Source of the DNA: Paragordius varius
Lineage: Eukaryota > Animalia > Nematomorpha
NCBI GenBank assembly: GCA_964247055.1
Contig: OZ176051.1
Location: 14,384,001-14,448,000 of the forward strand
DNA: 64,000 nt
Direction of reading: 5' to 3'
Positions 1-64,000 of the stretch are shown here, in pieces. The number at the start of each line of letters is the position of its first letter. Positions within the stretch are counted from its first letter, which is position 1. The translations under genes were made by a program, and so were the position numbers. The notes under the pieces are model-generated. The model had not been told where the DNA came from, ran no database searches, and saw only the letters and a list, made by a program, of their open reading frames with translations.

Positions 1-519
1 ACATACAATGTTCAACTAAACAATCGTAGAAAAATTTAATAAAAAAAATAAATTTGTTCCTCAAAGCGAACCCATTATATTACACATAAATAAGGATGTT
101 ACTCCAAAAATATATCTAGCCAGAAGAGTATCTCTACCCCTCAAATACAGTAAAAGTTGTCGAGGCATGAACAACTAGATTTTATAAAGGCGATTCAGTT
201 GAAACAGTAGAATAGGCTGCTTCAGTTGGTAAATGTTAGTGGCGGTTAAAGAATCAATTCATTTATATCTAAAGAAGTTACTCAGTGCTAGTAATCGATT
301 AATATTTTCTAAGAATAGCGGTAGAAAGTTTTACTATCATAGATATTTGGAATGCTTCTATGCAACTTGTTATCTACTTAAGAGTTACTTAAGATATCAT
401 TTAGGATTTTACCGTTATAATTGTTTGAGTTTCAGATAAGTAGATAATTAATGGCCTAATGTGTGCAGTGTACCTTGATGACATAATTATTTCGGGTAAA
501 AATATAATAATAATAATAA

Positions 520-1700
520 AAAAAAAATTACATTATATGATATCACTCTTTCGAGCCGTCGTATCCGTAAACTATTTCGCCATAAACCCTGTATGTGGCG
601 TCCTCGCGTTTAAGGTTCAGTTTTGGCATGTCCCTCTTAACTGTATCTATCCATCGCCTTTTAGGGCGCCCTTTTCCCCTCTTGCCTTTCACAATATAAT
701 CATCCGTCTTTTTACCAATGTAATTATTATCTCTTTTTTCAACATGTCAATCAGCTTAAACAATTTACCATCATCTTTTGGGTTACCGGTTTGATTTCCG
801 TACTTCCTGTTATGTAAACATCCCTCACCTTGTCATTCCTCGTTACACAGCACATCAATCTAAGCATTCTCATTTCAGTAACCTCAAAGTGCCTCTCTTC
901 TGATTTCTTTATTGCCCATATCTGTGAGTGTACATCATTGTTGGCTGTAAACAGCACTGTAAATCTTACCCTTTACTTTTAGGTCGATATTTTTATCGCA
1001 CAAAACATTTGAGATGTTTTTATAATTTGTCCCACTATTACGAATTCTTAGATTAATATCATGCGGTAAAAAGAACCATCTGCTGATAAACTCGCTCCTA
1101 AATATTTGCATTCCTCCTGACCTTTTAACACCCACCCTTCTTTTAATTCTATTTTTCATTATTTCCCACCGAAATTTATAAGTTCCGTTTTCTTTTTATT
1201 AACCTTTAAACCCCATCGTCATAACACATCCATCCATTTACCCACCAATTCTTTCAATTCATGCAACTCGTCGGACAGCACTATAAGGTCGTCTGCATAA
1301 AGAAAATACCAGCCACCATGTTGCCCTACTTCTTTTGGAATTTCGTCCATGTATATTATAAATAGTAACGGGCTGATTGCTGACATCTGATAGACCCCTT
1401 GGTTTATTTCAATAGGATCTGATACTCCCTGGTGTGTTTTAATTTTGGTTTGGTGTGAATCGTACATGCTTTTTAGAATCTTTATATAACTTTCAGGAAC
1501 GTTTTTTCGTCTTAAGCTCCACTATATGGTACTCCGTTGTATTCTGTCAAACGCCTTTTCAGTATCAATTAAATACCATGCAACTCCTTTTTCATTTCTA
1601 TATGCTTCTCGATTGGCCTTCTTACTGGGTGAATCGGATCAATGGTGGACTTTCCTGGAATAAAACCAAATTGATTACCTCAATTACTTAATTGGCAAAT
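520..1700 (-). mobile_element. Degenerate RTE-clade non-LTR retrotransposon, 3' part (reverse transcriptase to C-terminus)
   Basis: Frameshifted minus-strand pieces read NQFGFIPGKST, QGVYQMSAISPLLF, YADD, KVKGKIYSAV and EMRMLRLMCCVTRNDKVR, co-linear with the RTE ORF at 45165-46559. Boundaries approximate. Confidence 0.85.
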
Positions 1701-2317
1701 CTTGGACACACTACTATGGCGACCCCACTGTAACCATCCGTAGAATCTAAATAAAACATTTTATAATTACCCTCTATCGTCTTAGCATTCCCCCATTAGG
1801 CCGGAGTAAAGCAAGAACAATCGCACTTTGCTATGTTAAAAGTATCACAATAGTTTACACAGGTTCTTACACACTGCAAAACTAATTTGGAATAAAATTA
1901 TTTGTAATCTGAGACTGTTATAACTATTAGACATTATTTCAAAAAACATAAAGCGATTTTTGTTGCGGTTTATAGATATTATAATCATAAAATATGTTAG
2001 ATCATATCTATTTCATTGGATGTTTTATAAATTAAAAAATAAAAAATGGAGTTCTTGCGCTATTTGGTAAGATATATGATAGTAAATGTTTGACATCTTA
2101 GGTGATATATTTTCGGTAGGGAGACTAATTCCAATATATTCCAAATATTAAGAATAGAGTTTTTATAAATACTCCAATCAATATTTAGCAAATAAACAGG
2201 AAATCAATTATAAGGGGATCCTAATGAAGGAGCTAATATGTGAATAAATGTAATAAATCAACGAATAATGGGTAATTTGCCAAAAAAGAAGTACAATTAT
2301 ATATTTGATAACATCTT

Positions 2318-5300
2318 TGATTAGTAGATATTACAATATTGTATCATTGTATTTTTATCTTACATCATATTATTATATTAATCGCGTTTGGCGTTTATTC
2401 GTGCGTCATTATTCGTGGAATACTCATATATAATCGTAGAATAAAAGACATATTCTTACAATTGTGAAGGACATGCATGTTAAAAGTATCATTAATAAAA
2501 AAGTATAAATATCACGAAATTTTTAATAAATTATCATTGTTTTGTATTTTCACCAATTTACATCTTATTTGGCGACAATGGAAAAATTTTTAATCGAATG
2601 ATACGATGACACTTATGATTTTGCCACCTATATCAGATATGTCAAAAGGTTTATGATCTCCAAAAATGTTGATATAAATGATGATAATATCAAAGTACTG
2701 TTTTTGGCTGGAGGTGGTCTTAAAACAATTATTAAGATCGAAACAATGATATTTTATAAATCTATTAATGATGCGCCTTAGTCCTTAATTCATGACTTTC
2801 TTAAACCTTACTCACCTGCCAAGTCTGTCCTCGCTGCAGGTTTGAGTTTGATCGTTTGCGGAGAAATGATAGAGAAACATTCACGGAATTTTTGCAAAGA
2901 GTCAAGAGTGTAGCGGAAAAGGCTGAATTTCAAACAGAGGTGGAGGAGAGAATTAAAGATAGTTTTGTGGCTGGATTAAACTTGCTGCAATCATTGGAAG
3001 TGGATCTTTCACGATTCCCGATGCGAAGTGTGATGAGAAGGCGGTGTCATTAACCACCATTGTCGACATGGCCTTGGCTTAGGAACTTGCAAGGGCCGAT
3101 ATTGCCTCCCATGTGTCGTCAAGCAGTATCCTCAAAATTCAAAAGAATCGGTCGAATGATAATAATAATAATAATTATAAGAGTTATATATGGAATATAA
3201 AAAAAATGATGATGGCAATAATAATAAATGGAAGCGGAGATGTGGGAAATGTGGTAAATCGCATATACCAAAACAATGTCCCGCCGGAAAAATGTGCCAC
3301 ATAATAAAAAAAATCATTTTCAGGCAATGTGTCGCCACAAAAAACAATATAGTGATAATACAAACGCTAATTATAATAAATGGGGCACACAAGCGAACTT
3401 TTGCGCTACGATTAATGGCCAAGCTGTCAGTATGGTTTTTGATACTGGAGCTGCTGCTTCTCTGATTAATAAAAATGTCTGGAATACGTAAGAGCACCGT
3501 TACTAAAAAGTGCTCCTAGATTAACTTCCTACGGAAACAACCCAATCAAACTCTTGGGAAAAACGGTTGTCAATGTAACAATAGGAACTATTACGAAGAA
3601 ATTAGAATGTTTTGTGACGCCTTGGATCATTGGTTGTGGCATGACCTTACCGGAAAACGTGAAAGTTAATCAAATAACATATAATAATAATAAGGAGCAT
3701 GATGATGTATTCAAGCGATTTCCAAAACCCTTTAACGAGAAATTGGGTTGTTACAACGGTGATCCTGTCAAATTGTATGTCCGATCAGATGCAATACCAA
3801 AAGTCTGCGCTGCACGGCGAATTCCATTGGCACTACAGAGTAAAGTAGAGATGGAAATGCAGAGACTGATGGACCTGGGAATAGTGAGTTTCGTTGATCC
3901 TACACAACACTATGTGGAATGGGCGACTCCTACGGTTAACGTCGTAAAAACTAATGGGGAAATTGGGGTGTGCGCTGATTTCCGGGTATCTATCAATTCT
4001 TTGATGAAGAACATATCTTAGATTATCCCGACATTTGACACGATCGCGTTTAAATGTGCGGGATCCACATGGTTCTCGTCCATTGATTTAAAAGACGCAT
4101 ACCTTCAAATTCCGGTGGATGTGGAAAGTAAAAAAATTTTTTACTACCCCGATGGGATATTTCCAATTTAATCGCCTACCATTTGGATTGAAGGTTTCTT
4201 CCATGCTTTTCCAGAGAATAATAGATGAGGCACTCAAAGATTGCAGGGGCACAATGGCTTATCTCGACGATGTTTTGATTGTTGGTAAAACGAAAGATGA
4301 ACATGATAAAAATCTTAGCGAGACTCTAACAAGGTTACAAAAATGCGGGTTTACGTTAAAAAAGGATAATTAAAACTGTATCAGAAGAATATTAAATTTT
4401 TGGGTTTTGAGTTATCAAAACAGGGAATTCGCCCTGTACAAGATAAAATCGACGCCATTACTAAATGTGCAACACCTACCAAAAAACTGAGTTAAGATCA
4501 TTTTTGGGATTGCTCAATTTTTATGAACGTTTTATTCCTGGCTTACATGTCAAAGGTAGTAATCTACATGCACTAACAGGATCCAAAATGGAGATGGTCA
4601 CAAGAACATCAAAATTAATTTAAGCAAGCAAAAAACTTAATATTAAGAGAATCTCTACTTGCCACTTATAACATAAATTATAAAACAATAATACATGTGG
4701 ATGCATCTACAAAAGGCTTTGGAGCTGTACTTCCTCAAATGGAGAATAAGAGAATGGTACCAATTGCATTCGCGACAAGAAAATGCCAGAATGCAGAGAA
4801 AAATTATTCTGTGATTGAATTGGAAACAAAGGCTTTGCTATTTGGTTTAGAAAAATTCCATTATTATATATATGGACAGAAATGTGAGGTCTGGTCAGAT
4901 CATAAGCCGTTAGTTCATTTATTCGGAAACAATCGGAAGTTAAGTGATATTAAAAACTGTAAATTGTTAAGATGGATCTACAAGGCCGCCGCGTATGATT
5001 TTGATATGAAATATATTGCGGGATCGACAAACATGGCCGATGTGTTTTCAAGACTTTTCGAAAAGAGTCAGACACCCTTAGCCAATGATGTGAATATGTG
5101 GCCGAAAAAATTCGACAATCGCATTCGTGGATTTAAATTTAAATAAAAGGCAAATAAAAAAGATTGTTTGGAGGATAAACTGTTAAAACGACTACGTATG
5201 TCAATTAATAATACTGTTTGGTCAACACCGGAATTATCCGCATTCAAAGCCGTTAGAAATGATCTCAAACAAGCCGGTGGTTTCGTATATGTTGGTGATC

Positions 5301-5985
5301 GGTTGGTTACCCCAACAGCTGCGTGATGTTGGCCCGGAATTGATAAGGACATTGAAAAGTTAATACACGACTGTCAGTGTTGTCTGAGGAACAGGGCCAA
5401 CGCTTCTGAGAATCCGGTATATAAGAAGAACATCAACACACCGTTGAATTGATTGCAAGATAAAGAAACGCCTAAAGAAAGTACACCAACGAGACCCTTA
5501 GGAGAATTTACACCTTATCAGTCAATATTTATAAAGAACGAGATATCTAGAGGATGGCGACCGGGTACGGTTGAAGTAAGGACGGTGCCGTTATCGTAGG
5601 AAGTAAAGGATGAAGATGGGAAAGAGATGACGAAACATGCCGATCAACTGAGGTCGGATGGTGAGCAGAGTGAGGCCCCCAGGCGTTACCCAGATCGAGT
5701 CCGCAAACCTCCTAAGCGTTTTTTAAAGGATTAGAGAATGATATGTTGTTGATATTACAACATTGCATCATTGTATTTTTATCTTGCATCATATTATTAT
5801 ATTAATCGCGTTTGGCGTTTATGTTCGTGCATCATTATTCGTGGAATTCTCATTAGAATAAAAGAAATATTCTTACAATTGTGACGCACATGCATGTTAA
5901 AATTATCATTAATTAAAAAGTATAAATATCACGAAATTTTTAATAAATTATCATATTTGTATTTTCACCAATATACATCTTATTT
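2318..5985 (+). mobile_element. Degenerate Ty3/Gypsy LTR retrotransposon (gag-PR-RT-RNaseH, integrase core largely deleted)
   Basis: Direct LTRs at ~2318-2569 and 5739-5985. PBS-like TGGCGAC at 2570 followed by gag ATG at 2578. Zn knuckle CGKCGKSH, protease FDTGAA (3276-3491), RT WATP..V..CADFR and YLDD (3554-4373), RNaseH DAS..G.GAVL and DHKPL (4697-5146). Purine tract AAAGGATTAGAGAA precedes the 3' LTR. Many stops and frameshifts. Confidence 0.9.
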
Positions 5986-6043
5986 TCGGATGGTGAGCAG
6001 AGTGAGGCCCCAGGCGTTACCCAGATCGAGTCCGCAAACCTCC

Positions 6044-8846
6044 AAAAGATTTTTTAAATTAAATCCATGAATGCGATTTGTCGGATTTTTTCGGCCACAT
6101 ATTCACATCATTGGCTAAGAGTGTCTGACTCTTTTCGAAAAGTCTTGAAAACACATCGGCCATGTTTGTCGATCCCGCAATATATTTCATATCAAAATCA
6201 TACGCGGCGGCCTTGTAGATCCATCTTAATTAATATCACTTAACTTCCGATTGTTTCCGAATAAATGAACTAACGGCTTATGATCTGACCAGACCTCACA
6301 TTTCTGTCCATATATATAATAATGGAATTTTTCTAAACCAAATAGCAAAGCCTTTGTTTCCAATTCAATCACAGAATAATTTTTCTCTGCATTCTGGCAT
6401 TTTCTTGTCGCGAATGCAATTGGTACCATTCTCTTATTCTCCATTTGAGGAAGTACAGCTCCAAAGCCTTTTGTAGATGCATCCACATGTATTATTGTTT
6501 TATAATTTATGTTATAAGTGGCAAGTAGAGATTCTCTTAATATTAAGTTTTTTGCTTGCTTAAATTAATTTTGATGTTCTTGTGACCATCTCCATTTTGG
6601 ATCCTGTTAGTGCATGTAGATTACTACCTTTGACATGTAAGCCAGGAATAAAACGTTCATAAAAATTGAGCAATCCCAAAAATGATCTTAACTCAGTTTT
6701 TTGGTAGGTGTTGCACATTTAGTAATGGCGTCGATTTTATCTTGTACAGGGCGAATTCCCTGTTTTGATAACTCAAAACCCAAAAATTTAATATTCTTCT
6801 GATACAGTTTTAATTATCCTTTTTTAACGTAAACCCGCATTTTTGTAACCTTGTTAGAGTCTCGCTAAGATTTTTATCATGTTCATCTTTCGTTTTACCA
6901 ACAATCAAAACATCGTCGAGATAAGCCATTGTGCCCCTGCAATCTTTGAGTGCCTCATCTATTATTCTCTGGAAAAGCATGGAAGAAACCTTCAATCCAA
7001 ATGGTAGGCGATTAAATTGGAAATATCCCATCGGGGTAGTAAAAAATTTTTTTACTTTCCACATCCACCGGAATTTGAAGGTATGCGTCTTTTAAATCAA
7101 TGGACGAGAACCATGTGGATCCCGCACATTTAAACGCGATCGTGTCAAATGTCGGGATAATCTAAGATATGTTCTTCATCAAAGAATTGATAGATACCCG
7201 GAAATCAGCGCACACCCCAATTTCCCCATTAGTTTTTACGACGTTAACCGTAGGAGTCGCCCATTCCACATAGTGTTGTGTAGGATCAACGAAACTCACT
7301 ATTCCCAGGTCCATCAGTCTCTGCATTTCCATCTCTACTTTACTCTGTAGTGCCAATGGAATTCGCCGTGCAGCGCAGACTTTTGGTATTGCATCTGATC
7401 GGACATACAATTTGACAGGATCACCGTTGTAACAACCCAATTTCTCGTTAAAGGGTTTTGGAAATCGCTTGAATACATCATCATGCTCCTTATTATTATT
7501 ATATGTTATTTGATTAACTTTCACGTTTTCCGGTAAGGTCATGCCACAACCAATGATCCAAGGCGTCACAAAACATTCTAATTTCTTCGTAATAGTTCCT
7601 ATTGTTACATTGACAACCGTTTTTCCCAAGAGTTTGATTGGGTTGTTTCCGTAGGAAGTTAATCTAGGAGCACTTTTTAGTAACGGTGCTCTTACGTATT
7701 CCAGACATTTTTATTAATCAGAGAAGCAGCAGCTCCAGTATCAAAAACCATACTGACAGCTTGGCCATTAATCGTAGCGCAAAAGTTCGCTTGTGTGCCC
7801 CATTTATTATAATTAGCGTTTGTATTATCACTATATTGTTTTTTGTGGCGACACATTGCCTGAAAATGATTTTTTTTATTATGTGGCACATTTTTCCGGC
7901 GGGACATTGTTTTGGTATATGCGATTTACCACATTTCCCACATCTCCGCTTCCATTTATTATTATTGCCATCATCATTTTTTTTATATTCCATATATAAC
8001 TCTTATAATTATTATTATTATTATCATTCGACCGATTCTTTTGAATTTTGAGGATACTGCTTGACGACACATGGGAGGCAATATCGGCCCTTGCAAGTTC
8101 CTAAGCCAAGGCCATGTCGACAATGGTGGTTAATGACACCGCCTTCTCATCACACTTCGCATCGGGAATCGTGAAAGATCCACTTCCAATGATTGCAAGT
8201 TAATTCAGCCACAAAACTGTCTTTAATTCTCTCCTCCACCTCTGTTTGAAATTCAGCCTTTTCCGCCACACTCTTGACTCTTTGCAAAAATTCCGTGAAT
8301 GTTTCTCTATCATTTCTCCGCAAACGATCAAACTCAAACCTGCAGCGAAGACAGACTTGGCAGGTGAGTAAGGTTTAAGAAAGTCATGAATTAAGGACCA
8401 AGGCGCATCATTAATAGATTTATAAAATATCATTGTTTCGATCTTATTAATTGTTTTAAGACCAGCTCCAGCCAAAAACAGTAGCTTGATATTATCATCA
8501 TTAGTATCAATTTGTGATCATAACCCTTTTGACAATCTGATGTAGGTGGAATCAAAAGTGTCATCGTATCCTTCAATTGAAATTTTATCCCCCATGGTCC
8601 CCAGATATAGAATATATCGTCAAATTAAAATAATGTCAATTTATTAAAATTGTTGTGATATTTATACTTTTTATTAGTTATAATTTAAACATGAATGCGT
8701 CGCAAGAATACTTTTATAGTACGAATATTTAAAGAATTCCACGAATAATGACGCACGAACATAAACGCCAAACGCGATTATAATAATAATATGATGTAAT
8801 ATAAAAAGACAATCATGCAATGTTGTGTCATATCAACTACATATCA
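6044..8846 (-). mobile_element. Inverted second copy of the same Gypsy element (LTR-gag-PR-RT-RNaseH)
   Basis: ORF-track translations mirror those of 3113-4945 with a constant coordinate sum of 11183 (3554+7629, 4119+7064, 4697+6486). Inverted LTR at ~8610-8846. Confidence 0.92.
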
Positions 8847-8927
8847 AATATAAATTATTAAATAGCTAAAATGTTACAGTGTTCTTCTCACAAATGAATG
8901 TAATTTCAAATGATAAATTACACTCAC

Positions 8928-11900
8928 ATTTTGCATATCGATAGGAGCTCCGGCTTCCAAAAATTTGCCAAATTGACATCTTTTTTGCGACAAGCAAGAT
9001 GTAATACTGTGTCACCTGTACTCTATTGGCAGTTAATATATAATTTAACATTATATTATACGAAGTTAATAAAAACTTAAAAATAATATGTTCAAACGCA
9101 ATCTCCAATACTTATTAATTAAGTTTTGGACTATTCAGATATTACTTTTATTAAATTAGGAATCAACATCGTTTAAAAAATTTAGTTTTTCCTTGTAACG
9201 AATTATATGTCGTGAACGTTTTTCATTATGCCTGTAGAGGGTGTTTTATTGTTTAATAAACTCTTGGCCATCCCAAGAAATAGGCTGATCAAATTACTAA
9301 TGATAATGAATTATTAAATTTCTTTAAAAAGAAGCATATTTGTGGATATTAAAAAAATTTAACGAATTTCGAAGCAACACATATTATAAAGTTAAAATTA
9401 TTTCGTTGATACTCAACTTTCTCAACAACTTAAAACGTTTAATTCGCTATTTTTGTCAAAACTAATATTTTAAAAACATTTCACATTATTAATTATTAAT
9501 TATCTTAATGATTATTACATTTTGTTTGTTAACAAATCACATTTGAATATTTATATATTCGCTGATTAAAGTTCTTTAAAAAGTTGTGTTACTATACCAT
9601 ATATAAAATTTTTAACTAATTTAAAACATTAACATCTAAAAATAACAAAGATACTATAGATCAGTGGTACTCACGAAAAAAATTTGACGGGCCAAATAAA
9701 ATATATATTTTTTTCGAGGGCCATGAACCTTATAATGGCAAATATTCCATAGCTATTTAACACATATGCACATATTTATACTCTAAATCAGCACAATGAA
9801 TTTTTTGCGGATCGCATGTAAATCTAGCTAAAAACTGGTTTACCATTTAGTTAAAAAATAAAAATATTTTGATAACAATTTTTATTTCCATATTAGCCAA
9901 AATTTTTTAATAATTTGGTTTCGCCTCATGACAGGCCAATCTTAATACGTCGTCCATATAATCATCGGTTAAGCGGTTTCTTATGTATTCTTGACATATT
10001 TTATTTTTGAATATGACGCCTCACACGTATAAGTTGAGGGAAAAAGAATTAGGATAACTTGAGCACATTTTTTTATATTTTCTTATTTATTTGGCACATC
10101 TTGCCAAAACATATCTTTCTTCTCTACGATTATCTTTGAATATTCAAATTGGAATTTTTAACTACGAATTTTTCAATGAAATGCGCCTAATCAAAACCGA
10201 AATGATCAAGTTTTTTAATATTGAATATATCCATATGCCATGAATTTTCAACGAGTTTTAAGCCTAATATATCTTAATTTTTGAAATCTGAATTATATCT
10301 CATTAAATAAAAATGTTAGATGATCTATTATTAAATTAATCTCCGTGGTAAATTCCATATTTACTTCATGAATCGTTTTAAGTGTAGGCAAATATAGGAG
10401 TGTTTTGTTTATAAAATCTTGTATATATATTTTAGTTTTTCTTCATAAGCAAATATATGATTAGTAAATTGAGTTATTATTTTTCCTACTTGAACTATTA
10501 ATAATACTAAGTTTATAAGTAATGTCGCAAAGGTCTGATAATACTGGCCATTTGTCACTTAATCCTCGTCAAACCTTCTGTTATCTTTTAAAAATAATAG
10601 AATTACATATCTTAAAACAGAAAATCTTTTTAATATGCTAAGGCTTATCCATCTCACAGCGGTTTACAAGAGATCATCAATCTCACTGTAGATATCTTTT
10701 AAAAGGTTTTTGAATTTACGGCGATTAAATTCTCTCCCATGGATGGGGTTAAATATATTCACAACCGTTTTAATTACTGAATTGAGTGATTCAACTTTTA
10801 CACGCGAAACCTAGTTTGATGAAAAAAGCAGTGAAAGGATAAAATTTGTAAATTATATTTGTTTCCAAAAGAGGAATAAATTCTTTGGTTATTCCAATCA
10901 TAGATGGACAGCCATCTGTGCAGATTCCAATTTTTCATAGATATACCAATATTATCGAAAAAAGTGTTAATTATTTCGAGAAAATCACTTCCCTTCGTGG
11001 TATTATTCATTGGTAAAAATTCTAAATATATATCGTTGATTATGTTGTCGTTGCAAAATCTTACGAAGAGCGCACATTGAGGTGTTTTACTAACATCAGT
11101 GCTAAAATTAATAGCATTACTAAAATATTTGCAGTTTTTTAGAGCCAATAATATATTGTTAAAATATATTTAGACATATCTTCAATGCGTCGAGTACATG
11201 TGGCAGAAAGTTAAAGTTTTTTAATTTGCCTCACGATTTGATCTTTATATGTTTATCAAATAAAAAAGTGCAATCATTTATTAGACATTCTTTTAGTTGG
11301 GAATCAGTAAACGGTTTCATATTTTTTCCTAAAATATAACAAATTTCATACGAAGCTTACAACTTTTTCCTGGTAGAAAGCTATGGACATAATAGATTTT
11401 CCTTTCTGGTACAATTCCTTAATCTTTTTATATTTTTAGTTTTTCCTCGTGATTTTCTGGTAATTTATGAGAAGAATGGATTGTAAAATTCTTTCAATAT
11501 TTTTTTATAAATATGTTGTCCTTACATATAAGGCAGATAACAACATTTTTATTTTAAACGACAAAGAATTTTTCTTCTCATTCTTTTTTAAATGGCGATT
11601 TTCATCGGATAATTTACGTTTTTTAGCATTAGATGTCATCCTTTGAATTTATGTTTAAATATTATGTAAATTTTTTAAAATATAGGTAGAATTACGCTAT
11701 AATATAACAAGTTGAAATTTAATTATGTTTATTTGAAAAATATTTAATGGGAAGGAGTTATAAAAAATGAGGCAGGATAGCTATGAAAATAATATGTATA
11801 TGCAAGTTTGGGCGAGAGGCTTGCTCAAATATAAAAAAGTAATGCAATAAAAATTTCAAAATGGAAAAGAAAATAGAATAGAGAAACAGAAACAACGTGT

Positions 11901-13514
11901 GCCAAAATTTTTTTTAATGTAGGGTAATTTTTCTACATTTCGAATTGGGTAAAAAATAAAAACTACCAAAATTAAATCTAAAGAAAATAAATTAATATTA
12001 AAATAATAGAAAATTCGTTTATGTGTTAAAAAAATAATATATGTATCAATATGGCCATAGGGCAATTTTAAAGCACTCTTAGGGCCGCATGCGGCCCGCG
12101 GGCCGCGGTTTGAGTATCACTGCTATAGATGCTTAATAAAAGTTCAAATACTTATTTTTTTAATTGTAGAATATAAGTGTTAGATTTAATGTATTTAGTT
12201 TAAATGTTAGATTATAAATGGTGAATTTTTATGTCAAAAGTACACACAAATTTATAGTAAGTTAAATAAAAAATATTTACTTTTTAGCATATCGCAATTG
12301 CAATTTAGTTTGAGCACTCAATAATTCTTTACATACTACTAGATTATTATTATCGGTGGCTAAATATAATGGAATCGAATCATCTGCATCGGGTATTAGG
12401 TGACAATTATATCCATAAATTTTCAGAAGTAATTTTACTAAACTTTGGGCTCTAATACTACGACAGCAAGCACAGTGTAAGGCTAGTCTTTCGAATTCCT
12501 AATTATTGTTTAATCAGGCTCTTTGAGTATTTGTTTAAAATTTTTGTTATTTAATAACTTATCAAAACCAGGTTTGAAAAACATACACCACCCTTGGAGG
12601 TAGAATCTGCATATTTTTGTATTAACATCCCATATATAGCTGCATAATGAATGGTTTTAAATCCCTCCTATTAGTTAAAAAAATTTTTGGTAAAAAATCG
12701 AATACCTTATCGGTTGTATTAACATCCACGTTAAAATCCATCAAAATTTCCACAATGTTTGTTTTGTTATCCTTAAAACCAAAATGTAAGAGGTTTTGTT
12801 TGGAACTCTATAATATAAAATGATATATTCCAGAGTAGTTGGAATTAGAATAGGATTTTCGACATTTAACAACCGGTCTCACACTTATAAATGTTTAGTT
12901 ATTTGCGGTCATAGGCTGCGATTATCACAATTATTAGATATACCTTGTAACTAAATAAAATAAGTCAGTTAATATATCATCAATTTTTAATAAGTATTAA
13001 CAACCAATTGATAAAATGGGAATTTACATAGTCTGTCACTTAATTTGCCTGTTGACCAATTTGATCCAATTTATAACCGTAATATTGATCCCAAAACGTT
13101 TAAGCTTGTTGCTTCTTATATTATCTTTTACTTTTGTGTTTTTTTAATTAAATTATCAATAAATTTATGCATCTTATCATATATTAAAATAAAGGAAGTA
13201 TCAGACTTACTGAGGTAAATTAAGAATATAAAGATATATAATTCATATATAACAATTATTTAAAAATTAATGTTCGGATGCTATAACACTCAAAAGCATA
13301 CTTTGTCTGTTTGGGATAAAATATGGCCAATATCTTTACGCAATTTTTCGCCATCAATATGGTCCGTTATTCTTAGCATTTGAAATTCATGAAACCTTAT
13401 CAAATCGCTTTCGATTTCTTGCCATTCAGAAAGTTTGGCTTTTTTAAACCATTCTGTAATGTTTAATGTTTTAACAAATTCCTCGGGTTTAGCGATGGTA
13501 TATTCGGTTAACAT
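8928..13514 (-). CDS. nompC: NOMPC/TRPN1-like mechanosensitive TRP channel, N-terminal ankyrin exons; frameshifted as assembled, possibly a pseudogene
   Basis: GT-AG exons 13302-13514, 12706-12807, 12587-12667, 12281-12498 and 8928-9022 splice to ...TDK|SSKQNLLHFGFKDNKTNIVEILMDFNVDVNTTDK|EGFKTIHYAAIYG...SKGG|EFERLALHCACCR...IPLYLATDNNNLVVCKELLSAQTKLQLRYAK|STGDTVLHLACRKKDVNLA.F.EAGAPIDMQN. This matches recalled TRPN1 motifs (KDN, IPLFLA.E.GN...CKELL...QL, GDTALH..CRKRDV). Short indels near 12281 and 8960. Confidence 0.72.
9662..12122 (-). mobile_element. hAT (Buster-type, GTF2IRD2/ZBED5-like) DNA transposon with decayed transposase, inside a nompC intron
   Basis: TIRs CAGTGGTACTCA / TGAGTATCACTG. 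Perfect 8-bp TSD CTATAGAT at 9654-9661 and 12123-12130 (nnnTAnnn, Buster-type). Transposase remnants include STDVSKTPQCALFVRF and HCFFHQ (10798-11148). Confidence 0.92.
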
Positions 13515-13947
13515 ATGATTATATATGGACGAGAGAATTTAATATTTGGATAAAAATTATTGATTAATAACCATAAACACGAGATTAATAATTTTAATTT
13601 TCATGCGATTATTATTCCTTTGAGAAAATGGCTTATTGTAAAGTCAATAATAATATACAATTAAAACTATATACCGGAAACATAGCTTACTTCTTTGTAA
13701 TCCTGTGTCACTTAAATTATGTTGGTTAAAATAAATTTGAGAGTTCGTAACATAGATATTATATTTTACCTTTAAGAATAAAATTATAAATTATCAGGCA
13801 CGAAATTTTATTGTGTAAAATATATATAGTATTAGTAAGATCAATTCTTAATTATGATGGTTTTAAGGCTCAGATAGAGGTATAAATAGCATAATTATAT
13901 CAAAATGTAAAAATTATTTTAATATACGCAGCGCACAGAAAAAAATC

Positions 13948-13952
<5 letters not shown>

Positions 13953-13988
<36 letters not shown>
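13953..13988. repeat. (TA)n microsatellite
   Basis: Pure TA run; similar runs near 18020-18052, 27670-27692, 30175-30240 and 39541-39584. Confidence 0.95.
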
Positions 13989-13992
<4 letters not shown>

Positions 13993-15112
13993 AAACAGTC
14001 TAATGGTTTTTTGGTTTTAAGGCTTACTAGTCATTTGAGAATATAGTTTTATTTTTCTGCTAATTGCATCTTGAAAAAAAAGACAAAATTAGCGCATATT
14101 ATTGAATATTTTTATGAAAGCTGCTTCCTTTCAAAAAATAAATATAAACTACACATAAATCAAAGCCATATTTATTCAAAAGTTGAGGTGTGTGTTGCAA
14201 TGGTCTCTAATTTTCATGGGCTAGTTTTCTTAATATAAGGGGAAATTGTGAATTGCACAATAATAGTAAACTATGCTAGATTCGGACATCAAAAACGGTT
14301 TCATCTTATCTAAAAGCAGACTTTGCTTAGGCAACGTATTTTGTTTTTGGACGGAAGTATCATCAAACATATGTATTATATATTTATACAATAAAATGAG
14401 CATTGATTTTGGGATTTTTTGATATAGAACGATCGGCCAAAAGTCAAAGTAACTCGCTTAAATCACGTAAGGCTTGAATCAAAATATTATCAAATATTTA
14501 TATTTCATTAGGCTATTTATCAATATCCTATTTTCTCTTGTATATAAATAACCTAGTAGACAATTTAGGTTACCCTTTAATAAAAAAGGAAAAAAGAGTC
14601 TATAACCTGTATATATATATATATAACCTAGTTACTTTAGGTATCCCTAGCAAGACACAAAAATTTATTAGCGTTTTTTTAGTACCCCCGGGTATGGCCC
14701 TACTATCTGTATAATCCGCCACATTGGGATAATATCGATTTTATAAAAAAATCATATTGTTTCTCATTTTAACGATATTTTTAAACCAAAAGGTGTTTAT
14801 TTATTATTTGGAAATACGTTTTACAATAGGTAAAACAACTTAGTGAACGATCATTTTTATATTTGAACATAAGTTTTTTGTTTAACTGAACACACACAAT
14901 TATATAAAGATAAAATATTGAATTCGGTAATATACATAATGTAACTTTTTATTTTAATCTATATTAAATGTTAATTGTATTTCATATTTATATTTTCGGA
15001 GTATATTCATTTTTTTTTTATCCTTCCATTCAAAAATGGCCCAGTCAGTTGAAAAGTTATCCCAAGCAATCGAAACATTTTCCCAGTCAATAAAAACATT
15101 TTATAAATAAAA

Positions 15113-16886
15113 CTAGCGTAAATCTCGTGCTGCTACGCAGCCCTAGGAGGCCCTTCGGACTTCTGGGGGGCTATTTGAAAAAAGGTACAATAAAATGATC
15201 CACATATATGAATTATTTTGAAACATTATTTAATAGCTATGATCTCATAGGAATTTCAAAACGGTGCATTCATACTAATATATTGTTTACTTGGGCGAAA
15301 AATAGATTTAAAAAATTATTTTTGTGGATTTAGTTTTGTGAAAAAAATGGATTTTATGGGGGGAGCGGGTAAAAAGAGGGCCTAAAATAAAAAGGCGAGA
15401 CGACTATGTTCGGCGCAATCGAAAATAACAAAACAAAAATAATGGCATTTTACGGGGGGAGCGGGAAAGAGTACCTAAATTAAAAAAGCGAGACGACTAT
15501 GTTAGCAATCGAAAAGAAGTAAACAAAATCATATTTGAAATTGAATAATTCAGCACGTTCTCCGGAAAATTGTCTCAAAGACACGATTTTTGTGGACTTC
15601 TGTTTTCAAAAAAACCCATTTTTTACACGGGGTGGGCCTGAACTGGGGGCCTAATTCAAAAAAAGGGCGAAGCTATTGTCGGGGCATTCATTAATGATTA
15701 TTTTTCTATATTTGGATTTAAATGGGTCCACCGGTTTTCCGGTACTAGATCACAAAGCCACATGACGGATCAGTTTTTCGCGGGTAGCTTCTTACCCAGC
15801 AGCTATCATCAAAGAAGCGCTTGACTAAAATTATTGCCTTTTAACAGGGAATACGTAGAATCCTTTTAATTTTTACGGTCTACCTTTGAGGAAAAATAGA
15901 TTTAAAAAAATTATTTTGTGAACTTTGTTTTTTGAAAAAAATGGCATTTTACGCGGGAGCGGGTAAAAAGAGGGCCTAAAATAAAAAAGCGAGACGACTA
16001 TGTTCGGCGCAATCGAAAATAACTAAACAAAAATAATGGCATTTTACGGGGGGAGCGGGAAAGAGTACCTAAATTAAAGAAGCGAGACGACTATGTTAGC
16101 AATCGAAAAGAAGTAAACAAAAATCATATTTGAAATTGAATAATTCAACACGTTCTCCGGAAAATTGTCTCAAAGACACGATTTTTGTGTACTTCTGTTT
16201 TCAAAAAAAACCCATTTTTTACACGGGGTGGGCCCGAACTGGGGGCCAAATTAAAAAAAAGGGCAAAGCTTTTGTCGGGGCATTCATTAATCATTATAAA
16301 TTTTCGATATTTGGATTTAAATGGGTCTACCGGTTTTCCGGTACTAGATCACAAAGCCACATGACGGATCAGTTTTTCGCGTGTAGCTCCTTACCCAGCA
16401 GCTATCATCAAAGAAACGCTTGACTAAAATTTTTGCCTTTTAACAGGGAATACGTGGAATCCTTAGTGAATTTTTACGGTCTCATATCTTGGGCGAAAAT
16501 TAGAATCAAAAAATTATTTTTATGGATTTTGTTTTTTTAAAAAAATGGCATTTTACGGGAGAAGGGCCTAAAAAAATGCGAGCCGACTATGTTTGGCGCT
16601 ATCGATTATAACTAAACAAAAATTATATTTGAAATTGAATGGTCCAACACGTTCTCCGAAAAATTGTCTCAAAGACACGATTTTTGTGGACTTCTGTTTT
16701 CAATAAAACCCATTTTTTACACGGGGTAGGCCTGAACTGGGGGCCTTCAAAAAAAGGGCGAAGCTATTGTCGGGGTATTATTAATGATTATATTTTTTTG
16801 ATATTTGGATTTGAATGAGTCTACCGGTTTTCCTGTACCAGATCACAAAGCCAGCATTTTCCATTTTTATAAATATATAAATGAGA
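15113..16886 (-). mobile_element. Non-autonomous Helitron
   Basis: On the minus strand it starts A|TCTCATTTATATATTTATAAAAATGG (16886) and ends with hairpin GCTGC-GTA-GCAGC, a ~12-nt spacer and CTAG|T (15113). AT target, no TSD. Removing it rejoins two halves of a CCCAGTCAAT-family repeat. Confidence 0.78.
15295..16855 (+). repeat. Tandem array of ~595-bp units (two full, one shortened) with internal subrepeats, inside the Helitron
   Basis: Unit start GGCGAAAAATAGATTTAAAAAATTATTT recurs at ~15295, ~15890 and ~16493. Internal motif TGGCATTTTACGGGGG...GCGAGACGACTATGT recurs within each unit. Confidence 0.92.
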
Positions 16887-17780
16887 TAACATCAAAAAAA
16901 GATATAAAATGACTTTTATCAAAGGCATATTAATTTTTTCTATAAATGCATACACAATCATTAATGAATTATTTTTAAAAGTTATATTTTATTAAAATGA
17001 GTATTTTATGGTTTTTGATATAAAAAATATTATATTTTTTTATTTTACCAATTGAAATCAATTCGCATTAATATTTTGGATTAATTTTGAATAACTACAG
17101 TATCGGATGAAATTATAAAATTAAAAAAATTCACCATTTGCATCTCAATTTTGTCATACTTCAAATTAGTTTTTTAATCTGAAACTTTACCTTAATTTAT
17201 AAAATATGTTTATCTTTTAATTAAATATTATTTTTTATTGAATATTTTATTTTAACTTTTTTCGCCTAAGAAATATTTTTTGTTTAGAAATTTTTTTACA
17301 GTATTTATATCAACAAACTTCTATTAAAAACCAATTTAAAGCGTTTTACATGACCAAATAGAGTAAATTGTATTTCTTTAAAAGTTTTATTATTTTATCT
17401 GAACTAAAAATATTTTTAGGCTACCGAATATTAATGAAAAATATGAAAAATCTAATAATTTTTTTAAAAAATATTAAAACCATAAAATATTCATTAAGTT
17501 ACTAAAAAACTTATAAGTCAATAATGATAGTGTATTGGCATATAGTAAAAAAATTGTTACTCAATAATTTTGTCTTTATAAAAATTTTACCCTATTGATA
17601 TGCTCATAAAAGTTATTTTTATATCTTGTTTGGATGTTTATCATCTAAGAAACCGTTTTTATTGACTGGGAAATGTTGTTATTGACTAAGAAAATGTTTT
17701 GATAGACTGGTTCGTTTCGATTGATTGGGAAAATTTCGATTGTCTGGGAAAACTTTTTTTCTGGTAGGTGGTTATGGTAG
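16887..17780. repeat. Foldback/MITE-like repeat family with ~22-nt CCCAGTCAAT / ATTGACTGGG subrepeats
   Basis: Forward arm ~15030-15112 plus 16887-17050, inverted arm ~17400-17760; same family at 33600-35350. Confidence 0.6.
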
Positions 17781-18015
17781 ATAATATTGATATATTAAAT
17801 TAATATTTATTTATGTACCATATTAAAAAATTTTTACTTTCTTCGTCTTAAAATATTTTTGTAACAGTGACGCCATTTTAAGGGTCTGTGAACGATGAAA
17901 TGTGTGTAACTTTGTGACTTTTATAGAGCAATTATAACTTTCTAACAAGTTGCAAGGCCCCAAACTATACCATATAAATCCTCATGCGGTATTTTACACG
18001 GGATTTATATCCATG

Positions 18016-18056
<41 letters not shown>

Positions 18057-18685
18057 CAGGTTATTTTTTATGTAGGAATTATACTTATCACTTGGATTCT
18101 AATTGGGTATCGAATACCCTGGACATATTTAAGTTGATATTATTAAAAAACTCCTGAAAAAAACAATTTTGCTCATATCCTTATAAAAAATATATAAATA
18201 AGCCAAAGTTTTGGGAACAAAGTTCCGCAAACTACAGGGACGCTATTTTTATTTGACATCATTTTACAAAATATCGTGTATATTTGATTTTGAGCCCAAA
18301 ACTAATTTTAAATTTGTATAGTCACATTTAACCTTTATCAGAAAAAGTGGTATATTTTACATTATGTATTTAGCTTATGCAGACATATCCTGTTAGCCAA
18401 AATTTACCTTTAGGTTGTACCTCTAAATAAGTAATAACAAGTATTTTTAATTTTTTGCTTTATATTTCGGTACATTAACCATGGTTTCGATTTATTCTAT
18501 ATTTTTTAGAAAATAAATTTAAACAAGCCTGGCCAAAAATCGAAATTATTATTAGTTTTCGCTCTATTCTTAATTATAGCATATGATAGATTCAACATAT
18601 ATTTTCGTATTTGATAAAATAAAAATTAATTGACAAAAAAGGGCTATTATACAGTGATACAAAAATTGAGCTGATGAAATATATA

Positions 18686-20391
18686 TGTTAATTGGTTATA
18701 ACCTTAAGTTATATTATTATTATTTATTATATAATTTATATGACATTGTATGTACAAGTATTCTAATTATAGTTGCCAACTTTATAACCTTAAGTTAAAT
18801 TATACGACATTGTATTTAATAAGTAATCTAATGACTATTATATATATGGATATTTTATATGACATTGTATTTGATACAAATAGTATTCTAATTTATTATT
18901 GTAATTTATCCTTGCTAAAATATATAAATACACCTATACCAACACTGAGCAATCAGTTAATAAATGTACTTAATTTGAGTTATTAATTCATATGTCGTCT
19001 CTATTCTAAACACATTATTTGGTAAATTTAAAGCAAATGCACGGATCCAAGGGAGACCAAAAATTAATGGCCGATCTCCCTCGGTTACAAAACATTCAAG
19101 GGTTTTTGTCATACCGTTCATTGTTACGCGCAATTCGGTTTTACCCATGGTCGGGATAGTTTCATTATTGTATGTGGATAGTCTTTGTCCTACCTCCAGT
19201 CGTGGTTGTCCTGTTGATTTCCAGCATCTCTCATTGATAACTGTCACATCCGCACCGGTGTCAAACAACATTGATGTTTCTATTCCGTTAAGTTGCACTG
19301 TTATCGTTGGGCCCATCCCCGTTGAATTTGTCACTGCCCGAATACCTGGTTTGGTGGGATATTTGGTTCGGCAATACTTTGCAAAATGGTTGTATTTTCC
19401 GCACTTATAGCATCGTTGACCCTTTGCACTGCATTTATCGATTGCATGACATTTCCCACATCTTTGGCAGTCTCTTTGGTGTATGGTTCTTTCTTGGCGG
19501 ATTTTCAGCACCTTCGGTTCAATCACTTCGAGGGAATGCGCCATATCAATTACCATTTGTAGTGACACTGGTTCGCCTTCATTTTGACCCGTGGGGAATC
19601 TTATATGTAATTCCCGTTCTAGGATTGGCATATTTAGTCCTATCAAGAAAATATCTCTTAATAAGTATGAGATATTGCCTTCAAAATCACAATCGTCAGC
19701 TAGTACTTTTAATCTTTCCATATAACTCATGATTGGTTCGCCTTCTTGTCTGGTTGTTTTAAAGAATTCTTTACGACTCAGCCATATGCTTTTGTCCGGG
19801 GCAAAGATTTGCATTGCCAATTTTTGAATTTGAGCCCATGTCATCTCCTCTATTTTCGTAGGAAACGCTTGGTTTTCCAGTTTAGAGATTGTGCGTAGTC
19901 CTGCATAGGCCAGGAATAAGTTTTTTAATATTTCATCATTTGGATTAATGTTTTTAGCGATTAGATACGATTCACGTGCTTTAAGTATTGTTTAAAATTA
20001 GTGTTTGGATCGTATTCGTTAATACTGATTTTGGAAATTTCGTCCATTAACGGCACCAATAATGTGTTTAGGATAGAGACGACATATGAATTAATAACTC
20101 AAATTAAGTACATTTATTAACTGATTGCTCAGTGTTGGTATAGGTGTATTTATATATTTTAGCAAGGATAAATTACAATAATAAATTAGAATACTATTTG
20201 TATCAAATACAATGTCATATAAAATATCCATATATATAATAGTCATTAGATTACTTATTAAATACAATGTCGTATAATTTAACTTAAGGTTATAAAGTTG
20301 GCAACTATAATTAGAATACTTGTACATACAATGTCATATAAATTATATAATAAATAATAATAATATAACTTAAGGTTATAACCAATTAACA
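18686..20391 (-). mobile_element. Gypsy-derived Gag-protease element bounded by inverted 327-bp LTRs
   Basis: 18686-19012 and 20065-20391 are near-perfect reverse complements (TGTT...AACA, with TATA-like and AATAAA motifs). PBS TGGTGCCG at 20058-20051. Flanks ATATA|TG...CA|ATATA. No RT, integrase or recombinase. Confidence 0.9.
18957..20047 (-). CDS. Retrotransposon Gag plus aspartic protease (one -1 frameshift near 19980)
   Basis: ATG at 20047 (MDEISKISINEYDP) directly after the PBS. ORF 18957-19844 has RQEGEPIMSY.ERLK.LA..C.F, zinc knuckles CQRCGKCH and CYKCGKYNHFAKYC, protease LFDTGADVT and LIFGLPWIRAF, then runs into the inverted LTR. Confidence 0.88.
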
Positions 20392-21615
20392 ATATATATA
20401 TTTATAATGATCTGATAGGAAAATCTATCAGGAATGATGCTTTTGGTTTTGGTCATTACGATTTATTTAAAATTATTTAAACTTTTGTGGTAGGAGCATA
20501 TCAAAAAATAGCAAACCTACTTCCTAGATAATTTTTTTTGGAGAAAGCTAGAGGCTCACCAAAAAATATGACTAAAATATATCATAAAATACATGTAAAA
20601 AACCAATATTTTCAAAAAATTTTAATTTTTATATATGTGCGAAAGTCACAAGTTTTTACGCTCTTTTAAACTGGACTAACCTCTTAAATAAAGGCAAAAA
20701 TTTAGCATCAACAAATTATTTAAAAAAGTATTTTATTATATCTTAAAGCCTTTTTAAACCGTTTCATCATGCCTCAAAAGAGTATGAAGTACATTCAACA
20801 AAATTTTTCTAAAAATTAAATTTTTGAAAAAGGTATGCATTTTGTTAAAAATATTTTAATTGAATCAAAATTTTGCATATCTTAAAAATTTTTATGACGC
20901 CTGTCCGGCGTTTTTTCGTTTAATTTTAGAGGACAAGACCATTTTAAAGGGTAATAAATTTGGGAATTTCGGAGCCCACATCTAAAAATAAAAATATTTA
21001 AAAATATTATTTTGCTTTTCATATGTTGTATAATATATTTTAGTGATATTTTTTGGAATGAGGCATTTAACTTTTATAAAAATTTTACAAAATGTGCTCA
21101 AATTTGGCCATTTTCTAAACGGAGCCCCACCTACCACAAAAGTGTAAATAACTTTCTTAAATCAATAAAGACCAAAACCAAAAACACCGTGAAACTCCTA
21201 ATTCATTTACCTATCAGAATATATATCAGGTTATTTTTTTATACCCCCCGATTTCGGACGCAGTTTTATAATAAGGACTTAGTTTTAATATAATTCTTAA
21301 TGTACGATCAATTTTTATGACTTGCATTGGCTCAATTGCAAAAATATGGATTTATTATAAAATCAAAAGGATCCATCGAGCTTAATTAATGATTTAAAAC
21401 TCTAAAACTTGATCAAATGGCCAAAATAAACGTTAACTCTAATATGTGATCGAATATATAATAATTAGAATTTATTGTCGAAATATTAGACATATTGATT
21501 ATACGATAGATTTGTATTTAATAAATTGATATTAAAAGTTTTTTCGCACTTCTCTTCCCAACTACATTTTATTGATCAAAAATAACATAATAAATTGGAT
21601 TAAAGTTTTTTATTT

Positions 21616-24294
21616 TTAAAGTATAAGAAAGTGTGTTTGATAAAATTTTAATATTTTATTCCATTGTAGAGTTAGGAATTTTAAATCATATAAGTTAAAT
21701 GTACTAAATATAATCTTATTTAAGCTTGGTTGTTTAGTAGTTTTTTGTTTGGTAAATAGGAACGGGCCACTTCTATTATTAATAGTAATATTTGTATTGT
21801 TTGAGATTTGAGGTGTACTAGCTTGATTGTCTTGGAATTCAACGTAATCCTGCATGGAGTTTTCATTTGAGGTTGTTGGAGACCATGTATAGTTTGAACG
21901 TAAACCGTCAGAGAAGCGAGAATTTAATCTCCGCAACACAACACCAGAATGATTGGCAATAGTTCCAGTCACATGAACATCATCAATCCAAAAGTATGGA
22001 AAAAGCGGAGCCTGTAAAAATATTTTTGTAGCAGCGGGAACTGTAATTATAAAGGCCCAACCATGACAGTACGGAACATAGGTATCAGCTTGATACTCTG
22101 CCTTAGTGACGTACCATTTTGATCTCACATTTCGCAGGACTGGCACTTTAATCCATGCATTACACATAATAACGTGTTCCATGTAATCTTGTGGTAAGTT
22201 ATATATGTCTGTGTGATGGAAGCCATTATGTATGTTGGGCGAAGGGCCAGATAATGGATTCCAAATTTTAGCCCCTTTTCGCATATAATATGAGGTGATA
22301 GTTTCGTTGAGGAGGTTGCATGTATCACACATTGTTTTGCTAGCCTTGTTGTGTGTACTAATATTTGTATTTAAAGTCGGATATACCGATGGGCGTTTTT
22401 CTACGGGATATTCGTCAGAAACGCATTCATTTAATGTTCTGTTACGTGCAAAGTTTTGGGCCACATAAGTAAACGGTTCGATACTATCATACACCCATTC
22501 TCTATCCTCCGGTGTAAGGCCGCCAATAATTCCATCCTTAGTTTTCTGGGTGTTCATATATTTGGCGGTGAATATTTTAGCTTGTTCTATCACGTAACCC
22601 ATATTTTTTGGTGTTATATGGGTAAATTCTTCGCATGTTTGCCTGTTTCTAAAGAGGTTAGCATACAGTTGTGACATGGCCTTATATTTGTTTAATATGG
22701 TAAAAACCGTGAAAATTTCAACAAAAATATCATCATCGATCTTCAGGACATAATCGGCATAAGGGCACTGTTCGCTTATCCACTTAAAACCCATTATCAT
22801 TTTATATGTTAAATTTTTGTACGAATCAATAAAATCCCCCTGGACTATATCCCCATACTGAAGAGATTCGGTTTCTAGCAATCTTTGAGTTATTTTATTG
22901 ATAGATTCATTATTTTGATACATATTATAATTAAATTTGGTCGGCGATGGTGTTGTTGAAACATTTGCAAATACCGAGGAGTATATAGTTTTATTGTCAT
23001 AACTCTCAGCGTATTTTATAATGGGTTGTTTCCTTTGAATGGCTATGATAGAGTTAGGTACCATCGTAGATCGGTACGACTTTACATCCGGGACATATTC
23101 CTCACCCTCTATAAGCATGCGAGCCGTTAAAAAAACTAACCTTAGGTTCATATCCAAGAAAGTCATGTTCCCAATCAATATTGCAAACAAGGAGCGCAAC
23201 GTGTGACTCTTGATAATATTTTTATTTTCAAGGGCTAACGATTCCAAACTTGGGTAATTATAGGATGAATTTGCCCTCTGATGTCCTAAATATTTAATCG
23301 TGCCCCATGTTTGACGAATTATTTTGCGTTTCATAAAATTTTTAGGTGCTGAATGAATTAACACAACAAGATTGAGACGGTTTTCATTACCATTGCTGTT
23401 ACTATTTATGTTATCTTCTGTAGTTATTTGTTTCTTTAAACCACTTTGAAATATCTTGTTACCAACGGTTTTTGTTAGCATCTGAGGTATGGCCTCTTTT
23501 TTGTATAAATTTTCTTGGTTATTATCATTTTGTTTTTTCCTAAAATATTTATTTGTCAATGGTAATAATTTATTATCCTTATCGCATTCAGGATAACGAA
23601 CATTAATCAGGTAGCGAAATGTCGGAAGATCAATTAGTGGGTAATCTTGACTGATGTATTGGAATAACCTTGAGCCAAATTTATCATGTTCGGAATTATT
23701 CCGTGAATATATATAATTGAGTAATTCATTATTCTTTTTTATGGCACTTATGTTGACCGGTTGACCATACACAAAACAAATGTTAGTAATATTTTCAGGG
23801 TCCGAGAATGATTTTTCTTTCCTATATTTATTGCAAGTGATATCCTCATTCCCTTTATATTTTTGGATAGAATAGGGTGGAAATAATTGAAAAAATGACG
23901 GTAAAATTTGTTCCATAAGTGATTGTTGTGCTTGTCCCTTAAGATTAGGGGGTGTAAAATTGGCTAAATTATTTTTTCCATGTAATAATTTTACAGAATC
24001 TGTTTGATCGGGATTAATATCTTTTTTCCTGTGATATTTTTGGTTTGTTCCTATATCAAATACATTTTTTATTTGATACCAAATATATCGGTTATAAATG
24101 GCCGAAGGACTATAGTCCCCCTAAATGAAACCAGAAAGTGTGGACATTGAGGTAATGGCATTTATTGTTTTATCTATATTCTGTGGAGGTACGGACCGAT
24201 TTGAATCATACACCAGGTATATCATGGTTAAAGACACGAGGAGGCATGCCAAAACTAATTTGTTCCGTTTTGTGAAAATCCAAAAATTTTTCAT
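21616..24294 (-). CDS. GT31-family beta-1,3-glycosyltransferase (B3GALT/brainiac-like), type II membrane protein with large insertions
   Basis: 766-codon ORF with HSAPKNFMKRKIIRQTWG, ESLQYGDIVQGDFIDSYKNLTYK, KIDDDIFV, YCHG and WIDDVHVTG. In the same frame upstream, ATG 24294 encodes MKNFWIFTKRNK-LVLACLLVSLTMIYLVY (signal anchor), separated by one TAG at 24123-24121. Confidence 0.88.
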
Positions 24295-25129
24295 TGCTTA
24301 TAATAATTCAATTTTCTAGAATTAACTATCATGATACTCAATTAACATCAATTTTTTTGAAAAAAAAAAGAAAAATTATAATAATACACACCTAAAACCG
24401 GGGAAAATAGTCTAAAAATTTGTTTGTAATATCATATCAAACAAATTGTTTTTTATAGTAAAACTGGACAAACTACACTACACCTATAATTTTCAAAAAT
24501 GTATCTTATGATTAAAAAATAAATAAACAATAATAAATATTTTTGTCACAATTAGCGCTTTTCACTTCTAAATGTAAATTATTTAGTCACAAAATGACCT
24601 TTAAAACTTTTGGCATATTCGTATATTATATTTATTGTTGGCAACACATCTATGACGATAATACCATATTAAAGCCATTTATCAATTATTTTTTATAACA
24701 ATATTTTTTTGCTGACAAAATCAAATAATATATATATATTAATCAATGAACATTGAAAAATGAGTATAGATAAATTTATTTGTATACCTGATCATTAAAA
24801 ATTTATTTCACTTCCGTTAAAATAGACTAAATTTAGATATAGGAAATCATATATATTTATTTTATTAGCGAAATCTCAGCTTTGTAATATCCCTTTTAAA
24901 GAATTTCAAAAATTTTAGACCGGTATCATACAAAAAAATTAAGTTGCAACTTTGTTACTTTTTACTTGCAACTTACATTATAAAGTATTTAAGTTGGAGG
25001 CATTTTCTATAAAATCCTTATGTGCGCAGGTTTTAATTATTAACAATAAAGGATATAAAGTCTTCTATATTTATACCTTAAACCCAAAACTATGAGAGTG
25101 CTGATGGATTTTACACCATTTAATTATAT

Positions 25130-26210
25130 TTTAACCAGAAATAAGAAAAAAACACGGGGTTTTAATTGACATAGAGAAGGCGTTTGACAGGATTCCTAGA
25201 GAAACTATTTGGTGGAGTCTCCGTCTAAAAAGGTGCCAGAAAGCTATATTAAGTTGTTACAAATAATGTACGAATCACACAGTCCAGGATTAAAACCCCA
25301 CAAGGTTTATCAGAGCCCTTTGCAATAAAGCATGGGGTCTACAAAGGCTCATCACTCAGCCCCTTATTATTTATAATTTGTATGGACGAGGTAGTCAAGG
25401 TTGTTAATGTGAGTTCAGGATGGTACTTAATGTATGCAGATGACATAATCATCTTGTCTGATTCATTAATTGAGTTAAAGCGAACGGTAAACAGATGGGT
25501 TGTTACGCTGGATCAATATGGTCTGAAAGTAAACAAAGCAAAAACCGAACTTATTACTTTTGGGGGGTACACAATATGAAATGGTAGTTGATGATAGTTG
25601 GGTTCTGAAGGGTAAAGAAAATTGCAAATATCTGGGAGCTATGTTAAGTGCAGATGGTTCGTTGACTGATGATATTAATTTAATAATAAAGAGCAGCAGG
25701 GTAAATTGGAAGAAAATTTCGAGCGTGTTATGCGATCAAAATATTGATTTTAGAGTGAAAGGTTAGATTTACAGTTCAGTTGTCCAGCCCTCAATCATGT
25801 ATAATTCACAGACGTGGGGTGTCAAAAATCCGAAAAAAGACATTTTAACTTGACTGAAATGAAAATGTTCAGAATGATGTGTGGGGTAACAAGAAAGGAC
25901 AGAATTGAGAATAGATTTATTCGTGGGAGCACAGATATTAAACCAATAGTGGAAAGAATGTCAAAAAATAGGCTACGTTGGTTCAGGCACATTGAAAGGA
26001 GAGATTCTAATTATATTGTAAAAATAATAGATAGTCATATAGTTGAGGGAAAACGAGGACGTGGGCGGCCTAAAACAAAATGGATAGTTACAGTAAAAAG
26101 TGAGCTAGCAGAAAACGAGCTTAATGCAGAGGACGCCATAGATAGAGTTTAATGGCGAGACAGGTTGTATAACATGACCGCTCTAACATGTAATGTAATA
26201 ATAATAAATA
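25130..26210 (+). mobile_element. 5'-truncated RTE LINE copy
   Basis: Closely similar to 45640-46700 (GWYLMYADD, KYLGAMLSADG, RLRWFRHIERR) with stops and frameshifts; ends in a (TAA)n-like tail. 5' boundary approximate. Confidence 0.9.
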
Positions 26211-28499
26211 AAACGTTGTTTCTTAATATTTATCATTATTTAAGGGAATTTTTGATTTTCCAGTATGAACATATTCAATCAATATTTTTACAATTTATTC
26301 TAAATTATTTCCGTATATTTATTGAATGTCCTGATGATAATGGCGATATTTTTGAAAATAATATTAGTTAGGATATTAATGATTGGTTATAGACAATTTA
26401 GATCATGGGATTAAAAGGGTAAAGAATGGCGCATTTAAAATCAATTATATATTAATTCCAAGCTTTGCCATTGATAATTTTAAATATTTGCAAACTCTAT
26501 TGTTGCTATGAAATATTACAATTGTACGTTAGGTTGGTGCTTTAACGCTTCACGTTAATCCTTTAACATTTAAAGTTTAACTTTAAACATTTCAAGATTG
26601 TCCTTGATTTTGAATTCGCCCATTACTTTAATATCTGTTTACATTATTTCAAATTAATATAACCACATACAATATTCATTTATTTCAAAATTGATTAATA
26701 CTTAAGGCCTATTTAAATTATATTTAAAGTTTATTACTTACACTTTTTGAATAAGTAAAAAATACTGTTAATTGGAAAAAAATTATTTGAAGAATTGTTA
26801 TTAAATAAAAAAATTATTTAAATATAAAATTAAAAAAGAGATATATGCATTCAATATTTATCCCAAATTAAATTGTTTAGGCTCCAATTTTATGTTTTTA
26901 AAGAACAACTTGAAGTATAAAAGTATTAATAAAATTAAGAATAAAACAAACGATAAATTTGTGTAAACCTTGGATGTTAAACCAATCAATAAAAAATAAT
27001 TGAAAAACTACTCTTTTTATTATTTACATAATTTCAAAAAATAAAATAGATAAATCGTGTATCAGCATCATCAATTCACAAATATAATTCGGCTCTTGCT
27101 ATCATCGATTTGCCAAACATTCATTTCCATATACTCTTCGATAACTTCTTCAATTTGATCTTGGGTGAAACCTTTAGCCATACACTCATCCAAAGCTTGT
27201 TTATAACGAATTTGTTTTATGGGGGTGTGAGGAGCTCTACCACTTTTCTTACCTTGGTTATTGCCTTCTGATGAAGGTAACATGGAAACGATTATATCAA
27301 AAATTTGACTCTTAACCGAATGGTATCTAGAATTTAGCATGGAAAAAAAATATTAATAGCATTTATCGGATAATCAATCAGTAACTTAGAAAACGGAAAA
27401 AAATTGTACATGATCATTATTTTTAAAATAAATATGCTAATTTTTTCGGTTCCATTTTATTTTGACTATACTTAAAACCATAACTGCAATGTGTCTGTCT
27501 ACCTTAGTCAATTTAAATAAAACAGACAGCAAAATAAACAAAATTACGATTTAAAAAAAATTGTAACCATGAAAAACCGTGTTTCCGGTTTAAAGGCTGG
27601 GTTTTTTTATTTTATAGCTCCGAAAAAGTTTAAATTTCATTCCCCTAATATAATAATTCTCAATGATGATATATATATATATATATATATATAGGTATGG
27701 ATATACTTATTAGTTGTCAATGGGGCCGTATTGAGAGAATCCTTGGATTTTTCGATCAATCGTAAAGCTTCACGCACGTCTTCCTTGCAAACCGTATCCC
27801 CTAATCTAAGCCGAGCCTTTTTAACAAAATAGTATCTTAAAAGATTTACTAAAATTATTTAGAAGAAAAGTTTAATTGGCATAGTCCCGTTATTGAATTT
27901 AAATTAAGCATATTAAACAAGCATAGGAGAAAAAGAAGTTAGCTCAATCATGACACCATTTTTCTATGCGCACATCGAAAAGTCAATTAACAATAGAAAG
28001 ACACAAAATTGATATCAAACTATTAGATACATACAGCTATTTTCAACCTTTTCTACGTTGAGCATTCTTGCTAAAAAGCATGAATAAAACCTTTTCTCAC
28101 ACTTAAACAATAAATTTGATCTATTTTGTTTGACAAAAAAATACCATATGAGCCCATAAAATGAACGTATACTAAAATAATAAACAAGCTTTACCAATGC
28201 AGTAGACATTCTGAGAATGGCTAGGAGTGTTCGAGCCGATGTAAAAGTACTAGTGTCTGTATTAGCCCGCGCATGTTTTCGTAACTCAACATAGGCGTTT
28301 GTGATATATTCATTTAGGGATTCTGGTATAACAGGATCTTACTTTGACAAAGAATTATGTAGCGTCTAATTAATACGTAAGATATGTAAATAGGTGTATT
28401 ATAACCGTAAAAAAATGTAAAGACTGATGGATTTTTTATATAAATAGGGAAAACCATATTTTTGGCCTATATTTGAAATTTGATTGTTTATCTGTATAT

Positions 28500-28530
<31 letters not shown>

Positions 28531-30173
28531 ATAAACATAGTCTAAAAATATACTTAAATTAAGGAAATATTAAATTTCATTTTTTAAAAGATTATTTTCT
28601 AAAACATTTTACCAAACCTACCTAAGAACCATCAGCTATTGATACCTATAAATCTGATATTTTCCCACATATTTACGATATAAAGCATCTTTATAAAAAT
28701 GCGTTTATGGTTACACTTAAAAAATAAAATTTTCCCATATTAATTACGTTAAAATCCTAAAATTGTATGTTTTCATAATATACCTAGAAAAAAAATCAAA
28801 AAATTAATTTATTTGAGTAATATAACACTGTGCGCAATATATGTGATAAAATTTTAAGAGAACAAAAACTTTAAACCTTACAAAAAATATAAATACATAT
28901 TCATTTTATAAGGGAAATGTTCGCTAAATTAATTATTGTTTTGACATACTATATGTCCATTTCCTGCTGTATTGATCAGCCAAGTTAAAACTTTATTAAT
29001 GTTTTTAGCGATATAAATATGGATAACAGAAGCAAAAGTTTTCATGACTATTTTTTTAACATTCATATGGATGTAAGTTATCTGCTAAATTTTTGGTGGT
29101 ATCTTTGTAGAACACAATATTTAGTATGAAACGCTGGCAAAACTTTTTTTGCTTTTAATTTTTTAACTTGTAAAATTAATTACATAATTTAGATTAGTAT
29201 ACCGAATAAAATTCATATCCATCGGTTTAAATAATAATTCAGGTTGCGCTGTGTGCTGATGAACGTGTGTTATGTGATGGGCCAATCTAAATGCAATAAC
29301 GCAAAGGTTTGTATTGAAAAAACCCAAAATAAAAAACATAAAAAATAATGCCTATAGTTAAATAGCAAAAAATGTTTGTGTCTTAATTAATATATATATA
29401 TATAGTACCCATGTTAGTCAATTACTAGTTTGGCCGTGGTAATACAGTAGGATATGGGAAAAATCAACAAATAATCGAGATTTTGTTATTCTATATTTTT
29501 AATTATTATATGTTACTCTGTTACCAGTTTGCCAAAAAATTGATTACAAAAAAGGTACTGATATAATACAAACTATAACGAAATAAAGTATATAAACAAT
29601 GACCAAACAATGTAAATCTGAATCATTTGTTAAATAAATCCATATATATGTACTATTGTGGTATAGCTTGGGTATATAATTAAATATATATTGCGTATAC
29701 TATGAAGGTGATTTGTAAAAACATAGCTATGCCTTAAGTTAAACTAGTTTCTAAAAAACTGAGAATCTCATAATAAAATCTATATTTTTTTGCTCACGAG
29801 TACAAAAAAGAGCGTGTTTTTTCCAAAATTAAACATTATATTTTTTATGTACTTTAAATCCGCATATTTTCAGCTAAATCACGAATTAACCAAAGAATAT
29901 CGAAACGAGATAATAGGGCAGCTGGGAGTTGAATATTATGTGTTATAGATTTCCTTGGGTTATACCTTCCATACAAGGGATTCGCTGCAGCAAGAATGGA
30001 CGTACGTGCATTCAACGTTTATACCCGCCTACATTAATTGAAAGTGATTGTCGTTAATCAAAAAAAAGTTTTAAAATAGGTAGTTTTTGCAGTGTTTTCA
30101 TAATAAATGTTTTTTCTCTCAAACTGTCCCTAAAAAAAGATAAATTTTGGAACTGAAAATTTAATATAGCATA

Positions 30174-30244
<71 letters not shown>

Positions 30245-30292
30245 AAATTGCAGTTTACATTTTTCATTCGCACGCACATGTATATTTAAAGA

Positions 30293-30510
30293 CAGTGGTA
30301 CTTACCAAAAAAATTACTAAGGGCCGCAAAAAATATTTTTTTTATCTGAAGGGCCGTGTACCATATAATAACAAAAAATTTATAGATGTTAACACATTTC
30401 TAGATGTTTTCACTCATAAATACATTAAAAAATTTTAAATAATTCAAGGGCATAAAAAGCACCTTTGGAAGACGGTATGGGGCCCGTGGGCCCCTGTTTA
30501 AATACCTCTG
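30293..30510 (+). mobile_element. 218-bp hAT/Buster MITE related to the 9662-12122 element, in an MCM7 intron
   Basis: Ends CAGTGGTACTTA...TAAATACCTCTG with subterminal GGGCCGC and GGCCCGTGGGCCCC motifs as in the parent element. 8-bp flanks only partly match (TTTAAAGA / AATAAAGG). Confidence 0.75.
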
Positions 30511-30544
30511 AATAAAGGTTTGTCCATTTAAGCGAAACATTTTC

Positions 30545-31021
30545 TAAACCCCACCAAAAAGACTTGATTATAAAACCCTTAGATAAAAAAGAACACCTTT
30601 GAAATTTATATACGCATATTCCGATAAAAGAGTGACTAAAACAAATCCATTTTCCCTTAAAAACTCAAAACGCGTAGAAAACATTGGTTAACGTTCCAAT
30701 GTATCAAAACAAAATTTAAAATTCATTCAAGCGCAATAATTTTATTTCAAAACATTGTTGTACCCATATAACTTTTCCTAAAACACCCACCCAAAAAATT
30801 TCTGATTATAAACCCCTTACAGATAAAAAAGAACACCTTTGTAATTCATATGCGCATATTCCGATAAAAGAGTGACTAAAACAAATCCATTTTCGCTAAA
30901 AAACTCGAAACGCGTAAAACATCAGTCAGCGCATGGGATCAAAACAAATAGTCATTAAATTAAAAATTCGTTCAAGCACAATAATTTTGACTTCAAACAT
31001 TGTTGCACATATAATTTCCCC
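30545..31021 (+). repeat. Tandem dimer of ~237 bp in an MCM7 intron
   Basis: GATAAAAAAGAACACCTTTG...GCATATTCCGATAAAAGAGTGACTAAAACAAATCCATTTTC occurs twice, about 237 bp apart. Confidence 0.88.
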
Positions 31022-31052
31022 CCTGAGAATAAAACTCCATTCCATTCAATCA

Positions 31053-31295
<243 letters not shown>

Positions 31296-31557
31296 TTAGA
31301 TTGCAATTATTATTGTAATTACAGCAATAATGAAATTTATTTAAAAACATGAATTTTTTATTACTACAAATAATCTTTGTCAAATGTAAATATAATACAA
31401 ATATATCCATTTTGACTTAATAAAAATTGATTAATGATAACCCGACGGCAGAAGAACGATGGCCTGTTGAAATGAAAACAGTTTAATATCTTAATTACAT
31501 TAGCGTAAAAAATTAATGTGATAACTCGACGTTGTGTACTGACCTAAATAAAAACCC

Positions 31558-32375
31558 AACCAAAAATATTGTTTTTATTTTTGCATTTTTTGTCATCTGG
31601 TTTATGAGTGTATAAAATTTTTTATACTGTTTTATTTTGGATCACATGATTAAAAATTATTAAGTATATTATTTGTGCAAATAGGATTGAAAAATTAGTG
31701 GAATATCAACCAACAATCCGTACAAATCCCAATACAAATATTAATTTGTCATAAAACAGACTTGTTACAGGAAATTATAAGGAATGTTGCTTGATATTCC
31801 ACTACTTTTAATCCTATTTTGCATAAATTATATAATTAATAAGTCCTAATCATGTAAAAATCCAAAATAAAACAGTATAAATTTTTTATATACTCATAAA
31901 CCAAATGAAAAAAATGCAAAAATACAATATTTTTGGTTTTATTTTAATATAAAAGTTATTTTACTGAATAAAATATGAATGTTAAGATTTTAATAGGTTT
32001 AGGTAGTAAATTAAAAAAAATTATTTTAATATAGTTTCATTAAATTTATTTTGTCTTTTAAGTATGATATAAGAAAAACGCCATCTTTTGACCTGAAATT
32101 TTATAAAACTATATGATTTTAGGCTCTTTATATATTGAAAATATCTCCTAAAATGATAATAAACCATAATATTTCGAATTTTAATATTATTTTTTGAATT
32201 ATCCTTAATTATCCTTAATTTTCACTTTTTGCCCGATTTCAATTTTCTCTCAATATTTCAAAAACCAGGTTGTCAACAAATAAAAATTTTTGCGGCAAAT
32301 GAATACGGTCATAAGCTATCTCATTAAAAAAATTTTTTCGTTAAATCAAAATGACCCTCTTTTTTGCACACAGTG
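31558..32375 (-). mobile_element. Non-autonomous CACTG-terminus (Chapaev3-like) MITE fused tail-to-tail with a partial inverted copy
   Basis: The 32375 end reads CACTGTGTGCAAAAAAGAGGG on the minus strand, as at 39583 on plus. 31558-31719 and 31781-31938 form an inverted repeat. Confidence 0.65.
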
Positions 32376-32439
32376 TATATATATATATATATTTTAACCA
32401 TATTATTATCCACCTTTTGCTTTTCTCCGCTTTTCTACT

Positions 32440-33260
32440 ACTAAACCCTTTTCTGACCATTTATAATATTTCATCTTTAGGCACATTTTCATTTGCCACT
32501 TCATTAATTTCATTTTTTATCGTTCCCCATAGTTGTTTGGAGCTACAATTATTGATCTATCTAATCTATCTTTTGTTTGCAGCTCTTGCTAATTCTTGTA
32601 TCGAGTATAGAGATTTTCCATTTTTGTGGACATATTATATAGTCGATTATATATTTATATATGCCGGATGGAAAGGTCCATGTGAGTATAGCCCCCTATT
32701 GTGTTGTAGAAATTATGTGTTAGCTATCATGATCTCGCTTTCCTGTCAAAAATTGAGCAATGCCTCCCCAGCCTCGTTTCGTTCTCCCAATCTATATGGT
32801 CCGACTATTTTATCTACTCTACCTCTACCATATGATAATCATATATCTATTTTTCGTGTCATCCAAAACTATTTACAGCTTTGCAAATTATTGTGTCTTC
32901 TTTAGGAGCATTTGACGTAAGAGGATAGACTTCTATGTACGTATTAAGTGGCTTAGTATTCAACCTAATACTCATGGTTCTGGGTGTATATGGTGTATAA
33001 CTAAAGAGACTTTTACTCGATTCGTTTATATTTAATACTGCTTCGCTATTCTTGGTCATCTCTCCCCGATTTTAACAAGGTATATTTTTTGTCTTTTGCT
33101 TTCCCGCTACCTTAGTATACGTTTAATCCAGTATTTCTAAGTTCAGTTTTTCCGTTTTTCTTCATTTATAACCTGTTTGGTTTCTGTTAATGAAGGCATA
33201 TTCCAGCACCCAATTTTAAACGGTTAATTGCATATCATAACAATTTTTGGCAATAAAAAC
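32440..33260 (-). mobile_element. Degenerate RTE/BovB-like AP-endonuclease fragment
   Basis: Minus strand reads VGPYRLGERNEAGEALLNF*QESEIMIANT*FLQH.R...TF...IDYIICPQKWK, matching the RTE endonuclease motif GLGERNEAG..L..FC.EN.L.IANT.FQQH.RR.YTW. Boundaries approximate. Confidence 0.75.
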
Positions 33261-33599
33261 TCGCGAGTGGTTTGCCATTCCTTTTCCTCTGAACTACCCG
33301 TTTTACAAAAAAGTATGTAGCTAGGATAGTAAAAAAATAATATATATAAGAATTAATTTTTTTTTCAATTTTTCATGCATTATGGAATATTTTATTAATA
33401 TTACTCTCTTACCAAAGCATAAAATAAAAAACTAAAAAAGAAAACTACCCGCTTTACAGATAAATTAGGTAGGATAGTAAAAAATAATATATATAAAAAT
33501 GAAACTCTATAGGTGTTGTCAATTTGTGATGAATTACTAAATATTATATTAATTATTAAGAAAAAAATTTTATACAGTTTGATGCAAAAAAAATTCTAT

Positions 33600-35350
33600 C
33601 GACAATAAATATTTCCCAGTCAATTGTCACAATTTCCCAGTCAATAAAAACGGTTTTATTTTCGACGAAATATATCAAAACAAGTAATAAAATAACTTTT
33701 AACCATTGTCAGCATAATATTAATATACTATTTAAAAAATACAATTATTGAATAGCAACTTTTTCTATATATTCCACTACACACTAATTAATGACCTAAT
33801 CTTTAAAATCTATATTTTATTAACTGGATGAGCATTTTATGGTTTTTGAGATATTTAAAAATATTTAATTATTTTTTTATTTTATTGATGGGTCGCATTT
33901 ATAATCGGGGCTAACCTATAAAATATAGCTTTGAAGGAAATATTTATATACCATTTTCATCTCTAATTGGTCATGTAACACCTAAAATTGGTTTTTAAAC
34001 ATTTCATTTTATCGATCAAAATACTGTGGGGAAAAAATTCAAACAAAAAAATATGTGATTAAAAGTATTTTTGATTCAATAATATTAAATAAGATAGATA
34101 TTTCAAAAAAACGAATACATTATATAAATGGGTAAAGTTGCGAATGGTTAAAATAAAATTTGAATTAAATGACTAATTTGAGATATAAATGGCATATTTT
34201 TCAAATTTTATTTCTCATCCAAAATAGATTTTATAAGTTAGCCCTGATTATTAATGCAAACCATTAATAAAATAAAAAAATTATTAACAAGTTTTTAAAA
34301 AATACCCAAAATAAAATGCTCAACTAGTTAATGAAATAATTTTAAAGAGTAAGTCTAAAATGATTGTGTATTTTAAAATATAGGGAAAATTGTCAATAAT
34401 TGTGCTTTTATGAAAAATATTCCTAATATTACGCTGATAATGGTTAAAAAATATTTTTATATCTTGTTTTGATATTTACCATCAAAAATAACACCGTTTT
34501 ATTGACTGGGAAAACGTTTTTCCAATCAAGCGAAACATTTTCCAAAAACGGTTTTTACCAGTCAATAATAATTTTATTTTTGATGATAAATATATCAAAA
34601 GAAGATACAAAATTTATATTTTGTTTACTAGATGTATTTTATGGTTTTTAAGATATTTTGTAGAAAATATTTTATCGATGGTATCATCAATAATTGGGAT
34701 TAAATCCAAAATCCATAGTTTCTGAAATAATAAAATTTAAAAATATACCATTTCCATCCTAAATTGGTCATTTAATAAATTTTATATCTTGTTTTGATAT
34801 TTATCATCAAAAATAATAAAGCTTTTTTATGGGAAACATTTTATCGATTGGGAAAACGTTTCGATTGACTGGGAAAATGTTTTTCCAATCAATCGAAACA
34901 TTTTCCAAAAACGGTTTTAACCAGTCAATAATAATTTTATTTTTAGTGATAAATATCAAAAGAAGATATAAAATTTATATTTTATTTACTAGATGTATTT
35001 TATGGTTTTTAAGATATTTTGAAGAAAATATTTAATTATTTTTTTATTTTATCGATGGTTGCATTAATAATCGGGATTAAATTAAAAATCCATAGTTTCT
35101 GAAATAATAAAATTTTAAAAATATACCATTTCCATCCTAAATTGGTCATTTAATAAATTTTATATCTTGTTTTGATATTTATCATCAAAAGCTTTTTTAT
35201 GGGAAACATTTTATCGATTGGGAAAACGTTTCGATTGACTGGGAAAATGTTTCTATTGAAAATAAATTAAAACATTTTCCCAGTCAATAAAAACATTTTC
35301 CCAATCATTAAAAACGATTTCATTTATAATGATCAATATTAAAACAAGAT
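33600..35350. repeat. CCCAGTCAAT-family foldback repeat with ~360-375-bp tandem duplication of a hairpin unit
   Basis: TATCTTGTTTTGATATTTA.CATCAAAA recurs at ~34445, ~34785 and ~35162. Each unit contains ATTGACTGGG...CCAGTCAAT inverted arms. Confidence 0.75.
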
Positions 35351-35959
35351 ATAAAAGTAACTTTTAATAATTTAGATCAGATTAATAAGGATATTTTTGT
35401 GAAAAACTTTTGAATTACAATTTTTTTACATGCCAATACAATACACAATTATTAGTGAATTGGATAAGTACAGTAAAAATTGAAATTATACGGACAAAAC
35501 ATTAAAATATAAAGACAAATATTTTTTTCTAAAAGAGAGCCACTTTTATATCTCGAATCTTTTAATCTTAAAATAATTGTTAAAAATGCAAAGTATGGAC
35601 CAGAGATATTATATTGGTAAGACATTCAACTATATGTTTTATAAATGTAAATAAATATTTTATATAGGAAAAATTTAGATTTAAAAATATGGTTGTCTTT
35701 TAGAAAAAAATATTTGTCTTTATATTATTACGTTTTGTCCGTAATTCAGTTTTTACTGTGTATGGTTTTTCTGATACTTTTATAAAAAATATTTTTAAGA
35801 TCCATATTTTTTAACATAATCGATAGTTCGGATTAATACTCGGAGCTGACCTTAAAATATTTCTAGTTTCGGATAGAATAATAAAATTTAAAAATATACC
35901 ATTTTCCAAGCTGGGGGCTTTGGTTTTTTTAAACAAAGGAGCCAAAGTTTCATTTATTT

Positions 35960-36800
35960 ACTTTGTTGAGTGAACCATACGATTTGCAATCTTCGTTACG
36001 GTTTGCTGTTAACTGGTTAGTCATGAAATAAGGATTTTTCAATGTATATATCACTTTCTATGCAAACCATTTGTCCGGATAGGGTGCGGAATTTATTTGT
36101 TTTATGATAAAAAGCGATAAATTTTCTTAAACTTGCCTGATAAATGCAAACCATTATCGGTGTCTATCATTTTATGGTAATCGTAACGACTAACAAATTT
36201 AAAACTTTATCTGATAGAAACCGTCACAACATCTCTATTTTCACCCACATGTAATGATTTATTAGAACGACCCATAGTAAGTTGTCAATCGTCTGGCGAT
36301 ATCTAGGCGGAGTTCCCAGAAGGTGTTCCCATTCCATTGATAAGTCTATTTTTTATTTTGGCAGTGCTTATGACAATTGTGGCAACTACGCACTCAATTT
36401 TCGATATCTTAATTCAACGGCCAATAAAACCTTTATCGGCCCATTCATGACTTTTGTTCAGCTAAATAGCTAATAGGTAGGTATCTTAGATTTTAGTTTA
36501 CCCTTGTGAGCAATTATTATTCTAAATTTAGTTTTTCATCACAAAGCCTCAACGTGAAGATCAGTCCAATCGTTTAACTTTTATCGTTAGATCATTTATA
36601 CAGGTGTGATATATCCATTCTCACTTCAAAATTTTGACCAAATCACCTGAACCTTGCCATTCACTTCCTCTTCGTTTTCTAAGGTCATTGGGAAATCGCC
36701 ATTGCCTGTTTATTTAGGCCATGAACACATCCCGATGATGTGTTCGTCAAGAGGAACCGGCATAAATAGCAATTTATTAAAGCCGTAACCCCTCTTTATT
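35960..36800 (-). mobile_element. Highly decayed LTR-retrotransposon integrase fragment
   Basis: Minus-strand remnants in integrase order: SHEW, CHNCHK, WEHL, IDTDNGLHLSGKFKKI (core D motif) and HP.RTNGLH (HPQ.NG..ER-like). Many stops and frameshifts. Confidence 0.6.
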
Positions 36801-37275
36801 TAAATAAACACAAAAAACGACAGAAAAACATTTTAAAAAAAATTTTTTAGAGCGGGTTCAAACAAATTTGGAAATGGTATAATGTCATTAAATATAAAAA
36901 TAATTTCTATTAAAATATTTTCGATACCACCAGAGGCTAACTTCCTTTTCAATGATTGCAACGTTCTTAGCTTAAGGTTTTGTTTTATTAATCTTTGACC
37001 TTAATTATTTTTTAAAAAATTTATAATATTTACTTTAAAATAAACAGATTAAATTTTATATATGGCATGAGTTTAAAAGGGTCATGGATGAAAATGACTT
37101 ACATATTAAATATTACGTCAAAATGGTAAAATTTCAAACTCATCATGTGTATTATATATGTAAATTAATGTTATCTCATTATATACATCAATGACAATAT
37201 TTTACATCTAATTTGGTATAAAAAATTAACCAATAATCCCAAGTTTTAATTTCCATTTTTTAATAATTATTTATT

Positions 37276-38560
37276 ATGGCTATAAGGGGAAAGATGGTAC
37301 TACTATTTATAAATTTATGCCTCCTACTTCAGTGTTATAAATTTGAAACAACGGCATTAATTGTAAAATCATCATCATCGCATTTATTGAATTCCTTAAT
37401 CCCTAAAAGTGGTAAAAACTAAAATATTATTTTTAGAAGGCAACAACTATTCTAAGATAATTGTAAAATCTTTCGATGGTGATGAATGGAAGGCATCATT
37501 CTCTTATCCAAATAAAAAGTAAAATCATATAGCATATATAAAATATACAATTCGTCGTTTTAATTATAGACTTGTAAAAAAATATAAAACCCAATCAGCA
37601 TTTCGGTGGGGAATGAATATCTCCAAGGCTTTTTAAAAGTAAGTATTCACACAAGGCGGCAGGCTAAAAAAGGAAAAATCTTGTTTAAGATTGTGACGTA
37701 AAATATTGAAAGCTAAAAATATTATTTTGTGACTTACTCTTTAATGAAGTATGCGATTAAGAATGCCCATTTACAGACAAACCTTTGTTCAAATGGGGTA
37801 ACATATGCAGTATAAACAAAACATGAAAAAAGAAATAATTAGTATATATTTTTTATAAATAAAATATTTAATCATTAATTATTAAATGTATATGTTTACT
37901 GTCAAATATAAATTGATTGTTATTAATTAAATATTTATTTGGCAAAATAAAACGATGGATGATTATATTTAATTAAAGTTTCAAAAATAAGGGTTCCTTT
38001 ATATAAAAAATATTTGTGCACTATTTCTATATTTTAATAAGTTTTTCCTGCATAAAATTTGTGATATGTAAAAAATTGTTAGACACGACGCTCACAGTTA
38101 TGGTGTAAATCATGGTTATGAATATGAATCAAAATACAATCATCAGCACAACAACAAATCCGATTGGGATCGAAAACCGTCAGAAAAAGCACAAAAAGTA
38201 ACGATAGAAGTCCATAATTCTTGGAATCAAAAATCTAAGCCAACAAAAGAGAATATTAAGCCGCGAACCTATCGGTACCATGATTGGAAGGAGCGAAATG
38301 AGAAAGCTTTTACCGAAAATAGAGTTGAAGGTAAGAGTTCGCACGAAAGTCACCATCTACATGCTGAGTTATCGTACAAGTCAGAGCTTAAAAATGCGTC
38401 CTGGAAAAAACCAACATATGATATAGTTGAAAATGATTTCAAGTTTTGGAAATACTTTTTAGACATTGATGCCACTCGTGAACCATACTTAAGTCGATTG
38501 TTAAAGTTCTACTATGATTTATATAAAGATATCAAAGACTATACTTTCGATAAAAAGTAA
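37276..38560 (+). CDS. Unknown secreted protein, three inferred exons
   Basis: Exon 1 37276-37411 (MAIRGKMVLLFINLCLLLQCYKFETTA, signal-like), exon 2 37437-37518 (EGNNYSKIIVKSFDGDEWKASFSYPNK) and exon 3 38083-38560 (~158 open codons ending TAA, His/Lys/Glu-rich). Splice phases are consistent. Not in the ORF track because exon 3 has no start codon. Confidence 0.65.
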
Positions 38561-38766
38561 TCGTTTCCTTATAAAATTAATTGATTAATAAATATACTTT
38601 TTCCTTTTGCCTTATGTGGTAGTTAAGGTGCGTTGGTAAAGTACGTTCAACTATGTTTTTTCCGTAAGAGATTTAAATATCAATAATTTATCATTTTCAG
38701 CCCTGGGCATGTGAATGCACACATGCACTTTCGTAATACAATTTAAGTCATTTTCTCTATAAAATT

Positions 38767-39027
38767 GTGGAGACTATAAAACGATATTTTTTATATGATA
38801 CTTATAGTGGAAAACCGGATTTTTGTCCACACTGGTGCCCCCCCTTCGAAATTGTGTGCCGTAATTACTTTTATGAAGTGCGATATTACCCAGAATTATT
38901 GGCTGTTTCTGCCAAATTTTCTGGCCTAGATTATGTCCGAGACTTGCATGTTACATACCAAAGACCCTTCTATAAATATTTTAAAGGAGAAAACGATCAA
39001 AGTAAGCCACCTAAAGGGTTTAAGTAA
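38767..39027 (+). CDS. Probable coding exon of an unknown Cys/Tyr-rich protein
   Basis: 86 open codons of non-low-complexity sequence (DFCPHWCPPFEIVCRNYFYEVRYYPE), less AT-rich than the flanks. A true start or acceptor could not be established. Confidence 0.4.
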   Translation: METIKRYFLYDTYSGKPDFCPHWCPPFEIVCRNYFYEVRYYPELLAVSAKFSGLDYVRDLHVTYQRPFYKYFKGENDQSKPPKGFK

Positions 39028-39537
39028 AAATGATATTTTTTTGACGCGTGAATTGCTAAAAACACGTATAAATTTATTAAAACGCTGCTGAAAACACACA
39101 AGACCTTATAGGTCCGTCCGATTGTCAATTGCTATATGATAATAGAAAATAGTTATGCTGAAATTTAAATATATACATATATATTAATTTGTTTACGCAT
39201 TTTATTTACTAACATGATTTGTTAAGTGTGTCTACATCGAATAAGATATCTGTTTCTGAAATTTACGTTTTTCGATATTAATTTTCCAAATTTTTAAGTT
39301 TATTACACAGTGTACATCAAAGAAAAAATAAATTATGAATAGTGAATTTTTTGTAAAAAGACTCATCCGTAATTAAGTACCTGTTTTCAAATGCTTTTTG
39401 TTAACCGACTTTAACGATAACCTTTCGACGTTTAAAAATTTAATCAAAGACTTATAGACTTTAAGCCTCAATTCGTATAAAGGATCGGATTTCGAGTTAT
39501 GATTGATTCCACTTTTTTCACCGAAGTCTCATTATTT

Positions 39538-39580
<43 letters not shown>

Positions 39581-39582
39581 TA

Positions 39583-40283
39583 TACTGTGGGCAAAAAAGA
39601 GGGTAAATTTTTTTTAACATTTTTTTCATGAGATAGCTTATGACCAGCGAATTCATTTGCGCAAACATTTTAATTTGTTGAAGACTTAATTTTTGAAATA
39701 TTGAGGGAAATCGAAATCGGGCAAAAGTGAAAATTTAGTCAAAAAATAATGATAAAAGTTGAGATGTTATGGTTTATTATCATTTTAGGAGATATTTTCA
39801 ATATATTAATAGCCTAAAATGATATAGTTTAGGTTTGTAAAATATTATTTAAAAAGATGGCGTTTTTTAACTTTAAATCGAAAACTACACTAAAATATTT
39901 GTTTTTATAATTATTTACTTAATAAATAAACTATTAAAATCCTATAATTTATTTAGTAAACTTATATATTAAAATAAACCTAAAAAATATTGTTTTTATT
40001 TTTACATCTTTTTCATTAGGTTTATGAGAGTATAAAAAATTTATACTGTTTTATTTTGGGACGTTACATTGGGAAGTATAAAATATATAATTTATGCAAA
40101 ACAGGATTTAAAAGTATAAAATATCAACCAACATTCCGTAAAAATACCATTAAAATATTAATTTGTGTTAAAACAAACCCGTTACAGAGATGTATATGGA
40201 TTGTTGGTTTTAAGGCAAATGATTTCGCAGGTATAAGATACATGAAAAACAAATTATTTTGTTAAAAAAATTTGCACCCAGTT
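39583..40283 (+). mobile_element. Non-autonomous CACTG-terminus (Chapaev3-like) MITE
   Basis: Starts ACTGTGGGCAAAAAAGAGGG after a (TA)n run, ends TTTGCACCCAGT. Internal sequence is co-linear with the reverse complement of 31781-32375. Confidence 0.62.
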
Positions 40284-43200
40284 TATATATACATATACAA
40301 TATAGTTATCTCGAAGTTATTTATCAAAAATATTCTGAAAACACTGTAGTCCTTAAATTTTTCATTTAACAAAAATTGAATAAACCTAAACAATATATAT
40401 GGGCAATTTTTTTCATATAAATTATATTATATCTAATAGATAAAACTATGATGCTTTCTACACCATTATGGGCCCATCCCTCTCAATTTGATAGCAATGT
40501 TAACTTATTGCAAAGTGTATTATCCGAAGGCAGTCAGAGTATGACAATGTACGTTTTTATCAACCCCATATATGGCAAGCATCCTCCCAATCCAATTGAC
40601 AAAAGAGTCGGTTATTAATTATTTGTCCTTTTTTAAAATTATATTAAACTCAATTTTTCGTAAAACCTTTAATAATTACAATGAAGATATATTCATGGAA
40701 TTTTAGGTGATTGATAAAATGCAGCAACTCTTGCGAAAAAAACATGGGATGGCATGGCACAATTAAAAGATTATAATATTAAGTTTTGATACATTGTTTC
40801 ATTTAATGCATGCAACCTATTTTGTCGGAAAAATAACGCAAAATAGTTTTAGCATTTGAAAATAATTTTGATTGTCTTCCTACAATTTACCAATCATTTT
40901 ATGTTTAGTTGAAAATTGTTAAAGTTCCGGCCCGCAAGATCTATGTCAGGATGTATTCTGGACCGTATGGAACTGAAGTTTTTCTTGTCAAAGGCAAAGA
41001 GTTTTTGAACATTTTGAGGTTAAACAATCAAAAATTACCCAACAGCTTTCGATTCAGCCTTTACAACATGTAAGCAAGCATATATTTTTTAAACATTTTA
41101 TTTGGATTTTGGCATTTTTTTAACACAGTTTCCAAAAATGAGGGTTAATTTCATATCCGATTTTTTTACGTATATATTATTCCTTATGATGTAATTAATT
41201 CTAAGTAAAATTAATATATTGTTTCGAGAGTTTTTGAATACAACTACACAAATACAAAAACTTAGACTTAATAATTAAATAGTGTTTTTAATTATCTTAT
41301 TCTTTAGATATACTAATAAAATTTTTCCTTAATAAAACAATGCTATCATGTTTACGCCCCACTAAATTTAAAATAAAAATTCTGGCGTCCCCCTCCCAAA
41401 AAATTCAAGATAAAAACTAAAATATATTATAATATTAATAAAATTTTAATCAACGTCTTTTGGTCATTAATAACTTTAATAACTTTCTATTTACATTGTT
41501 AAAATATTAATAAACATCCATAATTATATGGTTTTGTGGGTTATCTATTGCATTTTTTTGTTAATAACCTTAATTATTTGATATTGTTTGATTGTAAATT
41601 ATCGAAACAAGTAAATGAAAAATATTATTTTTAATTATTTGTAAATATATATATATAATAAATAATCAAGTTAATAATAAGAAGCTAGATGAATATATAC
41701 ATATAATCCCGAACTTAAAAAGTGTAAAGCTAACTTTAAGACGTCGCTACTTTATATGTGCATTTAGATTTGAGAAAGAAAGAGGGCAATTTTTGGGTTA
41801 CCATAGAGAACTCTGGGTCCCAGTCGACAAACGGCAGCATAAACCATTTTGTTAATAATAAAAATTGTCTACATATTTAATAATAATATATAAATATATA
41901 TATTCTAAATTATGTATGATATGGCATGGTGGCTTTTGTTTTGGGTCTTATGTGTGATTTATACAGGAGCAAAATTTGTGCACAATTTGTTTTACAAATA
42001 TTTTTTTAGCAAAGGCTAAACACTTTATTCCAAATGAATATCATAAAATATATTATAAACTATATTTATGCACATAAAAGAAAATGTATCAAAAAAATGC
42101 AGCCGTTGTTTTAAAATAAATCTTAAAGCGTATTTTGATATTTTTGAGCATGGTGGTCATTCTAACAATTTCTACACATTCTTCCCTAATTAATTTGTGT
42201 TTTTCAATTTTTTTGATTAATTGACAAAAGTTAAATAACCATGCAAATTTAACCTAAACAATCTGTTTTGAGGTAAACGATATATTCAAAATCAACAAAT
42301 TACACATGAAAGAGCGTTTAAGCAATTATTGAAAAAAATTTTACTTAACTGAAAATTCAACAACAAATAATAATAACAATAGTATAAATACATTGGTTTT
42401 TTTATCTTTATGATATAATAAAAGATATTTTTAAGTCTAATTTATTTCTTTTATAGACAAATAAGTAATTCATTAAAATTTTGACCGATATGGGTTATTA
42501 CATATGCACTTAAATGCAAACAAATATGTAGTATAGTACAGAGCCTAACTTGTCAATAATTGTTGTGAAAGTTGTTTTGCTTATAATTTAATCACACTTT
42601 ATCAAGTTTAGGTAGGGAAGCCCATATTTTTATATTATTGTCTTTAAGATTGATATATTTAAAATCCGATTCAGACAAATTCTAAAAGAAAGGTAGGAGA
42701 GCTTTCTAAAGTTGCATTTTTGGACCATATAATGCATGTCCCAATTTACATAATCCATAATGGCGGCGAAAAAATTTGAGACTAAAATTTATTTACATTA
42801 CATTTAGGATTTCTAAATCATGCTACAAAGCTTAAGCTTTTTTACTACTTTAATTGAATCCAAAATTCAGCATGCCTGAAATTCGCTTTGAAAAGATCTG
42901 ATGAAATTAAAACTTACAAAATATGTCAAATAATCAAAAGTATCTATCAGTTTAGTTTTTTAACAAAATACTATTCCGCTAGTTTTTGAGATTTTATGCT
43001 TTTCAAATATTTTTTAAAGACGTCAAAAGGCCTTACAATGTATTTATAAATATGACTTAATCTTATAGAATTAGATTAATATTTATTTACATCGTTTGGG
43101 TAATGAGACAATATAAAATAATTGAGGTTAATTAGGTTATAAACTGGTGAATATTATATTTTGCAGATTTTATTTGATACAGATTTGATAGAGCAATAAA

Positions 43201-43360
43201 GGGATTTTTGTAAGATCTTTATAGGACAATGTGGTAAATATTTTCTTTGTAAAAATTAATTAACACCTTGAAACGAGTGATCTCAACATATCTTATAAGC
43301 AAAAATTTCAGTTAGAGAATACTTAAAACTAATTAATAATTTAAACTAAATAATACCTTA

Positions 43361-46300
43361 TATCGGATATATACGCGCACGCGTTCGACCAATCTGACGC
43401 AACTTCAAAACGAAAAATTCCTAAATAATTATCTATTGTTATCTATTTATTTTCAAAGTTTATTCTATCTTTTATCTCTTATCCTATACTTTATATTTTG
43501 TTATAACATACCTATTCCCATTTTTGTTTTTGGACGTAGGACTTACCGTTGACCTTTTCCTATAATTTGCCTATTAATATTCTCTTGAAATATATAGATT
43601 GTATTCTTGGATAAGTATTGTAGCACTATTTTATTTTATTTTTACTATGACACATAAAATAACCCTTGATTTATATTGTTTTATACATAAATTTTGCTTT
43701 GAATTTTTTAATACGAAATATAATTTACGTTTTTACCTATAGCCTAGGTTTAACATCTATCAATTTGTCATAATTAGTTCGACACTTCAATTTTATTATT
43801 TTTATTTGTTTGTTTAAAGCTGTCAAATGAATATTGATGTGTATAGTAATAACCGGTCAGGCCTGGCCAGCCGCGGTTTTGGTGTTGTGGCCAATAATAC
43901 AAAGAGAATGCAAAGAAAAGCGGGAACCCTGTGTTTTGCTAGTTTAAATGTTGGTTCATTGAAAAGTAAGTTAAATGATATTGTAAGAATAATGAAAGTT
44001 AAACATATTGTGGCATTACAAGAGACTCGTTACCGCGGAAACGGAGCAAGGACTTTGGAAGAGAATTATCGACTATATTACTCAGGTGAAAGTGACGGAC
44101 GAAATGGAGTGGCAATTATCATTAATTGTCAATCAGGTTAAAGAGATTAGACGCTATAACAGCCGAATCATGAATTTAGATATTTTGGTAGGTAACGAGG
44201 TCATAACGGTATTTAGTATATGCCCCGCAAATAGGTTTACCAAAATCGGAAAAGGAGCAATTTTACGATACCCTAGATGAAAAATTAGTCGCTCTCCCTC
44301 AGTTCAGAGTCAAGTTTTTATGTGGGAATTTTAATGGTCATCTAGGTTCAAAAAGGGAATCTTTTGAAATATGGCACGGGGAACATTCTTACGGAGAAAG
44401 AAACTAGGAAGGAATTAATTTGCTTAGATTTGCACAATCTCACAATTTTGCGATAGCGAACACGTTTTTCGAAAAAAGAAAGATTCATCTAGTCACTTTT
44501 AAAAGCGGCATAAACAAATCTCAAATAGATTTTATACTTGTTCCAAGAGACTTATTGAAGCTTGTAATAGACTGTAAGGTCTTGCCAAATTTAGAGGATA
44601 GTTCGCAACATAATTTACTTATTTGTAAATTTTTCGTGAAAGTAAAGTCTAAACAAAGTGGTTAAGAGAATGGGAGAAATTATCCGAAAAAAGGCAGGCT
44701 TTTGTAAAAGAAATACGGTTATCCGAGGATGGTGGGTTAAATGGTGATTGGGATAAAGTAAGTCAGTTAATCAAAAAGGCAGGAACTCTAGTTTGTGGAT
44801 TAAAAGGCGGAAAATCTCAAGTATACAGAGAGGCTTGGCTTTACGATGAAAGAATAATATTGATGTCACGAGAAAAAGGTATGGCTTTTGACAAATGGAG
44901 ACATACAAGGAATGATGATGATAGAGATAAGTATAAAAGTTTAAACAAGGAATTGAAAATTAGTCGGTCAGGTTAAGAAAGAAAAGATGAATTTATTTTA
45001 TGATGAGTTAAATAGTAGGCAAGGTTTAAACAAAGTGTATAAAGTTGCGCAGCAAAGGAATAAACGCAGGATGGATTTGCCAGGTTATGCGACTGCAATA
45101 AAAGGAAAAGATGGAAGCTTGCTGTGCGAAAATGTAGTAATATTAAAAAGATGGAAAGAGTACTTTGTTAGATGAAGGGGTAGGCGAGATATTTTTGCCA
45201 ATTACAGTTGAAGCTACTGATAGACCAATAGAAGCAATTACACAAAAGAAAGTAGAATCCAATTTGTTAGAAATGCCAAACAACAAGGCTGTAGGATCGG
45301 ATGACATAAATATAAATTGTTGGAAAGTGCTTGGAAACTCTGGATTAAATTTTTTGGAGCGTGCATTTAATAAAGTTGTTTCAGCTTATGAAATCCCGGT
45401 TGAATGGAAGGAAAGTTCTGCTGTGCCTTTATTTAAAGGAAAAGGTGATATAAATGAATGTAGTAACTATAGAGGGATAAAACTTATGTCGCACACCATG
45501 AAATTGTTTGAAAAAATAATTGAAAAGCGAATCAGGAAAATGATATCTATAGAAGGAAATTAATTTGGTTTCATGCCAGGAAAGTCAATAGTAGATCCTA
45601 TACATGCGGAGGTTGATTGAAAAACACATTTTAAAAAAGAAAGAATTACACGGGTTTTAATTGATATAGAGAAGGCGTTTGACAGGATTTCTAGAGAAAC
45701 TATTTGGTGGAGTCTCCGTCGTAAAAAGATGCCAAAAAGTTATATTAAGTTGTTACATATAATGTACGAATCACACACCTCCAGGATTAAAACCCCACAA
45801 GGTTAATCAGAGCCCTTTTCAATAAAGCATGGAGTCTACCAAGGCTCATCACTCAGCCTTTTATTGTTTATAATTTGTATGGACGAGGTAGCCAAGGTTG
45901 TTAATGTGAGTTCAGGATGGTACTTAATGTATGCAGATGACATGATCATCTTGTCTGATTCATTAATTGTGTTAAAGCGAACGGTAAACAGATGGGTTGT
46001 TACGCTGGATCAATATGGTCTGAAAGTAAACAAAGCAAAAACCGAACTTATTTTTGGGGGTCCACAATATGAAATGGTAGTTGATGATAGTTGGGTTCTG
46101 AAGGGTAAAGGTTGCAAATATCTGGGAGCTATGTTAAGTGCAGATGGTTCGTTGACTGATGATATTAATTTAAGAAAAAAGAGCAGCTGGGTAAAATGGA
46201 AGAAAATTTCGAGCGTGATATGCGATCGAAATATTGATGTTAGGGTGAAAGGTAAGATTTACAGTTCAGTTGTCCAGCCCTCAATGATGTATAATTCACA

Positions 46301-46710
46301 GACGTGGGGTGTCAAAAAATCCGAAGAAAGTCATTTTAACTTGACTGAAATGAAAATGCTCGGAATGATGTGCGGGGTAACAAGAAAGGACAGAATCGAG
46401 AATAGATTTATTCGTGGGAGCACAGATATTAAACCAATAGTGGAAAGAATGTCAAAAAATAGGCTACGTTGGTTCGGGCACATTGAAAGGAGAGACTCTA
46501 ATTATATTGCAAAAATAATAGATGGTTATATAGTTGAGGGAAAACGAGGACGTGGGTGACCTAAAACAAAATGGATAGATACAGTAAAAAGAGAGCTAGC
46601 AAAATACGAGCTTAATGCAGAGGACGCCATAGATAGAGTTTTATGGCGAGACAGTTTGTATAACATGACCGCTCTCACGAGTTAAAACATGTAATATAAT
46701 AATAATAAAA
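43361..46710 (+). mobile_element. Full-length RTE-clade LINE (APE plus RT), single ORF disrupted by stops and frameshifts
   Basis: 13-bp TSD AAATAATACCTTA at 43348-43360 and 46711-46723. ~470-nt 5' leader. APE motifs LNVGSL, ALQETR, GDFNGH-like and SQIDFIL; RT motifs NYRGIKLMSHTMKLFEK, QGSSLS and YADD; (TAA)n tail. Confidence 0.93.
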
Positions 46711-46868
46711 AAATAATACCTTAGCGCACAAGACAATATTTTATATTTTTGTAATTTTAGAGACATCCCTGTATTAAATAAGCCTTAGAGAATTTAATAA
46801 CGCGTAATTAAATTCAATTTTATATAAACATATAAGATTTGCAAAACATTGAGGTAATCCCTCTAAAC

Positions 46869-49579
46869 CAGGGGTGGCCAACGAGGTGACCGCGGTCACT
46901 TTCGTGACCGCGACAACTCAAAAAGTGACCGCCTGAAAATATTTTTTTTAAAAAAATTTTATTGATTTTTTTCGGATAGTTGGCTACTTCTGAGCGAATT
47001 TAAATTTAAAATACAAAAAAATACGGTTTAAATTAAAAAAAAACGTCTAAGAAAAGGGTGTAAAAAAATTATTTTATTAATTATAATTCATATGTTTTGG
47101 AGCATTTGCATTAAAACTTAAAATCAGTCATTTCCCTTGAATATATCAAAACTTTGAGCAAAGCTTATTCATAAATCAGAAGCATAATCGTGAAGTTAGA
47201 TTTGATTTGATACACCAAAAGTAGGTTTTTAAAACTTATATTTTAGAATGAGCCAAAAAAAGTTGTACAGATACAAGAAAGATTGGGAGCATGAATACTT
47301 TATTATGATAAATGAAACATGCACCTGTCTAATATGCAATAGTACTGTTGCTTTGCCCAAAAAGTCAAATATTGAAAGACATTATAGATCTCTGCATCCA
47401 CATTCCTCCAAAAACTACCCCTTACAAACTCAAGAACGCAACATTAAAGTAAAGGAATTAAAAGAACAATTATCCGCCTCACAAAATAGCATACTTAAAT
47501 ACAACAAAGACTATAAAAATGCTACGATTGCTTCATTCAAGGTAGCGGAAATACTCATTCGGAACAATAAGCCATTCCAAGATGGTGAAATATTTAAAGA
47601 AGCCTTTATTAGCGCTTGTGATATTTTATTTGAAAATTTTGATAACAAAAATAATATTATGACAGCTATTAAAAGCATAAGCTTATCGAGAAATACCGTT
47701 ATGCGCAGGGCTGAAGATATTAGTAATAATCTTGATGAAATTTTACATGAAAATATTAATAACTGTAGTTTTTTTCCTTGTAACTCGATGAGTCCACCGA
47801 TTATGTTGGAATCGCCCAATTATGCATTTTTATTCGTATGATATTTAGTGATTTATCTGCAAAGGAGTCCACGAACGAACCAGAGGGCAGGATATTTTTG
47901 ATTCTTTTTATAAATTTATCACAGATACGAAACTTCCCATCGTAAAACTCGCATCTATAACTACTGATGGAGCTCCAGCTATGATTGGTGTTAACAACGG
48001 CTTTATCGCTTTATGTAAAAATCACAGTGCATTTCCCAAGTTCATTGATTACCATTGTATAATCCATAATCAAGTTTTATGTTCAAAAGTTTTAAAATAC
48101 CATCATGTAATGAACCCCTGTTTTAAAATTGTTAACGCCATTCGAACAAAAAGCTTGTCCCGCCGCCAATTTCGAATTTTGTTAAATGAGTGCGGCGTGG
48201 AATATGGAGAACTTTTATTACATACTGATGTAAGGTGGTTGAGTCGTGCCGCATTTTTAATTAGATTTAGGCAACTTTAACCACAAATAGAAATTTTTTT
48301 AGAGAATTCTAAATTTTCATACCCTGAATTGAAAGATCAAGATTGGCTGCTTGATCTTGCATTTTTATGCGATATCACGGAAAAATTGCATAAATTAAAC
48401 ATCCAATTACAAGGAAAAGATAAAACAATAATGGATATGATGGGTGCTTTAAAATCTTTTAAGGAAACACTAACAGTAGTAGAAACACAATTAACCGAGA
48501 TTTAAAACATTTTTTAAATCTGGCAGCGGTGTTTGAAAAAATAGAGAATCTCTCTTTTGAAAAATATGCAGATGATATTGGTCTGCTTATTAATGATTTT
48601 AAAAAACGATTTTCATCTATAAATAAACTTGAAGACTTCGCTATTTTTTTATCATGCCCATTTAATAATAATAATAATGTTGAATATATTGCTCAAAAAC
48701 TCAGCCACTTTCTTGGTGTACCAAATTTAGCATAGTTGGAAGAGGAATTAATAAATGTTAAATGCGATATCCATCTAAAATCATTAGGATCAGATATATA
48801 TAAATTTATAAATAAAGATAAATACCTCCATATTTGGAAAACCGCTGCATTATTCAATTCGTTTTTTGGATCCACATATTTATGCGAATCGGCTTTTTCA
48901 ATTATGAATGCTATCAAAACTAAACAGAGGTCACAATTAACTAATAAACATTTAGAATCATGTTTGAGAATTGCTTTGACTTCATTTGAACCTAATTTAG
49001 ATAAACTTTCTGAATTTTTTCGCAGTCGGGCGTTTTAAATATTTTTTTCTTTATTAAATATGGATGTTGATCGAGTTGTATTTTCGCTTAGGAAAAAGCC
49101 GATTTACTAAAAAATATGTGGATAGAATTAAAACTGATACAATTTTAATGTACTCTTATTTATGTTCAAATTATGGTTCTAAATTGGAATGCTATTTTTT
49201 ATTTCTTTTATTTTTTGTATCATAATGTATTCTCCCCTGTAATTTCAAATGCATTGTTTAAATTTTTATATTGTAAAATTTCATATAATAGAAATTTAAT
49301 AAATAAATATTTTGAAGTGTTTTATGTTGGTTAAAAAATTAAGGTAGTTAATAACCCGTTGTCTTTCAATTAAAATTATTTTTGTATTTGGTTGATAGAT
49401 AAAAAAATTACAATTTTAAAATGGTTTAAACAAGTCACTCTAATCTGTAAAGCAGGTGTATACATCATTTAAAGTGTTGATTGAGTTTTTTTGATAAATA
49501 TTTCTGGGTGACCGCGAACTCTTTTTTTAACAAAAAAGCCAAAAAAAAGCTCGCGACAAAAAAAGTGTGGCCACCCCTG
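46869..49579 (+). mobile_element. hAT (Buster/SPIN, GTF2IRD2-like) DNA transposon with frameshifted transposase
   Basis: TIRs CAGGGGTGGCCA / TGGCCACCCCTG. Perfect 8-bp TSD CTCTAAAC at 46861-46868 and 49580-49587. Transposase pieces 47248-49038: CLIC zinc finger, DESTD, TTDGAPAM, HCIIH, VRWLSR, GSTYLCESAFS. Confidence 0.95.
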
Positions 49580-50844
49580 CTCTAAACTTATCAATAACTC
49601 GAGAGTTAATTAATTGAATACTCGTTGTGGCAAAGCTTGAGTAGGATAATTTAATTATTGATGATATACCATCTTCACTTCAAGTCTGTCCGTGAACACT
49701 AGTTGGTCTTTGGGCAAAGTCGATCCTTAAACATTTCAAGTTGATCCTTAAACATTTCAAGGTCCTTAAACACTTTAAGTTGGTCCTTTGACTTTTTTGT
49801 TTTGTTTTTGATTAGTATATATTTAATCGTATATCAGCCATCTATTTTATCGTTTTTAACCTATTTTCTATTATTTATATAAATCACTATCAAACTTTTA
49901 TCATTAAGAAACGGTATATCTTTATTAATTTTTTAAAATTATTTCGTTATAAAATTTTAACCCCTAATTTAAAAAATATATGAGTTTTCTGGGTTACTAT
50001 TTATCAACACATTTAAAAGTTAATAATTTTGTTAAATTAGAAAAAATTAATTAAAAATAAAAAAGTGGTTTTTGAATAAAATAATTTTTATTTTTAAATG
50101 TATAAATATATAATAAATAAAGAAAATTAGGTTAAAAATAAAAAAATAAATGCATAAATTATGGTTAAAAAAACATTTACAAACCAAATTGAAATGTTCA
50201 AGGACCAATGAAGTCAAGGACACTCTTGATGTGCAAATGGATATTAAGTTTCACAATTATTTTTGCACAGTTAAACCTCTATAATTTTATTAAATTTAAA
50301 TTGGTTCATAGCTGTCAACCTATATTATTTGTGCCTACGTGATGGTTAATTTTAAACATAATTCTGGCCTTGGGCCAAAAGTGTTTACCCAAGTATACAA
50401 GTTAATTTTACATATTATTGTTAATCAATATTTACATTGGCCCTTTATACTATCATTTTGGATAGAAAAAGTACAATTTTTAATATAAGATGTGTAATAT
50501 AACATTATCATGTTCCACAAAAAAATATTAAAACATCGTACTTTTTAAAAATTTTTTGGTATGATTATCTGCAAATATAAGCTGTGTCCACAAATAATTA
50601 ACCTGTTAAGATACATTCTTATAGATAAATGTATTTGCATTATCATGGTGCTTTCGGCCCTTACTTGTGAAAAAGAAAGTTATTTACATTTTTGTGGTAA
50701 GGGCTTCATATCAAAAAATGGTGAAATTTTCGCACATCTTTAGAAAATAATTTATTATTAACGCTAAATGCTCCGCTAAATCATAAACTACTTATAAAAA
50801 GCAAAACAATATTTTAAAACTGTTTTAATTTTCAGACGTGGCCA

Positions 50845-51495
50845 AAAGTCCCAAATCTTTTTGCTCCTTTATAATGGGCGGGTACTCTTAAAATATATGC
50901 TAAAATGCCGGGATGGTGGGATAGAATAATATATGATAAATTTAAATATCAAGTCAAAATATTTAAAAAAACGCATCCTTTTTCTAAAATTTAATTTTTA
51001 GCAAAATTTTGTTGAAGCGTACTTCATACTCGTTTGAGGCATGTTGGAAACATTATAAAAACGCTTTAATTTTTTATAAAAATACTTTTTCTATATAATT
51101 TAATGATACTGAACATTTGTATCACCTCAGAATTTGAATATTCATTAGTCTTCAAATTTATGTCAAATATATATTGTGTTTTTTATTATAATTCACCAAA
51201 TGAAAGTAAATAAACTTTTATATTAAATTCTGAAGCGTTGAAATCTTAAGCATCAACAAATTGTATAGAAAAGTGTTAATGTAATCTAAAAGCGTTTTAA
51301 TACCGTTTCCATCATGCCTAAAATAGTGTGAAGTACGCTTCAACAAATTTTGCTAAAAAATAAATTTTGAAAAGTAAGCATTCAAGAATAATTTTTTATA
51401 AGTCAAAATGTATTATATATTTAATCGAGCATCTCAGTTTTGAGTTTATAATTGAACTAGCCCATTTTTGGAAAAGAAAAAAAATTTGGGACTTT
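50845..51495. repeat. Palindromic MITE-like element with long imperfect TIRs
   Basis: AAAAGTCCCAAAT at ~50845 pairs with ATTTGGGACTTTT at ~51490; 50960-51070 is the reverse complement of 51285-51380. A related one-arm copy lies at ~20640-20960. Confidence 0.65.
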
Positions 51496-54400
51496 TAGAG
51501 CCCACTCTTAAATTAAAATTTTCCAAAATTTTGTTTTCCTTATTATCAATTTTTAAAAATCCGGCATCAAAATATATAAATATATGATTCTATATAAACC
51601 CTAACAATCAGTTTATTTTTATTAATTGTTATTTTGTAACGAATTTTTTTCGAAATAATATATTTTTTCTGGAGATGATGAATAAAGCGATAATATCCAT
51701 TTTAGCTTTTATAGTTTCCCTTTTAAAAGATTAACTTCGAAAGCTTTATTGCTGAATAGGATTTAGAAAAACTTTACACTACCTCTATTGTTTTCATATA
51801 ATACCCGTAACATTAATACAGTTACAGAGATATGATAGACCTAATCTTTTAAAAAATGGCTGAATATTCTCAAAATAATACTTTTTGAATATTTTGGGAT
51901 TATTGACTACTGACTGAACCTCGATTGGAGAAATTATTTTTTGGCTCTACAAATTGTGATTTTTATCCTCAAAAAATTGTTACTTAGATATTATGATAAG
52001 CCTGGTTTGTTTGTTTACACATTTGCAAAGAAAGTTATCCTAATAACCGCATTTCAAATTTAGTTTCGCGTGAACTGTTCACAAAAAAATATATTAAACA
52101 ATTTCAAAACAATTAAGAAAAGCTATTATTATAATTTAAATATATGTATGGGTCGTCTCCATCTCATATTTATGTGCATAATTTTTGAAATGCATTGGAT
52201 GCATTCAATTATATCCGAATGTTTGAATAAAAAAACGGATATAATCATTAGTAATCAATATTCTCCAAATAAACGCAAAAGAAGATAGGAATATTTCGGA
52301 ATCAAGTCAAGATAGGTTGATTAATGGGGATGCATGCCAGATAACTGTGAAAAAGAAAACGATATGTTTTATATTTTTGTTTTTTAATATTTTTAAATAA
52401 TCCATCTAAACAATGATATCGATTCGGATTCTGCAATTAACTACAAAATATCTTTCTAACCATATATAATTTATTTAACACAAATTAACAATATGAATTT
52501 ATTTAAACATTTGGTTCATAGCAACAATTATTTTCAAAGCTTTTTAGCGGGATTAACTTTATTGATCAACTCATAAACAAGTGTTGTTGTGGTAAAATTG
52601 TTTATTAGCTTTTTTAATTATCAAGTATTATATTTGGAATATGTGTTTCAATAACCATTTGACAACTTATTTTACATTATTCTATGAGGTATTTCAATGA
52701 TAAAATTTTTTTAAAAATCAAGTCACCACAAAATATTAATGGAAAAATATCCTAATCTTGAGGAACGTCATTATCATATTTTATTTATTAAATACATTTA
52801 TAATCATGATGTACCAATTCTGTGAATCAATAAATTTTGTGGTATAAATACTCTAATCAGAGTATACAAAAGTTTATGTGCCCAATTCTAATAATGCCGT
52901 TTTAATTAACCTAAACTTATGATATCGGGTTTCTGCTAATTAATAGATCTGATCAAGTGTTTTAAGAATCTGAGGCAATGTCCATTTTGCTTGAACGCGA
53001 TAAGGGTTGTTATTAGGGATTTTCAGGCTCTGTGTATTAGTGTACTTATAACTCATGTTTTGTGACGGGTGATGATGTTATTAATTATGCGTAGACATTT
53101 GCTAAAAGGATTATAAAAAATTAGTTTTGGACTTGGTTGGATAAGATTGTTTGACAATTCATTATATTTAATACAAAAAGTTAGTGAAAAATATTTAACC
53201 TATATTAACTCAAAATACACTTAATAATTTTTTCTCGCATTCATAGTTAATATAATTATTTATATTTCAAATATATCTATGTTAGGTCAATTTCAACAAA
53301 AATCATTTAAAAAAATCGCGATAAGGTTAAAAACATTTATATTATATCAATGTTGGTAATTTATATATACAAGCAAACGAAAAACGTAATTTATTCCGTT
53401 TCATGCTTTTTAAATTATTTATAATTATAATTATTCGTTTATTTCTTTTTTATTAAATATAAATATATGTTTAATTCAAATTTTGTTATATATTATAATA
53501 AATTGGCAATCGGTCTTAAACCAGAAGTCTAAGTTAAGCCAGATAGCATTAGTATAATTCATTTTACCGTAATAACTGTCGAGCAAGTTGTTTTGAATTA
53601 ATGCAAATATTGACATTTTCTACAAAAATTACGTATCACCCACGATTATAATGCAATGATTTTGAATATATAAAAATTAGGCATTGGTTGTAAAAACTTA
53701 TGGATTTGTTTTTCGTATAAAAAATTAGGCTGGACAAAGTTTATCAATTTTAGGATTATAATTCAGTTGAAATGAATGAATTTTGTTATAAGTAGTCGAA
53801 CCTAAAAATAAAATAAAATTAAAACTTTATTAAATATTATATATTTTTGAGGAAGTTTTGGTTCTTATCCCTGAATTCTAATATGAATCTCAATAAATTA
53901 AAATACTAAATATTTTTTTGTAATACCTGCGATTTAAGATACAGATAGGAGAGCTATTATTGTTCATTTTGATATAAATAAACTTGATTTGGGGCAGTTA
54001 TCTATCCCATAATGATTTAAATTTAAGGTGAAGACCAAATTTAAAAAATGTTTTCTTTAGCCTTGTATGCACATAATACATTTTTTTTAAAAAATAAATT
54101 TGTAAAAATAATTATCTAAAACTTTTTGCCACTATTATTATCCCAGAAGATCCTAAAATTTAACGGGAATCATAATTATCTCGATTCGAAAGCTAAAATA
54201 AAAAACCAATTGATATTGAAGGTAAAGTTTGGTATTTAGATATTCTGATAAAAAAATTTCATAATTTTACAGTGTTAGTGTTGGCCTCACTTATTTAAGA
54301 AGTTATATTCACTTTTATCATTTTAATATTTTTTTTAATATAAAAGCCAATTAAACTCATATCATAATAAACAGATCTTAGATCATTCAATTTACCAAAC

Positions 54401-56610
54401 AATTAATTAAATTTTAATTTTTAGATGTCAGATTTAGTCCCACATTTTACCGCTAAAATAGGCCATTTTGTAAATAAACGAAAAAGTTTCTTAATTGTTT
54501 GATATATTTTTTTATATATGCTCAATAGTATATTCCAAATTATTTTTTTTAACGCATACTCTGCTAAAATTTTAATTTACATAAAGTATTGATAATAAAA
54601 ACCATTTATAAAATTTGGTTGTGCGAAAATATTGTAAAAATTTGCTATCAAATATAATTAATATATTTTATTTCAAAAGCTTTCTCGCTAAATAAGGTTT
54701 AGAAATGGAATTTTACACTACTTTTATTGTTTTTATATGTACCCGTAACATTAATACAGCCAAAGAGGATATGATATACTTGAAAACTTGATTTGTTTAA
54801 AAATGACTGGATATTCTCAAAATTATACTTCCTGTGATATGTTTTGGCATTATGGACTATCATTGAATGAGCCTCGATTAGATGTTTTATTTTTTTTCTC
54901 TCTAATGGTTTGCCATCCTCAAAAAATGTTACTAAGGTTTGGGATGAGCCTGGTATGTTCGTTTACACATTTGTACGGAATTTATTCTAATATCCGCTTC
55001 TAAATTTAGTTTCGGCAACTGTTCACAAAAAAATTAATAAACAATTTTGAAACAATCAAAATAGTTTATTGCTTTAATTTTAACTAATTATATGTGTCTT
55101 TGCGATCTCATATTTATAACTATAATTTTAAAGGAACGAGATAAGTTGATTAAGACTACATGCCACTTAATTGTGTAAAATAAAACGGTATATTATGTTT
55201 TGATGTTTTTGTTTGTTTAAACATTGTAAATGAATTTTTTTGAACAATCCAATATATTATCAATTTGATGTTTTAAGGTAGGCAATGATACCGATTAGGA
55301 TTCTGCAATTGACTGCAAACTATCTTTTAAGCCATATAATAATTTATTTTGTTCGTTTATTCAATACAAATTAACAATATTAAAGGATTTTTTTAACTTT
55401 TGGTCAGCTGATTTCAACGCTTTTTCAGCAAGATAACCTTATTTATCAACTCATTAAGGTTGAGTTGTGGTAAAAAAAATAATCATCAAGCAATAAATTT
55501 TTGAATTGTTTTATTGGCCATTTGACAACTTTTACATTTTTCTCTATGTTATTTCAATGATAATATATATTTAATTTTTTTAAAGTCAAGTCATCGCAGC
55601 AAAAATTGATGTATATCATCAACTTGAGGAACATAATTTAGATTTATTATTAAATAAACTTAAAATCATGATGTACATAATCTGTCAATTAACAAATTGT
55701 GTGGTATATTTATTGTTAATCAGACCTATATAAAAGTTTATCGCCCTAGTGCCGTTTTGATAAATGCTAAACTTATGATATGGGGTTTCTGGTATTTTAA
55801 TAGATTTGATCGCCTATATAAAGTGAGGGAATAACCACTTTGCTTGAAGGCGTTTATAAGTGAAGTTATTTGGGATTTCAAGCTCTATGTATTAGTGTAC
55901 TTATAACACATTTTTTGTGACGCGTGGGATGTTATTAATATGCGTAGACATTTGAGGATCATAAAAAATTAGTTTTGGACTTGGTGAGTTGGTTATCAAG
56001 GAAATTTATTGACAATTTATAGAATTAAACAAAGAGTTAGTCAAAATGAGCTAACCAATAATAACTCAAAATTCAATAAATTTTAATATTTTTGTCGCAA
56101 TTATTAATGTAATTATTTATATGTTTTTATGTTTCGTGAATATTATTAAAAATCATCTAAAAATATCCCGGTTATCATAATTTATAATTATATTTTTTAA
56201 ATTTTGTTTTAATTAATCTTATTATTATTTTCCTTTGTTTTAGTTAATCCATTAAAAAAGATACTCTCATGTATCGAAAATTTTGGATATAGTTTGAATT
56301 TTATTAAATTTTACGAGAATACAAATTAATATTTTAACATAAAACTTTTATATTATATAATTTTATTATGTAGTAAAATTTCTAAATATAAGCAAAACCG
56401 TCCGTTTCATGCTATATTTAAATCACTTATAATTATACGGTTATTTCTGTTTTTATGAAATATAAAAACGTGTTAAAAATATTTAACATATTATGGAGAT
56501 TATTTCTTTTAGCCTACCTTTGCAATTAGAAGTTATAGTACTCCCTATCAAGCATAAGGTGGCTTTATGAAACGAAAATTTAAAGGGGACAGTGTTTACC
56601 ACGTGTCATA

Positions 56611-56654
56611 GTGTGAGACGCGTTTCGTGCTTGTTGTGGACTCATCAGCCACAC
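56611..56654 (-). ncRNA. Minimal type I hammerhead ribozyme (mirror copy)
   Basis: Exact reverse complement of 57189-57232. Confidence 0.75.
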
Positions 56655-57188
56655 ATAATGAACACGGGTAAACACTGTTAAAAGTTTGTATATATACTGA
56701 GTATTTTAAGATTTTAAACCAATTATAGTTGGTGAAAGAGAAAACGGATAACTTAGGCCCAGAGAGGGCAACCGATTGTACTTAGATTAAGCCAATTATC
56801 ATATCTCCTTTTTATCCATTAGCCAGGATGGGGCTTATATAGTTAGAATATCACAATTTTTTTAGCGGAAAACGCCATCTTTATAGTTAATATTAGCATA
56901 TTATGGAGATTAGGTAGGCTAAAAGAAATAATCTCCATAATATGTTAAATATTAACTATAAAGATGGCGTTTTCCGCTAAAAAAATTTGTGATTTTCTAA
57001 CTATATAAGCCCCATCCTGGCTAATGGATAAAAAGGAGATATGATAATTGGCTTAATCTAAGTACAATCGGTTGCCCTCTCTGGGCCTAAGTTATCCGTT
57101 TTCTCTTTCACCAACTATAATTGGTTTAAAATCTTAAAATACTCAGTATATATACAAACTTTTAACAGTGTTTACCCGTGTTCATTAT

Positions 57189-57232
57189 GTGTGGCTGATG
57201 AGTCCACAACAAGCACGAAACGCGTCTCACAC
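57189..57232 (+). ncRNA. Minimal type I hammerhead ribozyme
   Basis: GUGUGG-CUGAUGA-GUCCACAACAAGCAC-GAA-ACGCGU-C-UCACAC: intact core, stem I GUGUGG/UCACAC, palindromic stem III ACGCGU, predicted cleavage after GUC (57226). Stem II has one C-C mismatch. Confidence 0.75.
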
Positions 57233-57746
57233 TATGACACGTGGTAAACACTGTCCCCTTTAAATTTTCGTTTCATAAAGCCACCTTATGCTTGATAGGA
57301 AGTACTATAACTTCTAATTGCAAAGGTAGGCTAAAAGAAATAATCTCCATAATATTTTAATAATTAACTATAAAGATGGTGTTTTCCGCTAAAAAAAGTG
57401 TGTTAAGAATAGTTATATCGATCAGGCTTAAACCAGAAGTGTCTTGGTTAGATAGCATTAGTATAATTTATTTTACCGTAGTAACTGTCGAGCAAGTTGT
57501 TTTGATTTAATGCATCTATTGACATTTTCTTAAAAAATACCGTATCACGCACGAGTTATGCAATGATTTTGCCATAAAAATTAGGCTTTGGGCCAAAATA
57601 TTCAATAATATTTATTTAGTATCCAGTAATATCGTTATACATTGCCAAATTTAAAAAATATATACTTAATCTTTTTCAATACTGCAGGCATAATTTCTAT
57701 ATAAGACACCCAAAAATTATATCAAGGCTATTATTATTTTTTTGAA

Positions 57747-58740
57747 ATGATACCCCTATCAATTTTATTCCTATTTGTGTTCTACGGTGTATTAGCTCAA
57801 GCGCAACCAAAGCCAAAAGATATATGGGTTAGATTTGGTGACGAATATTATTATGAACTTGTTGATGTATACAAAGGTAGAGCTAACATAACTGTCAATT
57901 TTGCGTACAAATTTTCTTACCGTAATGTCAATTATAGTCAATTTCTGGATCAAGAGATAGCACCTAAATTGAATTTAGTGGATGGCCCTTATTCGGTACT
58001 GAAAAATGGCGTGACAGTTAGCCGTGGACAAATTTTTATTGAAGGTATATTCCTTATTAATAAGATACTCTTACATTTTGCGCTGTTTTTTTGTATGATA
58101 ACCAGAAGCTACTAGTATGTTCTAACAAATATTTTAAATCTTTATATTATGATTTGGAATTGCATATATATACTTTATTCTTTTGGTTAAATATCATTGA
58201 ATAACTAAACAGTACATGAGATATTGATACACGCTCTTTAAAGATTATTTTCTAAATTTAACCTTATTAGTTGATATTTTTCTATAGTAAATGGTATTTT
58301 TTGGTATATAGAACATACAAATATCATAGAGGTAATACCGAATCAGATCAAAAAGTGTGAATTTGATATAGCTGAATTTTGGCAACCTCTTAAAAATTCC
58401 AAAACACCCCCTACCATTTAAATAATACCAAATATGGAAAACGAGTGCCCTTCCAAGTGTCAAACAAAACAAAATTAATTTTTAATATACCTGGTAAATG
58501 TGATTAAGCTGGATATTTGACCATTACCATAGATGGTAAAAAACTTAAAAGTTTTGTTAAAGTTTCCTACCCTTTGACGGTATACAGGAGCTACAATGGG
58601 CGATTTATATTTGAGGAAAATTGTATTGATTTGTTCGATGACCCAAATTTAGCACGTGTCGACTAATTCCTATTAGTTTCAATCGAATTACTGAAATATC
58701 CAACGAGAATATAACAGCGGTCCCTGTGAGATTTTAGTCT
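57747..58740 (+). CDS. Unknown secreted protein gene or pseudogene
   Basis: Signal-like N-terminus MIPLSILFLFVFYGVLAQA. Coding-like reading continues after a 1-nt shift near 58062 (DTLTFCAVFLYDNQKLLVCSNKYF) and again at ~58510-58660 (GYLTITIDGKKLKSFVKVSYPLTVYRSYNGRFIFEENC). Exon structure unresolved. Confidence 0.5.
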
Positions 58741-59292
58741 TTTTCGTGAATAATTATGTATATAAAACATGGAAAACTAAAATTGTTGGTATTGATGGAA
58801 AAATATCTTTAGCGTGAGGAACATAATTATCAATAAATTTATCAAATAAACTTATACTGTCAATTAACAAATTGTGTGGTATAATTATTATTAATCAGAG
58901 CTGTATAAAAGTTATGTGCCCTAGTGCCGTTTCGATGAAATGTGGGGTTTCTCCTTATTATAATAGATTTGATCGAGTATTTAAGAAGTTGTGGCAATGT
59001 CCACTTTGCTTTAACGCGTTTATAAGAGATGTTATTTGGATCTTCAGGCTCTGTGTATTAGTGTACTTATAACACATTTTTTGTGACGCGTGAGGATGTT
59101 ATTATGCGTAGACATTTGCTAAAAGGATCATAAAAAATTAGTTTTGGACTTGGTGAGTTGGTTATCAAGGAAATTTATTGACAATTTATAGAATTATACA
59201 AAGAGTTAGTCAAAAAGAGTTAACCAATAATAACTCAAAATTCAATAAATTTTAATATTTTTTTCGCATTAGTTAATATAATTATTTAATTA

Positions 59293-61614
59293 CACTGTGC
59301 AACACGATTTTTAGACCAGAGTGAAAATTACTACATCTTATAGAGAATTTTTTTCTGAAAATAATGATATATTTAATATTTTCCTAGCACTTTTTCGCGA
59401 GCCGCTAAAAGGTTTTAAAAATTCAAAAACCATCAAAAATGCCTGTTTTTGTAACCCTATAACTTTTTGAATTATATAGCTTATTATATTTTTTTGGGGG
59501 GATATTACAGATTATATTTTAAAATTCATGTAACATTTTAAAAATTTTTAAAAGTCTCTACTACTTTTTGATTTATTTAGAAAAAACGAAACTTAGCTCC
59601 AAAAAGCGTTTCAAAACAATGAAAAATTAAGAGACGTGCAGGCACCATACCATTTTTTATACATAACAAAATGGAAAAATTTAATGTTAATATTAATTAA
59701 AAAATGTAAATATTAATTTTAGGAATAAATCAAGTATATTTATAAAATAATTAATAAAATAAATATATAATATTAATTTGATATATAGTATTTATAAATA
59801 GGAATCACTTTTAACCATGCAAATTTATTTATTATGTATTGTACGTGATTATATGAATCAAGATATTTTGTTTTTTAATATACGAAAGTTTTTTTCAACA
59901 AATAAAAAATATAAACATGCAAATAAATATAAACTGAAATGTTGAACTAACAGAAAAGCAAAAAAGGCATTCATTTTTTTTCCCGGAAATAACTTTCATA
60001 AATTTTATATCCATGAATCTCAATGAAGTCATTTTTTATATTATATTGGAACATTTTATAGTTAAATAAATTCAATATAATAAATTTTTTTAATCTAAAT
60101 TTACCCTTTTTTAATTGTGGCACGTTTAAATAAAATTTAACTATCAATCCATAACATAACCTGAAACAGTAAATAAGACGTTTTAAGTACGCTTATTTTG
60201 ATTTTTTGATGTGTAAAAAAGCGTTCTGTCGCGTTGTTACAGGTGAAGTTATTATATGCATTTATTTTTAGCGGCGCAAATGTTTGAGGGACCCTAATTC
60301 GTTTTGCCACGTCTGTGGACAATACATATTCAGAAACTCACGAATACGAAAAATAAGTGAAAGGGCTAAAGCTGCCTACGAGGCGAAATTCAATCTACCT
60401 TTAATGGACCAAGACAAGCCATGGAGCCCGCATTCATTATGTCAAACATGCTACAATGGTTTATTGGTATGGCCTGATAAAAAAATTTTGAAAATTGAAG
60501 AACCTATGGTCTGGCATGAACCGAAAGACCATATAACGGATTGGTATTTTTGCTGTTCTAACATTTCCACATTCAACAAATCTGCTAAAAAACAAATTTT
60601 ATATGCCAATACTTTGTCCACTACACCCCCCATTTTTAGCGGGCAGGAAGAAAACACTGATATAATTTCTGACGACGTTGAAACCTTATCCACCACTTCC
60701 CGTCTAACTATAGTAAAACGAAAAATGAATCAAAATGCATTGAATAATTTGGTTAAGGATTTAATTTATCCAAACAAACGCTGATGTCCTTGGTATAGAA
60801 TTTTATATTTAAAGGTTCTCGACTTGCGGAATATGATGCATTGGATTTTGGTGTGCGCACAACCTTTAGAGAGCGCAGTGACCATCTTCCTAAATATTTT
60901 AATATAGAAGATGGTATAACTTTTTGTCAGGACATGGGAATGTTCAATTTCCTGCAATATCCAATGGAACCAAAAGAATGGCGTTTGTTTTTGGATTCAT
61001 CCAAAACAAGTTTTAAAGCCGTCCTTTTGGATAATAACAACAGCTTACCGAGTATCCCTGTTGCATATGCTCGTTGCAAAAAGGAAAACTACGAAATTTT
61101 ATTATCCATTAACATTAAAAAATTTAAAAATACCATTTTAATATTTTTTTTATTATAACATTAAATATATATACTATTTTTCATATTTAAAAAAAGCAAT
61201 TAAATTTTATTATTTTAGTAATGTATAATGAAAAGCTGTCAATCAAATGATGCCAGTATGTCTCTAATTTTTCATTGTTTTGAAACGCTATTTTTTTGGA
61301 GCTAAGTTTCGTTTTTTCCAAATAAATCAAAAAGTAGTAGAGACTTTTAAAAATTTTAAAATGTTACATGAATTTTAAAATATAATCTGTAATATCCTCC
61401 CAAAAAATATAATAAGCTATATAATTTAAAAAGTTATAGGGTTACAAAAACAGGCATTTTTGATGGTTTTTGGATTTTTGAAACCTTTTAGCGGCTCGTG
61501 AAAAAGTGCTAGGAAAATATTAAATATATCATTATTTTCAGAAAAAAATTCTCTATAAGATGTCGTAATTTTCACTCTGGTCTAAAAGATGAGGATAAAA
61601 TTTGTTGCACAGTG
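59293..61614 (+). mobile_element. CMC/Chapaev3-like DNA transposon with internally truncated transposase
   Basis: Termini CACTGTGCAAC / GTTGCACAGTG, 3-bp TSD TTA, ~350-bp inverted arms. ORFs 60284-61158 carry FCHVCG, DQDKPWSPHSLC, PMVWHEP.DH...YFC and EWRLFLDSSKTSFKAVLL. The superfamily call is from recalled motifs. Confidence 0.8.
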
Positions 61615-64000
61615 TTATTCGTCAATATCAACAAAAGTCATCTAAAATCCCGATCAGATATTATACTTTTGTATTTTATAAAATTTCTAAATTCAATCAA
61701 ACGGAAAACTTAATATACTCCGTTTCATGCTTTTCAAATAATTTATACTTATAATTATTCGGTTAATTTCTTTTTAATTAAATATAAAAAAATATTTTAT
61801 TCAAATTTTGTTATATGTTATATTAATTTGGCAATCGGGTTTAAACCAGAAGTGTAAGTTTAGCCAGATAGCATAAAATTTATTTTACCATAGTAACTGT
61901 CAAGCAAGTTGTTTTGAATTAATGCAAATATTGACATTTTCTACAAAACTAAAGCACGCACGAATTTTATGTAAGATTTTGACAAAATATATAAAATTAG
62001 GCTTTGGTCCAAAAAATTTAATATGCTCGCGATAGTACATTTCAATTTTTTAAAAGCATACTCTGCTAAAATTTTCATTATACATAAAGTATTCATTAAA
62101 ACCATTTATACAATTTGCTTGTGCTAAATTTTGTAATTTTATATTAAATATAATTAACATATGATTTCATTTTAAACGCTAACTTTCAACCCTTATTATT
62201 CAACCACAATAATGCTTAATTTTTAATATATTTGTTAACAAACTATTTTTCGATTCCTTTTATGTGTAAGAATCTTAAAAATACAGTAATAATATTGAGT
62301 TTTTTATAATTTCCTAAGACTGATTTCATAAGCTTTCTCTACTTGTATTGTTTTTATATGTATCCGTAACATTAGTACAGCTAAAGAGAGATATGATATC
62401 TGATTTGTTAAAAATGCTTGGATATTCTCATAATGATACTTCTTGTTATATGTTTTGTGATGGGCTATCATTGGATGAGCTTCGAATGGATAAATTTTTA
62501 TCCTAAAAAAACTGATATTAGGATATTGTAAGCCTGATTTGTACATGTACACATTTGCAATGGAATTTATCCTAATAACATTTCAAATTTAATTAAACTA
62601 TTAACAAATAAATTAATTAAAAACTTTAAAACAATTAAGTTATATTAAATTTTGAATACAGTAAAATTTGAAATTACACGGACAAAACGTAAAAATATAA
62701 AAAATAATTTTTTTAAAAGAAAACCCTACTTTTTTATATTTAATTATTACTAATATAAAATATTTACCTACCACTGTAAAATAAATTGATGGGGTTTCCT
62801 ATTCACATCTGTATTTGATTTTTCGATTAAAATAATGAGTTATATTTAAAATAATCAAGATTTAAAAAGTATGGTTGTTGAAAAAAAATTTGTATTTTTA
62901 TGTTTCCGTATAATTTCAATTTTTACTGTAAATATATGTGTCTTTGCGATCTCATATTTATAACTATAGTTTTAAACGAGCTGAGGAGATAAGTTGATTA
63001 ATAGGGATGGCATGCTAGATAACTGTGTAAAAGAAAACAGTATATTATGTTTTGATGTTTTTGTTTGTTTAAACTAAACATTTGCTTGAACAATCCAATA
63101 TAATATTAATATGGATGTTTTTAGGTATGCTAAACAATGATACCGATTCGGAGTCTGCAATTGGCTGCAAACTATCTTTTAAGCCATATAATAATTTATT
63201 TTGTTCAATTTACTCAATACAAATTAACAATATTAAAGGATTTTTTTAACTTTTGGTCAGCTGATTTCAACGCTTTTTCAGCAAGATAACCTTATTTATC
63301 AACTCATTAAGGTTGAGTTGTGGTAAAAAAATAATCATCAAGCATAAATTTTTGTTTTATTGGCCATTTGACAACTTTTACATTTTTCTCTAAGTTATTT
63401 CAATGATAATATATATTTAATTTTTTTAAAGTCAAGTCATCACAGCAAAAATTGATGTATATCATCAACTTGAGGAACATAATTTAGATTTATTATTAAA
63501 TAAACTTATAGCCATGATGTACCAATTCTGTCAATTAATAAATTGTGTGGTAAAATTATTAATCAGAGCAGTATAAAAGTCTATGTGCCCTAGTGCCGTT
63601 TCGATGAATGCTTAACTTATGATATGGGGTTTCTCCTAATTATAATAGATTTGATCGAGTATTTAAAGAAGCTGAGGCAATCCACTTTGCTTACGCGTTT
63701 ATAAGGAATGTTTTTTTGGATTTCAGGTGTATTAGTATATTTATAACTCATGTTTTTGTGACGTGTGATGATGTTAGTTATATGCGTAGACATTTGCTAA
63801 AAGGATAATAAAAAATTAGTTTTGGACACGGTTAGTTGGATATCAAGGAAATTAATTGAAAATTTATTTAATTTAATACAAAAAGCTAGTGAAAAAGAGT
63901 TAACCTATACCTATATTAACTCAAAATTCAATAAATTTTAATATTTTTATCGCATTCATAGTTAATATAATTATTTAATTTTCAAATATTTCTATGTTTT

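Follow-up and report, generated by a model that had tools for sequence, protein, structure and literature searches.

The hairworm Paragordius varius carries in its genome a Ty3/gypsy insertion in which one of the two LTRs is inverted and both outer ends are U3 ends. This well-preserved insertion is a one-off accident that does not define a new class of mobile elements, and it has no evident function. It is probably the single, dead insertion of an aberrant cDNA, in which a mis-primed DNA end with the LTR in sense orientation would have led to a product with two U3 termini that was then inserted by integrase. The element lies in a 64,000-nucleotide stretch of contig OZ176051.1 (positions 14,384,001 to 14,448,000), here called the window, and all positions given below without further qualification are those of the window.

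The element occupies 1706 bp (18686-20391) and is bounded by two inverted arms of 334 nt each, 18686-19019 and 20058-20391, with 1038 nt in between (Table 1). The arms are identical at 333 of 334 positions, the sole mismatch, on the sense strand, being T at 19005 versus C at 20072. The LTR ends were defined by the normal copies of the family, in which the LTR measures 332 nt; by this definition, the inverted LTR ends at 19017, the two bases that follow it (TT, 19018-19019) are the spacer base and the first base of the PBS, and both outer ends of the element, TGTTAATTGG and CCAATTAACA, are exact U3 tips, each adjoined by ATATA. Between the arms, the minus strand contains the PBS, the C-terminal part of gag with two zinc knuckles and an aspartyl protease with its DTG motif; the Pfam domains found in this coding sequence are PF13975, PF13650, PF00077 and PF03732. 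This anatomy, read directly from the assembly, agrees with a preliminary description of the locus as an LTR-PBS-gag-PR start on the minus strand that is capped by a near-identical inverted LTR and has two U3 ends. The same description had the inverted copy stop within the first PBS bases, which holds for 19018-19019 but not for the TGGT that comes next, which is native antisense protease sequence.

From the U3 tip at 20391, the element is collinear with full-length siblings as far as 19011, approximately element position 1380 and the end of the protease, beyond which the inverted LTR begins. Compared with the sibling L031, with which it is collinear over the first 1380 nt, it keeps only gag-PR, and it has neither a PPT nor a sense-oriented 3' R. 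Apart from one allele that is shared by the two arms and is discussed below, the window copy differs from ten close siblings in only three places over 1372 nt: the C at 20072 that only one arm has, the loss of 1 nt near 19964, private to this copy, by which gag is frameshifted, and an A at 19652 that is also found in the divergent copy L029.

Table 1. Features of the inverted-LTR insertion and its immediate surroundings, in window coordinates
Feature	Position	Strand	Remarks
Putative 5-bp target-site duplication (TSD), left copy (ATATA)	18681..18685		In a (TA)n tract; family TSD 5 bp; (TA)n run also at the paralogous site
Inverted LTR copy, 332 nt, U3 tip outermost	18686..19017	+ (sense)	One base different from the LTRs of sibling L031, namely the A common to both arms
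Longest ORF (295 aa), which covers the C-terminal gag part with two zinc knuckles and the protease and continues for about 20 codons in the inverted LTR	18957..19844	-	
Junction microhomology: 8 nt common to the U5/PBS boundary and antisense protease	19011..19019		T at 19019 fits the LTR/PBS side only
Aspartyl protease domain; junction cuts just past its C-terminal end	19047..19304	-	PF13975/PF13650/PF00077 on residues 181-266 of the 19020-19844 translation
Internal region, collinear with sibling positions ~343-1372	19020..20049	-	Private 1-nt deletion near 19964 shifts the frame of the gag N-terminal part
PBS, 9 nt complementary to the 3' end of tRNA-His(GTG)	20050..20058	-	1-nt spacer at 20059
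Regular 5' LTR, 332 nt	20060..20391	-	
Putative 5-bp TSD, right copy (ATATA)	20392..20396		

The family to which the element belongs is an ordinary Ty3/gypsy (Metaviridae) family of about 4.48 kb, organized as gag-PR-RT-RNaseH-IN, whose normal copies have direct LTRs of 332 bp, a primer site for tRNA-His and TSDs of 5 bp. In the sibling L031, the domains follow each other in the order PF13975, PF00078, PF17917/PF17919, PF17921 and PF00665 (PR, RT, RNase H, integrase zinc domain and integrase core). The LTR of the normal copies, for example L031-L037, starts with TGTT and ends with ATTA, not with the usual CA, and a purine run precedes the 3' LTR. Family copies were compared as they stand in the assembly, and many of their LTRs are 97-100% identical. 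The TSD measures 5 bp in each of seven normal copies, one of them imperfect, with unrelated target sequences, and there is no preference for TA at the target sites of the family (at least 12 other sites, including further 3' flanks). The canonical PBS starts one base past the LTR and matches tRNA-His over only 9 nt, a match short enough that it would weaken the normal second jump. A 12-mer of the canonical PBS matched no tRNA gene; the longer version found in the aberrant sibling L035, described below, led to two tRNA-His genes (L083 and L084) whose ends are complementary to the PBS, identifying the primer as tRNA-His(GTG).

The inverted arrangement was found once. A search of the 110-Mb assembly with the LTR arm listed 41 matches, with 40 of 70 candidates scored; most of these matches form direct-orientation LTR pairs about 4.14 kb apart, and among the matches listed no pair but the window copy is inverted. 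In a BLAST-type search of the assembly, a 101-nt junction probe had a full-length match only to itself, the other copies matching either the LTR half or the internal half, and a degenerate junction pattern with up to two mismatches found no locus besides the window in the 110-Mb assembly. The genome-wide count of orientations that the preliminary description had proposed therefore stands at one inverted pair, with a unique junction, versus at least 12 normal direct-LTR copies. That description had envisaged a TIR-like non-autonomous class if the structure was multicopy and a one-off accident if the genome held a single copy. A new multicopy class is ruled out by searches of the whole assembly with the LTR, the junction and the degenerate pattern, which gave one copy, and the accident is what is left. 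It is also extremely improbable that the element founded, or belongs to, a TIR-like non-autonomous retroelement class that propagates: two U3 tips competent for integrase and an apparent TSD would suit such a class, but there is a single copy with a junction unique in 110 Mb, gag is broken by the private frameshift, and because both the PPT and a sense-oriented 3' R are missing, standard strand transfers could not copy it.

The junction itself retains information on how the two parts were joined. It falls within 8-9 nt that are the same at the U5/PBS boundary and in antisense protease, so that the joining of the inverted copy to the protease 3' region by microhomology, already noted in the preliminary description, is confirmed. 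The base at 19019 is T, which is the base that follows in the LTR-spacer-PBS context, and all siblings retrieved for comparison have C at the corresponding protease position. Had the LTR-sense strand acted as primer, a base from the LTR/PBS side would be expected here. The simplest explanation has this strand stopping exactly one base inside the PBS, pairing over 8 nt and being extended from its mismatched last base while keeping its own bases; alternatively, the T could be due to a later C-to-T change. Within the same frame, the nascent plus strand might have folded back onto its own U5/PBS boundary, in which case the base at 19019 would be expected to be C, and one substitution would have to have followed. 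An autointegration product was considered and rejected, as the junction is not at a processed LTR tip but 2 nt past the LTR end, within the 8-9-nt homology.

Both arms have A seven bases from the LTR end, a position at which 18 other young LTRs have G; older, divergent LTRs of the family also carry the A. Probably the parent element already had this base in its U5, as an inherited allele or one derived from a CpG; it could alternatively represent a CpG transition that spread between the arms by gene conversion. Its interpretation as a signature of heteroduplex repair is weakened by the older LTRs, given which an inherited allele is possible. The presence in both arms of an allele that is absent from the other young LTRs would be expected from one round of cDNA synthesis, not from two independent insertions. 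A primer that ends at the junction and carries the shared A has its closest antisense match in the entire 4.48-kb element at the protease site; with the usual G in its place, two other sites match better than the protease site.

For about 1 kb in either direction, the flanks of the element match one other locus, L068 (C2, ~13.20 Mb), at about 86-89% identity. L068 is the only locus with both flanks and, being a paralog and not a true empty allele, can serve only as a proxy for the empty site. There, the flanks are joined by a (TA)n run that is interrupted only by an unrelated 788-bp foldback element, which suggests that no host DNA was lost at the window site and that the target was a short (TA)n run of about 15 bp. 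The base next to the U3 tip is A on both sides, which points to a direct duplication of odd length and not to the complement that would be left by fold-back copying of a flank. Insertion as one unit, as put forward in the preliminary description, is favoured by the exact tips, the flanks that are contiguous at the paralog, the phase, which matches the 5-bp TSD of the family, and the allele shared by the arms; the (TA)n context fits a duplication of 1, 3, 5 or 7 bp alike, so that its length is not directly readable in this tract. The foldback-type element at the paralog (positions 1016-1803 of L068, reverse complement, in the (TA)n run) has long inverted ends of tandem 21-nt units, and a copy that is about 76% identical to it is present in the window at 49676-50229. 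The right flank of the insertion (20392-20700 and 21130-21186) is a highly repeated element of about 310 bp, with more than 1300 candidate matches in the genome; its inverted arms are at 20438-20494 and 21130-21186, and it begins at or near the insertion site.

These features could be explained as follows. A strand with the LTR in sense orientation would have ended two bases past the LTR, after the spacer and the first PBS base. Such an end is expected for plus-strand strong-stop DNA that is made after the removal of the tRNA-His primer, when only the terminal A of the tRNA can be copied. Removal of the primer tRNA by the RNase H of HIV-1 leaves one ribonucleotide, and removal of this kind is putative for the present family. 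The LTR-sense DNA end was probably plus-strand strong-stop DNA without the tRNA copy. Shortened in this way, the strand would have been unable to make the PBS-guided second jump and would instead have paired over 8 nt with the one site of good complementarity, which lies in the 3' region of the protease, on a plus-sense template that may have been a co-packaged RNA or a displaced plus strand. Extension would then have proceeded back through gag, the PBS and the 5' LTR to the 5' end of the template, and completion to double-stranded linear DNA would have given a molecule with a mirror-oriented LTR at each end and two U3 tips, which integrase would have inserted into the (TA)n tract with the usual 5-bp duplication of the family. 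The identities of the primer strand and of the template are inferred, and insertion by integrase is suggested by the U3 tips, the phase of the flanks and the paralogous site. Retroviral integrases accept donors with two identical ends in vitro; on the use of two U3 ends by integrase, the literature searched contained nothing citable. The mis-priming of plus-strand strong-stop DNA on a sense strand, which the preliminary description had suggested, fits the junction to the base, and an aberrant plus-strand transfer is seen independently in another copy of the family.

This copy, L035 (G000:C2:14487660-14491060), is located at a distance of about 84 kb; its LTRs are direct, its 5-bp TSD is intact, and element positions 343-2020 are missing from it. 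The junction is about 40 nt inside the 5' LTR end and contains a full 18-nt copy of the tRNA-His 3' end, which is present in no canonical copy. This tRNA copy joins an internal site 1.68 kb downstream, with a match of 7-8 nt (8 of 9 positions in the last 9 nt), and the mismatched junction base is the one from the tRNA side, that is, the primer side. This is the textbook signature of plus-strand strong-stop DNA that landed on the wrong site, here in direct orientation, and the fusion shows independently that the second strand transfer does go wrong in the family of the window element. The 9-nt PBS is a plausible reason for these failed transfers. One more sibling, L034 (G000:C5:9959810-9964070), has an intact TSD, direct LTRs and an internal deletion of 815 bp (element positions ~1422-2237), the junction of which showed no clear microhomology.

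Other histories that could have led to the same structure have to be judged against the junction, the shared allele and the flanks. It is unlikely that a normal full-length insertion later suffered a double-strand break in pol that was repaired by fold-back or microhomology-mediated template switching, with the 5' LTR copied in reverse and rejoined in the (TA)n flank. A microhomology of 8-9 nt is typical of such repair, the self-complementary (TA)n tract could conceal a second junction, and a second, larger gypsy palindrome lies 10 kb away within the window. Fold-back copying would, however, put the complement of the right flank beside the left arm, where the A next to both tips is found instead; copying would also need to stop exactly at the U3 tip, and neither the T at 19019 nor the A shared by the arms is predicted by it.

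Two independent head-to-head insertions, followed by a deletion from the PBS edge of one to the protease of the other, are a highly improbable origin. The family is young and looks active, judging from its many near-identical LTRs, and a microhomology deletion could yield the observed junction. Against this, the flanks are contiguous at the paralog, which would place both insertions in the same (TA)n run of about 15 bp, and because the family shows no TA preference at its other target sites, two hits in one such tract would be very unlikely; nor would one expect an allele common to both arms that is absent from 18 other LTRs. There is, finally, very little chance of an assembly artefact, for example a chimeric or fold-back read. 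Palindromic artefacts are known in long-read data, but the structure is not a simple fold-back: a unique spacer of 1038 nt separates the arms, the LTR tips are exact, the junction shows microhomology, one mismatch is specific to one arm, and the flanks are ordinary and both match the paralogous locus.

In comparison with known systems, the window element is probably an aberrant reverse-transcription product of a known type, of which the inverted LTR and the two U3 ends are a new variation. Complex LTR-retrotransposon insertions that arose through template switching by reverse transcriptase, and that have a TSD, have been described in the Triticeae (Sabot and Schulman 2007, PMC1950507) and in rice (bioRxiv 10.1101/452573). 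With the origin proposed here, the window element would resemble them in having an abnormal architecture that is made extrachromosomally, during reverse transcription, and integrated as a unit with a TSD; it differs from them in having one LTR inverted and U3 at both ends. The terms 'inverted' and 'opposite orientation' are absent from the main text of both reports, as is 'palindrom' from that of the latter. In the literature searched, "inverted LTRs" refers almost only to DIRS, and no other integrated LTR element with inverted LTRs is described; an integrated gypsy copy with two U3 ends has no precedent there either, which is not proof of absence. DIRS elements are, like the window element, retroelements bounded by inverted repeats (PMC7192593, PMC3950715), but they rely on a tyrosine recombinase, contain an internal complementary region and produce no TSD, whereas the family of the window element has a DDE integrase and, in normal copies, direct LTRs. 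Membership in DIRS was rejected on the basis of the Integrase_H2C2 and rve domains and the 5-bp TSDs of the siblings. With TRIM and LARD elements, the window element shares a short length, the lack of RT and IN, and derivation from LTR retrotransposons; those elements, however, are multicopy and have direct LTRs with a PBS and a PPT, in contrast to the single copy, inverted LTR and missing PPT seen here, and such an assignment was rejected because no further copies share the internal structure and the junction.

The closest analogue in logic belongs to the non-LTR retrotransposons, namely the 5' inversion of L1 by twin priming that Ostertag and Kazazian reportedly described in 2001: this is a one-step product with an inverted segment, junction microhomology and an intact TSD, and a dead end, as the window element would be under the proposed mechanism. 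L1 twin-priming inversion is also mentioned in PMC2837659. Twin priming is target-primed at the chromosome, whereas the miscopying of the window element would have occurred in the particle, followed by insertion through a DDE integrase. A different kind of likeness is offered by Mu killer, an inverted partial transposon duplication that is said (by Slotkin et al., in 2005) to silence its family via a hairpin RNA. The window element is likewise an inverted duplication of the terminal region of an active transposon, and, if transcribed, it would fold into a long hairpin; a silencing role for it is pure conjecture.

If it arose as proposed, the element would preserve in nature a record of two events that as a rule are observed only in vitro, plus-strand strong-stop DNA missing its proper landing site and integrase accepting a substrate with two U3 ends. 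The junction, resolved to the base, and L035, which shows the same class of error in direct orientation, together provide a testable picture of how a short primer site might make a family error-prone. More broadly, it is conceivable, though rather doubtful, that the gypsy elements of this genome repeatedly make two-U3 cDNAs and that inverted-LTR insertions serve as hairpin templates that feed RNA silencing of the active parent family. The idea of recurrence is prompted by the mis-transfer in L035 and by the second gypsy palindrome in the window; should such cDNAs be recurrent, the likely cause would be primer sites so short (9 nt here) that the plus-strand jump cannot be relied on. The second palindrome spans 2318-8846 and is part of another gypsy family, which has only about 40-45% amino-acid identity to the family of the window element. 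Its arms at 2986-4953 and 6230-8197 are 100% complementary and its outer arms are more diverged; its layout is more complex, with a direct LTR pair (at about 2324 and 5748) and a 51-nt repeat on either side of the inner LTR.
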